The notes under the pieces were generated by a model that saw nothing but the letters and a program-made list of their open reading frames with translations, searched no databases and was not told where the DNA came from. DNA of 64,000 nucleotides from Nitrospirota bacterium. GTDB taxonomy: Bacteria > Nitrospirota > UBA9217. The position numbers and the translations under genes were made by a program. Shown here one piece after another: positions 1 to 64,000 of the stretch (positions within the stretch are counted from its first letter, which is position 1; each line of letters starts with the position of its first letter). Location: assembly GCA_963754875.1 (NCBI GenBank), contig CAVWHO010000016.1:544001-608000 (forward strand). The letters are read 5' to 3'.

Positions 1-193
1 TCACGTGAGGCCTGCGGCCGGTTTCAACAGTAACAACGGCTCCGTGGTCCTGACGACGCTCTTTGTGACCCATTACAACTTTCTCCGCCCTCACATGTCA
101 TTGAACTACAAGCCACCCGTTCAATTGCCGGAGCTCCAGGCCATTACCACGCTTCAGGGCAAATGGGCGAAGATTCTTTCTCTCGCTGCTTAA
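1..193 (+). CDS. C-terminal end of a DDE-type integrase/transposase (5' part outside the window)
   Basis: HYNFLRPHMSL matches the YNxxRPHxxL tail of DDE/rve transposases; the ORF runs off the left edge. Confidence 0.7.
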   Translation, partial: HVRPAAGFNSNNGSVVLTTLFVTHYNFLRPHMSLNYKPPVQLPELQAITTLQGKWAKILSLAA

Positions 194-367
194 ACTTTCC
201 GCCTGCTACATCTCAAAGAACGATCTCGTTAATGGACTTCTGTTGCCTGCCGCGTCCCATGCCGACGGTCGATCCGCCGCTAGATGATCTGGCTCCCCGT
301 CGCTAACCTTATCCGTCGATCATTTCATAGGGTCTACTCTCATTTTCATGAAAGTTTTGACACTATC
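1..367 (+). mobile_element. Right end of an insertion sequence (IS6-like)
   Basis: Transposase tail followed by aaagttttgacactatc (351-367); its reverse complement GATAGTGTCAAAACTTT resembles IS6-type terminal repeats; the partner end is not in the window. Confidence 0.45.
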
Positions 368-484
368 GCCGTCATATATTAGCAGAGCTAATTAACGAGA
401 GCAATACTATTAATTTTACTAATGTGAGCAATCCAGGGATAATGTCGGCAACGGGAAATTTCGTCTCAAGGTACGGAGGACCTT

Positions 485-916
485 ATGAAGAACGGTTCAT
501 TGCAACCCGGCTTGTCTTATGAATTCAGTTTCAAGGTGACAGAGAACAAAACCGTGCCGCACCTCTATCCGGAATCGCCGGAATTCAGCTTGATGCCGCC
601 TGTTTTGGCCACGGGGTACATGATTGGGCTCTTCGAATGGGCTTGTATTCAGGCGGTCAACCCTTATATCGATTGGCCCCAAGAGCAGACGGTCGGCACG
701 CATATCGATGTGAGCCATGAAGCTGCTACGCCAGCCGGTCTTATTGTTTCCGTTACGGTGAAACTGGAGGCCGTAGAGGGAAGGAGGCTGCTCTTTTCCA
801 TAAAAGCACACGATGGAATCGATAAGATATCCGAAGGTACTCACGAACGGTACATCATTCTTGCTTCGAAGTTTAATGAGAAGGCTAAAGCAAAGGCTGC
901 ACGAGGTGCGTCGTAA
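485..916 (+). CDS. Hot-dog-fold thioesterase, fluoroacetyl-CoA thioesterase (FlK)-like
   Basis: VLATGYMIGLFEWAC, TVGTHIDVSHEAATP, GTHER motifs; GGAGG RBS. Confidence 0.85.
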   Translation: MKNGSLQPGLSYEFSFKVTENKTVPHLYPESPEFSLMPPVLATGYMIGLFEWACIQAVNPYIDWPQEQTVGTHIDVSHEAATPAGLIVSVTVKLEAVEGRRLLFSIKAHDGIDKISEGTHERYIILASKFNEKAKAKAARGAS

Positions 917-1094
917 CAGAAGCGCTTTTTGAGAATTGGGGATTACAAAGCAGGCAGGAGGATCCGGCACTTACCGTCCCAAAAGTATATCCGAGGATCA
1001 TGACGATGAGCTCAACAAGAGACGACAAAAGCAGTACTGGACTATGATTCCCCTTGCATACATCTTACAAGCCGTCACCCTTGCGCGTTTTTTT

Positions 1095-1904
1095 CTATCT
1101 TAACAACAGCGAGATCGCGCCGGTGTTGCATACCCTCCGGCATAAGCCGCAGCCGAAACACTTGTGAGGATCGATATGGGCATGGAATGTGCCATGGTGC
1201 TGGTGGCTTTCGATTGCCTTGAAATTGCACTCAACATCGCACAGCCCGCAGCCAATGCAGAGCGCTTCATCCACCCGTGCCACGTACTCCGCGCGCTCCA
1301 TGGTCTCCACGCTGGTCCGGGAAAGGGTCAGCATGGCGAGACAATCCTCAGGCCCGCAGTTGCAGATTGCGCCGATGAAAGGGGTCATCATGGTCCAGAT
1401 CGTATGGACCCTTCCCTGCTCTTCCATTGCCTTCATCTGGGAGATTGCAGCGTCGGGTGCGAGTGCTTCCAGGCCTTCATCGGAAGCTTTGCCGAAGTAC
1501 CCCATGTCGATCGAGTTGTACCAGGCCTCGGGACCGTAGCTCACTGCGTAGCAGCAGCGCTCTTCTTTTTTCCCGATGTTCCATCTGCACGCGCAGGGCA
1601 TGCGCACCACGGTCCTGGCCTTGCCGACGAGGTCGCTGATCTCCTCGATAGGCAGCACCTGCCCGAAGTGCTCTGACTTGGACTTTTGAACCATGGCGGT
1701 CTTTACCGCCTGCGGGAGCTTGCCTTTTTTCCGAAAGATCGTCTCGAGCCTTCCTAATGTCTGGAACCCTTCGCTGAAGGCGGAAGTCAGGAATTTCTCG
1801 ATATAGCTGCGGCGATTAAGATCGGACAGAAGGTCCTGGCCGTAATTCGCCGCATTCTTGTACCAGATCTTACCGTCTCCGTGTTTTGTACAGAATTCAC
1901 ACAT
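1095..1904 (-). CDS. 4Fe-4S dicluster-domain protein
   Basis: C-terminal CIGCGLCDVEC and CFGCGLCRRVC; additional CACR, CC and ICNC motifs. Confidence 0.85.
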   Translation of the reverse strand: MCEFCTKHGDGKIWYKNAANYGQDLLSDLNRRSYIEKFLTSAFSEGFQTLGRLETIFRKKGKLPQAVKTAMVQKSKSEHFGQVLPIEEISDLVGKARTVVRMPCACRWNIGKKEERCCYAVSYGPEAWYNSIDMGYFGKASDEGLEALAPDAAISQMKAMEEQGRVHTIWTMMTPFIGAICNCGPEDCLAMLTLSRTSVETMERAEYVARVDEALCIGCGLCDVECNFKAIESHQHHGTFHAHIDPHKCFGCGLCRRVCNTGAISLLLR

Positions 1905-1936
1905 GGTAGGTATCTACAACAATCCTATGGCAGGCT

Positions 1937-1962
1937 ACTGCTCAGTTTAAAAACTGAGCAGT
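1937..1962. other. Hairpin between guaA and the 4Fe-4S gene
   Basis: actgctcagttt-aa-aaactgagcagt perfect inverted repeat. Confidence 0.5.
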
Positions 1963-1986
1963 TTCCAGGCAGGGCGGTTAAATTTC

Positions 1987-3540
1987 CTACTCCCACTCGA
2001 TCGTGCTCGGCGGCTTCGAAGAGATGTCGAAGCAGACTCGGTTCACGCCCTTCACCTCATTGATGATCCGGTTGGACATGACGCCCAGGAGGTCGTAGGG
2101 GATCTTTGCCCAGTCAGCGGTCATGCCGTCCTGGCTCGTGACCGCACGGATCGCCACTACGTTTTCGTAGGTTCTTTCGTCGCCCATGACGCCGACGGTC
2201 TTGATCGGAAGCAGCACGGCAAAGGACTGCCAGACCTGTTTGTAGAGCCCCGCTTTCTTGATCTCCTCGAGGACGATGGCATCTGCCTCGCGCAGAATCC
2301 TGAGCCTCGGCTCGGTCACTTCTCCCAGGATCCGGATGGCAAGCCCCGGCCCGGGGAAAGGCTGGCGGTCAATGATATCATCGGGCATCTTCATTTCACG
2401 GCCGATGGCCCGGACTTCGTCCTTGAATAACTCCCTAAGCGGCTCTACAAGTTTGAGCTTCATTTTCTCCGGCAGACCGCCTACATTGTGATGGGACTTG
2501 ATGATTGCCGACGGCCCTTTAAACGATACGCTCTCGATCACGTCGGGATAGAGGGTGCCCTGGACAAGAAATTCCGCCCCTCCCACGGCAAGGGCTTCGC
2601 GCTCGAACACTTCGATAAAAGTGTTGCCGATGATCTTCCGCTTTTTCTCAGGGTCCTCGACCCCGGCGAGCTTGCTCAGAAACTCCTGGGAAGCGTCGAC
2701 GTACTTGAGGTTCAGCCCCATGTTTTTAAACGACTGCTGGACCTGTTCTGCCTCATTCTTGCGGAGCACGCCGTTGTTCACGAATATGCAAGTGAGTTGT
2801 TTGCCGATGGCCTTGTGCACGAGGACCGCGGCAACGGACGAATCCACGCCTCCCGAGAGGCCGCACACGGCTTTTTTATCGCCGACAGACTTGCGGATCT
2901 CGTTGACGGAATAGTCCACAAAGGACGCCATGGTCCAGGTCGGCTCGCATTTGCAAATCGTATACACGAAGTTCCGGAGGATCTGTGTGCCATGCGGTGT
3001 ATGCGCCACTTCGGGATGAAACTGCACCCCGTAGAATCTGCCTTGGGTGTCCATCATGGCGGCAGTCGGAGAATTGTCGGTATGCGCTATGGCAATAAAG
3101 CCCGACGGCATCTTCTCGATCCGGTCGCCGTGACTCATCCAGACGATCGTCGTACAGGCGCCCTCGCCGATCCCTGCAAAGAGTTTTTCGCCTTTATGGA
3201 TATTCAGCTCGGCCCTGCCGAACTCGCGTTTTTGCGATTTTGCGACTTCTCCCCCGAGTACGTGAGTAAGGAGCTGCATGCCGTAGCAGATGCCGAGCAC
3301 GGGCACGCCCAGTTCGAGGTGGGCCTTGTCGATGAGCGGCGCGCCCGGGTCATATACGCTTGACGGTCCGCCGGAGAGGATCAGCCCCTTGGGCCGGAAA
3401 GCCTTGACCTTGTCGAGCCCTGCATTGTACGGGAATATTTCGCAATAGACCTTGGCTTCCCTCACCCGCCTCGCGATGAGCTGGGTATACTGGGACCCGA
3501 AGTCGAGGATAAGGATACGTTCGCTGTGGATGTCTGACAC
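1987..3540 (-). CDS. guaA: GMP synthase (glutamine-hydrolysing)
   Basis: [55 protein letters not shown] start at 3540 after AAGGGG. Confidence 0.98.
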
Positions 3541-3626
3541 GGAAAACCCCTTTCGCATGAAATATGAACGGTATTATATCAGGATGTCGATAGCTGTCAA
3601 TCGGAGAATCGGCTGAAAAACTGACC

Positions 3627-3656
3627 TTGACAAGGTTCGCCGTGACCGTTTATTAT
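3627..3656 (+). promoter_or_regulatory. sigma70 promoter of the HD-domain gene (probably leaderless)
   Basis: TTGACA 3627-3632, 18 bp spacer, TATTAT 3651-3656, ATG at 3663 with no SD. Confidence 0.55.
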
Positions 3657-3662
3657 AAATTC

Positions 3663-4421
3663 ATGGGACTGCCGCAGTATCGAAGACTTCGCGAAACAGC
3701 GCACCGGGTGGCCGCTACGCTCCCGAAACCCGCTTTTTACGTAAGGCACGAAAGCTTCATTCAACGGGCCAACGAGACCCTCGCGAACCATGACCTTGTC
3801 AAACGGTGCCGGTCCTACCTCGACGAATCGCAGATGGAATGCGCGCACGGTCTTTTTCACTGTGAAGCTGTCGCCCGGGACGCTGGAGCGCTCATCCTGA
3901 TCGAAATGAAGGAACGCGGCGCTACCTGGCAGGAGACCGAACCGCTGTTCACCGCGGCGCTCATCGCCGGATTGCTTCATGATATCAAGCGAAAAGAGCA
4001 GGACCATGCCGTTCGGGGCAGCATTGAGGCGGAAAAGATCCTGACGGGCCTCGGCATGAGTTTGAGAGAGCGCCAATACATTGCCGATGCAATCAGGAAC
4101 CACGAAGCTTTCCAGGAGACCTTCGAACGTGACGACGACGCGGGAAGGCTTGTAAGCGACGCGCTCTATGATGCCGATAAGTTCCGGTGGGGACCCGAAA
4201 ACTTCACAACGACCCTCTGGCTCATGGTGGAAACCCATAACACTCCTATCGAGTCGTTGCACAGAACGTTCCGGGAAAAGATGAAGGGGATTGAAAAAAT
4301 CAAGGAAACCTTCCGGACCCCAACGGGCAGGCAGTTCGGTCCGGAATTTATCGATATGGGGATAGCTATCGGAAATGCGATTTACGAGGAAATGAACTCA
4401 CTCCTTAAGCTCGGATGCTGA
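3663..4421 (+). CDS. HD-domain metal-dependent phosphohydrolase
   Basis: HGLFH...LLHDIKR...DHA...IRNHE...DADK. Confidence 0.8.
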   Translation: MGLPQYRRLRETAHRVAATLPKPAFYVRHESFIQRANETLANHDLVKRCRSYLDESQMECAHGLFHCEAVARDAGALILIEMKERGATWQETEPLFTAALIAGLLHDIKRKEQDHAVRGSIEAEKILTGLGMSLRERQYIADAIRNHEAFQETFERDDDAGRLVSDALYDADKFRWGPENFTTTLWLMVETHNTPIESLHRTFREKMKGIEKIKETFRTPTGRQFGPEFIDMGIAIGNAIYEEMNSLLKLGC

Positions 4422-4497
4422 GAGGCCATCTGCTCCAGTCGTTTACGCTTCGTTCCCTTCCCTGCTCATTACCTCCGGCCTGCCCTCTGCCGCCTGT

Positions 4498-5397
4498 TCA
4501 CTCCGTATCCTGCTCCTTCTTCCCGTACACTTTTTTCATAACTGCACCAGCGCGCTCCTTGCGCGTTTCGAGCACGCCCTGCTTGAACGGCAGGGTTTCT
4601 TCAGCAAACATCGCAGAGCGGAGCCAGTCGTAGGCAAGCTTCAGGAGCTCGGCGTCGTCGGTGCGGACCTTGTCGATCCGTTCCGCGGGGATATCGTAGG
4701 TCTCAAGAAAACTGCTGCCGAACACGAACTCGCGGAAGTAGTCCGTATTGGTGCTGACCATAAAGAACATCTTATTTTTGATGTCGGGAAACTCCCTTTC
4801 GCCGAAGGATTTCTTTTTGATCAGGATATCCATCCAACCGCGGTTAATATCGTCGTACAGGTCCGCTTCCTGGTCCTTGCGCCACGCGTCTATGGTCCAG
4901 TCCTTGTCCTCTTCGAAGCCCTTGCAGTGGTCCTCTTTGGTCAAAAAATAGAACTCGTCCTTGCCACCCTCGGACTCTTTATTCCTGAGCGTTGCCATGC
5001 CGATGGGATAATAGCGACAGATGTTCGGCCGGTCCTCGTACACCGTGCAGCCGTCGGGCGTTACGAACGGGCAGCTTCGTTTTTCGTCGCTCTGCATCTT
5101 GAGCGTGATCACGGGAAGGAGCGTCTTCGCGAGGATCTCGATCTCGCAATACTGGTTGATGAAGTCCTCGGAGGTCATGCCGAGCCTTTTCCTGAGACGC
5201 AGGAGGTCGTAGGGCGGCAGCACAATGTTGATGTTGCTGCAGCAGGCGGTAAAACACTTCACGCCCTTGTGGCAGCTGAACTTAAACCTGCTGTTCCCCG
5301 TCAGCTTGACGGGCAGGACCTTATCAGTATCGCTCTTTTTGAGCGGCTCGACTTTGATATCTTCCGCTATCATCTTTTCTTTTTTCTTATCTTTCAT
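4498..5397 (-). CDS. YkgJ-family (CxxCxxCC) cysteine-cluster protein
   Basis: FSCHKGVKCFTACC, CPFVTPDGCTVYEDRPNICRYYP, HCKG. Confidence 0.9.
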   Translation of the reverse strand: MKDKKKEKMIAEDIKVEPLKKSDTDKVLPVKLTGNSRFKFSCHKGVKCFTACCSNINIVLPPYDLLRLRKRLGMTSEDFINQYCEIEILAKTLLPVITLKMQSDEKRSCPFVTPDGCTVYEDRPNICRYYPIGMATLRNKESEGGKDEFYFLTKEDHCKGFEEDKDWTIDAWRKDQEADLYDDINRGWMDILIKKKSFGEREFPDIKNKMFFMVSTNTDYFREFVFGSSFLETYDIPAERIDKVRTDDAELLKLAYDWLRSAMFAEETLPFKQGVLETRKERAGAVMKKVYGKKEQDTE

Positions 5398-5462
5398 AAC
5401 ACCCTCTTTGCTATTTCCTTTTTATTCCGCATTCCGCCACATGATGCCCCCCACCTTTTATT

Positions 5463-5499
5463 CTCTCCCCTCAGGGGAGAGGGCAGGGTGTGGGGTGGT
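5463..5499. repeat. Short REP-like palindrome (CTCTCCC...GGGAGAGGG type)
   Basis: ctctcccctcaggggagagggcagggtgtggggt. Confidence 0.5.
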
Positions 5500-5500
5500 T

Positions 5501-6001
5501 TCACTTCATCCATCCTTGTATTTCGTGATGCTGCTTTATGAACAGCTCGACGCCCTCATGATCGGGTCCGAGAATTTCCTTGAACCTGTCGAGCGCTTCG
5601 TAAAATTGCATCTCTCTCGTGCCGCTGACAAGGTTGTCGGCATAGGAAACGATCTTTTCTTCGGCCGTCCGGGGCAGGTAATCCTTTTCCGGCAAGCCGA
5701 GCCGCACGGCCTCCCGTGCCGTTAGGCCCGCGCCGATGTGGCGCTCGATGATCTTGACGAGTGCGTCCGGAAATTCGAGACTTCTTGCGATAGCAACGCC
5801 CGCCACGGCATGGTCGATCCCATGCGTCTTCGATCTGCCGATATCATGGAACAGGCCGCCCTGGCGCACCAAGGCATGGTCTACGCCAATGTTCACGCCT
5901 CTGGCGATTGAAAGTGCCATGTTCGAGACCGCTTTACAATGCGCGACAACGGCAGGCGAACATCCGGCGGCAATAAGAACCTCAACATCTGAACCGTGCA
6001 T
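5501..6001 (-). CDS. HD-domain protein (HDIG type)
   Basis: VAHC...LFHDIGRSKTHGIDHA...IERHIGAG...EEKIVSYADNL. Confidence 0.88.
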   Translation of the reverse strand: MHGSDVEVLIAAGCSPAVVAHCKAVSNMALSIARGVNIGVDHALVRQGGLFHDIGRSKTHGIDHAVAGVAIARSLEFPDALVKIIERHIGAGLTAREAVRLGLPEKDYLPRTAEEKIVSYADNLVSGTREMQFYEALDRFKEILGPDHEGVELFIKQHHEIQGWMK

Positions 6002-6080
6002 AGCGTGATGAATAATACCACTTTTCAACTGAAATTCAATAAGTTTGAAGAGTGGACCCCTGCATCTCCAGCCTGATTTT

Positions 6081-6111
6081 AAAAAAAAAGGGCTGGCCGT
6101 TCGGCCAGCCC
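6081..6111 (-). terminator. Intrinsic terminator after hppA
   Basis: gggctggccg/cggccagccc stem followed by a U9 tract on the minus strand. Confidence 0.85.
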
Positions 6112-6137
6112 CTCGTTGGATAAGATGTTGCAGATGC

Positions 6138-8216
6138 CTATCTGATCAACGGAACGATCAGAAGCGCAACGATGTTGATGACCTTGATCATCGGGTTGAT
6201 GGCCGGGCCCGCGGTGTCCTTGTAAGGATCGCCGACCGTATCGCCGGTCACCGATGCTTTGTGTCCATCGCTCCCCTTCTTATGTACGACGCCTTTGCTG
6301 TCGGTAACGCCGTCTTCAAAGGACTTCTTGGCATTGTCCCATGCGCCGCCGCCTGAGGTCATGGCGATCGCCTGGAACAGGCCGGTCAGGATGGCGCCGA
6401 TGAGCACGCCGCCCAGGGCTTCTTTGCCCAGGAGGAGGCCAACCAGGACGGGAACGACTACCGGGAGGAGCGCCGGAACCATCATCTCATTGATGGCGCT
6501 CTTGGTCACAATGTCAACGCACTTGCCATACTGAGGCTTTCCCGTGCCTTCCATGATGCCCTTGATCTCGCGGAACTGCCTGCGAACTTCTTCCACCACA
6601 CCACCCGCAGCCTTACCCACGGACTCCATGAGGAGGGAGCCGAAGTAGTAGGGGAGCAAGCCGCCGATGAACAGGCCGGCGAGGACCATCGGGTTCGAAA
6701 GGTCGAACAGGATCGTCGTTCCGAATGAGCGTGAATATTCTGAAAAAAGCACCAAAGCGGCAAGGGCCGCAGAGCCGATGGCATAGCCCTTGGTCACTGC
6801 CTTGGTCGTGTTGCCGACCGCATCGAGAGGATCGGTGATATCGCGGATGGCCTGCGGGAGCCCGGCCATTTCAGCGACGCCGCCCGCATTGTCCGTGATC
6901 GGACCGTACGAGTCAATGGCCACGACGATACCGGTCATGGAGAGCATGGACACAGCTGCCAGCGCGATGGCGAAGATGCCGCCGGCTGCTGCATTCGCTT
7001 GACCGGAAAATCCGCCGCCAAGCCAGTAAGCGCCGAGGATCGAGGCAACGATCACGATCACAGGCGCTGCGGTGGACTTCATGCTGACTGCGAGTCCGGC
7101 GATCACGTTCGTGCCGTGTCCGGTCAGGCTGGCCTGTGCAATGTGCTGTACCGGGGAATACTCTTTAGCAGTAAAGTACTCGGTGATCCACACAATCAAC
7201 CCGGTGAGAGCAAGGCCGATGAGGGAGATAAAGAACACGGTGTTAGCCGTAAAAACGCCGGCATTGGCGCCGAGGCTATCGATAAAGCTTTTGGACACGA
7301 AATAGAACGCGACTGCCGCGATAACGCCTGCAACGGCAAGGCCCTTGTACAGGGCGCCCATGATGTAGTTGCTCTTGCCGAGCTTCACGGCATAAGTGCC
7401 GATGATGGAAGCAATGATCGAAACACCGCCGAGCATGAGCGGGAACTCGATCCACGGGCTGGCCGCGCCGAACACGGTCTTGGCGAGGAGCATGGCGGCC
7501 ACGAGGGTCACCGTGTAGGTCTCATAGAGGTCAGCGGCCATGCCAGCGCAGTCGCCGACGTTGTCGCCCACGTTGTCGGCGATCACGGCGGGGTTGCGCG
7601 GGTCGTCTTCGGGGATGTTCTTCTCAACCTTACCCACGAGATCGGCGCCCACGTCAGCTGCCTTGGTATAGATACCGCCTGCGATACGGGCAAACACGCT
7701 CATGAGCGAGCAGCCAAAGCCGAGACCAATAAGAGCATGGGATACCTGTTCAGCCGGAGCAAACGTCTTGGCGACGAGGTAAAAACCGGCAAGGCCGATG
7801 ATCCCGAGACCCACGACCATGATGCCGGTCACGGAGCCGCCCTTGAATGCGAGGCTGAGCGCGGCCTGGAGGCCTTTGCTCGCTGCCGCGGCAGTGCGCA
7901 CGTTCGCACGGAGCGATACCCACATGCCGATAAAGCCCGCGAGGGCGGAACCCACCGTACCGATGATAAATCCGACGGCTGCCCACAATCCGAGTGCGGG
8001 AACGAAAGCCAGAATAGCTACCAGAATGACCGCGACAATTGCTACTGTTCTATACTCGCGCGCTATGAACGCATAGGCGCCTTCCTTCACTGCATCGGAA
8101 ATTTCCCTCATCTTGGCGTTGCCTGAATCCTGTTTGTTCACCCAGATAGCGGTCATGATGCCGTAGATAACGCCAGCAATGCCGCAGATCAGGGCAAATA
8201 GAATCGTGTTACTCAT
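6138..8216 (-). CDS. hppA: Membrane-bound H+-translocating pyrophosphatase, K+-independent type
   Basis: [40 protein letters not shown] (Lys marks the K+-independent class), [10 protein letters not shown]. Confidence 0.96.
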
Positions 8217-8357
8217 TAGTTCCCCTCCTTTAGATTAGATTATATCGTTCTGTTGTTTTCAATCTCATAAAATGCGCTCATCGCATCCTTGGGCGCGAAC
8301 TGCCGCAATACGTTTCCCCCAGGCATCCCTCCCTCAAAAAACCTTGTATGAGATACA

Positions 8358-8804
8358 TTAATCGCCGATTTCGCCGAGCTTGCCGCCGATCATGTCTTTC
8401 AGATAGAGGTTCTCCGCCTTCAGGTTCTTTACCAGGACCCGGACCACGTCCCGCATGGAAAGAAGTCCTACCAGTCCGCTCTCTTCGACGACCGGGGTGT
8501 GGCGGATGTTGTTTCGGATCATGATGGCCATGACATAGTCGAGGTCATCGCCGGGCTTTACTACCAGAAGGTTTGTACTCATAACGTCCTTGATCTTGAC
8601 GTCCTTGCACTGTTTCCCCTCTTCCGCGGTCGTTTTGACGATATCACGCTCGGTGATAATGCCTGCGAGCGATCCCCGGTCCATGACGAGGAGCGCGCCG
8701 ATGTTGCATTCCGTCATCTGCTTCGCTCCATCGAGCATCGATTGGTCGCTTGTGATGCTGAAGCATTCCAGGCCTTTGATACTAAGCAGTTCTTTGACTT
8801 TCAT
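8358..8804 (-). CDS. CBS-domain-pair protein
   Basis: IGALLVM...GIITERDI and IRHTPVV...GLLSMRDVV; GAGGAG RBS before MKVKELL. Confidence 0.9.
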   Translation of the reverse strand: MKVKELLSIKGLECFSITSDQSMLDGAKQMTECNIGALLVMDRGSLAGIITERDIVKTTAEEGKQCKDVKIKDVMSTNLLVVKPGDDLDYVMAIMIRNNIRHTPVVEESGLVGLLSMRDVVRVLVKNLKAENLYLKDMIGGKLGEIGD

Positions 8805-9125
8805 GGCATTCTCCTCTGCATAATCGTGGGATGGCGAACCGTTGTTAAAACGAAAACGCATTCCCGGTGGAGACCCAGTTTTTAACACGGGCTTATGATA
8901 CCCCTCCGCCATCAGACGTGGTATCGGTTACGGTTACCGAAAAAAGCGGGATGAGTATATCATAATTCTGTTCGTTGCGCTCTCGCAAATGCCGCTCAAG
9001 ACGGGGCATTTCGCAATTGCGCAACCCTGATTCCGACAGCCAAAATTTGACTTACCTCTGTTCCCGGAGGGAGCTGAACGCCCGGGCTGGCATCGGCCTC
9101 CCGGAGAGGCGGTCAGCCGGGGATA

Positions 9126-10292
9126 TTATTTTTTGTCCCGCCCCGTATGTTTCGCAAATACCATCGCGGTCGTTCGGTAGAACAGGTGTGCGAACTTAGA
9201 GTATGGAGCGTAGGCGAAGAGCGACCAGATGAACACAAGGTGCAGATAGTACACGAAGTAACCCGCGCTCATGTCGGCAAGCCGGAGCGCCCAGGACAGC
9301 ATGCCTGTGGCGCCGACGCCGATTACGATCGTGAGGAAGATCCAGTCGAAGTAGGAACCCATCCCTGCCTTGCCTGCTTTCGCCAGCCGGTTGAGCAGGA
9401 GAATCATGATGCCTGCTGCAAAAGCAACGGAGCTGATGAGCGCCAGGATCTTCACGGGATCGCTGTTCGGATAGGGAGATTCGCCGAAATGGAAGGGGCC
9501 GAAGGGCTGGATGCCCAGGAGTTCAAAACCATAGAGATAAACGATCGCCCACGTGGTCACGACAGCAAGCCCGGCGAAGGAATAAAACAGGAGCATGTGG
9601 CCCCACTGACGGGTCCGGTTCACATTACAATCTGCGAACTTCGTATGGGCCAGGATCTGGGTAACCGAGGAAATGATGTCACCGACGAGGCTGCCGCTGG
9701 ATTGCATCGCACCGGCCTGGGCCTTCATGCCGTTCCAGAGCCGTGTGATTCCCACGAAGGCAGAGGCCGCAGCAAAGATAGCCGTCAGGATAAAAACTGT
9801 ATCGATCACCGGCACGGGAACGAACTTGTGGTAGGCCATGATATTGCCTTCGGCCCTCGGTGCGGAGAAGTTTCCGTTGCCGAGCACCATGAGGATGACA
9901 TAGAAGAGCACCATGGGGATGGCGAAGAGGACCGGCAGGAGCTTTGCATCCGTCGCGATCTTCGCGAAAAAGGGCACCATGGCAACGTGCTTGATGCTTT
10001 GTTTTCTGATGGCGTTCAGCACTTCGCCGGGCTTGGCGCCGCGCGGACAATAAGCCGTACAGTCGCTGCACTGATGGCAGAGCCAGACATCGGCGCTCGT
10101 GATCAATTTGTCCTTCTGGCCCCACTGGGCGAGGACCATTTCCTTCCGCGGGAAAGGGTTCCCCTCGGGGGTCACGTTGCAGACCACCGAGCAGGTGGCA
10201 CACTGGTAGCATTTCTTGAGAGATTCGCCGCCGCCCTTAATGATCTCGTTTACAAATTGTAGATCGGGTTTGATAACCGTTGCATCTGACAT
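9126..10292 (-). CDS. qmoC: Quinone-interacting membrane-bound oxidoreductase subunit C
   Basis: CYQCATCSVVC and CHQCSDCTAYCP followed by a membrane domain ending PYSKFAH; lies downstream of qmoAB. Confidence 0.95.
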   Translation of the reverse strand: MSDATVIKPDLQFVNEIIKGGGESLKKCYQCATCSVVCNVTPEGNPFPRKEMVLAQWGQKDKLITSADVWLCHQCSDCTAYCPRGAKPGEVLNAIRKQSIKHVAMVPFFAKIATDAKLLPVLFAIPMVLFYVILMVLGNGNFSAPRAEGNIMAYHKFVPVPVIDTVFILTAIFAAASAFVGITRLWNGMKAQAGAMQSSGSLVGDIISSVTQILAHTKFADCNVNRTRQWGHMLLFYSFAGLAVVTTWAIVYLYGFELLGIQPFGPFHFGESPYPNSDPVKILALISSVAFAAGIMILLLNRLAKAGKAGMGSYFDWIFLTIVIGVGATGMLSWALRLADMSAGYFVYYLHLVFIWSLFAYAPYSKFAHLFYRTTAMVFAKHTGRDKK

Positions 10293-10352
10293 AAATTCTA
10301 TCCTCCAATTACTCTGTTAGGAGTGATGTTTGTATTACATTCCACATTCGGT

Positions 10353-12587
10353 TTACATGCTCTTGAACGGGTTCGGCCCGATCGCCCTCACCTTTTCTAC
10401 AAACTCGTTGATCATATCCGGGAGCTTTTCATATTCATTGATGGCGATCTGCATCAGCTGGACACGCTCGGATTCGAGCTGGAGCCTGTTCAAGGTCTCG
10501 CTGACCTTGCTGAAGCGGGTGTTCGCGAGTTCGCTGCCCTTGACGAAGTGGCACTGGTAGTTCTCGCCGTACTTGCAGCCGAGGAGGAGCATGCCGTCGA
10601 TGCCCTTCGAAAGCGCGTCGGCCACCCAGACGAGGTTCATGCCGCCGAGACAGCGCATGGAAACAAAACGCACTGCGGGGTCGATCTTCTTCCCGGCAAT
10701 GGCCGCCGTGTCGAGCGCGGGATAGGAATCGTTCTCGCACACCAGGCAGGCGATGCGGAACGTGTCTTCATCGTCCGGGACATCGATGGACTTGAGCATG
10801 GAGCCGACGATGTCGACGCTGTAGTCTTTGAAGGACACGATGCGTTCGGGGCAGGCACCCATGCAGGTACCGCAGCGGCGGCAGCGGTTGATATTGTACT
10901 TGGGGATCCCCTTCTCGTCCTCGTCAATGGCGCCGAAGGGGCATTCTTCCGTACACCGCTTGCAGGCCGTACATTTGATGAGCATCGGATCGGGGAACGT
11001 AACGTCCCAGGCCCGTGGATGCACGGCAACGCCGCGCGCCACATGGTCCATGGCCTGGATGGCTTTGAACGCCGCGCCGGCACCGTCTTCCATGGCTTCG
11101 GCCATATTCATCGGCTGATGCACGCTTCCTGCCGCGTAGACGCCGGTCCTGCGCGTCTCGTACTGAAAGCAGATAAAGTTCGAATCGGCGAAACCGGAGG
11201 CCCCTTCGAGAGTCGGGATTTCCGGGCCCTGCCGGTAGCCGAGGTTCAGGATATACTCAGGTTTCGGCGTCTGCTCGAGGTACGCTTTCTTGGAATCGTC
11301 GCCGCCAGAGGCGGCCTTGGTCAGGCCGTCGGCGTATTCCTGGGGCCACCGAGTGGTCGGTACCATGCCCGTGGCCAGGACCACGAGGTCCGCCTCCACT
11401 TTTACTTTCTCGCCGGTCCTGGTGCCGAAGAGCGTGTTCTCCATCTCGACAAACATGTTGCCGCCCACGGCTTCTGACACGCCGGTCACATCTGCCTTGC
11501 TGAGCATCACGCCGGGATTGTTCTGTGCTTCCTTGTAGTAGAGCTCCGTCCTGCCCGGCGTCCTGATGTCCTTATAGAAGATCATGGCAAGGGCATCCGG
11601 ATTCTGCCTCACATACTGCGCCTGTTTGAGCGACGTTGCGCAGCACATGGACGAGCAATAGGGAAGATGGTTAGGATCGCGCTGGCCCGCGCACTGGATG
11701 AAGGCGACCTTCAGGGCCGGCTTGCCGTCCGACGGACGGAGCAGCTTGCCGCCGTTTTTCTTCGCGATCTCCTCGAGCTCGAAGTTCGTAACAACGTTCT
11801 TAATCCTGCCGTAGCCGAGGTAGTCGAGCTTGTTCGCATCGTAGGGCTTCGAGCCCGTGGCCATGACGATCGAGCCGATTTTTACGGTCTCGTTGTTCGA
11901 AAGCGTCACGTCGTAGAGGCCCGGCTGGCCGTCGGTCTTGGCGATTGTCGTTGACTTGTATACTTTGATATTGGGGTTGCTTTCCACTTCGTTCACGGTT
12001 TTTGCAATATCCGTGTCCACGATCAGCGGTTTGTTGAAATAGGATCCCGTCGGGATCTTTTTATAGAGTTTGTTCAAGAAGCCGCCGAGCTGGGCGTCCT
12101 TCTCGACGAGCACGACCTTCTCTCCCGCGCCTGCTGCGGAGAGCGCAGCGGTCATGCCGGCGATACCGCCTCCGATCACCAGGATCGTCTTGTTCAGGTT
12201 CGGCAGGATGTTCGGCTCCGGCAGATCGCCCTTCTGGGTCTTGACAATGCCCATGTTCAGGTAATCATAAGCAGCATCGTTCGTCGCATCGGTGTTCGGC
12301 TCCATGGTCCAGGCAACGAACTCGCGGATGTTGACGCGTTCGACGATAGCACCGGGGAAATCGAACTCTTCGTACTTGACGCGGGGAGAGCAGGCGGCAA
12401 TGATGATCGTGTTCACGCCTTCTTTCGTCATGTCGTCTTTTATCAGCTGCACACCCTCGGGACTGCACAGGGCGTCGTGGAATTTGTAATTCTGGACCTT
12501 TTTGGCCGCGCCGGCGACTTTTTCTACGTCCATCGCCTCTTTAATGCCGCACCCCTTACAGATATATACGCCGAATTTCTTCTCCAT
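10353..12587 (-). CDS. qmoB: QmoB (HdrA-like FAD/FeS protein with an MvhD-like C-terminus)
   Basis: AACSP, GGGIAG, QCAGQRD...YCSSMCC, two 4Fe-4S motifs, CENDSYPA...GCKYGENYQCHF. Confidence 0.95.
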   Translation of the reverse strand: MEKKFGVYICKGCGIKEAMDVEKVAGAAKKVQNYKFHDALCSPEGVQLIKDDMTKEGVNTIIIAACSPRVKYEEFDFPGAIVERVNIREFVAWTMEPNTDATNDAAYDYLNMGIVKTQKGDLPEPNILPNLNKTILVIGGGIAGMTAALSAAGAGEKVVLVEKDAQLGGFLNKLYKKIPTGSYFNKPLIVDTDIAKTVNEVESNPNIKVYKSTTIAKTDGQPGLYDVTLSNNETVKIGSIVMATGSKPYDANKLDYLGYGRIKNVVTNFELEEIAKKNGGKLLRPSDGKPALKVAFIQCAGQRDPNHLPYCSSMCCATSLKQAQYVRQNPDALAMIFYKDIRTPGRTELYYKEAQNNPGVMLSKADVTGVSEAVGGNMFVEMENTLFGTRTGEKVKVEADLVVLATGMVPTTRWPQEYADGLTKAASGGDDSKKAYLEQTPKPEYILNLGYRQGPEIPTLEGASGFADSNFICFQYETRRTGVYAAGSVHQPMNMAEAMEDGAGAAFKAIQAMDHVARGVAVHPRAWDVTFPDPMLIKCTACKRCTEECPFGAIDEDEKGIPKYNINRCRRCGTCMGACPERIVSFKDYSVDIVGSMLKSIDVPDDEDTFRIACLVCENDSYPALDTAAIAGKKIDPAVRFVSMRCLGGMNLVWVADALSKGIDGMLLLGCKYGENYQCHFVKGSELANTRFSKVSETLNRLQLESERVQLMQIAINEYEKLPDMINEFVEKVRAIGPNPFKSM

Positions 12588-12589
12588 CC

Positions 12590-13840
12590 TTATTTCCTCC
12601 TCAAGCTCTGGATGCTCTTCATGACTACGCCGGTAGCATCCTGCGCTGACCGCGCAACGTCAACAGGGGTCTTGAGCGTCCCCGTCGCATAAATGCCCTT
12701 CGGGAGCGTTGCCTGGTCCACGAACCCGTCTTCGGTCGGCGTAATTCCCGCACCCTTGAAGGACTCTGTCGAAGGCTGCATGCCGGTGGCGAGCACGACC
12801 ATTTCGAAAGTCTCGGTTATCTTGCCGCCGCCGTGGATGTCCTCGGCAGTGACCTTCACGTCGCCGTTCTCTGCCTGCTCCACCTTGGCGACCTTACCCT
12901 TGAGAAAGGACACGTTCTGGTCTTCCTTGATCTTGGCATAAAACCGGTTCTCATAGAGCCCGGGGGTGCGCATGTCAATATAGAAGATCTTTGCCTTTGA
13001 GTCGGGATAGAGCTCGCGAACATACGTCGCCTGCTTGATCGAGGCCAGGCAGCAGATGTAGGAGCAATGGGCCAGATGGTTCTCGTCGCGAGAGCCCGCG
13101 CACTGCACGAAAGCGATGTTCTTGACTTCCTTGCCATCAGAGGGCCGAACGATCTTGCCGCGCGTTGGCCCGTTGGGAGCAGCCAGCCGCTCCATCATCA
13201 TGTTCGTCACAACGTTCTGGACCTTGCCGAATCCGAGGTTGTCCATCCTGGCGGCATCATAGGGGTTCCAGCCCGTGGCCATGACCACGGCGCCGACCTT
13301 CACATTTACGGTCTCCGGCTTCATGTTCAGGTGAATCGCATCGTATTTGCACGCCTCAACGCACTTTGCGCAGGAAGCGCCTTTACAGGTCTTCTCGTCG
13401 ATGACGTACTTGAGCGGGAAGGCCTGGTTATGGGGGAGATAGGCCGACTTGGTGGTGCTCATGCCGAAATCGAAATCATTTTTGCGCTCCACCGGGCAGG
13501 CTTCGGAGCACTTGTTGCAGCCCGTACATTTATCGTTCACAAACCGGGGTTTGATCTTGATGGTTACGTCGAAATTGCCCTCGGAACCGGAAACCTTCTC
13601 CACTTCGGCCATGGTGTAGATGGTCACATTGCCGTTGTTTTTGATGCGCTTATACTGGATCTCCAAACCGCAATTCGGGGGGCAGAGTTTCCAGAAGTAC
13701 TTATTCAGCTGCGTCACCCTGCCGCCAAGATAGGGGTTCTTTTCCACGAGAATGACCTCGGTGCCTGCTTCCGCGGCTTCCACTGCTGCCGTGAGGCCGC
13801 TGAAGCCTCCGCCGACAATCAACATCTTTTTTTCCGCCAT
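12590..13840 (-). CDS. qmoA: QmoA (HdrA-like flavoprotein)
   Basis: GGGFSG, KLCPPNCGLE, QCAGSRDENHLAHCSYICC; lies directly downstream of aprA. Confidence 0.95.
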   Translation of the reverse strand: MAEKKMLIVGGGFSGLTAAVEAAEAGTEVILVEKNPYLGGRVTQLNKYFWKLCPPNCGLEIQYKRIKNNGNVTIYTMAEVEKVSGSEGNFDVTIKIKPRFVNDKCTGCNKCSEACPVERKNDFDFGMSTTKSAYLPHNQAFPLKYVIDEKTCKGASCAKCVEACKYDAIHLNMKPETVNVKVGAVVMATGWNPYDAARMDNLGFGKVQNVVTNMMMERLAAPNGPTRGKIVRPSDGKEVKNIAFVQCAGSRDENHLAHCSYICCLASIKQATYVRELYPDSKAKIFYIDMRTPGLYENRFYAKIKEDQNVSFLKGKVAKVEQAENGDVKVTAEDIHGGGKITETFEMVVLATGMQPSTESFKGAGITPTEDGFVDQATLPKGIYATGTLKTPVDVARSAQDATGVVMKSIQSLRRK

Positions 13841-13879
13841 GGTATCTTATTCCTCCTTAAGGCAGTACCCACATCACTG

Positions 13880-13984
13880 ATTGCAAAATGCAGATTGGAA
13901 ATTGGAAATTTAAAATTTTAGCGCTGATGAAACAGGCTGGTCATTCAGATTAGAATTTAAAATTTACAATCTTCAATTTCCAAT
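13880..13984. repeat. Inverted arrays of a 7-bp unit (ATTGGAA-like)
   Basis: attgcaa aatgcag attggaa attggaa atttaaa ... tttaaaat ttacaat cttcaat ttccaat. Confidence 0.7.
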
Positions 13985-13989
13985 AAAAT

Positions 13990-14018
13990 CTCCGGGAAGG
14001 GCAAAGCCCTCCCCGGAG
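13990..14018 (-). terminator. Hairpin after aprA (partial terminator or mRNA stabiliser)
   Basis: ctccgggaagggc-aaa-gccctccccggag followed by AUUUUAUU on the minus strand. Confidence 0.6.
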
Positions 14019-14030
14019 TTGTGAATGTTC

Positions 14031-16049
14031 TTAATGACCAGAGCCATCCGGAACGAGCTGTACGTAGGGGACCTTCTTGACTTCCCAGGTGTCTTTCTCG
14101 ATGTCATACTTGGAGTTCACGAAAGCCTTCCAGTTGGTGTCGTCGACGAGATCGAAATCGCCGCGATAGTAGTAGCCGGGATACCGTGATTCTTCCCGGA
14201 ACAGGATGTGGCGTGCATGGGCCTCCACGGAGAGGATGCGGTGATAGTTCTCCCAGCAGCGCATCAGCTCGTGCAGGTTGCTCGCGGCCATCTTGCTCGT
14301 GTCTTCCTTCAGCATCTGGAGCTGTCTCAGACCCTCGTCGAGCATGGTCTTGGAGGTCATGTACCAGGTCGAAATGCCGCCAAAGTACTCGTCGGAGATC
14401 TTCTGCAGACGGGTCTGGAGCATCTTCGGCTTGATGTAGTTCGGGTTGATCTCTGGCGCCGTAGTGAAGGTCTTATGCTTCTCGTAGACCTCAAAGGGCA
14501 GATAGAGTTCGGCTGCCAGGTGGTCCGCCGTCTCTTTGATGGTCGGCGTGTAGTTCGGGTGGTCGAGGATGAACGCGATCGCGTTCTTTGCCGCAATACG
14601 TCCCTCTGCGTGCGAGCCTGAGGAGAACTTGTGGCCCGAGGCACCGCAGATGTCGCCGCACATGAACAGGCCGTTCACGGTCGACATGCGGTTGTAGCCC
14701 CAATGCCATTCCTTCGGCGCGCCGAGGTCATCGGGACCGGAGCACCAGAAGCCCGCGCAACCGGCATGCGAGCCGAGGAGATAAGGCTCGGTCGGCATAA
14801 TTTCTGACGGGATCTTGTCCGGCTCGACGTTCTTCGCGGCCCAGAGTCCTGCCTGGCCTATGGCCATATCGAGGAAGTCTTCCCAAGCTTCAGCCTCGAG
14901 GTGCTTCACTTTCTTGGCGCCCTCTTTATCACCGAGCTTTTCCTTGAAGTTCTTATTGATTGCAGCCATTGCTTCATCCGTCCTCATGAGGATCGGGCCT
15001 TTGCCCAGTTTCATGTCGCGCATCATGAGGTGGTTTCTGATGGCCGTGCCGAGGTTATCGACATACTTGCCGTATTTCGCTTTGGCTTCTGCCAGCGCGT
15101 CAGCCTTTGCGCAATAGTCCTCACCGAGACTGTTGGTCGCCTTGGCCTTGAAGAACAGGAACCAGGCGCCCACCGGGCCGTAACCGTCCTTGAAACGGGC
15201 GGGCACGAAGCGGTTTTCCATCATGGTGAGCTCTGCACCGGCCTGCAGGCCGAGAGCGTAGCCGGAACCGGAGTTCCACACCGGATACCATGCGCGGCCC
15301 TGACCTTCCTGGGTCGACCGGGGACGGAACACGTTCACCGCGCCGCCGGCTGCCAGCACCATGGCCTTGGCTTTGAACACATAGATTTTGTTCTCACGAA
15401 CGCTGAAGCCGGCCGCTGCTGCTACGCGATTCGGCTCCTTGGCATCCTTGTAGAGCTTCACGATGAACACGCGCTCGTAGTGGTTTGTCTTTTCGCCGGT
15501 GGCGGCACGGTTGGCCTCAAGTGCCTTCTTTGCGGCTTCCGCAACGATGACCTTGTAGGATTCGCCGTTGATCATGATCTGCCACTTGCCGGACCGGACC
15601 GGCTTGCCGCCGTCCTTCAGCATGGCCTTTCCTGCTTCCTTTGCCTGGAACCCGTCGAGGGAGAAGCCATCATCGCCCACTTTCCAGATCGGAAGGCCCC
15701 ACTCCTCGAAGAGCTGCACGGAATCATCGACGTGACGGCCGAGGTCATAAACCAGGTCCTCGCGGATGATGCCCATGAGGTCGTTGCGAACCATCTTCAC
15801 GTAGTCCGCCGGATCGTTCTCACCCATGTAGGTGTTGATGGCCGACAGACCCATGGCAACGGCGCCGGACCTGTCGGTCGCGGCCTTGTCCACCATAGTG
15901 ATCTTTATTTTCTTGGGGTTTGCCCAGCGTGCGCCTTCAAATGCCGCGCCGCAGCAGGCCATACCGCCGCCGATGAGGAGGAGATCGGTCGATACTTCTT
16001 CAATCGTCGGTTTCTTGCAGAATGAAAATGTACAGGTCTCTTTTTCCAT
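14031..16049 (-). CDS. aprA: Adenylylsulfate (APS) reductase alpha subunit
   Basis: GGGMACCG, RSGAVAMGLSAINTY, WQIMINGESYK, RFKDGYGPVGAWF, EPYLLGSH, SGHKFSSGS, REESRYPG. Confidence 0.99.
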   Translation of the reverse strand: MEKETCTFSFCKKPTIEEVSTDLLLIGGGMACCGAAFEGARWANPKKIKITMVDKAATDRSGAVAMGLSAINTYMGENDPADYVKMVRNDLMGIIREDLVYDLGRHVDDSVQLFEEWGLPIWKVGDDGFSLDGFQAKEAGKAMLKDGGKPVRSGKWQIMINGESYKVIVAEAAKKALEANRAATGEKTNHYERVFIVKLYKDAKEPNRVAAAAGFSVRENKIYVFKAKAMVLAAGGAVNVFRPRSTQEGQGRAWYPVWNSGSGYALGLQAGAELTMMENRFVPARFKDGYGPVGAWFLFFKAKATNSLGEDYCAKADALAEAKAKYGKYVDNLGTAIRNHLMMRDMKLGKGPILMRTDEAMAAINKNFKEKLGDKEGAKKVKHLEAEAWEDFLDMAIGQAGLWAAKNVEPDKIPSEIMPTEPYLLGSHAGCAGFWCSGPDDLGAPKEWHWGYNRMSTVNGLFMCGDICGASGHKFSSGSHAEGRIAAKNAIAFILDHPNYTPTIKETADHLAAELYLPFEVYEKHKTFTTAPEINPNYIKPKMLQTRLQKISDEYFGGISTWYMTSKTMLDEGLRQLQMLKEDTSKMAASNLHELMRCWENYHRILSVEAHARHILFREESRYPGYYYRGDFDLVDDTNWKAFVNSKYDIEKDTWEVKKVPYVQLVPDGSGH

Positions 16050-16062
16050 TAGTCGTTCCTCC

Positions 16063-16503
16063 TTATTTCTTGATTACCGGCATGGTCTTGCCAGCGCCCT
16101 GATGGGTGAAGTAGCCGGGCTTCTTGATATTCGCATGATTCGCTTCAGGCTTGCCCTTGTAGGGATCGACCGAGCCTTCAGCCGTGGTCCTGATCGGGAA
16201 CTTGAACCGCTTGAGGATCCCGTTCCGGAACTTGATGGTCCACATAATAGAGTCCGTACCCCTCATCGGGATCACGTTCGCACCCAGGGGGGCGAAATCC
16301 TGGTAGGCCCGGACCTCGATCGCCTGCTGCGGGCAGATCTTCACGCAATTGTAGCACTCCCAGCACTGATCGGGCTCCTGGTTGTAGGCCTTCATGAGAT
16401 CCCTGTTCAGGGTCATGAGGTCATTCGGGCAGATATACTGGCAAGCAGTCTTATCTTGCGCCTTGCAACCGTCACACTTCTCTGTAATCACATAACTCGG
16501 CAT
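16063..16503 (-). CDS. aprB: APS reductase beta subunit
   Basis: CDGCK...CQYICP, CWECYNCVKICP, KRFKFPIRTT. Confidence 0.99.
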   Translation of the reverse strand: MPSYVITEKCDGCKAQDKTACQYICPNDLMTLNRDLMKAYNQEPDQCWECYNCVKICPQQAIEVRAYQDFAPLGANVIPMRGTDSIMWTIKFRNGILKRFKFPIRTTAEGSVDPYKGKPEANHANIKKPGYFTHQGAGKTMPVIKK

Positions 16504-16569
16504 GTTTCTGAACCTCCTATCTGTAGAATGTATTAAACTGCTTTTGCAGTTGTACGCACTTCGGGACTA

Positions 16570-17811
16570 CTATCTTTTTTCCGTATGAGTGCCCTCGGCA
16601 TGGCCGTGGAGCTTGATCTCCACCTTCTCGGTGAGGCCGGCATAGTATTTCTTGAGGATCTCGAGCACTTCGGGACGGCTGAAATGATCGGGCACGTTCT
16701 CGCCCTCGGAGAGCATCTTCCGGAGCTTGGTGCCGGAGAGCATGAGCCGGTCTTCCTTGCCGTGGGGGCAAGTCCTCATGGAGGCCATGCCGTCGCACTT
16801 GAAACAATAGAACGTATGGTCGATCTTGAGCGGCTGGGTTTCGAGCGAGCCCTTCGGGATCTCGTCGAAGATTTTCTGTGCATCGAAGGGGCCGTAGTAG
16901 TCGCCCACGCCGGCATGGTCACGGCCGACAATCAGGTGGCTGCAGCCGAAATTCTGCCGGAACAAGGCATGCAGGAGCGCTTCACGCGGACCGGCATAAC
17001 GCATTTCCATGGGGTAGCCGCACTGGATGGCGGAGTCTTTCACGAAGTATTTCTCCATGAGCGTATCGATGGCGTTGGCGCGGACATCGGCCGGGATATC
17101 GCCCTCTTTGAGCTTGCCCAGGATCTGGTGGATCAGGACGCCGTCCATGGTCTCGATGGCGATCTTGGCGAGGTACTCGTGCGAGCGGTGCATGGGGTTC
17201 CGGGTCTGGAATGCCGCAATCGTGCTCCACCCCTTCTCCTCGAACATCTTCCGGGTCTGTGCCGGGGTCATGTAGATGCCCTTGAACGTCTCGGGGAAGT
17301 GGGCCTCGGACAGAACCTTTACCGGACCGGCCAGGTTATAATCAGGCTGATTCATGACCTTCTGCACGCCCGGGTGGCCTGCAACATCCACCGTACGGAA
17401 GATCTGCTTGCACTCATGCTCCTTGTCGGCCTTGGTCATGGCATACTTCTCGGTCACCTTCATGGTGGCCATGATCGTGCCCGACTCTTCATCAACGAGG
17501 GTGATCTCTTCGTTCTTTTTGAGCGAGCCGGCGAACTCCGCGTTTGCCGAGAGCGTCACCGGGACGGGCCAGAACGTGCCGTCAGCCAGCTTGTACTTGT
17601 CGCAGACGCCCTTCCAGTCCTTCTTCGTCATGAAACCCGTGAGCGGGGTGAATGCGCCGATACCCATCATCACGAGGTCTGCGGTCTCGCGCGAGGATAT
17701 CTTGAGCTGCTTCAGCTTTGCGGACTTCTTGAGCTCTTTCTGAAGGGCTCCGCCGGCGAGAAGAAGCGGCATGAGCTTCTTCTTTTTACCATGAGGTTTT
17801 ACCAGTGCCAT
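16570..17811 (-). CDS. sat: Sulfate adenylyltransferase
   Basis: [44 protein letters not shown]. Confidence 0.99.
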
Positions 17812-17884
17812 AACATGTTCCTCCTTAAAAAGAATTTAAATTTTGAATAGGTCCAATAGGTCGTAGAGGACCTATGATGATCCT

Positions 17885-18532
17885 TTATCCGAGAACAGCC
17901 GTCACTTTATGGAAAATATCGTTGATGCTGCCCACGCCCATGACGGTCTTCATGATGCTTTTTTTGGAGTAATAATCGATGAGCGGCGCGGTCTGCTGGG
18001 TGTACACTTCGAGCCGTTTTTTGATCGTCGCTTCCTTGTCATCGTCGCGCTGGAAGAGCTGGCCGCCGCACTTGTCGCAGGTCCCTTCTTTTTTCGGAGC
18101 TGAGAAATAAATATTGTACATCTGCTGGCAGCCTTTGCAGGTCCTGCGGCCGGTGAGGCGCTTCAGGAGGTCGTTCATATCAACATCGATGTTAAGAGCA
18201 ATGGTGAGGGGGGCACCCATGCCGGAGAGTATCTTGTCGAGTGCCTCGGCCTGGGCAGTGTTCCGCGGGAATCCGTCGAGGATAAAGCCGCCCTTGCAGT
18301 CAGGCTGTTTGATACGTTCTTCGACCAGGCCGAGAACGATCTTGTCCGACACGAGCCCGCCGGAGTCCATGATCACTTTTGCCTCTTTGCCGAGCGGTGT
18401 GCCGTCGGCTACTGCTTTGCGAAGGATATCGCCCGTGGAAATTTGCGGAATCTTGTACTTCTCGATCAACATCTTCGCTTGCGTGCCTTTACCGGCTCCG
18501 GGAGCTCCGAGCAGCACAACCCTCTTGGCCAT
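17885..18532 (-). CDS. adk: Adenylate kinase (Zn-lid type)
   Basis: GAPGAGKGTQA, STGDILR, GFILDGFPR, lid CxxC...CxxC. Confidence 0.98.
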   Translation of the reverse strand: MAKRVVLLGAPGAGKGTQAKMLIEKYKIPQISTGDILRKAVADGTPLGKEAKVIMDSGGLVSDKIVLGLVEERIKQPDCKGGFILDGFPRNTAQAEALDKILSGMGAPLTIALNIDVDMNDLLKRLTGRRTCKGCQQMYNIYFSAPKKEGTCDKCGGQLFQRDDDKEATIKKRLEVYTQQTAPLIDYYSKKSIMKTVMGVGSINDIFHKVTAVLG

Positions 18533-18690
18533 GGGGATAGTTCCTCCGTAGTTTAAAATATTTTAAGAATACACTGTTGAAGAAAGACTGCGGGCGCAAA
18601 TAAACCTTTCCCACGATTTAACCGGAGCTATATTCGTTTAAATCGGGTCAACTTTCAAGTTAATAATTATAATTTAAATATTAGTTTTGT

Positions 18691-19287
18691 TTATAAATGG
18701 AGGTGTGAATGGAGGAATTCGGCTAGTTTTTCAAGAGCTTTACCCCTGTGGCTAAGGCTGTCCTTCTCTTCGCCGGTCATCTCGGCAAAGGTGTTTTTTT
18801 TGTTCTCCGGGATAAAGACCGGATCATACCCGAAACCGGTTTTCCCCTTTGGTTCATGGGCGATGCAACCTTTTGCATATCCGGTAAAAGTTTTTGTCGC
18901 GCCACCAGGAAAGGCGAGGGCCATGCAACAAACGAACTGGGCCCGTCTTTTTTCGTCCGGAACGTTCTTGAGTTCGGTAAGCAGTTTTTCATAGTTTTTG
19001 ACATCGTTACCGCTGCCGCCTGCATAGCGGGCTGAGTAGACCCCCGGTGCGCCGTTTAAGGCATCGACTTCAAGGCCCGAGTCATCGGCAAGGGCGGCTT
19101 TGCCTGTACACTGGCAAACTTCAACGGCTTTTTTGACTGCATTTCCTTCAAAGGTGTCTCTGTCCTCGACGGTCTCCGGACAATCGGGGAAATTGTCGAG
19201 CGAGAGAATAGTGATGGGAAGACCAGCGGTGATCCGCTTGATCTCTTCGATCTTTTTTTTATTGCGAGTGGCGAGAACGATTTCCAT
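18691..19287 (-). CDS. rdgB: XTP/dITP diphosphatase (Ham1/RdgB)
   Basis: [47 protein letters not shown]. Confidence 0.96.
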
Positions 19288-19475
19288 GGAATGAGTTATT
19301 TCCCTATCCCTGTCTATTGATGACTTTCTCGGAGTCGCGGAGACGCTACCCTATCATAAAAAATGAGGATTTGCAATGGAAGCAATACTATGCAGCACAG
19401 AATGTGCTTTGGCTTCTTAAACATCTTCACACGGCAATACCCATGCGGCGCTGTCGGCGCTCAGGAGCGAAACCT

Positions 19476-19922
19476 TCAGGGCCCTTCCTTCCCGATATCT
19501 TCGAACCAGAGCTCCGGTTCGGTCTGGATAAATTCCATCATAAGCATCATGCACCGCGTGTCCTGCCGTACTTCGACTGAGACACCTCGGCTTTTGAGCA
19601 GGGCTTCTTCACCCTTGAAGGACATGTTTTCTCCGATGACCACGCGCGGAATACCGTACAGCAGGATCGCTCCAGTGCACATGGAGCAGGGCGACAAGGT
19701 CGTATAGAGCGTCGAGTCGCGATAGATGGCCGGCAAGAGCCGCCCTGCATTTTCGAGGGCATCCATCTCTGCGTGGAGGATCGCACTTTCCTTTTGCACT
19801 CGTCGGTTATGGCCTCGGCCGAGGATTTGGCCTTTGTAGACAAGGACCGAACCGATTGGGATGCCCCCCTCACTCTTTCCGGCTTCGGCCTCTTCTATCG
19901 CTGCTGCCATGAACTCGTCCAT
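19476..19922 (-). CDS. Zn-dependent nucleoside/cytosine deaminase
   Basis: EGGIPIGSVL, HAEMDALE, SPCSMC. Confidence 0.92.
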   Translation of the reverse strand: MDEFMAAAIEEAEAGKSEGGIPIGSVLVYKGQILGRGHNRRVQKESAILHAEMDALENAGRLLPAIYRDSTLYTTLSPCSMCTGAILLYGIPRVVIGENMSFKGEEALLKSRGVSVEVRQDTRCMMLMMEFIQTEPELWFEDIGKEGP

Positions 19923-20055
19923 GATCGCTCCCGGAGATAAGACAAATAAAATTTGTTGCATTAGATACTAAGGTCTATTTCGTTTGAGCCGCTCAAAGCG
20001 TGAACCGATTAAACCAGTATCCTAACCCGGATAAACCGGAACTAAAATCCTGGAA

Positions 20056-20149
20056 CCGCCACGGCGCGAAGGCCGCGAAGGAGTGCTTAAGATTCCTCGG
20101 TTAAATACCAGGGTTAAAGATTTCCTTTGCGTCCCTAGCGGCTTCGCGG
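20056..20149. repeat. Intergenic palindromic element with 9-bp-periodic arms
   Basis: ccgccacggcgcgaaggccgcgaagg ... cctttgcgtccctagcggcttcgcgg. Confidence 0.55.
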
Positions 20150-20202
20150 CAAATATTCCTTCCATTTTGAGAAGTCTTTGACTCATAACTCACATCCACT
20201 TG

Positions 20203-21165
20203 TTAGCGCTTAGCCAGCGCCTCTTTCGCCTTGATGATATTCGTAATGGTTTCGTTCACCGGGACGGTAATGCCTTTTTCCTGCGCCAGCTTCACTATCG
20301 CGCCATTCAGCGCATCGATCTCGAGACGTTTGCCTGCTTTGACGTCATAGTACATGGACGGATAATGCCTGGCTGTAGGCGGGACGAGCCGTGTATAGAA
20401 ATGGTCGCGATAGGCGGCCGCGGATTTCCAGTTCAACGCTGTTCCACGCGCTTGTGCTACGCGAAATATCTCGTCAATGATCGCGTCCATGATCCCGCGC
20501 GTTTCACTATTTTCTGCAAGCTGGCCGTAGGTACATTCAAGGATCGCACCAAGAGGGTTCAGCGCCGCGTTATAGAGAATCTTGTCCCACAGGATGGCCT
20601 CTACGTTCTCGGCGTAAGCGGTCGGAATGCCCGCTGACGTGAATGCCGCTGCGATCTCCAGCACCCGTTCACGATCCACCGCGTCATGAGGCTGGCCGAT
20701 CCGTACGTCGTCGGCAATGACCGTGACCTCGGCCCTGCCCGCAGTCGGCAGCTTTACTCCGAAGATGATCCGCGACAAAAGCGTGTGGTCTTTGCCGACA
20801 ACGCTTGACACGGTTTCATAATTTCCGTATCCGTTCTGCGCAGTGATTACGAGCGTGTCCTCGCCCACGAGCGGTTTGACCTGTTCGATTGCCGCAGCCG
20901 TGTCATAGGACTTGACCGTGAGGATGATGAGATCGAGCTTTTCTCTCCTCAGCGAGTCGACGGAGCCGTAAATGCCGTCGAGTATGGCCTCGTGCTCGCC
21001 CCAGATGCCTGAGACGCGGACCTTTCGGTCCGAAAGAGCTGAAAGATACTTGTCTTTGGTAAGGGCAAAGACCGTGTGGCCCCCTTTTTTGAGAAGTGTA
21101 GCGAACACGGTCCCCAGCGCGCCGAGGCCGGTGATAAGAATAGTATGAGAAGATGATGGATTCAT
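20203..21165 (-). CDS. panE: 2-dehydropantoate 2-reductase (ketopantoate reductase family)
   Basis: GLGALG, LTVKSYD, AQNG, WDKILYNAALNPL, PSMYYDV...LEIDALNG. Confidence 0.9.
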   Translation of the reverse strand: MNPSSSHTILITGLGALGTVFATLLKKGGHTVFALTKDKYLSALSDRKVRVSGIWGEHEAILDGIYGSVDSLRREKLDLIILTVKSYDTAAAIEQVKPLVGEDTLVITAQNGYGNYETVSSVVGKDHTLLSRIIFGVKLPTAGRAEVTVIADDVRIGQPHDAVDRERVLEIAAAFTSAGIPTAYAENVEAILWDKILYNAALNPLGAILECTYGQLAENSETRGIMDAIIDEIFRVAQARGTALNWKSAAAYRDHFYTRLVPPTARHYPSMYYDVKAGKRLEIDALNGAIVKLAQEKGITVPVNETITNIIKAKEALAKR

Positions 21166-21299
21166 ACGATGAGCTGACGAGAATACCTCCTCTCCCCTTT
21201 CTCCTGAAAGACTCTTACTTTTATTCGTAAGTATAGCATGAAGTCTTGAAAGATCGCGAGAGCGGAAAGGATGGCTATTCGGAGAACGCGGTTTTATCC

Positions 21300-22508
21300 T
21301 CACCGTATATCGCTTTTCTTGAAGCTTCTAAATAATAGCAAATCATAGACGATCTTAAGCCCGCCTGCAACGAGAAAAGGCGCTCCGAGAAGCGCCTGTG
21401 AAGCGAGCAAGACGCCGGCGATCGACGGAGATATCGCGGCCCCGACGGACCGGGCTATCGCTGTCACCCCGGACGCTGCCGCCCGCTCGTCGGGCGCCAC
21501 AACTGCCATCGTATAAGACTGTCGCGTCGGAACGTCCATCTGGGAGATGCTGAAGCGGAGGAGCAACACCGCGACGGCCCAGACAGCATTCGGCATGAGG
21601 GGTACGAGAATGAGAAGCACATTCGACGGGATATGGGTGAAGACCATGGTGTTGATCAGGACTATGCGTGAGGCGATTTTAACGGCCAGCAGCGCCGAAA
21701 CGCCGGCCAGGATATTCGCGCCGAAGAAGATGCTCCCGAGAACTCCGGCGTTGATGCCGAACCTGAGATGGAACCAGTAGGCCACCATGCTCTGGATCAC
21801 GAACCCTCCGGCAAAAGCGTCGAGGGCAAACAGTCCGGAGAGCTTCATGACTACGCCCTTGGACTTATGGAGACCGAGAACCCGTTCTTTAGCAGGGACA
21901 CTCGCAGCGGCTTCTACTTCAGATGAAAGGAAACTGAACAGACCGACAAGAACAACTCCGCATGCTGCGTATCCGATGATCACCGCCTTGTACGATGCAA
22001 GCTCGGACAATCCTTCTTGCATCAGGCCCTGGGACAAGAACCCGCCTGCGAGTGCGCCCGATGCAGCCGCGAGAGAACCTGCGAGATTGTACCAGGCAAA
22101 AGCTCTCGTGCGTTTTTCGGAAGAAAGAAGCTGCGAAAGGGCCGCCTGCTCCAGCGAAAGAAAAGGTCCGATTTCATTCCCGCTGGGGCTGATGACTCCG
22201 ATGATTGCCGCCAAGGTGAGAAGAACAAGATTCCCGGTCAGGCTGAACACGGTTCCGGCCATGATCATGAGCCCCGCACCGAGAAGCAACATTTTTTTTC
22301 TGCCGATCCGGTCTGCCGTGGTCGTGATCCAGAGCGAGATCCCCGCGTCGCCTGCGAGCGTGAGCGTAAAGAGCAGGCCGATCTCCGCCCCGGTCAGGCC
22401 GGCTTCGCGGAGATAGAGAGCGAGCACCACGGAGAGGGCGCCGTACGCAAAGAGGCGCACGCTTCTGGCACTGAAGAGCAGGATAACGTCACGCTGCAAA
22501 TGCGCCAT
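21300..22508 (-). CDS. MFS transporter
   Basis: About 12 TM segments, motif A (ADRIGRK), PSGNEIGPF, SQMDVPTRQSY. Confidence 0.9.
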   Translation of the reverse strand: MAHLQRDVILLFSARSVRLFAYGALSVVLALYLREAGLTGAEIGLLFTLTLAGDAGISLWITTTADRIGRKKMLLLGAGLMIMAGTVFSLTGNLVLLTLAAIIGVISPSGNEIGPFLSLEQAALSQLLSSEKRTRAFAWYNLAGSLAAASGALAGGFLSQGLMQEGLSELASYKAVIIGYAACGVVLVGLFSFLSSEVEAAASVPAKERVLGLHKSKGVVMKLSGLFALDAFAGGFVIQSMVAYWFHLRFGINAGVLGSIFFGANILAGVSALLAVKIASRIVLINTMVFTHIPSNVLLILVPLMPNAVWAVAVLLLRFSISQMDVPTRQSYTMAVVAPDERAAASGVTAIARSVGAAISPSIAGVLLASQALLGAPFLVAGGLKIVYDLLLFRSFKKSDIR

Positions 22509-22953
22509 GGGCCCTTCCCTGCCTGACCATTTCTTTGCAATAGGCATACAGCGCGTCGTACACGATCCATTCTGCCCCGTTGATCGCATGATCGTCCATA
22601 AGCCCGAGATGACGAAACCCCTCGGCAACCGCATTGAGACCAGGACCTTCGGGCTGATGATGAAGGCTGTTGTCCGTGTCCGCGCCGTTCACAATCCTGG
22701 AGAGCAGCACCAATGCCGGATCGCCCGCAAGGCTATACTTTTTCACAATGGCATCGAACGAACATTCCTTGCCGTGGTGCCCCAACTCGACGTCCGGCAC
22801 ATCAAAAGGTATCGCACCGATCCGCACAGCTTCAGTCTGCACCTGTTCTGCCGGAACAAAAAAGAATTCAGCGTCCGTGTCCACGAGCTTTTTAATGAGC
22901 CAGGGACAGGCAACGCGGTCCACTTTCACGTTTGCACGGGTGATCCATTTCAT
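22489..22953 (-). CDS. Chromate-resistance ChrB C-terminal-domain protein
   Basis: MKWITR...VDRVACPWLI...AIPFD...HHGKECSFD...VYDALY. Confidence 0.9.
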   Translation of the reverse strand: MKWITRANVKVDRVACPWLIKKLVDTDAEFFFVPAEQVQTEAVRIGAIPFDVPDVELGHHGKECSFDAIVKKYSLAGDPALVLLSRIVNGADTDNSLHHQPEGPGLNAVAEGFRHLGLMDDHAINGAEWIVYDALYAYCKEMVRQGRAHGAFAA

Positions 22954-23113
22954 GATAGTTCTCCTTAGGGATGGGGCGTGTGCAGAAGGGCAGGCGAAAA
23001 GCGTTGAAATGTGTTCATTATAATCAGGGAAAAACGCAAGCGGTCGGCGGACCAGTCAGCAGGCGCCGCCGGAGACAGGGCGGATCAGCGCCTGAAGGCC
23101 GGTTCGCTGTCGA

Positions 23114-23305
23114 TCATTGCCTCAGCGACTTGTAAAGTTCTTCAAGGTCGTGCTCGTGCTTTAATTCCATTGATGCAAAGTGCTCGAAAAGCTTTTTGGC
23201 CTCCTCATTATCAGTGTCCCTGGCCGCTTTTAGGTAAAATTCATGCGCGTTGTGCTCGTTGACTATCGCCGTCTTGAAAATCTCAAATAGCGTTTCTTTC
23301 TCCAT
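23114..23305 (-). CDS. Small ferritin/rubrerythrin-like protein (half four-helix bundle)
   Basis: AIVNEHNAHEFY...KKLFEHFASMELKHEHDL (ExxH); GAGGAGG RBS. Confidence 0.8.
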   Translation of the reverse strand: MEKETLFEIFKTAIVNEHNAHEFYLKAARDTDNEEAKKLFEHFASMELKHEHDLEELYKSLRQ

Positions 23306-23347
23306 GATGCCTCCTCGTTGTCAGCGTTCCCCGCAGACGCTAGTATC

Positions 23348-23376
23348 TTGACAAATTAATAACGAAACATTATACT
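23348..23376 (+). promoter_or_regulatory. IS630 transposase promoter
   Basis: TTGACA-17bp-TATACT, with 7 nt between the -10 and the ATG at 23384. Confidence 0.8.
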
Positions 23377-23383
23377 ATACTTC

Positions 23384-24486
23384 ATGAGACAAGTTAAAAT
23401 GCAACTTACCGAAGAAGATCGAGCCACTCTAAAGCCATTTCGTGCCAAGGGGCAGCATATGGCCAGAGAATTCAATCGCGCACATATATTATCGGCTTTA
23501 GACCAAAACGTACCTGAAAAGCAAATCATGTTAGTTCTGGGTGTTGGTCGAACCGCCATTTGGCGCACCCGCTCTGCCTACCTGGAAAAAGGCTTGGCTT
23601 ATGCTTTGCATGATGTCGAGCGGCCTGGGCAACCGATACTATATGGAACCGATCAGCAGGCCGAGGTCGTGGCTTTGGCCTGTAGCGCACCTCCGAAGGG
23701 CGCCAAGCGCTGGACAATCGACTTGTTGACCAAAGCAGCGAGACGGCGACCGAAACTTAAAAATATTAGTCGTGAAAGCATTCGTCTCTTTCTAAAAAAA
23801 ACGACTGCAAACCCTGGCGCAGGTTGATGTGGTGCATTGGTAAATTGACCACGGAATATCGCCAAAGGATGTATGATTTGCTGGATCTTTACGCAAGACC
23901 TTATCAGGAGAACGAGCCGGTGGTCTGCGTAGACGAAAAGAGCAAGCAACTTTTGGAACAACCACGGGCACCGATTCCAGCCAGCCCGGGAAATCCGACC
24001 AAAGAAGATTACGAGTATAAGCGTGCTGGTACCCGTAACATTTTCATGGCGATTGAACCTAAGGGCGGACACAGGCAGGCGGAAGTAACAGCCCATCGCA
24101 CAAAGAGTGATTTTGTGCAGTTCATCAGTCATTTGGTGAAAAAAGTCTATGCAAGAGCGCAGAAGATTCATCTGGTGCTGGATAATCTTAATACTCATTT
24201 CCGCAGCAGTTTTGAAGAAGTATTGGGTGTTAAACGAGCGACCCAATTGTTGGACAGGGTAGAATTTCATTACACTCCCAAGCATGCCAGTTGGCTCAAT
24301 ATGGCCGAAATTGAAATCGGAATCATGGATCGACAATGTACTGGGTGTCGATTGCCAAACGAACAAACCCTTCGGGCGGAAATTGTCGCGTGGAGTGACC
24401 GTCGCAATCAAGCCCGATCAACAATAGATTGGAGATTCACGCGACAAGATGCTGATCAGAAGCTATCTCGTCATTATGTTTCGTAA
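23384..24486 (+). CDS. IS630 transposase in two ORFs joined by a -1 frameshift at A8 (23794-23801)
   Basis: OrfA is an HTH (RPGQP...RWTIDLL); the -1 frame gives KKNDCKPWRRLMWC, then DEK, DNLNTH and WLNMAEIE DDE motifs. Confidence 0.93.
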
Positions 24487-24614
24487 TTAACTTGTTGCAA
24501 TACTAGATTGTTCGATTGCTCAAACAGGCCTTGCGTTAAACTTCTGCGTGAGTAGGATTAACTTTGCAATCAATAATATATCCCAATTATTTGCTACCTT
24601 GGTGCGTTGGTAAA

Positions 24615-24623
24615 AGTATACCA
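24615..24623 (-). promoter_or_regulatory. Extended -10 promoter probably serving the ferritin-like gene across the IS
   Basis: TGgTATACT on the minus strand. Confidence 0.4.
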
Positions 24624-24766
24624 TATTGATTTCCCGGACGAAGCGTTTACAGTCCGATTTTCCCGCATTTGCGGCAGGAAATTGCTGAGGTTTTTGCAGC
24701 TCACGACAAAAAAACGGGTGACCACATGGGAGATGGCCGACTTTTGCTCTGCCGAAACAGATTAAT

Positions 24767-24801
24767 AAAAAACCTCCGAAGGGCAGATCCCCCCGGAGGT
24801 T
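24767..24801 (-). terminator. Intrinsic terminator after the OM beta-barrel gene
   Basis: aacctccg...cggaggtt stem with a U-tract on the minus strand. Confidence 0.7.
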
Positions 24802-24825
24802 GTGATAAAAGCGTATATCTCTTAT

Positions 24826-25338
24826 TTAGAAGTAGTAATTGAAGCTTATGCCTGCCCTCTCGGTGCCGAAGTCAGTGGTTTTGACCGTCGTGCTGGCCGG
24901 GCCGGGCGTTGTCGTTTCCTCGGAACTGTAGCCGAAGCCGACCTTTCCCTCGATGCTGAACTGCTTGTAAAGGAAATATTCCGCGCCGAATTCTCCCATC
25001 AGGCTGAAGCTCTTCTGGTCTCCGTCCTGCGTTGAGCTGTAAAAGATCGTGCCTCCCACAAAAGGTGCAAAGTCGTCAACTTCGAGATATTTCCTTACGC
25101 CGCCTCCTATTCCAATATCAGTGCCGCTTGCATCTCCGCCTCTCACGCCTAAGCCGAAGCTCGCAAGCACTGCCATATCCCTCGTAATAAAATATTTGCC
25201 GGTAAGAACAAAATCATCATTGACGTCAACGTTGAATCCCAGCGCGCCCTGCCGTATACTGTTTGCTGCGGATGCGCTCCCGGCCCCGAAACCTATCGCC
25301 ATGACCAGGGCCAGCACGATTATAATAAGTTTATTCAT
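24826..25338 (-). CDS. Small outer-membrane beta-barrel protein
   Basis: Signal peptide (ASA-A), amphipathic beta strands, C-terminal SFNYYF. Confidence 0.85.
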   Translation of the reverse strand: MNKLIIIVLALVMAIGFGAGSASAANSIRQGALGFNVDVNDDFVLTGKYFITRDMAVLASFGLGVRGGDASGTDIGIGGGVRKYLEVDDFAPFVGGTIFYSSTQDGDQKSFSLMGEFGAEYFLYKQFSIEGKVGFGYSSEETTTPGPASTTVKTTDFGTERAGISFNYYF

Positions 25339-25364
25339 AATACCTCTCCTCCTTGTTTGGCTTT

Positions 25365-25404
25365 TTTGAGCAATAATAAACTACTTTGAGCAATGATACA
25401 CTAC
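25365..25404. repeat. 20-bp tandem direct repeat in the 5' UTR of the OM protein gene
   Basis: tttgagcaataataaactac / tttgagcaatgatacactac (18/20 identical). Confidence 0.8.
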
Positions 25405-25438
25405 GCGGGCAGCGTCATTCATAAATACATTGCCTGCG

Positions 25439-25466
25439 ATTATACTAATTGCTTATCCGTTGTCAA
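25439..25466 (-). promoter_or_regulatory. Consensus sigma70 promoter of the OM protein gene
   Basis: TTGACA-16bp-TATAAT on the minus strand. Confidence 0.8.
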
Positions 25467-25612
25467 GAATTTTTATTACCACTAGGAGGAATCATGGGGG
25501 GGCAGGAAGACAAGTAATTGCTGGGAGCATGGTGCGTTCCCCTGCGGCAAGGCGATTGCGCCGCAAGATACCGAGGGGTTGCTTCCCGTGATGCACATGA
25601 CCGATCGCGGGC

Positions 25613-27922
25613 TTACCGTTTCATTGCCATGACCTTGCCGACGATTTCGGCCATCTCCCGTACGCGGTACGGCTTCGCGATGACGCCCAGGAAGCCATAG
25701 TCTTCGTAATGGGCCATGATCGGGTCATGAGAGTACCCGCTGGAGACGATGGCCCGGACCCCGGGATCGAGCTCGATCAGTTTGGCAAGCGTCTTCCTGC
25801 CGCCCATGCCTCCGGGCACCGTCAGGTCCATTATGACGACATCAAACGGTTTTCCCGCTTCGCGGGCTTTGCCATAGAGCCCGATCGCCTCGCTGCCGTC
25901 TTTGGCGAGCTCGACTTCATATCCAGCGGTCTGCAGGATCTTTCCGGCCGCGTCCAGGATGATCGCTTCATCATCCATGATCAGGACCCTGCCGTGGCCG
26001 GTCCTGAGTCCGGTGCTTGTGTCTTCCGGCGTTTTGAGTTCTTTCGCGGAAGCCGGAAGATACATTGAAATGGTCGTCCACACGCCAGGTTCCGACTCTG
26101 CAAAAATGACGCCGCCGTGCTTTTTTATAATGGAATAGGCCGTGGCGAGCCCCAGGCCGGCTCCATGTTTTTTTGTCGTGAAATAGGGGTCGAAGATCTT
26201 GGCAAGGTGCTCTTTCGGCATGCCGACGCCCTGGTCTGCTATGCATATTCTCACATAGTCTCCGGCCTTGAGAGACAGGACCTCGTTCGCTTCCAGGCTC
26301 ACATTTTCACCGGAGATGGTGATCTTGCCGCCCAGAGGCATGGCTTGGTCTGCATTGATCACGATGTTGTGGATGACCTGTCGCAGCTGTCCGCTGTCCG
26401 CTTCGACTGGCCGAAGATTCGCGGGAAGGGAAATCGTTCGGCCGGCCTTAGACCCCCGAAGGGCGAAACTTGCCGCCTCCTTGATAAGATCGTTGATGAC
26501 GACCGTTTTCCTGACCGGCTCGCCCCCCCGCGAAAACGTGAGGAGTTGCTGCGTCAGGCCGTGAGCCTGTATTGATGCCTGCTCGGCTTTTTCCAGGATC
26601 GGCATAAGCAGATTATCGCGATTGAGATGCATCCTCGCCAGCTCGATGTTCGCCGTGATACCAGTTATGAGGTTGTTGAAATCGTGCGCAATGCCGCCCG
26701 CCAGAATACCCAGGGAATCCAGTTTCTGTGCCTTCAGAATGTCTTCTTCCAGCATCTTGCGATCGGTGCTGTCGCGGGAATTTACGATGATCCGCACAGC
26801 CTGGTCCTCATCGATCAGGCTCTTGCCGATCGATTCAAAGATACGCCACGAGCCGTCCCGGTGCATCACCCGGATCTCGATCATTTCCGACGTTCCCGGC
26901 GTCCCGATGAGCCTCGTGAAGGCGTCCTGCGCCGCCGGCCGGTCGTCGGGATGCAGGTACTCGAACACGAGACCGCCGATCAACTCGCCGCGCCGGTATC
27001 CCAGCAGTCTTTCGATGGAGGGGCTCTCAAAGAGGATATTTCCGCTGCCGTCCAGGACCGTGATGAGGTCAAGGGCGTTCTCGATCAGCGACCGGAAGTA
27101 GACTTCGCTTTGTCTGCGCAGGTCCTCGGAAACGCTGCGCGCAGCGATCTCCTCCTGGAGGCGGCCATTGGCGCGTTCCCATTCAAGGGTGCGCTCTTTT
27201 ACCAGCATCTCCAGATGGTCCCGGTGTTTCTGCAGTTCTTCCTCGGCCTTTTTGCGCTCCCCAATCTCGGCACGGAGCTCTTCGTTCAGCTTTTCCGTAC
27301 GGTCCTTCGCCGAAGCCAGGTAGGCGACCAAGTTTCTGTTCTCGAGGCGGAGCTTGAGCGACAGTGCAGACATGTCATGAACCCGCCACGCCGTTGAATG
27401 GATCAATACTGCGAAGAGGAGGGTGGTCCCTCCCATGGTGACATGGATTTCGTCGCCGTAAGAGAAGAGCCGGAAGATCAGGGGCACGAGGACCGGAATG
27501 CTGTATGACAGAAAGGCCGTTTTGATGGTCGAAAACGTGGCAGCAGCTCCCGCAACCATACCGCCGAGAATAAAGGCGAGAAACACCTGGTGCGGCAACG
27601 ACTCCACAGGAAACACAAGTATGCTGGCAGTTCCCCACACGATGCCGGTCAGGGCCATGCCGATAATAAACTGTGTGCCCCGGCTTCGCGCTTCCGCAGG
27701 GGATGGTGGATTGAGCCGGTAGTGGTATACTTGGACGGCTCGAATGATGGTAACCATGAACAGGCAGGCCAGCCAGACGGTCAATGTACGATGGGAAACT
27801 ACCTTCCAAAGCACATAGGCCAGGGCAATGGCGTTGAGGACCGTCGCAGTCATGCCCAGGAGCGCCCGGTCATACAACTGTTTAACCTGGTCTGCACGGA
27901 CCTGCGAACGTTCGTCAGACAT
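25613..27922 (-). CDS. Membrane-bound hybrid sensor histidine kinase (TM-PAS-HisKA-HATPase-REC)
   Basis: N-terminal TM helices, PAS (LHPDD), GIAHDFNN, NADQA, DQGVG, FTTK...GLGL, receiver MDDE...MDLTVP. Confidence 0.93.
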   Translation of the reverse strand: MSDERSQVRADQVKQLYDRALLGMTATVLNAIALAYVLWKVVSHRTLTVWLACLFMVTIIRAVQVYHYRLNPPSPAEARSRGTQFIIGMALTGIVWGTASILVFPVESLPHQVFLAFILGGMVAGAAATFSTIKTAFLSYSIPVLVPLIFRLFSYGDEIHVTMGGTTLLFAVLIHSTAWRVHDMSALSLKLRLENRNLVAYLASAKDRTEKLNEELRAEIGERKKAEEELQKHRDHLEMLVKERTLEWERANGRLQEEIAARSVSEDLRRQSEVYFRSLIENALDLITVLDGSGNILFESPSIERLLGYRRGELIGGLVFEYLHPDDRPAAQDAFTRLIGTPGTSEMIEIRVMHRDGSWRIFESIGKSLIDEDQAVRIIVNSRDSTDRKMLEEDILKAQKLDSLGILAGGIAHDFNNLITGITANIELARMHLNRDNLLMPILEKAEQASIQAHGLTQQLLTFSRGGEPVRKTVVINDLIKEAASFALRGSKAGRTISLPANLRPVEADSGQLRQVIHNIVINADQAMPLGGKITISGENVSLEANEVLSLKAGDYVRICIADQGVGMPKEHLAKIFDPYFTTKKHGAGLGLATAYSIIKKHGGVIFAESEPGVWTTISMYLPASAKELKTPEDTSTGLRTGHGRVLIMDDEAIILDAAGKILQTAGYEVELAKDGSEAIGLYGKAREAGKPFDVVIMDLTVPGGMGGRKTLAKLIELDPGVRAIVSSGYSHDPIMAHYEDYGFLGVIAKPYRVREMAEIVGKVMAMKR

Positions 27923-28177
27923 GGCACTTCCTTCGGGAGGCTGCGATCGTGCCCTTTGCGAAGCTAGGGTATTTTGAGGAGGACGAAATAACCTGCGCCA
28001 TCGTGTTTCATGTTACAAAATTTTCGTTTTAAAATCCAATGAAATATGCATCGAGTTTCCTTAGAATGGGGCAAAGAGGGGTCTCGAATACGGGCTGAGT
28101 GCCCCTCTGCCTGGTGAGTACGAAGTTTGAAGCTCAAGGGCCGCGCTCCGTAACGTGCAACGGGTCGACCGTATAAT

Positions 28178-28420
28178 CTATCCTCCCGCAATGGGCGGGA
28201 AAATCCCTACGCGATCGGATTCGGAGATCATAAAATCTTTTTTTTCTACAGCGCCGTTGACCACGGTCACGAGCGGTCGTTCCCCCAGGTTCAGAAGCTC
28301 ATGCAACCCCTTGACCGTCGTCCCCGCGGGTGCATCGACGAAAAACTCCTTCTCACCGAAGCAGGACAAATCTTCGTTCTGACAGGTGAGGCCCGCGAAC
28401 AGCCTTACTTCAATCTTCAC
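28178..28420 (-). CDS. MoaD/ThiS-family sulfur-carrier protein
   Basis: Beta-grasp pattern IEVRLFA...DRVGIFPPIAGG ending in Gly-Gly; GTG start after GGAGGAG. Confidence 0.9.
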   Translation of the reverse strand: MKIEVRLFAGLTCQNEDLSCFGEKEFFVDAPAGTTVKGLHELLNLGERPLVTVVNGAVEKKDFMISESDRVGIFPPIAGG

Positions 28421-28466
28421 GAATGACTCCTCCCCCGAAATCACGCAAAATCAACTGCACATGAAT

Positions 28467-28497
28467 AAAAAGGGAGAGATGACTATCATCTCTCCCT
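28467..28497 (-). terminator. Terminator-like hairpin between aor and the moaD-like gene
   Basis: agggagagatga-cta-tcatctctccct followed by UUUUAUU on the minus strand. Confidence 0.7.
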
Positions 28498-28520
28498 CAG
28501 AGGAATTCATGTTCGGCCAG

Positions 28521-30257
28521 CTACCAGTTAAACACCTTATCCAGGTCTTCGTCCTTCACCTGGAACGTAACATTGTGCGGCGCAAAGGGTTCGGTCGTGA
28601 AGTACCGCGGGAGGCGGTCCTGCTGGGCAGTGAAGCCGGCGCGGGTATTGAAGTCACGCTCCATCTTGAGCACTTTCTTTCCGAGGTCCGTAACGCCGTC
28701 GGCGGTCATGGTCGTACCATAGGTGCCGCTCACGATATCCAGAAGCGCCTGGAACGTCTCGGGCTGGTCAAGGATGGCGAAAGCGATGAAGAGGCACATC
28801 CCGACGGAGTCGATTGCCGCGGTTGCGATCTGGAGGTTCCGGGACAGTTCGATCTGGCCCTCGGGCTTGAGCGCATTCACGTCGCCGCCTACCTTGAGAA
28901 CATTCTGCGCCACGGCATAGCCTGCCGTGTGGTCCGCGCCCATGGGGCTCGTTGCATAGGTGACGCCCACGCCCATAACCGCACGCGGATCATAGGCAGG
29001 CATGGACTGGCCCTTCACGACCGGGACCCGTTCCACGCCGAAGACCTTGCCCGTGACTGCCGCGCCGTTCCCCAGGATGCGGCCCAGGTGTGTGCCCTTG
29101 CCCACTTCCTTCACGAGGTTGATGGCCGCCTGGGCATCGCCGAACTTGGCAAGGCCCGCTTCCATGGCAACACCGATGGTCGCTCCCATCTCGATGGTGT
29201 CGATGCCGATGTTGTCGTCCATGAAATCGAGCATGGCGATAGAGTCCATGTCGTCGATGCCGCAGTTGCCGCCGTGGGCCCAGACCGTCTCGTACTCGGG
29301 CTGCTTGGTCAGGTAGTGGCCGTCCTTGTCGTGGTACACGCCGGAGCACTGGATCACGCAGCCCCGGTGACAGGCATGGGTGGCCATACCGCCGCGCTTG
29401 GTCTCGAGCGCGGCCACGGTCTCGCCGCTGATCTTGGAAGCGCCGTCAAAGCGTCCCTGCTTGAAATTATAAGTGGGATAGCCGCCGACTTCGTTCAGGA
29501 TGTTGGTCAGAATGTTCGTGCCATAGGCAGGAAGCCCCTGGCCGGTCACCGGATGCTTACGGAGCCCCTCCACGAACTTTTTATTGGCCTCGCGGAATTT
29601 CTCCGCGTCCTTGGGGGGCCGCGGCGCCTTGCCGGTGTCGTCAAGGACAATGACTTTGATATTCTTGGAGCCCATCACCGCCCCCACGCCGCCCCTGCCC
29701 GCGTGACGAGTAGGTCTCAGCTCCATGTCCGTGCACGCCACGGTCGCGGCGCTCATCTTCATCTCGCCTGCAGGCCCGATCGAGATACAGGCGATTTTGT
29801 CGCCGTACTCTTTCTTCATCTTCTCGATAAGCTCGTAGTTGGGAAGCATTTTGAGACTATTGTCCGGCTTTACCTTTACTCCATCCTTGTTGATGAAGAT
29901 CTTATAGAGCGTGTCGTCCGTGGGCTTTCCTTCAAGCACGATGGCTGCATACCCCAGCCTGGCAAGGACCTGAGACGGTTGCCCTCCTGAGTTAGCCTCT
30001 TTGATGCCGCCTGTAAGCGGACTTTTGCAGCCCACAGAGAGCCTGCTCGACATTGCTGCGCCGGTCCCGCTCAAGAGACCCGGCGCAATCACCAGCTTGT
30101 TTTCTCCTCCGAGCGGATGGCAGAGCGGGGGTACTTCCTTGGAAACAATGGCCGAGGTCATCGCTCTCCCCCCGAAACCCGCGTACTCGCCAAGCGCCGT
30201 TTCCTTGACCTGCGGACCACCCTGAGCGCCCACATTGATTCTCAAGATCTTATCCAT
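28521..30257 (-). CDS. aor: Aldehyde:ferredoxin oxidoreductase (W/Mo-pterin family)
   Basis: KSPLTGGIKEANSGG, AGRGGVGAVMGSKN, CHRGCVIQC, PEYET, AYDPR, GADH, DSVGMC. Confidence 0.93.
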   Translation of the reverse strand: MDKILRINVGAQGGPQVKETALGEYAGFGGRAMTSAIVSKEVPPLCHPLGGENKLVIAPGLLSGTGAAMSSRLSVGCKSPLTGGIKEANSGGQPSQVLARLGYAAIVLEGKPTDDTLYKIFINKDGVKVKPDNSLKMLPNYELIEKMKKEYGDKIACISIGPAGEMKMSAATVACTDMELRPTRHAGRGGVGAVMGSKNIKVIVLDDTGKAPRPPKDAEKFREANKKFVEGLRKHPVTGQGLPAYGTNILTNILNEVGGYPTYNFKQGRFDGASKISGETVAALETKRGGMATHACHRGCVIQCSGVYHDKDGHYLTKQPEYETVWAHGGNCGIDDMDSIAMLDFMDDNIGIDTIEMGATIGVAMEAGLAKFGDAQAAINLVKEVGKGTHLGRILGNGAAVTGKVFGVERVPVVKGQSMPAYDPRAVMGVGVTYATSPMGADHTAGYAVAQNVLKVGGDVNALKPEGQIELSRNLQIATAAIDSVGMCLFIAFAILDQPETFQALLDIVSGTYGTTMTADGVTDLGKKVLKMERDFNTRAGFTAQQDRLPRYFTTEPFAPHNVTFQVKDEDLDKVFNW

Positions 30258-30480
30258 GGTTTCCTCCCTCAAATTGTAAATTTACATCTCATCGGAATCT
30301 TAATGATGATTTTAAAGCATAGGCGTGATGATTTTATTGAATACATTAAATAATAGCACAGGAAGGACAATTGTCAATGGAACTTTGCCGGTATTGCAAT
30401 GGGAAAGTTTTTTTTCTTTATGACAGGAAACTGATAAGACCTTGCCTAAATATTAATCAAATGGAATGATCGAAACGGCT

Positions 30481-31821
30481 TCACCGCAGGCAGTGGAAAA
30501 CCCCCATGCACCAAAGGCAGGCGCCGCAGGGTTCCATGTTCACGTAGCAATCCTGTTGGAACTCCTCGCCCTGGACATAATCGCAGAGGGCGAAACCGCA
30601 ATTGAAACAGTAGGGGTAATCGTATCCCGTGACGTTCTGCCGGAAAGTTTGGTAAGGCTGGGAGTTCCAAATCTCAAGCAACTCCCGCGTATGCAGATTG
30701 CCGAAGACCTTCGGCTTCACGAACTTTTCACGACCGTCAATGAAACAGTGGTAGCGGTGCCAGAGGAAATAACAGGGGTGCACGTTCCCGTCCCAGGAGA
30801 TGAAAGCTCCGCCCTCTTCCACAAATTCGCAGGTGCGTTCGTTCCGCGGCACTGCCTCGGGCAGTCTGATCTCGATGCCAGTCTCGGCCGCGATGGCGCG
30901 GGCCTCATCTAAAACCCGCGCCACCTCGCGTGCCCGGACATCGCCCATTTTGAAAAGATTGTCGAGATGCAGGAACACACCTTGAGAAAAGGCCTCGGCC
31001 TTCATTGCTTCTACAGCATCGCAGATTTTCCCTTCCTCCAGTGTTTTCCCGTATTTGAGGTAGACGGCAGGATAGCGGGAAATATCGATCCCTTCCTTAC
31101 GCGCCTTCTCCTTCCAGCTCCGGAAGAGGGCTACGGCCTTGTCCGTATTGGCGTCGAACAGCGTCTGGGAAATCATTGTTTCATGATAGGGAAGAAGATG
31201 GGTCACGATGGCGAAGGAAACACCGCGCTTCGCTGCCCAGCGCAGCACCTGAGGAAGCTCCTGCAGGTTGTCGCGCATTACCACGAACTCTACGCCGAGT
31301 TGGAAAGCTGAAGCGCGAGAACTTTTTTTTGCAGCCAGCAGTGCGGAAAAGGCCTGTTCGATGCGATCGAGATCGCCGCCACTTCGAAGTGCCCGATAGA
31401 CCTCGGGGTTGGCAGCATCCACGGATATGCAGATCTTGTCTAGTCCAGCCGCGACAAGGGACCGTGCGCGGTCATCATCGATGAGCAGGCCGTTGGACTG
31501 AAAGCCGACCCAGCTTCCGGGAGGCATTGCCCCCTTGGCGGTTCTGATGAACTCCTCCAAATGAGGATGCAGGAGTGGTTCGCCGATGCCGTTCAGGATC
31601 AAAGCATCGAGGTGGGGCAGCGCGGGTCGTATCCGTTCAAACAGCGCGGGAGCCATGAGACCTTCGGCTTCATCCTTGCCCCAGGCCTGTTTCACGCACA
31701 TGGGGCACGCAAGGTTGCACTGCGTCGCTGTCTCAACGTACAACTTGGCCGGAAAGGGACGCGTCGGAGCTTCAGCGCGCTGCTTTCGGATGGGGGGGGT
31801 TGACGGACTCGTTTTTACCAT
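30481..31821 (-). CDS. Radical SAM/SPASM protein, putative metalloenzyme maturase
   Basis: CNLACPMC, GIGEPLLHP, SPASM CEF...HPC...CFNC...CD...DC...PCGACLWC. Confidence 0.88.
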   Translation of the reverse strand: MVKTSPSTPPIRKQRAEAPTRPFPAKLYVETATQCNLACPMCVKQAWGKDEAEGLMAPALFERIRPALPHLDALILNGIGEPLLHPHLEEFIRTAKGAMPPGSWVGFQSNGLLIDDDRARSLVAAGLDKICISVDAANPEVYRALRSGGDLDRIEQAFSALLAAKKSSRASAFQLGVEFVVMRDNLQELPQVLRWAAKRGVSFAIVTHLLPYHETMISQTLFDANTDKAVALFRSWKEKARKEGIDISRYPAVYLKYGKTLEEGKICDAVEAMKAEAFSQGVFLHLDNLFKMGDVRAREVARVLDEARAIAAETGIEIRLPEAVPRNERTCEFVEEGGAFISWDGNVHPCYFLWHRYHCFIDGREKFVKPKVFGNLHTRELLEIWNSQPYQTFRQNVTGYDYPYCFNCGFALCDYVQGEEFQQDCYVNMEPCGACLWCMGVFHCLR

Positions 31822-32025
31822 GACCTATAACACCGGGGTAGCTGAGGGATTTTCTTACTTCACCAAGGACAGATCATTATCACGCAGAGGCAGAAGATAG
31901 TCAAGGTGAAGATGCCCATGCATAACAGGAATGCCCCGGCACTGATCGGAGGAATATTCCTCCGTCCCGTAAGCTACTCTCACGGTACTGTTCAAAGCAG
32001 TTCGAGGGATAACGATAACAAGGCC

Positions 32026-33147
32026 TCATCCCGAAATACTCACCCCGATCAGACGCCCGATCAGGAAAACCGATGCGGCGGCAACAAGGCCGAAGAGCAC
32101 TTGGCGAACGCCCGAGTAAATCACCGAACGGCCGGTGAAGAGCGTAATGGCGGAGCCAATGGCGAAGAGCCCGACAGCGCTCACGCCCGCGCTCACCGTG
32201 ACGGCCACAGTCCCTTTTAAAAAAAGAAAAGGAATGACCGGCACGATCGCCCCTGCAGCAAAGAGCAGGAACGAGGTGATGGCCGCTTGCCAGGCCGAGC
32301 CTCCCAGGTCCTCGGGGTTCACGCCGAGTTCGTCGCGGGCAAGCGTGTCGAGCGCGCTCGCGGGATTGCTCATGAGCCGAGTCGCGAGCATCCGAGCCGT
32401 TTCCTCGTCCATGCCGCGGGCCTGGTAAATCAGGACGAGTTCCTCCGTTTCTTCTTCGGGTACCGTCCTGATCTCTTCGGCTTCGACGCCAATCTGTTTC
32501 TCGTAGAGTTCGCGCGAGCTTTGTACCGAAATCCATTCGCCGAGCCCCATCGATATGGCTCCGGCAAGCAGTCCGGCAAAACCGGTAAGCAGGATCCCCG
32601 CGCCGGAGAGCTCGGCGCCTGCCACGCCCATAACGAGGTTGAAATTGGAAAGCAGGCCGTCGCTCGCGCCCAGGACCGCCGCGCGCAACGCATTGCCGCC
32701 TCCTGCCCGGTGGCGGCCTTCGATCCGTGCGAGCAGGCTGCCCTGCATGCCGCGCGGCCCCTGTTCGAGCTGGCGGAGCAGGCGTGCATGGGATTGCTCC
32801 TCAGGGACCATGCCGGCTGCTTCAGACTGTCCGTCGTAAGCATGGGAGTTTTTCTGTTCCATGGACGACATCGCCGGAAGCACGGTGTCCACGCCGAAGC
32901 GGCGGGCGAGCCGGATGAGAATGCGCGTTCGGAGAGACACCTGAAACTGCGGCACGTCCGCTCCCGCGTTCCTGAGTCTCTCCACCCAGGCCTCCGCGTG
33001 CTTCTCCTCGGTCCTGGCAAGCCGAAGATAGACGTCGGCAAGCTGCGCGTTCTTTTCGTACGCCGCCAAGGCCCGGTAGAGCGCTGCGCTGTTTTGCTCT
33101 TCTCGCAAGTTTGCACGATAACGCTTAATGTCTTTGTCATCAGTCAT
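32026..33147 (-). CDS. VIT1/CCC1 metal transporter with an N-terminal rubrerythrin-like domain
   Basis: EEKHA and EEQSHA ExxH motifs; LRAAVLGASDGLLSN, AGAISMGLGEWISVQS. Confidence 0.9.
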   Translation of the reverse strand: MTDDKDIKRYRANLREEQNSAALYRALAAYEKNAQLADVYLRLARTEEKHAEAWVERLRNAGADVPQFQVSLRTRILIRLARRFGVDTVLPAMSSMEQKNSHAYDGQSEAAGMVPEEQSHARLLRQLEQGPRGMQGSLLARIEGRHRAGGGNALRAAVLGASDGLLSNFNLVMGVAGAELSGAGILLTGFAGLLAGAISMGLGEWISVQSSRELYEKQIGVEAEEIRTVPEEETEELVLIYQARGMDEETARMLATRLMSNPASALDTLARDELGVNPEDLGGSAWQAAITSFLLFAAGAIVPVIPFLFLKGTVAVTVSAGVSAVGLFAIGSAITLFTGRSVIYSGVRQVLFGLVAAASVFLIGRLIGVSISG

Positions 33148-33487
33148 TGTGGAGTTCCTCTCAGCACGATTAGCCTGGACAAATATACCATAGGTAAGGG
33201 GAATATAGCGTGCTTTTCGTTTCTTGGGAAAACCCGAAACGAATCCAAGCAATGGCGCTAAAACCGGGACACGTCTTTCGTGCATCTGCATGAGAACTCT
33301 TTACGCCACGGACCGTTAACATTCCTCAAGATGCCTTACGTGCTTTTTCGTAGACCTGTGGTGTGATACCTTTTCGATCCTCTCGTATCGTGTTGGTCTT
33401 TCAAAATCTCACAAAGAGATTGCGAATCGCCGAAAAATTAAATATACTAACAGCATGCACACTTGGTCATGCAGGGAGATCAGATAG

Positions 33488-34396
33488 ATGAGCATTCTCG
33501 ACACAATCGGCAACACGCCGCTTGCACCATTGGACAAGATCAACCCGAACCCAAAGGTCCGGCTCTACGCAAAACTCGAAGGGAACAACCCCGGCGGGTC
33601 GGTGAAGGACCGCATTGCCTGGTACATGGTCAAGACCGCGGAAGAGGAAGGCAAGCTTGCAAGGGGCTCGACCATTCTCGAAGCAACGTCAGGCAATACC
33701 GGCATCGGCCTTGCCATGGTCGGAACGGCCAAAGGATACAAGGTCAAGCTCGTGATGCCCGAGTGCGTGAGCATGGAACGACGAAAAATTCTCGAAGCCT
33801 TCGGCGCCGAACTCATCTTGAGCCCCGGGAACGAAGGGACCGACGGCGCGATCCGACTCGCGCATAGGATCTACGACGAGCACCGAAACGGGTACTTCAT
33901 GCCGAACCAGTTCGACAACCCGTCCAATGTAAAGGCACATTACGAGACAACGGGAAAAGAGATTTATGAACAGACCAACGGCGAGGTATCCGTCTTCGTC
34001 GCGGGCATGGGCACGACGGGCACGCTCATGGGCGCGGGCAGGAGGCTGAAGGACTTCAACAGTTCGATTACGATCCTCGGCGTGGAGCCGAACCTCGGTC
34101 ACAAGATCCAGGGCCTCAAAAACATGACCGAGGCCATTGTCCCGAAGATCTTTGATCCAAGCATGCTGGACGAAAAATGGAACGTGCTGGACGACGACGC
34201 GTTCACTACCACGCGCAGGCTGGCACTCGAAGAGGGCCTGTTCGTGGGCATGAGCAGCGGCGCCGCCATGTGGGCTGCGATCAAGAAGGCGAAGGAGATG
34301 CAGGACGGGACCATCGTCGTGATCCTGCCGGACCGCGGGGACCGGTATCTGAGCACCGCGCTGTTCACCTCGGTCTGCGCCCAGTGTCCGCCGTGA
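33488..34396 (+). CDS. cysM: Cysteine synthase (CysM-type O-acetylserine sulfhydrylase)
   Basis: IGNTPL, KLEGNNPGGSVKDR, EATSGNTG, GMGTTGT, PDRGDRYLST. Confidence 0.9.
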   Translation: MSILDTIGNTPLAPLDKINPNPKVRLYAKLEGNNPGGSVKDRIAWYMVKTAEEEGKLARGSTILEATSGNTGIGLAMVGTAKGYKVKLVMPECVSMERRKILEAFGAELILSPGNEGTDGAIRLAHRIYDEHRNGYFMPNQFDNPSNVKAHYETTGKEIYEQTNGEVSVFVAGMGTTGTLMGAGRRLKDFNSSITILGVEPNLGHKIQGLKNMTEAIVPKIFDPSMLDEKWNVLDDDAFTTTRRLALEEGLFVGMSSGAAMWAAIKKAKEMQDGTIVVILPDRGDRYLSTALFTSVCAQCPP

Positions 34397-34457
34397 AAAC
34401 CCCTGAGTTAAATGTCAAGTTTATCGCAATCTGAGTTCGGGAGCAAAGGAGGTCGTT

Positions 34458-35068
34458 ATGCTCAAAAAATTCGTCATCGCTGCAGCCATCATCGTTCTTG
34501 GCGGTGTCTTTTTCGCTGCTTATCTCATTTTTTCCCCCCAGGGCCGGACGTGAGCCAGTATGAATCCCTGAAGCAGCCGCGCATGACGAAGATGGCGGAC
34601 GAGAAAATGCTGGTCGTCACGGCCAAGGGCGACCCGAATGAGGTGGCAAACAAGGCCTTCTCGTTGCTGTTCAAAACGTATTTTAAGATCCCTGGTGTTC
34701 AGAAAAGTATGCACGTGGCTCCCCGTGCGAGGTGGGAAGGCGACATGAACGTGAAGTCCTCCTGGACCGGTTATTACGCCATGCCAGTTCCTGCGCAGAC
34801 AAGCTCTCTTCCCGAAGTCCAGTCAGAACCGGGCCTCAAGGTGGAACTCACTACCTGGGAATACGGCGATGTTGCCGAGATTCTCCACGTCGGCCCTTAT
34901 AACGAAGAAACGCCGACTATCGAACGACTTCATCAATTCATAAAACAGCAGGGCTACGAAGTCATAGGTTTTCACGAGGAAGAGTATGTGAAAGGCCCGA
35001 GCATGATCCTGAGGGGCGATCCGGCAAAATACGCGACGATCATCCGATACCGGGTCAAAAAGAAGTAG
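34458..35068 (+). CDS. GyrI-like small-molecule-binding protein with an N-terminal membrane anchor; frameshift near 34528-34543
   Basis: AAGGAGG + ATG 34458 (MLKKFVIAAAIIVLGG...) stops at 34553; the -1 frame continues to ILHVGPYNEE...HEEEY...TIIRY. Confidence 0.75.
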
Positions 35069-35099
35069 TAACGTCACGCCTTTTTCGAGGAGGTGAACA

Positions 35100-35534
35100 A
35101 TGGCACGCATAGGAATCTTGACCTGTTCGAACGCAACACAGGACCTCGGATGCGCATCGACAATCTGCCTCTCTGATTTGCGCAAGCGCAAGGGTACCTT
35201 TGCGGAGTATCCCGCTGATAAGCCGCTGGACCTCGTGGGTATCATCAACTGTCCCGGCTGCCCCACCCTCACCGGGCCGGACAAGCTGCTTCAGCGCATC
35301 CGCGCGCTCACCGGGTTCCACCTTGATGCCCTTCACTTCACCAACTGCATACAAGCGCTTTGCCCATTCAAGGAAAAATACGTAAGTGCCTTGACCGAGG
35401 CCTTTCCCGATATCAAGATCGTCATCGGCACACACCAGGAGCATATTACTCCGGTGCAATTCCGGGGAAGAGTAAAGCGGCTCTTCTGCCAGCCTCGTAA
35501 GACCATGGTGGACATGATACAGGACAAGGACTGA
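35100..35534 (+). CDS. CGGC-domain putative metal-binding protein
   Basis: IGILTC...GCASTIC...GIINCPGCP...HFTNC...CP...IVIGTH. Confidence 0.85.
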   Translation: MARIGILTCSNATQDLGCASTICLSDLRKRKGTFAEYPADKPLDLVGIINCPGCPTLTGPDKLLQRIRALTGFHLDALHFTNCIQALCPFKEKYVSALTEAFPDIKIVIGTHQEHITPVQFRGRVKRLFCQPRKTMVDMIQDKD

Positions 35535-35661
35535 GTGTCCTTTGTGAAGAAAAATCAACTCCACACAATACGCAGACTTGGGTGGAATCAGGAAAGAGAA
35601 GTTACGGACCAGGCCGACCGGACCGCCCTGTTCATGCCCGCGGGCGGGGCCTGCTTTTGAT

Positions 35662-36204
35662 ATGGATAAAATGAAGTTTTCATACAGCATAATTCGGGTG
35701 GCCGTCTTAGCGCTCACCCTTGCCCTGTCAGGATGCACATTCACTAAATTGATGACCACCCGGTTAGAGAAGCCAACCTTCACCTATACGGGAACCGCAC
35801 TGGTCGAGGCCTCGCAAAGCAGGGCAATCGTAAACTTTCTGTTCTTCGCGCATAATCCGAATGAAGCTGGATTGAAGAACGTAACCTGCTCGTATGGTCT
35901 TTCTGTTAAGGGGAAAAAGTTCCTGACGGGGGACGACATTCCTTTGACGCTTAACCCGAAAGGCGACACGGAGATCACAGTCCCTGCAACAATCGTTTAT
36001 ACGGACCTCTTTCCGGTTCTGGGGTCGGTCGTACAACTTATTTTATCAGGCCAAAAAACAATACCCATAACGATCGACGCCGTTTTTTCCGGCAAACCCG
36101 CGATCTATAGCGAAGCAGGAAAAGAAAAACCGATTTTCTTCGAGAGGAGATTGATCAAGACTGTCGAGATTCCTTTGCCGCAAGAGAGAGAAAGCAGAGA
36201 ATAG
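35662..36204 (+). CDS. LEA type-2 (WHy domain) lipoprotein
   Basis: Lipobox LSGC, EKPT, HNPN motif. Confidence 0.75.
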   Translation: MDKMKFSYSIIRVAVLALTLALSGCTFTKLMTTRLEKPTFTYTGTALVEASQSRAIVNFLFFAHNPNEAGLKNVTCSYGLSVKGKKFLTGDDIPLTLNPKGDTEITVPATIVYTDLFPVLGSVVQLILSGQKTIPITIDAVFSGKPAIYSEAGKEKPIFFERRLIKTVEIPLPQERESRE

Positions 36205-36260
36205 TGAAATTCGATTACCGCGGGCTTTAGTCCTGGTGTGGTTCGTTTTAAAAAAAACGG

Positions 36261-36289
36261 TGCAACCTTTCACTATCAATCGTGTCTAA
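36261..36289 (+). promoter_or_regulatory. ECF-sigma-type promoter, copy 1
   Basis: TGCAACCTTTC-N12-GTCTAA; near-identical boxes and identical spacing at 50420-50448. Confidence 0.65.
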
Positions 36290-36386
36290 TTATATGTATA
36301 ATGCTACATATTTTTTACGAAATCAATCGACGAGAATCAGGTGCTCGCCAGCGACCACAAAGTACACAGAGAAAGGAGCTGCGGCT

Positions 36387-37742
36387 GTGAAGAGGACCTT
36401 CATAAAATGCTTTTTGCCGGCATTTGTTGTGTGCATTTCGGTGCTCCTGTCCGTTCAGGCCTGGGCGGATGACCAGGACCTGACATACTCAATATCATTC
36501 ACGAATGATGAGCTTGATAACCTCCTTGCACCCATTGCACTCTACCCGGACCCTCTGCTCGCCCAGATACTCCCGGCGTCGACGTATCCGGCAGAAGTTG
36601 CCGATGCGGAAACGTGGCTAAAGAGCGGCGGGGATGTTTCAAACATTGACGAGCAGGATTGGGCTGAGCCCGTCAGGGCAATTGCCCACTATCCGAACAT
36701 TCTTCAAATGATGGCCGGGGATATGGATTGGACTGCCAACCTGGGAGACGCCTTTCTCAACCAGCCGGAAGACGTGACCGATTCGATCCAGCGGCTCAGG
36801 TGGCGAGCGAGGGCTGTCGGCAATCTAACCAGTAATGCGGAACAAGACGTGATTATCGAAGGAGACTATATCCAGATTGTTCCAGCCCAACCTCAGTACC
36901 TCTATGTCCCTCAGTATGACACTTCAGTTGTCTATGTCCAATCTCCGGCCACGAGTATATCGCCGTTCATCACCTTTGGCTTTGGCCTGGTAATTGGGGA
37001 CTGGTTGAGCATGGACTTTGACTGGGGTCACCACCATGTGATCTATCATGGTTGGAACCGCCCAGGGTGGGTCAATCATGCAAGGCCGTATGTTCACGTG
37101 AGGAATGTTTATATCAACAGAAGCAGGCCCTTCATAAATCAGACATGGAGGCATGATAGATCACACGGTGACCCCGCCAGGTATTTGGCATCACGTCCCA
37201 GTGGTCCGAACGCCGACAGGTATGCACGCATGGGAGAAGCCAGGGGGAACACTACGATACAGCCCAGGCCCGGCGGAGGGATGTACGGCCCCGGAGGGGA
37301 CGCCCGCGCATACAGCAATCGCGGCCGGGAAAGCCGCGGTACTGTCAATCAGCAGCCTGCGCAATCGACTCCTCGTATCAGTCGACGGCAGACCATACCG
37401 ACTCCAAATGTCCGCGAGCAACGAACAATGCCGACGCCATATGCCGGTCGACGGGCGACAATCCCGGTTCCAGGCATCAGTCAGCAGCGGACGCCGGTTA
37501 CTCCACATGTCAGCAGTAGCGGCTCGAATCAGCCCAGTTCTGCGCGAACGGTCCAGCAGCCTGCCAGGACACCATCAGTTACTTTTGGCGGTTACCGGGG
37601 AGCAGGTGAAGTTAAGACGCAGAGCCTTCGCGGCCAGACCAGCCGTCAAAGCGTCGAACGAGCACGGCCTTCCGCTCCCCCAGTAAGCAGAGGCAGTGTT
37701 CCTGCGGGCAGGGGTGACTCCGGTGACCGGCAACGCCGGTAG
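36387..37742 (+). CDS. DUF3300-domain exported protein with a low-complexity tail
   Basis: ELDNLLAPIALYPDPLLAQILPASTYP, LGDAFLNQPEDVTDSIQRLR; GTG start after AAGGAG. Confidence 0.88.
   Translation: MKRTFIKCFLPAFVVCISVLLSVQAWADDQDLTYSISFTNDELDNLLAPIALYPDPLLAQILPASTYPAEVADAETWLKSGGDVSNIDEQDWAEPVRAIAHYPNILQMMAGDMDWTANLGDAFLNQPEDVTDSIQRLRWRARAVGNLTSNAEQDVIIEGDYIQIVPAQPQYLYVPQYDTSVVYVQSPATSISPFITFGFGLVIGDWLSMDFDWGHHHVIYHGWNRPGWVNHARPYVHVRNVYINRSRPFINQTWRHDRSHGDPARYLASRPSGPNADRYARMGEARGNTTIQPRPGGGMYGPGGDARAYSNRGRESRGTVNQQPAQSTPRISRRQTIPTPNVREQRTMPTPYAGRRATIPVPGISQQRTPVTPHVSSSGSNQPSSARTVQQPARTPSVTFGGYRGAGEVKTQSLRGQTSRQSVERARPSAPPVSRGSVPAGRGDSGDRQRR
37350..37514 (+). repeat. Five degenerate 33-bp (11-aa) coding repeats
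   Basis: QQPAQSTPRIS/RRQTIPTPNVR/EQRTMPTPYAG/RRATIPVPGIS/QQRTPVTPHVS. Confidence 0.8.
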
Positions 37743-37809
37743 CAAAGTCGGGTTTGCTCAACTAATTTCTGTAGCACGGAATATCGTGAATTAAGAAAGG
37801 AAAAAAATC

Positions 37810-38775
37810 ATGGAGACGAGGCGACAAAAATCTCTCTTCCGTTCATCGCGGGGCACGTTTTCTATTGCTGCGTTTTTGCTTTGCGCAACGTTTATCCTTG
37901 CGTGGAGCATGCCGCTCATGGCGGCACCGCAAAAACTTTTTTCCTCTCCCGAAGATGCCTTGAAGGGACTCGTTGAGGCTGTCAAGACAAAAGACAAGGC
38001 TGCACTCGATCAGATATTCGGGCCCGCCGCAAAAGACCTTCGATCCAGTGACGAGGTGCAGTCCGCCGCCGAATTTAAGGAATTTACCAAACATGTGGCG
38101 GAGAAAATTAGCCTCGTGAAAGAGAATGATTCAAAGGTGATCATTTACATAGGCAACGAGAACTGGCCATTCCCGATTCCCCTGGTAAAAATGAACGACC
38201 AATGGTTTTTTGATACCGAAGCGGGCAAAGACGAGATCTTGAACCGCAGGATCGGGGAAGACGAACTCACTGCCATACTGGTCTGTCATACATACGTCAA
38301 GGCACAGCACGAGTATGTTCTGAAGGACTGGGATGAAGACGGGATCCTTGCGTATGCACAGAAACTTCGGAGTGATCCCGGCAAGAAGAACGGTCTCTTC
38401 TGGAGGCACGCACCAGGCGAAGCAGTGAGCCCCTTGGGTGAACTCGTGGCACAGGCCAGGGTAGAGGGCTATAAGAAGGAAAAGTCTGTGTTCAAGGAAC
38501 AGCCGGTGCCGTTTCATGGCTACTATTTCAAGATACTGACAGAACAGGGAGAGCACGCGCCGGGCGGAAAATACAATTACATTATCAATGGCAATATGGT
38601 CGGTGGCTTCGGCCTGGTCGCATTTCCGGCAAACTGGGGCACGTCGGGGGTGATGGCCTTTATCGTCAACCAGCAAGGCAAGGTTTTTCAGAAAAACCTC
38701 GGACCGGACACCTTGAAGATCGCTCAGGAGATGCAATCGTACGATCCGGACGAAACTTGGACACCGGCTAAGTAA
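37810..38775 (+). CDS. DUF2950-domain exported protein
   Basis: WPFPIPLVK...EILNRRIG...PFHGYYFKIL...GFGLVAFPA; usual partner of DUF3300. Confidence 0.9.
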   Translation: METRRQKSLFRSSRGTFSIAAFLLCATFILAWSMPLMAAPQKLFSSPEDALKGLVEAVKTKDKAALDQIFGPAAKDLRSSDEVQSAAEFKEFTKHVAEKISLVKENDSKVIIYIGNENWPFPIPLVKMNDQWFFDTEAGKDEILNRRIGEDELTAILVCHTYVKAQHEYVLKDWDEDGILAYAQKLRSDPGKKNGLFWRHAPGEAVSPLGELVAQARVEGYKKEKSVFKEQPVPFHGYYFKILTEQGEHAPGGKYNYIINGNMVGGFGLVAFPANWGTSGVMAFIVNQQGKVFQKNLGPDTLKIAQEMQSYDPDETWTPAK

Positions 38776-38916
38776 TGAGGTCTTATAGATCTCGACATTA
38801 GCGAACCCGGACGGGAGGATCAAAAAGCCCTTCTCAGAGATTAAGCAGGATTTAGGCTAAAATATATCAAGAAAGAGATCTTGTAGGGCTTTGGCGAAAA
38901 ATGAAAGGTACAAAAA

Positions 38917-39840
38917 ATGAAAAGAATACTCACTATAGTGCTGGTGGCATTGTGGGTCTTGGTTTTAATGCCTGCAGGTATCCAGGCGCAATCCGAGCAG
39001 GTAATAGGAGGAGAACAAACTCCAATTGCTCAGCCATTGGTCAGGGAAGGAGATTTGGCAGTCAAACTTGTTGATGCGCTTAAACTGGGAAAAGCTACCA
39101 GCGAGGCTGAAGCAGAGAGTATGCTTGGAAATGCCGGTATCGCGCCTCGGAACGGGTGGATTGCTGATTACCCGGTTACGCCTGACGTTATCGGAGAGTT
39201 GACGCAGTCAATAAGCGCAGCGGCTGAATCCAAGAGCCTGAAAATGGGGAGAGGTGAAGCTTTGCAGGCATTTCAGGATGTTACGGCTGGGGTCAACTTA
39301 GCCGTCAGGAGTGGTACTCCTGGACAGACGTCCCAGCAAGGTCCAAGGAATCTCACTGCACCTGATACTACCGTGATAAACAACTATTACAACGACCAAG
39401 GCCCGCCGGCTGTGACCTACTACCCCCCTCCTTCGGATTACGTTTACTTATACGCATGGGTCCCGTATCCTTTCTGGGGATGGAATTTTTGGTTTCCCGG
39501 ATTTTACATCCTCAACGATTTCCACAGGGTGGTCCATGTCCATGATAGGGTGGAAGTCATCTCCAATCATTTCGTTGACCACCGCACGAACAGGGTTGTT
39601 CGAATTGATCCTTTGAGGAGATTCAACGGACGGACTTTTGCAGGCATCGGTGCACCGCACGATGCAAGACGCTTTTACCCTGGAATGCGAGGAGGGAACG
39701 AAACAATATTTAGAGGCTCCCGCGAACGGGCTATGACAGAGGGCAGGAGAGCGTATTTGCCGCCTTCCCGAGAAGGTAGGCAAGGCCGTCAGCCTTCTGG
39801 TGGCGATAGAACACCGTACGGGGAGAGAAGAGAACGTTAA
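38917..39840 (+). CDS. Exported hypothetical protein
   Basis: Signal peptide, IAPRNGWIADYPVTP, Tyr/Pro/Trp-rich centre, Arg/Gly-rich tail. Confidence 0.7.
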   Translation: MKRILTIVLVALWVLVLMPAGIQAQSEQVIGGEQTPIAQPLVREGDLAVKLVDALKLGKATSEAEAESMLGNAGIAPRNGWIADYPVTPDVIGELTQSISAAAESKSLKMGRGEALQAFQDVTAGVNLAVRSGTPGQTSQQGPRNLTAPDTTVINNYYNDQGPPAVTYYPPPSDYVYLYAWVPYPFWGWNFWFPGFYILNDFHRVVHVHDRVEVISNHFVDHRTNRVVRIDPLRRFNGRTFAGIGAPHDARRFYPGMRGGNETIFRGSRERAMTEGRRAYLPPSREGRQGRQPSGGDRTPYGERRER

Positions 39841-40101
39841 CCAAAGAATGCAGCACATGCGCAATAAAACCGCGCCGTAGCTTCGTCATATTGAGGCAAG
39901 TTATAACCTGTGATTCCAGAGACATAGTATCAAGTGCCAGGAAAGATAGTAAGGGGCAGGCTCGCTTTCCTATGCGCCTTGCGCTGATATTTTAAAGAGG
40001 AAATTGTAAAACTTCTCCATAAGCCTGCCAGCACGACCGTTAGGCACTTTCGCTGCTATAATTTGAACAGGCAACCGGGAATGCTTCGAGAGGAGATTTT
40101 T

Positions 40102-40668
40102 ATGAAAAAGATTCTATCTCTGTCAACATTAATGGTGCTGCTTTGCTTCACCCCGGCGATCGCAAAGGAGGGGCCGTATCTGGGAGCGGCCGTCGTCTAT
40201 AATGACCCCGTTAGTTCAGACATTAATGACATAAAACCGGCTGTCGGCTATGACTTCAAGTTCGGATATAATTTCGGACCGGTCGCTTTTGAAGGCAACA
40301 TCATTGGTTCGAGCCATGGTGATAAGTTGCAGGGATTCGGTACAGCGGATTTCAGCGGCTTCAGCCTCGATGCACGTATTTTTGTCTCTCCCTACGATGA
40401 TCCGAATCAGTTTTATTTTCTGGTTGGCCTGGGGTCCTATTCAATAGATCAATTCAGTACCATTAACGGCGATACGACATTGAGCGGAAGCGGAGTAAAT
40501 TTCGGCGTCGGACTGGAGCACTATCTGAATGAACGGCTTTCTTTGAATATAGGGGTCCTGTACAGGATCATAAAATACGACGAGTTCGATGCCGGAGGGA
40601 TAGCATACTCTGCCGATATTAAGGGTGATACGTTGTCAATCGAGACCGGGCTTAATTTCCATTTTTAA
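40102..40668 (+). CDS. Outer-membrane beta-barrel protein
   Basis: Signal peptide, beta strands, C-terminal GLNFHF; GAGGAG RBS. Confidence 0.85.
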   Translation: MKKILSLSTLMVLLCFTPAIAKEGPYLGAAVVYNDPVSSDINDIKPAVGYDFKFGYNFGPVAFEGNIIGSSHGDKLQGFGTADFSGFSLDARIFVSPYDDPNQFYFLVGLGSYSIDQFSTINGDTTLSGSGVNFGVGLEHYLNERLSLNIGVLYRIIKYDEFDAGGIAYSADIKGDTLSIETGLNFHF

Positions 40669-41021
40669 AATCTTGGCTTCCTGTGTCATGTGGAGAATGC
40701 CCGTTGTAGTTTACAGCAAACTCTCCATCCTGCCGTCCTTACATTTGCCATTCTTGTAAACCCACAAGTTCATATAGCAGTCGTTAACATTGTACCCAAA
40801 AATGTTTACCCATTCGCGGTGGTTGACAGCTTACCAAAACAGACATATAATCGTGACAAAAATATGCAAATACTTATTCTACGAGCAACTTCGATGAAAC
40901 ATTGTCAAATACATTATTGCGTAGGGCGCCGTTAAACGCCCAGCGATGCCACGGTATTCTTCAATAGAGCTCAAGCTATAACCCGGATATCTAGTCAATG
41001 CTGATCAGAGAGGATTATCGC

Positions 41022-41177
41022 ATGAACATCATCGCACTAAACGGAAGCGCGAGAAAGAACGGGAACACGGCAACGCTGCTTGAAAAGGCCCTTGAAGGCG
41101 CTGCATCGAGGGGAGCCAAGACAGAACTTGTTCATTTGTATGATTTGAAATGGGTGTCAGATTCACCAAAACAGTAA
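41022..41177 (+). pseudogene. Truncated flavodoxin-family (NADPH-dependent FMN reductase) gene, not in the ORF track
   Basis: GAGAGG RBS, then MNIIALNGSARKNGNTATLLEKALEGAASRGAKTELVHLYDLK; similarity is lost and it stops after 51 aa. Confidence 0.8.
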
Positions 41178-41309
41178 GCTGATGGTACGCAACATGATCT
41201 TTTCCTATTACAATAAAATATCAACCACTCAAAAAAGCATCTGCCATAAGAGCGACGAGATCCATGCCGTCCCGTTGCCTGATATCTACGAATGACAGGA
41301 GCACAAACA

Positions 41310-41753
41310 ATGTCAGCATTTGTATGTTACAACAGAAAAAGTCTCGAAACCTTGTTGCCGCATAGGGGAGCGGCACTCAGAAAAATCGACGGGGTGTTTT
41401 ACAATGCCGGTGCTCCTAACATGCTGATCGGACTCAAAGAGATCGGGATGGATGATCCGGATTTAGAAGGCCATTTTCCACAAGCGCCTACTTATCCGGG
41501 ATACGCGCAAGACGAATTTGTGTGCCTCGTAGCTGCGGCACTCATTCCGATCGCGGTTGAAGGATTGAAGACGGATCCACACGTTGTTCAGAAGATCGTT
41601 CGATATAAAAAGAACGCCGTCCCCGGTGACCGGCTTATTGCCGAGGTAAGACTGAACGGAAGACGCGGTAAATTCTTCATGTTCACAGCCGATATTAAAA
41701 ATCAGAACAACGAGGTTGTCGCAGAATTTGAAAAAATCATCGGCTCGGTTTAA
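41310..41753 (+). CDS. FabA/FabZ-like hot-dog dehydratase (divergent)
   Basis: LLPHR, EGHFPQAPTYPGYAQDE, VPGD. Confidence 0.75.
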   Translation: MSAFVCYNRKSLETLLPHRGAALRKIDGVFYNAGAPNMLIGLKEIGMDDPDLEGHFPQAPTYPGYAQDEFVCLVAAALIPIAVEGLKTDPHVVQKIVRYKKNAVPGDRLIAEVRLNGRRGKFFMFTADIKNQNNEVVAEFEKIIGSV

Positions 41754-41838
41754 ATATTGCGATCTGAGGGTCAGGAAGGGATATCAGCGGAGTTCCCCTC
41801 TTTCTCCCACAGAACAACACCATGGCCGAAAAAACATC

Positions 41839-41867
41839 TTGACAGCAGAAGAGATATTCCCTATATT
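41839..41867 (+). promoter_or_regulatory. sigma70 promoter of the leader-peptide/leuA operon
   Basis: TTGACA-17bp-TATATT, with 6 nt between the -10 and the ATG at 41874. Confidence 0.8.
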
Positions 41868-41873
41868 TATTTC

Positions 41874-41960
41874 ATGCATCCAATGAATCTCCTTACTCTT
41901 CAGCTCGTCCGCAAAGCAGCATGGCACCTTATTGCCGTGGCCGAGGGGGGATTCTATTAA
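41874..41960 (+). CDS. Putative attenuator leader peptide MHPMNLLTLQLVRKAAWHLIAVAEGGFY (28 aa)
   Basis: Begins at the predicted TSS, has 5 Leu codons and contains the antiterminator CCGTGGCC (41935-41942). Confidence 0.7.
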   Translation: MHPMNLLTLQLVRKAAWHLIAVAEGGFY

Positions 41961-41998
41961 CTTTTTATCTATACAATAGAATAAAACAATACCCACAT

Positions 41999-42035
41999 GG
42001 CCACGGAAAATCAAATCCGTGGCCTTTTTTGTTTT
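41999..42035 (+). terminator. Attenuator terminator
   Basis: ggccacgga-aaatcaaa-tccgtggcc followed by ttttttgtttt, upstream of the first structural gene. Confidence 0.88.
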
Positions 42036-42079
42036 CGTCCTTGGCAGCTGTAAAGTTCAACCCTTCTGGGAGGTGCACC

Positions 42080-42856
42080 ATGAAATGGGACGCAGAGAAG
42101 TACGACGCGGTAAAAGCGCCGCAGATCGAAGCTGGCAAGGAGCTCATGTCCCTGGCCGGGATTCGTGAAAACGATGCAATTCTTGACCTCGGCTGCGGCA
42201 CCGGCAAGCTTACCAAGGAACTCGCGCATCTCGCTTCGAAGGGAGTTGTGGTGGGCATTGATCCGTCCGAGGAAATGCTCGAAAAAGCAAGGGTAGCCGC
42301 GTCACACACCGGCAATATGACGGTACTCCGGGCCGCGGCCGAGGAAATTAATTTTCTCGACAAGTTCGACCTGGCCTTTTCAAATTCCTCCATGCAATGG
42401 GTAAAGGACCAGCCCAAGGCAGCAGCCACGGCTTATCGAGCGCTTAAGCAAGGCGGCAGAATCGCATTTCAGTTTCCTGCGGCGAACTTTTGTGCGGAAT
42501 TCTTCGATTCGGTGGACGGGGCGATATCCATGCTGGGATATGACCGTTTCTTCGAGGGATGGCAGTCGCCCTGGCGGTTTCCCTCAAAGGAAGAGTATGA
42601 ATCAATGCTGAACCGGGCGGGCTTCAGAGCTCTCAATGTTTTTTACAAGAAATATCGAGTCGGTTTCGGAACTATTCCCGATGTCATGATCTGGTGGTCT
42701 TCGGCAGGATTGCGGCCCTATCTCGCGGCTCTGCCCGAAGGAGCACAAGAGCATTTTAAAGAGGCTTTTGCAGAAGGATTCAAGCGGAACAAAACCGATG
42801 CAGGAATCGAGTTCGATTTCAGGAGATTGTTCGCTTTGGCGAAAAAGGAAATATAA
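42080..42856 (+). CDS. Class I SAM-dependent methyltransferase (trans-aconitate methyltransferase-like)
   Basis: WDAEKY, ILDLGCGTG, GIDPSEEML, FSNSSMQWV. Confidence 0.88.
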   Translation: MKWDAEKYDAVKAPQIEAGKELMSLAGIRENDAILDLGCGTGKLTKELAHLASKGVVVGIDPSEEMLEKARVAASHTGNMTVLRAAAEEINFLDKFDLAFSNSSMQWVKDQPKAAATAYRALKQGGRIAFQFPAANFCAEFFDSVDGAISMLGYDRFFEGWQSPWRFPSKEEYESMLNRAGFRALNVFYKKYRVGFGTIPDVMIWWSSAGLRPYLAALPEGAQEHFKEAFAEGFKRNKTDAGIEFDFRRLFALAKKEI

Positions 42857-42957
42857 CCACGTTCTCGCAGAATGCGCGGGACGCACGGATTAAGGCAGTT
42901 TAGTGGAATTCACATCGTATTCTTTACTGTGTGTCCGCGAAGCGGACCCGCGGTTAA
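42855..42957. repeat. Intergenic palindromic element (TAACCAC...GCGGTTA) related to 58496-58575
   Basis: Terminal inverted repeats with internal mini-hairpins such as gtccgc-gaa-gcggac. Confidence 0.5.
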
Positions 42958-42998
42958 TCAGGTTTTGACAAAACGCTTTTCCGGATAAGGAGACTACC

Positions 42999-44705
42999 AT
43001 GAAAACAATGCCTGCCCACAAATACAAACCCTTTCCCCCCGTCGCTCTGCCCGATCGTACCTGGCCGTCAAAAAACATAAAAACCGCGCCCACTTGGTGC
43101 AGCGTGGACTTGCGGGACGGGAACCAGGCGCTCGTTGTCCCGATGGGCGTCGAAGAGAAGCTGAAGATGTTTCAAATGCTCGTGGACATGGGGTTTAAGG
43201 AGATCGAGGTCGGATTTCCCTCGGCGTCGCAGATCGAGTACGACTTTGTCCGCATTCTGATCGAGAAACACCTCGTGCCCGATGACGTCACGCTCCAGGT
43301 GCTTACGCAGGCACGGGAACACCTGATCAGGAGGACCGTTGAATCTCTGCGCAACTCGCGCAGGGCAATCGTGCACCTGTATAACTCGACCTCGGAACTT
43401 CAGCGCAGGGTCGTTTTCCGCATGGGCAGGAAAGAGATCATCGAACTCGCTGTTGCCGGCGCACGGCTGATCAAAGAAGAGACCTCAAAGCTCGCGGACA
43501 CGGATTTTATCTTTGAATATTCACCCGAGAGCTTTACCGGCACGGAGCTCGACTTCGCGCTCGAGATCTGTGAAGCAGTAACTGATGTCTGGCAGCCGAC
43601 CTTGCACAGAAAAGTAATTCTCAACCTGCCGGCAACGGTCGAGATGTCAACGCCGAATGTTTATGCAGACCAGATCGAGTGGTTCAGCAGACACCTGCGG
43701 GACCGTGAATCTGTTGTGGTGAGTGTCCATGCGCATAATGATCGCGGCACCGGCGTGGCGGCAACAGAACTTGCGCTCCTGGCAGGCGCGGAACGCGTCG
43801 AGGGCACGCTCTTCGGGAACGGCGAGCGCACAGGCAACGTGGACCTGGTGACACTGGCGATGAACCTGTGCTCACAGGGTATTGACCCGAAACTGGACTT
43901 CCACGACATCGGCAGGATCATTGCCATGTACGAGCAATGCACCAGGCTCAATGTCCACGCGCGGCACCCCTATGCCGGAGAGCTTGTGTACACGGCTTTT
44001 TCTGGGTCTCATCAGGACGCTATCAACAAAGGCATGAAGGCGCGTGAAAAGGAACAATTCGGTTGCTGGGAGGTGCCTTATCTGCCGATCGATCCGAGTG
44101 ACGTGGGACGGACATTCGAGAATGTCATCAGAATCAACAGCCAATCCGGCAAAGGCGGCGTTGCCTATATCATGGAGAAGGAATATGGCTATTCCCTTCC
44201 CCGGGAAATGCATGCCGAATTCAGCCGCATGATCCAGGCGATCTCGGAAAAAACCGGAAAGGAAGTCCGGCCCGATGTCATGTGGGAGACTTTTGAACAA
44301 GAATATTTAAAGAAGACTGCACCGCTCGCTCTCAAGAGCTGCCACATTGACGAGAAGCCTGCGGGCAAGCATAACGATAATGTACGCGGCGCAACGATAC
44401 AGGCCTGTATCGTGATGAACGAAAGAGAGCACGACATAACAGGCACTGGCAACGGACCGATCGACGCTTTCTGTAAGGCGCTCAGGAGTGCGCTTAAGCT
44501 CGACTTCGATATCACGGCTTACTACGAACACGCGCTGGAGCAAGGGTCAGACTCGAAGGCCGTTGCCTACATTCAAGTTCGGGACAGGAACGACAATTTC
44601 GTGTTCGGCGCAGGCGTGGACACCAATATATCGATTGCATCGCTCAGGGCAGTCATGAGCGCCTTGAATAGATTGCCGAGTCTCACAATGGGGGGAACGA
44701 AGTGA
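42999..44705 (+). CDS. leuA: 2-isopropylmalate synthase (LeuA type 2, actinobacterial/yeast-like)
   Basis: WCSVDLRDGNQAL, EYSPESF, HAHNDRG, GNGERTGN, AFSGSHQDAI, GNGPIDA regulatory domain. Confidence 0.96.
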   Translation: MKTMPAHKYKPFPPVALPDRTWPSKNIKTAPTWCSVDLRDGNQALVVPMGVEEKLKMFQMLVDMGFKEIEVGFPSASQIEYDFVRILIEKHLVPDDVTLQVLTQAREHLIRRTVESLRNSRRAIVHLYNSTSELQRRVVFRMGRKEIIELAVAGARLIKEETSKLADTDFIFEYSPESFTGTELDFALEICEAVTDVWQPTLHRKVILNLPATVEMSTPNVYADQIEWFSRHLRDRESVVVSVHAHNDRGTGVAATELALLAGAERVEGTLFGNGERTGNVDLVTLAMNLCSQGIDPKLDFHDIGRIIAMYEQCTRLNVHARHPYAGELVYTAFSGSHQDAINKGMKAREKEQFGCWEVPYLPIDPSDVGRTFENVIRINSQSGKGGVAYIMEKEYGYSLPREMHAEFSRMIQAISEKTGKEVRPDVMWETFEQEYLKKTAPLALKSCHIDEKPAGKHNDNVRGATIQACIVMNEREHDITGTGNGPIDAFCKALRSALKLDFDITAYYEHALEQGSDSKAVAYIQVRDRNDNFVFGAGVDTNISIASLRAVMSALNRLPSLTMGGTK

Positions 44706-45602
44706 GTAGTACCACCGCCTTAATCGGACCGGGCAGGGCCAGGGTCATTACCGCACTCCTCACGCTGTACCTCGCCTGGAGCTCCACGTACCTCGCGATA
44801 CGGATCTCGCTCGAAGAGTTTCCCGCCGCTTTTCATTGCAGGGTCTCGGTACATGCTGGTCGGGGCAGGAATGTATCTCTATTTGCGCTGGAAAGGCGTG
44901 CCGTCGCCGGTCAGGCCGCAATGGCTCGCCTCATTAACAGTCGGCGCCTTTCTGCTCCTCGGCGGGACAGGAGGAGTTGTGTATGCCGAACAGTGGGTGG
45001 GGTCGGGCGTTGCCGCTCTCGTGCTCGCGACCACGCCGCTCTGGACCGTACTGTTCGCCGGCATATGGAAACAGTGGCCTGCGCGGCATGAGTGGATCGG
45101 TCTAGCCCTCGGCCTCGCGGGCATTCTCCTCCTGAACGTAGAAGGCGATCTGCATGCCCATCCCGCGGGTGCAATCCTTCTTGTCCTGTCCGCTGCTTCG
45201 TGGTCGTTCGGGTCCGTGCTGAGCCTGCGTCTGCCCCTTCCCTCGGGGATGATGGCAAGCGCGGCGCAGATGTTCAGCGGCGGATTGCTGGTGCTCGTTG
45301 TCGGCTTTGCTTCTGGAGAGCGTATCCCGACGCACCCGTCCATGCGGGCCTTGGGGGCGATGGTGTATCTCGCTATCTTCGGCTCGCTTCTGGGATACAC
45401 TGCTTACACATATTTGTTGAAGAACGTCCGCCCCGCTCTTGCAACCAGCTACGCCTACGTGAACCCCGCCCTTGCGGTGGTGCTCGGGATCTGGCTCGCT
45501 GATGAGACAGTGAACGCAATTGGTGTCATTGCAATGCTCACGATCCTTGCCGGGGTCATACTGGTCATAGCAGGACAGCGGCGATTGAGAGTGACGCCAT
45601 GA
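44702..45602 (+). CDS. EamA/YedA-like drug/metabolite exporter; one extra base near 44819-44824
   Basis: LYLAWSSTYLAIR...EF, continuing in the +1 frame as PPLFIAGSRYM...SGVAAL...ATSYAYVNP. Confidence 0.85.
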
Positions 45603-45675
45603 CCGGCTATGTTGATTGTGGACTGCATCAATATGGTTTTGGCTGAGAGAATGCCTGGCTGAGGAGACTGAACAT

Positions 45676-46419
45676 ATGGATTTGGACGAGATACGACAGA
45701 GGATCGACCAAGTCGATTCAGAGATAATCGCGCTTCTTTCTCAGCGCGCCAAGCTGGTCAGCGCGGCGGGTCAACTGAAAAAGAACAAAGAAGGCGTCCG
45801 GGACGGAAAGCGCGTCGAACAGGTGATCGAGCGGGTAAAGGCAAGGGCTGCCCAGGCAGGACTCTCACCGCATATTGCCGAGAAGGTCTACCGGACCATC
45901 GTCAAGTGTTTCATCGAGAAGGAACTGCAGGAGTACACTAACCTGCTCGACCGGACACTCACCGATGACATACGCCTAGCATCGGAAACGGACGCGGCGG
46001 AGATACTGGAAATACAGAAGGCGGCCTTTCACGGGCAAGGCATTTTGTATAACGACATGACGCTGCCGCCCCTGGTCCAGACTTTGGGCGAACTGGTACA
46101 GGATTTCAAGCACCATTCTTTCCTGAAAGCGCTTTGCGACGGACAGATCGTGGGATCAGTGAGAGGCCGCGTTGAGGGGGACACGTGCCATGTTTCACGC
46201 TTGATCGTGAGGCCGGATTATCAAAACAGGGGCATCGGGAAAAAGCTGATGCTTGCCGTTGAAAACGAATTCAGCAGTGTGCAGCGTTACGAGCTGTTCA
46301 CCGGGCACAAGAGCGAAAGGAACATTGCTTTATACGAAAAACTCGGATATCGCAAATACGGTGAAAAGCCCCAGGGTGATACTGTACTCTTGTTCTGCAT
46401 GGAAAAATGGACAGCCTGA
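45676..46419 (+). CDS. Chorismate mutase (AroQ)-like domain fused to a GNAT acetyltransferase
   Basis: LDEIRQRIDQVDSEIIALLSQR...VRD..R; then RLIVRPDYQNRGIGKKL...LYEKLGY. Confidence 0.85.
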   Translation: MDLDEIRQRIDQVDSEIIALLSQRAKLVSAAGQLKKNKEGVRDGKRVEQVIERVKARAAQAGLSPHIAEKVYRTIVKCFIEKELQEYTNLLDRTLTDDIRLASETDAAEILEIQKAAFHGQGILYNDMTLPPLVQTLGELVQDFKHHSFLKALCDGQIVGSVRGRVEGDTCHVSRLIVRPDYQNRGIGKKLMLAVENEFSSVQRYELFTGHKSERNIALYEKLGYRKYGEKPQGDTVLLFCMEKWTA

Positions 46420-46573
46420 ACCCCCTTTTATATTCAGGGAGCATAATAGACGATGACCGTTTATTGAGGCACGCCTAACTTTTGCAATACACGTTTGTTT
46501 TTTTCTCGATTTCTGATACACTCGAACTCACAGCACAGGCTGTTGGCTTTTACAATGCATGAGGGAAAATCAA

Positions 46574-47764
46574 ATGGACAGCATCTTTTCCGACAGCATT
46601 ACCGACGTTCCCCGTTCGTTCATCCGTGAAATCCTCAAGGTCGCACTCGATCCTGCGGTCATTTCTTTTGCCGGCGGCCTTCCGAACAGGCAGCTGTTCC
46701 CTGCCAGGGAGCTGAAGGCGGCGACGGACAAGGTATTCGCTTTTCACGGGAATGATATTTTTCAGTACAGCAACTCAGAAGGATATCTGAAGCTGAGAGA
46801 ATATATTGCCGGGCGCTACCGGCAGACGAAGAAGCTCGACATCCCGGTCGAAGACATCCTGATCACCAGCGGCTCTCAACAAGGGCTGGACCTTTTGGGC
46901 AAGATCCTCCTGAACAAAGGCGACAGTGTGGTCATCGAAGAGCCCGGCTATTTGGGGGCGATCCAGGCCTTTTCGATTTACAAGCCGAAGTTTCTCCCGG
47001 TACTCGTTTCTGAGCAGGGAATGGACACACAGCGGCTGCGGCGCGGCCTCGCCTCGGAGAAGCCGAAACTGATGTACACGGTCCCGAATTTCCAAAATCC
47101 CTCAGGTATCTCGTATTCGAATGAAAATAGGGCCGAAGTTTCGGAAATCCTTCGTAGCACAAAAACGCTCCTGATCGAAGACGACCCTTACGGCGAGTTG
47201 CGGTTCTCAGGACAACGCAAACAATCGTTCAAGGAACTGCTGCCCGACAACACGATCCTCTTGGGTTCTTTTTCGAAAACGATTGTACCCGGGTTCAGGC
47301 TGGGATGGATCGCGGCCCCGAAATATATTATGGACAAGCTGATCATTGCAAAGCAGGCTTCCGATCTTCACACGAGCCATTTTACGCAGAGCATCATTTA
47401 CCACTATTTGCGCGACAATGATGTTGACGCACATATAGAAAAAATCCGGGATGCCTACGGGAGGCAATGCAGGGCAATGCTCAACAGTATCGGAAAGCAT
47501 TTTCCTCAGAACGTAAAGCATACGAAGCCCGAGGGTGGCATGTTCCTCTGGGCCGAATTACCGCAGAACGCTGCAGCGCTCGATTTGTTTGATCTGGCGG
47601 TAAAAGACAAAGTCATTTTTGTTCCTGGGGACCCCTTCTACGTCAACAAAACACGAACAAGTACTATGCGCTTGAATTTTTCCTGCGTTGATGAAGAAAC
47701 AATAGAAGTCGGCATTGGCCGGTTGGGCAATGCAATTCGCGAACTCTTACAAAATACGAAATAG
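46574..47764 (+). CDS. PLP-dependent class I aminotransferase (LysN/Aro8-like)
   Basis: SFIREILK, ISFAGGLP, PNFQNPSG, EDDPYG, GSFSKTIVPGFRLGW, MRLNFS. Confidence 0.93.
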   Translation: MDSIFSDSITDVPRSFIREILKVALDPAVISFAGGLPNRQLFPARELKAATDKVFAFHGNDIFQYSNSEGYLKLREYIAGRYRQTKKLDIPVEDILITSGSQQGLDLLGKILLNKGDSVVIEEPGYLGAIQAFSIYKPKFLPVLVSEQGMDTQRLRRGLASEKPKLMYTVPNFQNPSGISYSNENRAEVSEILRSTKTLLIEDDPYGELRFSGQRKQSFKELLPDNTILLGSFSKTIVPGFRLGWIAAPKYIMDKLIIAKQASDLHTSHFTQSIIYHYLRDNDVDAHIEKIRDAYGRQCRAMLNSIGKHFPQNVKHTKPEGGMFLWAELPQNAAALDLFDLAVKDKVIFVPGDPFYVNKTRTSTMRLNFSCVDEETIEVGIGRLGNAIRELLQNTK

Positions 47765-47783
47765 GCGGCTGCGAGGAGAAAGT

Positions 47784-48341
47784 ATGAATTCCGCATTGGT
47801 GCTGGTTGATATTCAACAGGACTATTTTCCGAAGGGGAGGATGGAAGTAGTCGGAGCTGTCGAAGCAAGCCAAGCCGCCAAAAGGCTTTTGGATTTTTTT
47901 AGAACGAAAAAATTGCCGATTGTCCATATCCAGCATATTTCCACGCGGCCGGGCGCTACATTTTTCCTGCCGAATACGGAGGGGATACACTTGCACGAAA
48001 GCGTCTCGCCTTTGCCCGACGAAACAATTGTTAAAAAACATTTCCCGAACAGTTTCAGGGATACGCATCTGCAGGAATATCTTCTTTCGCAAGAGATCAA
48101 GGACCTGGTGATCTGCGGGATGATGTCTCATATGTGTATTGACGCAACCGTTCGGGCGGCCTTCGACAAAGGGTATCAATGTATGGTTGCTCACGATGCC
48201 TGTGCAGCGAGAAGCCTGGCTTTTCATGGTTCCAATATCCCCGCGAGTAACGTCCACGGGGCGTATATGGCCGCCTTGGGTGCAGTTTTTGCGAAGGTAG
48301 CAAGTGCGAACGACATCATGGGGATGCTCGGCGACACGTAA
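47784..48341 (+). CDS. Isochorismatase-family cysteine hydrolase
   Basis: ALVLVDIQQDYF, KHFPNSF, GMMSHMCIDATVR. Confidence 0.92.
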   Translation: MNSALVLVDIQQDYFPKGRMEVVGAVEASQAAKRLLDFFRTKKLPIVHIQHISTRPGATFFLPNTEGIHLHESVSPLPDETIVKKHFPNSFRDTHLQEYLLSQEIKDLVICGMMSHMCIDATVRAAFDKGYQCMVAHDACAARSLAFHGSNIPASNVHGAYMAALGAVFAKVASANDIMGMLGDT

Positions 48342-48370
48342 TCAGGCTGTCGAAAAAGGAGGGGCCACGA

Positions 48371-49030
48371 ATGTCCGTAAAAAAGTATATCGTGATATCG
48401 CTCGTGGCGATTGTTGTTATTCTCGCCGTGATCGTCTTCGCTATCATGAAGAAATTTTTTACGCCAACCAAGGGTGCGAAAATCGCCGCCTACGCCAACC
48501 CGCAAAAAGCCCTCCTGGTCATCGACGTTCAGGAAGACTATACCGGGCTCAGAGGCAAGCAGCCTAGCCTGTATAAGAACGTTGAGCCGCAGATCGCGGT
48601 CATCAACACACTTATCGACAAGGCGTCGAAGTCGGGAGCCAGGGTGATCTATATCCGCCAGATCTTTGACGACAACTTCATTACTCGGCTTCTTGGGGGC
48701 CGGGCCATCGAGAGCAAGCCGGGAACGGAAGTCGACTCGAGAATAAACGTGGTAAGTCGCAACGATTTCACAAAGAAGTTTTCCGACGCTTTTTCAAACC
48801 GGCAATTGGACGAGTTCCTCATCCGGAATCAGGTAAACGAGCTGTATCTGGTGGGACTGGACGCTGCCTATTGCGTTCACAACACCGCCAGGGGCGCCCT
48901 TAACCGGGGGTACAAAGTAAAGATCGTCAAGGACGCGATCATAACCCGCATAGACATGAGCGACATCCTGAAGCAATACGAGCAGGAAGGTATTTTAGTG
49001 ACTTCGAGCGCGGAATTCGCGGATAGGTAA
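48371..49030 (+). CDS. Isochorismatase-family cysteine hydrolase with an N-terminal membrane anchor
   Basis: Hydrophobic N-terminus, ALLVIDVQED, KKFSDAF, GLDAAYCV. Confidence 0.88.
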   Translation: MSVKKYIVISLVAIVVILAVIVFAIMKKFFTPTKGAKIAAYANPQKALLVIDVQEDYTGLRGKQPSLYKNVEPQIAVINTLIDKASKSGARVIYIRQIFDDNFITRLLGGRAIESKPGTEVDSRINVVSRNDFTKKFSDAFSNRQLDEFLIRNQVNELYLVGLDAAYCVHNTARGALNRGYKVKIVKDAIITRIDMSDILKQYEQEGILVTSSAEFADR

Positions 49031-49116
49031 TTCCCGTCCAGAACGCCGATGGTGACTCATCCTCTTTGCGTGATACAGTTAATCATATCTGCAAGACTGA
49101 ACATGAGAGGCCCGTC

Positions 49117-49563
49117 ATGAACTACGAAGAGCTCAAAAAAATTCTTGCACCCTGCGGCCTGAACTGCATGAAGTGCCAGATGTACAGCGACGGCGACATC
49201 AAGCGGCATTCAGTGGAGCTGCGAAGGCTGCTGGGCTCCTTCGACAGCTATGCGGAGCGGTTTTCAAAATTCCTTTCCGTGTATCAGAACTATCCCGCGT
49301 TCAAGGAACTGCTCGCCCACTTCAGCCAAGCCGGCTGCAAAGGATGCCGCAAGGGTGACTGCAAATATCCGAACTGCGGGGTGGCGACATGCTACAAGCA
49401 GAAGGGCGTTGATTTCTGTTTTCAGTGTAAGGACTTCCCCTGTGACAAGTCCAACTTCGACCCTAACCTCCATGAGCGATGGGTCAGGATGAACCGTCGT
49501 ATGAAGGAGCTCGGCGTTGAAGCGTATTACGAAGCGACGAAAGACCAGCCGCGATACGCGTAA
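49117..49563 (+). CDS. DUF3795-type Cys-rich protein, paralogue 1
   Basis: APCGLNCMKC...CKGCR...C...C...KGVDFCFQCKDFPC. Confidence 0.85.
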   Translation: MNYEELKKILAPCGLNCMKCQMYSDGDIKRHSVELRRLLGSFDSYAERFSKFLSVYQNYPAFKELLAHFSQAGCKGCRKGDCKYPNCGVATCYKQKGVDFCFQCKDFPCDKSNFDPNLHERWVRMNRRMKELGVEAYYEATKDQPRYA

Positions 49564-49628
49564 GTCATACGACTTCACTTCAGTGAACCCTGTCCGGCAC
49601 CTGAGCAATACGTAACGAGGTGTTACCC

Positions 49629-50411
49629 ATGTCCGATAAGCACTCAGAACTTTTCGATCAATTATACTGCGACAATCAGCCAAAGGTATATAGACTCGCC
49701 TTGTCGCTTGCCGGTAATGCGCACGACGCCGAGGACATAACTCAGGAGGCATTTTTCCGCGCTTTTCGCGCCTATGAAACCTTTCGCAATGAGAGCTCTT
49801 TTTTCACCTGGATCTATCGAATCGCCCTGAACGTTGCCAATGACCATCTGAAATATCGAAGCAAGCTGCCCTACCAGTCTTTGACCGAAGACCAGGGTTA
49901 CTCTTTCGAAGAGGTCATCGACATGAATCCTGCGAACAATCCTGAAACCGAGCTTCTTGCTTACCAAGTCAGGATCAAATGCCTTCATGCCTTGACGGAG
50001 TGCCTGCAGGCGAACGAGCGAAAGGTCTTTTGCCTGGCCGTCACCCTGGACCTGCCGCACAAACAAATTGCCGAAATCCTGGAATGTTCCGTCGGCTCCG
50101 TCAAAACAACGCTGCACCGGGCCAGGAAAAGGTGGTTCGGCTACATGGAAAACATGTGCCAGTTCCTCAAGAAATCCAATCCCTGCAACTGCAAGCAGTA
50201 CGTACGCTTCGCCCTTTCTAAGGGCCTGATCTCAAAAAACCTCGCCGTCGATCCCCGCCCGCCGAGAATCATGCAGGCCAAAAAAGAAGTCATTAACCTG
50301 CGGACGATCCGTGATTTCTACCAGGACCTTTACCGGGAACATGCAGACGATTCGTTTGCGCAAAGAATCAGGGACGGCATACGGAATAAAGAATGGACGA
50401 TTCTTTCCTGA
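49629..50411 (+). CDS. ECF sigma factor with a Cys-containing C-terminal extension
   Basis: Region 2 DAEDITQEAF...FFTWIYRIALN; region 4 KQIAEILECSVGSVKTTLHRAR; tail MCQFLKKSNPCNC. Confidence 0.92.
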   Translation: MSDKHSELFDQLYCDNQPKVYRLALSLAGNAHDAEDITQEAFFRAFRAYETFRNESSFFTWIYRIALNVANDHLKYRSKLPYQSLTEDQGYSFEEVIDMNPANNPETELLAYQVRIKCLHALTECLQANERKVFCLAVTLDLPHKQIAEILECSVGSVKTTLHRARKRWFGYMENMCQFLKKSNPCNCKQYVRFALSKGLISKNLAVDPRPPRIMQAKKEVINLRTIRDFYQDLYREHADDSFAQRIRDGIRNKEWTILS

Positions 50412-50419
50412 TTTATTTT

Positions 50420-50448
50420 TGTAACCTTTCCCCTCCGGGCCGGTCTAA
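50420..50448 (+). promoter_or_regulatory. ECF-sigma-type promoter, copy 2
   Basis: TGTAACCTTTC-N12-GTCTAA immediately after the sigma gene and about 30 bp before the next ATG (AAGGAGG RBS). Confidence 0.75.
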
Positions 50449-50479
50449 CTGACAGATAACCCAAAAGGAGGATTTTTTC

Positions 50480-50911
50480 ATGAAGACAAAAGACGACATC
50501 TCCCTCGTCGCGCCCTGCGGAATGCACTGCGGAGCCTGCCCGATGTACAAGGTTAAGGATGATCCGTCCCTGCGGGAAGCGCTGGTCAAGAGGATAAACT
50601 GGAACGGCATTCCCTGTTCGGGGTGCAGACCAGGCAAGGGACATAACCAGTTTATCGAGGGAACATGCCCGACGTACGGCTGCGCGACCGGACGAGGGCG
50701 CGACTTCTGTTTTGAATGCAAGGATTTCCCCTGTGCAAAATTGAATCCGGCGTCCGACAGGGCGGATGTCCTGCCGCACAACCTGAAGATATTCAACCTG
50801 AGCTTCATCAAACAGCACGGGGTGGCCAAGTACCTGGAAAAAGAACCCGAGATCAAGCAAAGATATTACCGCGGCAAGATGGTGATCGGCAAAGGGCCGC
50901 AACTCGGGTAG
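50480..50911 (+). CDS. DUF3795-type Cys-rich protein, paralogue 2
   Basis: APCGMHCGAC...CSGCR...CPTYGC...DFCFECKDFPC. Confidence 0.87.
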   Translation: MKTKDDISLVAPCGMHCGACPMYKVKDDPSLREALVKRINWNGIPCSGCRPGKGHNQFIEGTCPTYGCATGRGRDFCFECKDFPCAKLNPASDRADVLPHNLKIFNLSFIKQHGVAKYLEKEPEIKQRYYRGKMVIGKGPQLG

Positions 50912-51004
50912 ATCGGCTCCTATCACAAGAACGCTGCCATCTTGATGAAAATCGAAGAGATTTGCCGGCGATAATCAATAAATGTATTGTTATAAGGAGG
51001 AGCC

Positions 51005-51436
51005 ATGAAAGACAAAAAGGCTTTGACGGCGCCGTGCGGTTTGGCCTGTTTCCTTTGCGATTTCTACGAGGATAATTTGACAGACGAAGTCGCTGAATTA
51101 ACGCACCTCAAATTCGGCGTGCCAAAAAAAGAAATACCCTGCAAGGGCTGCCGCGGGCAGGACGGGAAGCATTTCCATCTTCCGCACGGGTGCGCAACTC
51201 TGGACTGTGTCAAAGCCAAGGGGGTTACCTTGTGCTGTGAATGTAATGATTTTCCGTGTGCCTTTCTCGCGCCGACGGCGGACAAAGCCGCACACTTACC
51301 TCACAACACAAAACTTTACAATCTTTGCCGTATCAAGAAGATGGGGCTTGAACGCTGGATCGAGGAAGAAGCAGGCCAGATACGAGAAAAATATTTTACC
51401 GGAAAATTTGTCATGGGAAGAGGTCAGGCTGATTAA
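51005..51436 (+). CDS. DUF3795-type Cys-rich protein, paralogue 3
   Basis: APCGLACFLC...CKGCR...CATLDC...LCCECNDFPC. Confidence 0.87.
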   Translation: MKDKKALTAPCGLACFLCDFYEDNLTDEVAELTHLKFGVPKKEIPCKGCRGQDGKHFHLPHGCATLDCVKAKGVTLCCECNDFPCAFLAPTADKAAHLPHNTKLYNLCRIKKMGLERWIEEEAGQIREKYFTGKFVMGRGQAD

Positions 51437-51501
51437 GATGCTTCCGGAATATTGAACAAGAGCCATTATCAATAGCATTGGCCCTACGAAGGAGATCAGC
51501 G

Positions 51502-51811
51502 ATGGCCGAGATACTGGAAGTTTTCGTTCATTCCACGAATCAAAAACTGGGTTATATTGGGAGAGCAAAGTCTAATGCTCCGATCGTTATGGACTACACG
51601 CCTCCGCTCGGTGATGGGCAGGGTTATATGCCCCTTGAGCCCCACGTCATTCCGGAAAATTTTTCTCGCCTTTGAGCTCCAGTCCAAAGATGCCGTGGAT
51701 GCAGACGTGCAGAAAGCGCTCAAGCTTGCCGAAGACTCGGTCTGCGCCGTATGGGCCATGGTAAAAGGCAACGTTGAAATTGTGACCGAATACAAGATGA
51801 TGAAGTCGTAA
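51502..51811 (+). pseudogene. OsmC-family gene with an internal out-of-frame deletion near 51640
   Basis: N-part MDYTPPLGDGQGYMPLE joins out of frame to PTSFRKIF...KLAEDSVCAVWAMVKG; the central helix carrying the first Cys is missing. Confidence 0.75.
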
Positions 51812-51821
51812 CAAGTCATTC

Positions 51822-51905
51822 TCACACGAAGATCACAAAAGACACAAAGAAAAACCTTAAGTGTTTTCAAGCGGCATTTCTTCGTGTCGTTGTGCCGACC
51901 TGTGA
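51822..51905. repeat. Intergenic palindromic element with 9-bp-periodic arms
   Basis: tcacacgaagatcacaaaagacacaaagaa ... ttcttcgtgtcgttgtgccgacctgtga. Confidence 0.55.
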
Positions 51906-51967
51906 AATTTTGACTTCTTTCGAGACCATCACGATAGTCGCTGCATGAGGAAAGGACGGTCCAGGTT

Positions 51968-52495
51968 ATGAAAGAAATAAACAAAAACATACGTGTCCCG
52001 GACAAGCGGCTTGCCGCGGTCTGCGGCTTGTTTTGTCCTGCTTGCCGCGTCTTCATCGGAACGAAAGAAGAGCCCGAAAGGCTCAAGGCGATGGCCCTTC
52101 GTTTTCAAAAGCCTATTAAAGAAATGCACTGTAACGGCTGCCGGTCGGAGAAGCGCTGCTTTTACTGCGAGAGCAAGTGTACCATGGCAAAGTGCGCAGC
52201 GGCAAAAGGCGTCGACTTTTGCGGCGAATGTGTGGAATACCCTTGTTCAAATTTGAAAGTGTTTCAAGCGGAGATGCCGCATCGCATCGAGTTGTGGCAA
52301 TCCCAGGCGCGCATTAAGGAAGTGGGATACGAAAAATGGTATTCGGAGATGATCGAGCACTATTCCTGCCAAAAATGCGGGACCCTGAATTCAGCCTATG
52401 ACATAGCCTGTAGGAAATGCGGGGCAACACCGAGCTGTTCGTATGTAAGGCTCCATAAGGATAAAATCATGCAGCATCTTGCCAAAATGAAATGA
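51968..52495 (+). CDS. DUF3795-type Cys-rich protein, paralogue 4, with a C-terminal zinc ribbon
   Basis: AVCGLFCPAC...CNGCR...KGVDFCGECVEYPC...CQKCG...CRKCG. Confidence 0.87.
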   Translation: MKEINKNIRVPDKRLAAVCGLFCPACRVFIGTKEEPERLKAMALRFQKPIKEMHCNGCRSEKRCFYCESKCTMAKCAAAKGVDFCGECVEYPCSNLKVFQAEMPHRIELWQSQARIKEVGYEKWYSEMIEHYSCQKCGTLNSAYDIACRKCGATPSCSYVRLHKDKIMQHLAKMK

Positions 52496-52508
52496 GGGCT
52501 GCACAGTC

Positions 52509-52606
52509 GTAGGTTCGGTAGAACGAAGTGAAACCCGATATATGCTAAATACTTAAAGATCATTCAAATTGAGGCGTCGGGTTTCGCGTTGCTCTACCCG
52601 ACCTAC
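52509..52606. repeat. GTAG-type REP doublet (REPIN-like) between convergent genes
   Basis: gtaggttcggtagaacgaagtgaaacccga ... tcgggtttcgcgttgctctacccgacctac. Confidence 0.8.
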
Positions 52607-52740
52607 TGGCTGTTCCTACGTAAGACTGCATAAGAACGCGATCATGCAGAAGGTTGACAGAATGGAGTGATTTACTCTTTCGCAGTGTCGGCAGACGATG
52701 CGGGACTCAAGATCGGATTTCGCATCTCTACCTCACATCC

Positions 52741-53406
52741 CTACCTGGTTCGTGCCAGTTGTGTGATATCCCCGTTTTCCAGGATCTGCTTTGTAAAGCC
52801 TTCCGCCGTCGCTCGAATCATCACAAGCCCCACTTCTTCCAGCGTACAGACATACTTCGGGACAAGGGCTTTCCAAAACGGATAGAGCAGGCCGACGATT
52901 TTGGAAATACTATGTGCGTGCTTCAGGCCTTTCGTGGGCTTTATGAATCCCGGTCTGAACAAATACACGGCCTTGTACGGAAGCTTCATCAGGTCATTTT
53001 CCGTTTTTCCCTTCACCCGTGCCCACATGATGCTGCCTTTTTCAGTACTGTCCGTACCGGCGCCCGACACATAACAAAAGGTCATGTCGGGATTGAGCCT
53101 GGACAACACCCTCGCAGCCTCCATCGTAAGGTCATAGGTCATTCGCCTGTAGTCCTGCTCGCTCATGCCCACGGAAGAGACGCCGAGGCAGAAATAACAG
53201 GCATTGTATCCTTTGAGACGGTCTTCGATCTTCGAGTAGTCAAAAAAATCGTCTTGAAGCAGTTCCGTCAGTTTGGGATGATCCACCTTGCAGGGCCTCC
53301 GACCTACGGCCAGGACCGATTCTACGTCCCGGTGTTTCAACGCTTCGTGGAGCACGCCCTCACCGACCATGCCGGTGCCCCCGAATATGATTGCCTTGAT
53401 CTTCAT
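52741..53406 (-). CDS. NAD(P)-binding epimerase/dehydratase-like (atypical SDR) protein
   Basis: GGTGMVGEG, CYFCLGVSS, YVSGAG, WARVKGKTE, FRPG. Confidence 0.9.
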   Translation of the reverse strand: MKIKAIIFGGTGMVGEGVLHEALKHRDVESVLAVGRRPCKVDHPKLTELLQDDFFDYSKIEDRLKGYNACYFCLGVSSVGMSEQDYRRMTYDLTMEAARVLSRLNPDMTFCYVSGAGTDSTEKGSIMWARVKGKTENDLMKLPYKAVYLFRPGFIKPTKGLKHAHSISKIVGLLYPFWKALVPKYVCTLEEVGLVMIRATAEGFTKQILENGDITQLARTR

Positions 53407-53454
53407 AGGTCATCTCACCTCGCTTCAAAAACCTTTCGCTAAACGTCCTGCAGA

Positions 53455-54030
53455 TCACGGGGGCAGCATCTTCTCGATACGTCGGTCCGGGACCAGCCAC
53501 ATGATTGCGACAAGAACATACAGCCCGCATGCGATCCATGAACTAAAAAATGCCAGAGGAATCGCCGCAGCGTAGATAACGACCGATACCTTGCCTTTGA
53601 AATCCCGGCCGACTGCTTCGGCCAGAACGGATTCCCTGCCGTGGAGTGCAATAAGAGTACGGGTCAGGATGAAGTAGGCGATCGCGGCAAAGAGCAGGAC
53701 CACGCCATACAACGCAACAGGCCACGGTGCGAAGTTATTCTCGCCCGTCCAGCCGGTCACGAACGGAACGAGAGACAGCCAGAACAGGAGATGCAGGTTC
53801 GCCCAGAGCACGCGGCCGTCGACGTGCTTGATGGCCTGAAGCAGGTGGTGATGATTGCTCCAGTAGATGCCGAGGAAGATGAAACTCAGCACATAACTTA
53901 GGAACACCGGCGCCAAAGGGACGAGGGCCTCCCACCGTGCTTCACGCGGGATTTTCAGTTCGAGCACCATGATGGTGATGAGGATCGCGATCACACCATC
54001 GCTGAATGCTTCCATGCGTCCTTTGCTCAT
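53455..54030 (-). CDS. TMEM175-family K+ channel (DUF1211)
   Basis: RMEAFSDGVIAILITIMVLE, YWSNHHH. Confidence 0.93.
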   Translation of the reverse strand: MSKGRMEAFSDGVIAILITIMVLELKIPREARWEALVPLAPVFLSYVLSFIFLGIYWSNHHHLLQAIKHVDGRVLWANLHLLFWLSLVPFVTGWTGENNFAPWPVALYGVVLLFAAIAYFILTRTLIALHGRESVLAEAVGRDFKGKVSVVIYAAAIPLAFFSSWIACGLYVLVAIMWLVPDRRIEKMLPP

Positions 54031-54245
54031 TGTTGAGCACCTCTTAGAAATGTAAGCGAATGCTACTTCAAAGGTATGGCATTGCCCACGGAGAGTCAAG
54101 TTAAATGTGTTTTTTTTTAAGGGATCGGAATTGTTCCAGGGATCATGGACTATTGTGATTTCGTTAATAGTTTTAAGCCTTCGCGTCTCAGCGTAAGTAG
54201 TTGCCTTTGGTTTCAGATTGTTTCATAGGGGCTCGTTGAGAATAC

Positions 54246-54274
54246 TTGACACCCCCCTTATTTTCAGGTATATC
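54246..54274 (+). promoter_or_regulatory. sigma70 promoter of the hgc operon
   Basis: TTGACA-17bp-TATATC (or TATCTT at 19 bp). Confidence 0.6.
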
Positions 54275-54316
54275 TTACCTATCTGATTAATCTGATTATG
54301 CGGATATTCCGGAGAA

Positions 54317-54604
54317 ATGATGACAACGACTAAAAAAGCCAAAATCCCCATGGCCGGACCTTTCGGCAAAGGTGCAAGCTGCTGCGCCGTCGAGGCGCTC
54401 GTGACCGTTGACGAGCGGGGCCAGATGGTGCTCCCCAAGGAGCTCCGCGCAAAGGCGGGCATCAAGGCCGGCGACAAGCTGGCCGTGACGAGCTGGGAAA
54501 AAGACGGGAAGATCTGCTGCATCGCCCTCATCAAGGCGGACAACCTCGAGGGTATGGTTAAAGTAATGCTCGGGCCGGTGATGGGCGACATCCTCAATAA
54601 ATGA
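54317..54604 (+). CDS. HgcAB-associated AbrB/MazE/SpoVT-fold protein
   Basis: SCCAVEALVTVDERGQMVLPKELRAKAGIKAGDKL...ICC; directly upstream of hgcA. Confidence 0.85.
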   Translation: MMTTTKKAKIPMAGPFGKGASCCAVEALVTVDERGQMVLPKELRAKAGIKAGDKLAVTSWEKDGKICCIALIKADNLEGMVKVMLGPVMGDILNK

Positions 54605-54684
54605 ACCTGCACGGCATCGAGTTCAGAATAAAGGATTTGAAACTAATGTGATTTGAACTTTCTTGTGTCAATCGAGGTGATCCC

Positions 54685-55770
54685 ATGCAGATGCAAACTC
54701 TCAAATTTGTTAAAAAAGAAGTCCCGCCGTATTCTACTGGCGCGGTGAGTACCCCTGCGGGCAGCGTCTTTCGTGTTTCTTCGGACTGGTCCCGCGCTGA
54801 CTACTGGGGCATGATCAAAAGCCGCAGCGGCGCTTTCCGGATGAATTATGCCGTAGCACCGGGACTCTATGCAATAGGCGATCCCACGAAGGAGTCCGAT
54901 GTTTTCGTGAGCGCCAACTACAAACTGAGTTTCGACATCCTCCGCCGCGAATTGAAAGGCATGAATGCGTGGGTCCTCGTGCTCGACACCAAGAGCATCA
55001 ACGTCTGGTGCGCAGCAGGCAAAGGGACTTTCGGCACTGATGAATTGATCGGCCGCATAGCATCAACAAAACTCGAGGCCGTAATCAGCCACCGAAGGGT
55101 CATCGTGCCCCAGCTCGGCGCGGTCGGCGTAAACGCTGCAGAAGTCCAGAAGAAGACGGGTTTCCGGGTTTCCTTCGGCCCTGTTCAGGCAAGAGACATT
55201 CCTTTATATATTGAAGCAGACTATAAGAAAACAAAAGAAATGAGCACGATCCAATTCCCGATGATGGACCGCCTTGTTCTTACTCCTATGGAAATCAACC
55301 CCGCGATGAAAATGTTTCCCTGGTTTGCCGGCGCTGTGCTCATCCTGTTCGGGCTTCAACCTTCAGGTATCCTTTTTAAAAGCGCGTGGTCCGGGGGCTT
55401 GCCTATTCTCGTTCTCGGCCTCATCACTGTGCTGGCGGGTGCATTCCTGACGCCTGTGCTGCTTCCTTTTATTCCGTTTCGTTCGTTCGCGATCAAGGGA
55501 TGGATCATGGGCCTCCTGTCCATGCTGGCTGTTGTACCGTTTCTCGCACCGGCTGTCCGGGGCGAGATCCTGCTACTCGTTGCATCCTGGATCTTCTTCC
55601 CTGCCATGAGCTCCTATATCGCGCTCCAGTTCACCGGCTCAACGACCTTTACCGGCATGTCGGGCGTCAAGAAAGAATTGAAGATCGGAATTCCTCTATA
55701 TTTAACGGCTGCGGGCATTTCGATCGTTCTTTTGCTGGTCTACAAGATCAGGGAATGGGGGATTGTATGA
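54685..55770 (+). CDS. hgcA: Mercury methylation corrinoid protein HgcA
   Basis: PGLY, ANYKLSFD, cap helix INVWCAAGKGTF, VPQLGA, C-terminal TM helices ending FTGSTTFTGMSGVKKE. Confidence 0.97.
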   Translation: MQMQTLKFVKKEVPPYSTGAVSTPAGSVFRVSSDWSRADYWGMIKSRSGAFRMNYAVAPGLYAIGDPTKESDVFVSANYKLSFDILRRELKGMNAWVLVLDTKSINVWCAAGKGTFGTDELIGRIASTKLEAVISHRRVIVPQLGAVGVNAAEVQKKTGFRVSFGPVQARDIPLYIEADYKKTKEMSTIQFPMMDRLVLTPMEINPAMKMFPWFAGAVLILFGLQPSGILFKSAWSGGLPILVLGLITVLAGAFLTPVLLPFIPFRSFAIKGWIMGLLSMLAVVPFLAPAVRGEILLLVASWIFFPAMSSYIALQFTGSTTFTGMSGVKKELKIGIPLYLTAAGISIVLLLVYKIREWGIV

Positions 55771-56060
55771 AGTATCTCGCGAATGTGACAACGCTTCAGT
55801 ATGCATCGGACAAGTGCGCCGGCTGCGGCAGGTGCGTCGAGGTCTGCCCGCAAGGCGTGTTCGAGATGCGCGACAAGCGTGCTACGATCACGGACAAGGA
55901 CCTGTGCATGGAATGCGGTGCCTGCGCCAAGAACTGCGATTTCGGCGCGCTTTCGGTCAATGCAGGCGTGGGCTGCGCAGCTGCGATCATTACCGGCCTG
56001 CTTACGGGCAGCGAACCCACGTGCGGGTGCAGCGATACTGCCTCAGGAAGCTGCTGCTGA
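55767..56060 (+). CDS. hgcB: Mercury methylation ferredoxin HgcB
   Basis: CAGCGRCVEVCP, CMECGACAKNC, GVGCA, C-terminal CGC...CC; ATGA overlap with the hgcA stop. Confidence 0.97.
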   Translation: MKYLANVTTLQYASDKCAGCGRCVEVCPQGVFEMRDKRATITDKDLCMECGACAKNCDFGALSVNAGVGCAAAIITGLLTGSEPTCGCSDTASGSCC

Positions 56061-56111
56061 CCCGGTTTCGTAACAAGATGAACTCGTAAAAGTCGAAGAT
56101 AACACCTATGG

Positions 56112-56185
56112 TGTCTGGCTTGTCCGGAATCCTTCCTTTTCGGTGACTTATATTGCACTACGATTCCCGGCAAGCGGGAATGACA
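56112..56185. repeat. Degenerate GTCATTCCCG-type palindromic doublet
   Basis: tgtctggcttgtccggaatc ... gattcccggcaagcgggaatgaca. Confidence 0.6.
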
Positions 56186-56243
56186 ACGCGTTACGAAATC
56201 TCTGCCAAGGATTTATTCTTCGATTGCAGCTGGAGGCCTTCCC

Positions 56244-56516
56244 ATGTACTTTATGTCCATTAACAAGTTTAAGCACGACGCGGACCGGACACAGATCAAC
56301 AAGGTTATTCTCGCCCACCGCGAATGGGCCAAGCAGCAGCTTGCCGCAGGGACATTGGTTCAAGCGGGCAAGTGGGGCGAGCGGGGCGGCATGATCATCA
56401 TCAAGGCGGAGAGCATAGCAGAAGCGGAAAAAATCGTTGACCAGGACCCGTTCGCACTGGCAGGACTTATCGAATTTGAAACGGCGCAGCTCCACGCTGC
56501 TGTACCGTTTAAGTAG
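56244..56516 (+). CDS. YciI-family protein
   Basis: AHREW...QAG...GGMIII...DQDPF; GGAGG RBS. Confidence 0.85.
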   Translation: MYFMSINKFKHDADRTQINKVILAHREWAKQQLAAGTLVQAGKWGERGGMIIIKAESIAEAEKIVDQDPFALAGLIEFETAQLHAAVPFK

Positions 56517-56556
56517 CTTAAAATGGCTTTTGACTAATTATTCCCCCCCCCGTTCC

Positions 56557-56628
56557 CGTCATTCCCGCGCAGGCGGGAATCCAGGATTCTCAATCTGTCA
56601 CTGGATCCCCGTTTTCACGGGGATGACG
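56557..56628. repeat. GTCATTCCCG-type palindromic doublet (REP-like)
   Basis: cgtcattcccgcgcaggcgggaatccag ... ctggatccccgttttcacggggatgacg. Confidence 0.85.
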
Positions 56629-56726
56629 AATCAGACTCCAGGGAAGATTTCCCCACCCCTTGACATTCACGTGATCTTACTCAATAATTAATTACTACGG
56701 TGCACCTAATTTCGAGGGAGGCCTTG

Positions 56727-58073
56727 ATGCGGAACATTTTCCGCTCCTTTCTGCTTGCAGTATGCATAGTCGGATCGTTTGTCCCTGCATCAGAAGCAGT
56801 TGAAGCAACGGCAGAAGTCAGCACCGAATTGCCCGCAATTCCCGACCGACGCAAACCCCAGTTCACGAAAGATTTCGGCTACGCCCTTTTCCCCTATCCC
56901 TACAGCTTGCCCGGCATCGGCACAGGCCTCGGACTCGTGGGTGGCGCAATGAACATCGCTGACACGTACACCGACGTTTACGGCATCGTCTTCTCCGGCG
57001 ACGTGCGGGGTGAGGCGTTCGGCGTCGCGGACGTCCACATCATCCCCCGTACGCTCATCCTCGATTTCGGCTACAGCGCGTTGAATGAAGCAACCATTCA
57101 GAGCTACAGCCAGCGGGGAATGAACACGGACAAGCATGACTATCGGCTGCTTGAGTTCGGCGACACGGAATATTACGGCGCCCGGATGACGGCGACGTTC
57201 TTTGACCGCCGCTTCGAAGTCTTCTGGGCATGGTATCAGGGGGCTTCAAAGCTGAAGAGCATCAGGGACAAGGACGGCAACGTTATCGTCGAAGCGCAGG
57301 ATGCCTCCCGGCAGAGCGGTCACGTCATGCTCTACGGGACCCACCTCGACCTGACCGACGACTACTCTGATCCGCGCCGGGGAATCCGGTTCTTCGTCAC
57401 CCGGACGCAGTCCCCGCCTAGCGATTCCGGTCCTGATTATTACGTCATGGACTACAACACCACTGCCTATGTTCCCATCGGCAGGCGCAGCACCTGGGCG
57501 TTCAATTTTCTCCGGTCCGATGCCGTCGTCATCCACCAGGGCGAAACAGACCCCGCAAAGCTCCAGCAGCAACAGGGACTGAACTGCAGCGACCCGACGC
57601 TCACCGCAGAGGAGCAGCAATTCTGTACGGAGGTGATCGCCAACATGATCGCGAACAACAAGTACGGCACAGCTTCGTCACTTGGCGGCTTCAGCCGGCT
57701 GCGCGCCTATCCCCAGGGCCGCTTCCAGGGAGCCCATACGCTGTTCTACGGCACCGAGCTACGCTGGAATCTGACTGACGAACGGACGCCGTTCAACATC
57801 TTCGTCATGAAGGACGTACGGACGTCAGTGCAGATCGCCCTGTTCTACGAGCTCGGCGTCACGTCCGATGTGCAGAGTGACCTGACCAAAAGGTCTAACA
57901 TGCGTGACGACTACGGTCTGGGATTAAGGGTCGTTACAGCTTCAGGAGTGGTTTTCAGGGGTGATGTCGGGTTCGGCAAGGAAGGAGTGTCGCCGGAGAC
58001 TCTTCAAGATCGGCTATCCTTGTGGGGAGATTTAGGAGAGGCAATCGTTCGAAATTCGGTCACTCCCCTATGA
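56727..58073 (+). CDS. Omp85 (BamA/TamA-like) outer-membrane barrel without POTRA domains; 3' end probably garbled
   Basis: Signal peptide, [23 protein letters not shown] (loop-6 motif variant), YGLGLR; the current C-terminus overlaps the convergent gene. Confidence 0.7.
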
Positions 58074-58476
58074 TCTTCACGAGCACGCGTTTTTTTCGCC
58101 GGCCGTCGAATTCACCGTAAAAAATCTGTTCCCAGGGGCCGAAGTCGAGCTTGCTCTTCGTGACGGCCACAACCACTTCGCGGCCCATGACCGAGCGTTT
58201 TAGATGCGCGTCTGCATTGTCCTCGCCGCTGTTATGCTGGTATTGGCTGGTCGGTTCGTGAGGCGCGAGCTTTTCAAGCCAGACCTCGAAATCAGGGAAC
58301 AGGCCGCGCTCATTATCGTTGATGAACACCGAAGCGGTGATATGCATGGCGTTCACGAGCACGAGACCTTCCTGGACCCCGCTCTCGCGCAGGCAGTCTT
58401 CGACCTGCGGGGTGATGTTGATGAAACCCTTGCGAGACGGGACGTTGAACCAGAGTTCTTTGCGAAAAGATTTCAT
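58060..58476 (-). CDS. yjbQ: YjbQ/UPF0047-family protein
   Basis: [27 protein letters not shown]. Confidence 0.92.
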
Positions 58477-58495
58477 AGAAACGAAAAGGACATTT

Positions 58496-58575
58496 AACCA
58501 CGGGTCCCGCTGCGAGACACACAGATAAGCACAGATTTCAGATGTTACCGTGTGCGACGAAGTCGCCAGTGGTTA
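58496..58575. repeat. Intergenic palindromic element (TAACCAC...GTGGTTA) related to 42855-42957
   Basis: Terminal inverted repeats and internal gcgac-gaa-gtcgc hairpin. Confidence 0.5.
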
Positions 58576-58590
58576 AGAACGTATTTGCTC

Positions 58591-60850
58591 CTACACGAAC
58601 TTCACCGCCTTTACCGCCTTGAGCCCCACGCTGCCGCGGGTCATGACGCCGTAATCCTTGAGGTCGATCACCTTCTCCTTGCCCTTCTCGTCGATCACTT
58701 TCACCTGCTGGCCCTTGCGCACGGAGCGGAAGAGCGCCACCTCGCCGTTCTTTACGTTCACGAGCTTGACTCCCTTGCCTGCGCCGGTGAGGACGGGGAT
58801 GTCCTTTGCCGCTACCACGACGGCCTTTCCTTCCAAGGTGAGGAACAGAACGTTCGGCAGATCGAGGATGTCCACGCCCATGATGCTGTCGCCCGACTTT
58901 ACGCCGGCAAACTTTTTCCCTGCCCGGGTCGTCACGGCATTGAACTGCCCCAGGTCGAAGGCGAAGCCGATGCCGTGGCTGGATACGGTGAGCACCGTCA
59001 CTTCACGGGGCGCCAGAGCGAGTTCCGCTTGCTTGTCCTTTCCTGCCTCCTCCGGCGTGCCGGTAAAGACGATCGTAAAATTCATGGTCGCGATCGGCCG
59101 CTCGCCGTCGCCGAATTTGAAGAGGTGCTGCACCGGCTCGCCGAACCCGGAGCCTGACGGAAGGTCGTAGGCTTTCATCACATAGACCTTGCCTGCGGAA
59201 GAGAAGATGGCGATGTTGTCCCTGGTGTTCGCAGGCAAGAGGGCCAGCAGCTCGTCGCCTTCCTTGAAACGTAGGTTTTCGCCAACGGTCTTGACGCGCC
59301 TGATCCAGCCCATCTTCGTCATGATCACGGTCACGTCCTCGTGGGCGAGGAAATCCTCCTGCGAAAATTCAACGTCCTCTGCGGCCTTCATCACGGACCT
59401 GCGCTTGTCTCCGTATTGCTCCTTGATGCTCAGAAGCTCGGACTTGATCAGGCCCCAGATCTTCTTCGGGCTGGCCAGGATCGCTTCGATGTCCTTCCTC
59501 AGCTTGGTCTTCTCCGCTTTCTCCTTCAGGATGCGGTCGATCTCAAGGCCGGCAAGCCGGTAGAGCTGCATTTCAAGGATCGCTTTCACCTGCTCGTCGT
59601 CGAGCTTGAAATGTTTTTTCAGCTTCTCCGCGGCGTCCTCCCTCGATTTTGACTTGCGGATGATCTTGATCGCCGTATCGAGGTCGTCGTAGAGCTTTTC
59701 AAAGGCCGCCAGGATATGGAGCCGGGCCTTCAGGATCCGCAGATCGAAGTTGAGCCGCTTCTTGATCACGTCGTTCCGGAACTCGAGGAAGTAGCGCATC
59801 ACTTCCTTGAGCGGCAGCCTTTCAGGCTCCATATTCGGCTTGAGCGCCGTGAAGTTCATGGGAAAGGAGGACTCGAGGTCCGAAGTGCTTGAAGAGGTAG
59901 GCGGTCACCATCTCCGGGTTCGTTTCGGCCTTGAGCTCGATCACGATCCGAACAATGTCCGTAGATTCGTCGCGCACCGTCGAGACCTGCGGCAGCTTCT
60001 TGTCCTCCATGAGACCGATCATCTTCTCGAGCAGCTTTGCCTTGTTCACGAGGTAGGGAATGGAATGGAAGACGATGGCCTGCCTACCGCGCGGAAGGTC
60101 TTCAACGGTGTATTCGCCGCGGATCCGGATCGCGCCGCTCCCGGACTGATAGATCTCTTTGAGTTCCTTTTTGGAATTCAGGATCTGGCCGGAGGTCGGG
60201 AAATCCGGCCCCTTGATATGCTTCAGAAGGTCTTTGACGTCGATATCGGGATTGTCGATCATGGCAGCAAGGCCGTCGATCACCTCACCGAGATTATGTG
60301 GCGGGAAGGAGCAGCTCATGCCCACTGCGATGCCTGACGTGCCGTTCACGAGGAGCTGCGGAAAACGCGCCGGGAGGACCACCGGTTCCTTGAGCGAGTT
60401 GTCGTAGTTCGCCCGGAAGCCCACGGTTTCCTTGTCGATCTCGACCAGAAGCTCTTCGGCGAGGTGCGACAACCGGGCTTCCGTATACCGCATTGCCGCA
60501 GCCGGATCGCCGTCGAGGCTCCCGAAGTTTCCCGAGCCTTCGACGAGGGGGTAGCGGAGCGAGAACGGCTGCGCCATTCTGACCATGGCGTCATAGGCGG
60601 CCTGGTCGCCATGGGGGTGGAACTTGCCGAGGACCTCTCCGACCACGGCCGCGCTTTTTCGGAATTTCGCTGTTGGGCCGAGGCCCATTTCCCACATGGC
60701 AAAGAGGATCCTCCGGTGCACGGGCTTCAGTCCGTCGCGCACGTCAGGCAGAGACCGTGAAACGATGGTGGAAAGCGCATAGGTAAGGAAACGGTTCTCA
60801 ACCTCGGAATGCAGCGCTGTCGTCAGGATCGTGTCTTCTTTTATCGGCAT
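58591..60850 (-). CDS. parC: Type IIA topoisomerase subunit A, ParC-like (about 752 aa); single extra base at 59883-59884
   Basis: [32 protein letters not shown]; removing one base joins [14 protein letters not shown]; short CTD without a canonical GyrA-box. Confidence 0.8.
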
Positions 60851-60979
60851 CTGGTGTCCCTTTCTTTAACGAAAATGCGTCAGCTGGATGATAAATATTT
60901 CTTTCTGGGCACGCATTGTACCACAAAAAGTGAGTTATTTTCAAAGTAAGTTTGGATAAAGTAGTGTATAATATTTCCC

Positions 60980-61849
60980 ATGATCAACCTGTTCCTTCAT
61001 CACGCAGAGTCATTCAGCAGTGAAGCATTTGAATGCGGCAACTGCGGCCAGGATTTTAGTGCTACAATCATTAACTGGGTGGACGTTTCCAATACACCTC
61101 AGGCAAGACAAACACTGTCAAAATGGCAGTTCAATGTCATCCAGTGCCCGCACTGCGGGTGCCGTCATTTTTCCGGAACTCCCTTTTTCTATGAAGACTT
61201 CGAGGACGGGCTTCTGATCGCCGTATTTCCCCACGTGCCCGAGAAACGGGGAGAGGCCGAAACGACGATCCGGAGAAAATACGGTTACTACCCCGTTCTT
61301 GAATTCTTTTACGACATGACGCAGATATGGATGCTGCTCTATTTCCAGGAGCACTACAAGCAGACCACGAATCTGCGCTCACTTTCACGGCTCGGTTCGG
61401 GAGAGGAGCGTCTCCACAAGATCCTCCGGTTCCTGAAGGAAAACCAGCTCATGATCGACATCCGGGAAGCCCTAACTGAATCTTTTTTTGACGACAGCGC
61501 CAGTGAAAGGCTGACTGAGCTCCTGGGGCAGGCCATCTACATGCTCGAAGAAATGCTGCCCTGGCCCCTGGACCACCGTTGTGTCTGCGGAGGGGACCTG
61601 GCAGGAGAACTTGTCTGCTGCAACAGCCGGATCAACATCAAGGAACATCAGCATCTTCTGTCGAAACACTACATCATTTATTGCCCAACCTGCAAGGAAG
61701 CGCTGTCCGGAGCGTCCTGCGCGCAGTGCGGCCGGGTTTATACCTGGAGACTCGGGACGGTGTCAACACACCGAAGCAGGGAAAAATCCCAGAAACGAAA
61801 ATCGGTGATGTCACACACGTTCCCCCCGATTAAAGAAAGCAGGCCCTGA
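60980..61849 (+). CDS. CpXC-domain zinc-ribbon protein
   Basis: CGNCG...CPHCG N-terminus; CVCG, CC, CPTC, CAQCG C-terminus; TATAAT 7 nt before the ATG with no SD. Confidence 0.75.
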   Translation: MINLFLHHAESFSSEAFECGNCGQDFSATIINWVDVSNTPQARQTLSKWQFNVIQCPHCGCRHFSGTPFFYEDFEDGLLIAVFPHVPEKRGEAETTIRRKYGYYPVLEFFYDMTQIWMLLYFQEHYKQTTNLRSLSRLGSGEERLHKILRFLKENQLMIDIREALTESFFDDSASERLTELLGQAIYMLEEMLPWPLDHRCVCGGDLAGELVCCNSRINIKEHQHLLSKHYIIYCPTCKEALSGASCAQCGRVYTWRLGTVSTHRSREKSQKRKSVMSHTFPPIKESRP

Positions 61850-62141
61850 ACGTTTCCGCATCGCCTTGTCCTTTTCCCGGGAGCATGCCAGGATGATTTC
61901 AAGCCGGACCACAGAAACTTACTTCTTTTTTCATCCCTGATCCGCCCCCTGCACCCTCAACACTGATGTTTGTTTTGCCGGAACGCGACGCAGATCCATT
62001 TAATGCAGCCGTCCCTTCTGGATGGTTACCTTAATATAATGATCTCTTCGCAGAGCGGGGCTCACTGCTTAAATACTGTTGTTCTTTACTTCGTGAACTT
62101 CCTTAACCGAACGTATTTACGAATAGCCTATCCATAAATGC

Positions 62142-62170
62142 AAAAGGCGGTGATTGCTCACCGCCTTCTT
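62142..62170. terminator. Intrinsic terminator, probably bidirectional
   Basis: aaggcggtga-ttgc-tcaccgcctt. Confidence 0.75.
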
Positions 62171-62211
62171 GGTAAACTCTGCAGCCCTTTCTTCCGCTCA
62201 TACTTCTCGTC

Positions 62212-62529
62212 TTACGCCTTTTCCGCGACCGCCTTCCGTTCTCTGACTGCCGCGGGAGCTGCTACCACAAAGCCGATCGCCGTACCCATGAGGCCGCCTA
62301 CCACGAGGCACACGGCCGCCGCGCAGGAGATGCCGACTACGATACCCATCACGATCGCCACTCGCACGAAGAGGGTCGGTTCCACCATCCCGCCCAGCAG
62401 CTTCTGGAGCAGGATCAGCGTCCCATAGGACCCGAAATAAAATCCCGGCATGATGCCGAACACCAGAAACACCAGCCCGCCCATTGTTGCACCGATCTTC
62501 ATCCCTGTTTTTACTGTCTCGTTTTTCAT
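62212..62529 (-). CDS. Small Gly-rich membrane protein, paralogue B
   Basis: KTGMKIGATMGGLVFLVFGIMPGFYFGSYG...VEPTLFVRV; AAGGAG RBS. Confidence 0.8.
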   Translation of the reverse strand: MKNETVKTGMKIGATMGGLVFLVFGIMPGFYFGSYGTLILLQKLLGGMVEPTLFVRVAIVMGIVVGISCAAAVCLVVGGLMGTAIGFVVAAPAAVRERKAVAEKA

Positions 62530-62531
62530 GA

Positions 62532-62846
62532 CTATCTCCTTCCGGCCGCAGCCAAAGTATTCTCCTGGACGGACGTGCCGACAGCTGCGCCGACGAGCCA
62601 TCCAATGGTCGATGTTGCAGTTACAATCACGATCCCCGCTACAAGGACGCCCAGAAGCATTCCCATAAGGACAACCACTCTGGAAAGAAGCCCCGGTTCG
62701 AGAGGAAGCCCGAAGAGCAGGCCGGCGATTTGGATCCCTGCCGCGCCGCCGAGAAGACTACCGGGGAGTAATCCAAACAGTCCGAACAGCACCAACCCCG
62801 CTCCTGCACCGATGTAAGCACCCGATTTTGTCATTGTGGTCTTCAT
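62532..62846 (-). CDS. Small Gly-rich membrane protein, paralogue A
   Basis: KSGAYIGAGAGLVLFGLFGLLPGSLLGGAAG...LEPGLLSRV; AAGGAGG RBS. Confidence 0.8.
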   Translation of the reverse strand: MKTTMTKSGAYIGAGAGLVLFGLFGLLPGSLLGGAAGIQIAGLLFGLPLEPGLLSRVVVLMGMLLGVLVAGIVIVTATSTIGWLVGAAVGTSVQENTLAAAGRR

Positions 62847-62884
62847 TTTCGTATCCTCCTTTGTGTTCAGTCTTGCTTTCGTAG

Positions 62885-62902
62885 TTGCATCATGTGTGCC
62901 AA
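62885..62902 (-). promoter_or_regulatory. sigma54 (-24/-12) promoter
   Basis: TTGGCAC-ACATG-ATGCAA on the minus strand, GG-N10-GC spacing, about 40 bp before the ATG. Confidence 0.8.
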
Positions 62903-63209
62903 AAGGTAACGCGCTGAATTTTCAAGAAACACAGTGCGAGGAGCTTTTGCAGAAGTGAGAAGGCAGGTGCTTTTTTTTTAGAGATGCGAAAATGTGTTGC
63001 AGATTGAAGGGGGAAAATGCGGCTTTATTTAAGTCAATAAATATCGCAACAGATGAACTACGGGGCAACAGGTACGCACTTATCTGAAAAAAAGCGGTTG
63101 ATATGAATATGCGCAACTTGGAAGAGCCCTTCCCTCTGCCAAGGGGTGTTCGATGGGTGATTTCAGTTGGATTTCAGAGGTAATAAATTTTCGCTGCACT
63201 ACCTCAGGA

Positions 63210-64000
63210 TCAACCCCGCAGATGGCAGTCTACGAAGTGGCCGCCTCCGAGGTCAGTGGTCCTCGGTACGATCTTGTCGCAGGGTTCGAAGCGGTAGATG
63301 CAGCGGGTGTGGAAGCGGCAGCCGGGCGGGATCTGGGTCGGGCTCGGGATATCTCCCTTGAGCAGGATGTGCTTTTTCCTGAGCGTTGGGTCCGCCACCG
63401 GGATGTCGGCCAGCAGCGCTTCGGTGTAGGGATGCGAAGGATTACGGTAGATCGCTTCCGCGGGCGCCTGTTCCATGATCTTGCCGAGGTACATCACAAC
63501 GACCTTGTCGGAGAAGTGGCGCACGATGTTGAGATCGTGGGCGATGAACAGGAAGGAGAGTTTCAGTTCATCGCGCAAATCTTCAAGGAGATTGATGATC
63601 TGCGCCTGGACCGAAACATCGAGCGCAGATACAGGCTCGTCCGCCACGATAAACGACGGTCCGCTCGCGAGCGCCCGGGCAATGCCGATGCGCTGCCGCT
63701 GGCCGCCGGAAAATTCATGCGGGTATCGCCGGAGCGCGTCAACGGGCATTCCCACCTTTGCAAGCAGCGCCGCCCCCCGCTCTTCAAGCTCATGGTCCTT
63801 TGCCAGGCCGTGGATTACCAGGGGCTCGGTGATGATCTCCTGGATCCGCATGCGGGGATTGAGGGACGCAAAGGGGTCCTGAAAGATGATCTGCATGTTC
63901 TTTCGGAGCGACCGAAGTTCCTTTTTCCCGAGCAGATTGAGGTTCCTGCCGTCGAAGTACACGTTGCCCGAAGTCGGCTCAAGGAGCCGGAGCGCGAGCC
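63210..64000 (-). CDS. Oligopeptide/dipeptide ABC transporter ATP-binding subunit (OppF/DppF type), 5' partial
   Basis: IIFQDPFASLNPR, FSGGQRQR, ADEPVSALD, HPYT, PPGCRFHTRC...CH. Confidence 0.95.
   Translation of the reverse strand, partial: LALRLLEPTSGNVYFDGRNLNLLGKKELRSLRKNMQIIFQDPFASLNPRMRIQEIITEPLVIHGLAKDHELEERGAALLAKVGMPVDALRRYPHEFSGGQRQRIGIARALASGPSFIVADEPVSALDVSVQAQIINLLEDLRDELKLSFLFIAHDLNIVRHFSDKVVVMYLGKIMEQAPAEAIYRNPSHPYTEALLADIPVADPTLRKKHILLKGDIPSPTQIPPGCRFHTRCIYRFEPCDKIVPRTTDLGGGHFVDCHLRG

Follow-up and report, generated by a model that had tools for sequence, protein, structure and literature searches.

The window (the whole 64,000-nt stretch of DNA analysed) contains, at positions 49117-52495, four DUF3795 genes, an ECF sigma factor gene, an ECF-type promoter and a broken OsmC-like gene, with hgcCAB further on, a layout that was upheld on re-checking. 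All of these features are on the + strand. DUF3795 paralogue D1 (49117..49563, 148 aa) lies 5´ of the sigma gene, outside the reach of the sigma promoter. The sigma gene (49629..50411, 260 aa; sigma2, sigma4 and a 92-aa tail) is followed, 8 nt past its stop codon, by the predicted sigma target promoter TGTAACC-N16-GTCTAAC (50420..50449). D2 (50480..50911, 143 aa) is the first gene after the promoter, and D3 (51005..51436, 143 aa), an OsmC/YhfA-like pseudogene (51502..51811) and D4 (51968..52495, 175 aa; extra C-terminal zinc-ribbon-like CxxC pair, weak Zn_ribbon match) come after it.

The first-pass annotation had assigned the four cysteine-rich paralogues to DUF3795, and D1-D4 indeed scored 64.4, 65.3, 65.6 and 63.9 bits against Pfam PF12675 (gathering score 22.6), with ten common cysteines that were invariant in 45/45 aligned relatives. 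All four are present as described. D1, however, is upstream of the promoter, and among relatives the D1-type gene may be either 5´ of sigma (L081, L083, L085/L087) or 3´ of it (L004, L009). The OsmC-like gene, for which Pfam OsmC and NCBIfam PRK10738 gave weak matches, is decayed as proposed. DNA alignment with the intact gene of L005 revealed a 119-nt deletion, the first cysteine motif being lost and the frame shifted; the gene is also intact in L001, L002, L004 and L010.

A conserved cysteine core in the sigma factor

Only sigma2 (PF04542/sigma70_r2, residues 13-78) and sigma4 (PF08281/r4_2, residues 117-168) were found in the sigma protein, and TIGR02937 matched above its cut-off, as for ECF group 4. 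Two cysteine-bearing stretches reported previously, KCLHALTEC and MCQFLKKSNPCNC, are both present; the first had been placed in the linker, but its cysteines sit where the Pfam sigma4 match begins and do not form a CorE-type linker CxC. No conserved cysteine was seen in the sigma2-sigma4 linker (residues 79-117) of the relatives aligned. The conserved cysteines are C118, C125 and C135 at the sigma4 start and C177, C186 and C188 in the tail. C118 and, as had been predicted, the three tail cysteines were invariant in 77/77 non-redundant relatives (C125 in 76/77), and these four were also kept in 23/23 distant representatives. The AlphaFold model has low confidence in the CxC region and is unreliable at residues 175-193. 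In agreement with the original description of a sigma factor without an anti-sigma, no anti-sigma gene was conserved nearby, the first genes encoding soluble cargo and the upstream genes being variable. Relatives of the sigma factor occur in Nitrospirota, Thermodesulfobacteriota, Calditrichota, Ignavibacteriota and Bacillota. Within the family, 10/64 genomes carry it (11 copies) and the other 54 do not.

A promoter found only behind the sigma gene

The ECF-type promoter right behind the sigma gene, aimed at D2-D4, was verified in that 0/100 shuffles of the window gave a match. Across the 64 related genomes, the exact promoter had 10 matches, each lying immediately behind a sigma gene (11 copies in total), and was absent from the 54 genomes without sigma, while the reversed pattern, used as a control, matched once. 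The promoter-sigma link in these genomes is exclusive. Matrix scanning of the genome that holds the window gave the top score to both 50420-50449 and the site behind a second sigma copy. With a matrix trained on 32 GTDB sites (metagenome loci were held out but partly overlap them), scores of at least 16 were found behind the sigma stop in 78/85 non-redundant copies and at 0/44 control ECF loci.

A wider regulon was not accepted for this genome, as the next matrix scores, 20.5 and below, were within the range of five shuffles (each with at most one site of at least 20). Two sites at 19.8 (contigs C15 and C17) look like the promoter of a different ECF, located on C7, to which they were given by eye. 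In one relative (L028), the motif is on the opposite strand, ahead of a QueG-like gene. The motif was not found upstream of sigma in the window or facing sigma in 36 loci; given that no copy lies upstream, the sigma factor would be made by read-through from upstream. We consider it highly probable that the sigma factor reads promoters of the 50420-50449 type, arises by such read-through and is controlled post-translationally.

Interchangeable cargo in relatives

The first genes behind the promoter at 79 loci (72/79 assigned to families by script, one further by eye) were DUF3795 (43), epoxide hydrolase-like (11), cupin (7), haloalkane dehalogenase (5) and QueG/RdhA-like (5) genes. D2-type DUF3795 is the commonest cargo (31/79; D3-type, 9/79). 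DUF3795 stands behind sigma in 24/36 loci, compared to 0/44 other ECF loci, which bears out the proposed association with this ECF subfamily. Four full haloalkane dehalogenase genes (PRK03592, NCBIfam NF002938; L017, L020, L034 and L036) scored 427-438 bits against a cut-off of 241, and there is one fragment. The cargo dehalogenases have the catalytic motifs HGNP, HDWG, YMEA and GRHF and are 79-87% identical to each other, and may represent one mobile gene. For the epoxide hydrolase-like proteins, HGFP, the Asp nucleophile, two lid Tyr and the catalytic His were invariant in 8/8 aligned, and the best PDB matches were solved epoxide hydrolases (5ng7, E 1e-43 and 5e-37). The FeS proteins, cargo in five loci plus one divergent locus, are homologous to solved QueG (E 4e-23) but fell below both the QueG (TIGR00276, 55-136 bits versus 200) and RDH cut-offs, and are therefore called only QueG-like. 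Nitroreductase, metallo-beta-lactamase fold, flavodoxin-fold reductase and esterase genes occur further downstream in relatives, and this additional cargo would fit a broader xenobiotic role.

The mixture of cargo raises the possibility that the signal is a small molecule held by the sigma factor without a covalent bond, or that the sigma factor is not regulated at all and acts as a 'promoter trap' for any detoxifying gene, the cysteines forming a structural zinc site and the cargo mirroring general xenobiotic islands. The cassette is indeed flanked by isochorismatase-family, GNAT, EamA and methyltransferase genes, DUF3795 genes are present in 44/64 family genomes, mostly without sigma, and distant sigmas, one of which has a different promoter, retain the cysteine core described above. 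We nevertheless regard this explanation as decidedly unlikely, as three unrelated enzyme families for C-O or C-halogen electrophiles have been recruited in separate clades. A quick tree placed the dehalogenase in two clades, each with its own support and among sisters that bear DUF3795; the hydrolase fell in a third clade and the QueG-like gene in two others. Ahead of the dehalogenase, L036 and L017 still have the start or a remnant of a DUF3795 gene. The hydrolase subfamily was found in 9/301 Geobacter-class genomes, behind sigma every time. The sole PRK03592 gene among 162 genomes of the Pelotomaculum class also sits behind sigma. In the Geobacter-class sample, by contrast, 2/3 PRK03592 genes have neither sigma nor promoter ahead. 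Epoxide hydrolase, dehalogenase and QueG-like families were absent from 79 control ECF loci, though these are taxonomically different and redundant.

Alternatively, the sigma factor could serve anaerobes as a redox switch that answers to oxygen, organic peroxides or disulfide stress and is activated by zinc-thiolate oxidation, with DUF3795 and OsmC/YhfA serving as a thiol peroxidase or repair system. We hold this to be unlikely, as neither haloalkane dehalogenases nor epoxide hydrolases act on peroxides, and no peroxiredoxin, rubrerythrin, catalase or thioredoxin was seen among the first genes of the 79 loci or the 81 neighbours scanned. The OsmC-like gene is what speaks for peroxides: it is in the operon of many relatives and is fused to D4 in 5/7 of the longer D4 matches. 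According to the excerpts consulted, YhfA-type proteins, whose activity is putative, retain the two cysteines of Ohr/OsmC peroxidases (PMC8945050), and the supplement of PMC7826278 proposes that ECF288 is under disulfide control.

DUF3795 proteins are predicted to be folded

DUF3795 is common in anaerobic bacteria and archaea. The D2 model is helical (pLDDT 82); it had no Foldseek match in the PDB with E below 0.001, and comparison of the DUF3795 model with 48,161 chains by VIA-align gave a best Z of 3.3, for the C-terminal helix only. Profile searches of PDB sequences returned 0 matches, and the ESM Atlas only DUF3795 clusters or low scores. The missing fold match establishes neither a new fold nor a function. 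Metallothioneins are very small, with cysteine making up about a quarter or more of their residues, and have no stable fold absent metal. The metallothionein-like character suggested for DUF3795 was not sustained, as these are predicted folded, helical proteins of 143-175 aa with 7% cysteine, conserved non-cysteine residues and four old subfamilies. An obligatory anti-sigma role was set aside solely because many loci lack DUF3795 as the first gene. Fusion partners of DUF3795 were OsmC, alpha/beta hydrolase, methyltransferase and PF21805; no metal-resistance domain was found fused to it in the longer-form searches, which are weak for absence. The term DUF3795 appears in a proteomics list (PMC12613277), and no link to this sigma factor or promoter was found in the literature searched.

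hgcCAB is a neighbor in a variable island

The mercury-methylation operon hgcC-hgcA-hgcB (54317..56060, +; NCBIfam NF040962, NF040863 and NF040864 above cut-off) begins, as originally noted, 1.8 kb past D4, but two opposite-strand genes intervene and hgcC has its own conserved promoter. This is a sigma70-like promoter (TTGACA at 54246) with an operator-like repeat (54280-54298), together 54246..54298 (+) and outside the sigma cassette; TTGA[CT] was present in 16/18 hgcC loci and the repeat in 15/18. The sigma promoter motif was not found upstream of hgcC. With these intervening genes and this promoter, we judge hgcCAB to be a neighbor and probably not a sigma target.

The first-pass annotation had favored a CorE-like sigma factor whose cysteines would capture a soft metal or metalloid (Hg, As, Cu, Cd), so that metallothionein-like DUF3795 proteins are induced and act alongside hgcAB. 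Metals activate CorE and CorE2 through their cysteine tails, and the portion of PMC8999054 consulted suggests that ECF287/288 work in a similar way. In 4/7 family genomes having both, the cassette lies upstream of hgcA at a distance of no more than 9 kb, inside a variable island; two more regions have lone DUF3795 genes close to hgcA, and ArsR/Acr3-like cassettes (labels read by eye) occupy the same place in four others, ArsR control of hgcAB being known (10.1101/2022.10.17.512643, seen in part). The proximity to hgcA seen in the family did not extend to other phyla, where up to 6 kb of flanking sequence at 28 sigma loci contained no hgcA, and hgcA is in 53/64 family genomes versus 10/64 for sigma. 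No metal transporter, metal reductase, methylase or other metal-resistance gene was identified as a first gene in the 79 loci, the alternatives to DUF3795 being epoxide hydrolase-like, haloalkane dehalogenase, QueG/RdhA-like, cupin and OsmC-like genes. We therefore regard a metal or mercury role as very improbable. Of the metal/thiol stress first proposed, the thiol part survives, narrowed to thiol-reactive electrophiles.

A possible self-sensing sigma factor for organic electrophiles

Starting from the observed gene layout, cysteine conservation and list of interchangeable cargo, our best reading, to which we give slightly less than an even chance as a whole, is an anti-sigma-less, self-sensing ECF sigma factor, sister to the unstudied group ECF288, that is activated by thiol-reactive organic electrophiles. 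The cysteine cluster, the promoter behind its own gene and the cargo families together suggest that the sigma factor likely activates the cargo and likely senses reactive organics rather than mercury. The cassette would likely be a mobile one-operon switch, in which the sigma factor works from the promoter just past its stop codon to transcribe the genes that come next. Epoxides, alkyl halides and perhaps organic peroxides are the likely candidate signals, reacting with the conserved cysteine site. With moderate confidence, we infer that a metal-thiolate or reactive-thiol site made up of C118, C177/C186/C188 and also C125 links the first and last sigma4 helices to the tail, and, similarly, that modification of this predicted site by an organic electrophile would release the sigma factor. 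DUF3795 paralogues, together with the OsmC-like protein, might absorb these compounds or process them as folded metal-thiolate proteins, a faint indication being that hydrolytic and reductive enzymes take the place of DUF3795.

Since DUF3795 proteins (43/79) and cupins (7) have no known function, the signal was deduced from 21/79 loci and about five recruitment events. Several observations count against electrophiles: the OsmC/YhfA cargo and the OsmC-D4 fusions could point equally to peroxides, the cargo was assigned by family, with putative substrates for family members, and the cassette is near hgcA in the four family genomes mentioned above. It is somewhat unlikely that this is the first sigma factor directly sensing alkylating chemicals, with DUF3795 as a metal-thiolate alkyl capture or transfer protein whose function epoxide hydrolases, haloalkane dehalogenases and QueG/RdhA-like reductases could take over.

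Proposals of a metal or disulfide signal for anti-sigma-less, cysteine-tailed groups, ECF287 and ECF288 among them, go no further than analogy with CorE, and no studied member of such groups was found in the literature searched, as far as the excerpts extend. That literature also contained no relevant report of an ECF sigma factor tied to an epoxide hydrolase in Geobacter, or to dehalogenases, alkylation or electrophiles. The subfamily offers a clean test system (one sigma factor, one 30-bp promoter solely behind it, few cysteines and cargo that points to candidate signals) and a concrete lead on DUF3795 function, and the analysis removes a tempting but weak link of the cassette to mercury methylation. 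Activation by electrophiles, if true, would constitute a new sensing chemistry for sigma factors and provide a compact biosensor part, and would reveal regulation of defence against halogenated and epoxide compounds in groundwater and sediment anaerobes (Geobacter, Pelotomaculum, Nitrospirota).

Comparison with known systems

ECF288, as described in the consulted parts of Casas-Pastor et al. 2021 (PMC7826278), shares with our sigma factor the lack of an anti-sigma, a tail of about 100 aa (92 here), a soluble +1 gene and several cysteines in sigma4 and the tail (here C118, C125, C135, C153; C177, C186, C188). The ECF288 -10 element TGTCTAAT is close to GTCTAAC, whereas the -35 elements differ (TGTCACA versus TGTAACC), so the likeness to the ECF288 promoter is limited to the -10 element. 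The ECF288 tail motif CGxxGxGxCxC is absent, and our sigma factor instead has C-x8-CxC (CQFLKKSNPCNC; consensus CQLIKKSNPCNC). The ECF288 +1 gene encodes DUF2461, which was not found among the 81 neighbours scanned; the +1 gene here encodes DUF3795, a hydrolase, a dehalogenase, a QueG-like protein or a cupin. ECF288 was described in Firmicutes only, in contrast to the Nitrospirota, Thermodesulfobacteriota, Bacillota and others that carry our sigma factor. An ECF288-like sigma in one genome (G016) aligns at C118, C125, C177, C186 and C188 and has TGTCACA...TGTCTAA right behind its stop, with a DUF3795 gene next.

The Myxococcus xanthus sigma factors CorE and CorE2 (former ECF44, ECF238) are likewise anti-sigma-less and thought to be controlled by their own cysteine-bearing tails (PMC8999054, PMC7826278; excerpts). 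CorE-like tails are about 20 aa and cysteine-rich, with a CxC in the linker, whereas the tail here is 92 aa with three cysteines and the linker has no CxC. CorE responds to Cu, Cd or Zn; no metal-resistance cargo was seen around our sigma factor.

For chemistry alone, the proposed activation can be compared with the Ada N-terminal domain, in which alkylation of a zinc-bound cysteine by methyl groups taken from DNA turns on a transcription activator; Ada is not a sigma factor and would serve as a model, not as a claimed relative. For the Geobacter-class cassettes, a working analogy is CifR-Cif of Pseudomonas aeruginosa, in which a regulator that senses epoxides through Cys107 controls an epoxide hydrolase gene, a precedent for cysteine-dependent epoxide sensing (10.1101/2024.01.16.572601, consulted in part). 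CifR, a TetR repressor, senses through a single cysteine, whereas the sigma factor described here is an activator with a multi-cysteine site and interchangeable cargo, and the analogy carries no claim of homology.

Genes of the locus

The ECF sigma gene (49629-50411, forward strand) encodes a 260-residue protein with Pfam sigma2 (residues 13-78) and sigma4 (residues 117-168) domains followed by a 92-residue tail. The first-pass annotation had placed it among four Cys-rich DUF3795 (PF12675) paralogues and had noted a decayed OsmC gene, and both descriptions hold. The paralogues D1 (49117-49563), D2 (50480-50911), D3 (51005-51436) and D4 (51968-52495), with pairwise identities of 26-39%, all score above the Pfam DUF3795 cut-off, and the OsmC-like gene (51502-51811) lacks 119 nt compared with an intact relative, a loss that takes out the first cysteine motif. 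A second, intact OsmC-like paralogue is present elsewhere on the same contig. The relatives carry a Nitrospirota label. The same genome (G000) also has a second sigma copy, 73% identical and with the same promoter, on contig C20 (about 413900-416400, minus strand), where the D2 gene is frameshifted and split by an apparently IS630-like transposase (labelled by eye).

A predicted promoter directly behind the sigma gene

An ECF-type promoter had been proposed right behind the sigma gene, and the data bear this out. The sequence TGTAACC-N16-GTCTAAC lies at 50420-50449 and had no match in 100 shuffles. With a matrix trained on 32 relatives, own genome left out, the two top scores in the genome (26.4) were those of the sites that follow each of its two sigma copies, and five shuffled genomes held no site scoring at least 22. 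Across 64 genomes from this family, where the sigma tail is found as 11 copies in 10 genomes, the exact promoter pattern matched 10 times, always directly behind a sigma copy (the promoter of the eleventh copy differs by one base); it was absent from the 54 family genomes without the sigma, and the reversed pattern matched once in the same 64 genomes. Among 85 non-redundant copies, the site behind the stop codon scored at least 16 in 78 and at least 13 in 80 (training sites included), as against 0 of 44 control ECF loci. Together, the lack of a motif facing the sigma gene itself, the upstream gene, which differs among loci, and a promoter found only behind the sigma suggest that the sigma would be produced by read-through from upstream and that the private promoter at its stop codon would define a one-operon regulon. 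Taken alone, this sigma-promoter part of our best reading is very probable.

Other sites resembling the promoter were also noted. In G000, ECF-type sites with TGTAACC-N16-CGTCT(A/T)AT (C15:31865, C17:106189 and C7:185319) precede paralogous Met/Gly-rich secreted proteins, one of them encoded close to what by eye is a copper-type P-ATPase, as well as another ECF with an apparent anti-sigma; these sites probably form a separate regulon. In a Sporomusa genome (G066), an identical 28-bp sequence fitting a loose promoter pattern occurs at 13 sites, probably within a repeated element, and is unrelated to the sigma.

Genes behind the promoter

DUF3795 genes stand behind the sigma in 24 of 36 GTDB loci compared to 0 of 44 control loci, an enrichment whose absence would, by the first-pass annotation's own criterion, have refuted it. 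For the 79 non-redundant loci in which 300 nt or more follow the sigma stop, a script assigned the first gene. DUF3795 accounted for 43 (31 D2, 9 D3 and 2 D4, plus one D4 by eye), followed by epoxide hydrolase-like (11), cupin (7), haloalkane dehalogenase (5) and QueG-like (5) genes, and by one OsmC-like gene and one methyltransferase fragment. Seven loci were left without a family by the script: the D4 recognized by eye, five without a promoter behind the stop and one other. At two loci lacking a promoter at this position, it is found on the opposite strand before a QueG-like gene (L028) or 4 kb away before a DUF3795 gene (L095). Among the first genes of the 79 loci, none was recognized as a metal transporter, reductase or methylase, which argues against the metal-handling role initially suggested. 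A Pfam scan of 81 neighbours returned only an ArsC-family gene, at a promoter-less locus, and a more distant MerR regulator; YHS gave one weak score.

The cargo dehalogenases reach 427-438 bits where the cut-off is 241, match LinB-type structures and retain the catalytic motifs. For the cargo hydrolases, the HGFP motif, Asp nucleophile, two tyrosines and His are present in 8 of 8 aligned sequences, and the best structural-database matches are solved epoxide hydrolases. Homology links the QueG-like proteins to solved QueG, but their scores fall under both the QueG and the reductive-dehalogenase cut-offs. The hydrolase subfamily occurs in 9 of 301 Geobacter-class genomes, behind the sigma in all 9; PRK03592 occurs in three of these 301 (one behind the sigma, two not) and in 1 of 162 Pelotomaculum-class genomes, behind the sigma. 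In a quick tree of 77 sigma copies, the dehalogenase falls into two clades, each with its own support, whose sisters carry DUF3795; the hydrolase cargo sits in a third clade and the QueG-like genes in two further places. At L036 a DUF3795-like start is joined to the dehalogenase, and at L017 a broken DUF3795 start is retained before it.

DUF3795 proteins

All 45 aligned relatives keep the ten cysteines common to D1-D4. The earlier suggestion that these proteins are metallothionein-like fits less well, given that D2 is modelled with confidence (pLDDT 82), that R50, P99, H100 and Y129 are conserved alongside the cysteines and that four DUF3795 subfamilies recur separately across phyla. These features suit a folded protein with metal-thiolate chemistry better, perhaps one with enzymatic activity. 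No solved fold matched D2 or DUF3795 in two structure-model searches and one PDB sequence profile search. DUF3795 is found in 44 of the 64 family genomes, and most copies therefore lie outside the regulon of the sigma. Natural fusions (P0219-P0224 and P0215-P0217) join DUF3795 to OsmC (5), alpha/beta hydrolase, methyltransferase or PF21805.

The hgcCAB neighbourhood

The genes hgcC, hgcA and hgcB (operon 54317-56060, forward strand) each score above their own NCBIfam cut-off, and hgcA is found in 53 of the 64 family genomes. Proximity of the cassette to hgcAB, from which a role in Hg, As or other soft-metal handling had been suggested, stood in part within the family and was not seen beyond it. 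The cassette and hgcA share a strand, with the cassette 3-9 kb upstream, in four of the seven genomes with both (in the others they are on different contigs, in two well-assembled genomes, or different short contigs, in one), and hgcA was not matched in the other three sigma-bearing genomes (68-86% complete). In loci from other phyla, hgcA was found in the fetched flank of 0 of 28. Among 31 regions upstream of hgcCAB (hgcA labelled in 28), four hold the cassette, four an ArsR/Acr3-like cassette (by eye) and two a solitary DUF3795 gene close by; other genes occupy the remaining regions. This region is a variable island. In addition, hgcC has its own conserved promoter in 16 of 18 hgcC loci of this family and an operator-like repeat in 15 of 18, seen here at 54246-54298, shortly before hgcC, as a sigma70-like promoter with a repeat whose consensus is TCTGA-TTAA-TC(T/A)GAT. 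The island and the separate promoter speak against an Hg role drawn from the neighbourhood, and we take the link to reflect an insertion site that both have in common in this one family.

An EamA, methyltransferase, aminotransferase and isochorismatase block accompanies the cassette in three of the four upstream regions holding it. The corresponding block of the window (42083-49030: methyltransferase, leuA-like, EamA-like, chorismate mutase-GNAT fusion, aminotransferase and two isochorismatase-family genes) accompanies the cassette ahead of hgcCAB in a subset of relatives. A TMEM175-family potassium channel gene (53455-54030, minus strand) lies directly upstream of hgcC, as it does in L214 and L220. 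Loci L219, L226, L231 and L234, from Nitrospirota genomes without hgcC at that place, carry ArsR-like and Acr3-like genes (by eye) immediately before hgcA. The repeat is a candidate operator for AbrB-fold HgcC, for which the relevant passages of PMC10349881 only propose a regulatory role.

Conserved cysteines and a possible signal

Among the 120 closest database proteins, C118, C125, C135, C177 and C186 are present in all and C188 in 119. In the 77 full-length non-redundant locus copies, C118, C177, C186 and C188 are invariant, followed by C125 (76), C153 (72) and C135 (70), so the tail cysteines stressed in the first-pass annotation are indeed conserved. A tail-profile search gave 58 representatives among 1.84 billion; in the 23 of 230-340 aa, C118, C177, C186 and C188 are again invariant, with C125 in 20 and C135 in 4. 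Conservation in near copies and distant representatives alike points to a core of four to five cysteines in the wider superfamily of sigmas. In the AlphaFold model, C118 lies within the first helix of sigma4 and C177 shortly after the last one; residues 175-193 are below pLDDT 50. If sigma4 packs as it usually does, the conserved cysteines would make up one site.

Thiolates attack both epoxides and alkyl halides, and Ada offers a zinc-thiolate analogy for cysteine-based sensing. Three unrelated enzyme families acting on such bonds have been recruited to one promoter, which would be explained most simply if the conserved cysteines react with compounds of this class. CifR, as presented in the sections of 10.1101/2024.01.16.572601 on this regulator, shows that epoxides can be sensed by a cysteine in a regulator that controls an epoxide hydrolase gene. 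Peroxide stress would be an alternative signal, fitted as well by the OsmC/YhfA-like partners, which are fused to D4 in five of seven longer matches, although the activity of YhfA is itself unproven in the part of PMC8945050 that concerns it. We tentatively favor sensing of epoxide/alkyl-halide type electrophiles through the conserved cysteines, a whole reading that falls somewhat short of probable: most of the cargo has no known function, and the argument is carried by about five events. The hypothesis is specific and directly testable, and differs from the metal/mercury reading.

Relation to known sigma groups

Our literature search found no paper on the sigma subfamily, its promoter or DUF3795 function; in the relevant portion of PMC12613277, a DUF3795 protein is merely listed. 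The sigma works as ECF288 is described in the group's entry in PMC7826278. It departs, however, from four features listed there (motif, +1 gene, -35 element and taxonomy), and we therefore file the subfamily, compared by these listed features, as a sister to ECF288, not a member. It differs from CorE-like sigmas, as characterized in the corresponding section of PMC8999054, in tail length and in lacking their linker CxC. One DUF3795 copy in the family follows a different cysteine-tailed sigma, with TGTCACA...TGTCTAA, the ECF288 consensus, right behind the stop. This ECF288-like sigma (L303/L331, G016:C103:12467-13607) has a CGGC-domain gene before it and DUF3795 after it, and three further relatives occur in the family. 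Collectively, the sigma, its promoter and its cargo are a real, well-conserved regulatory cassette, a variant, newly described here, of a kind already known yet unstudied.
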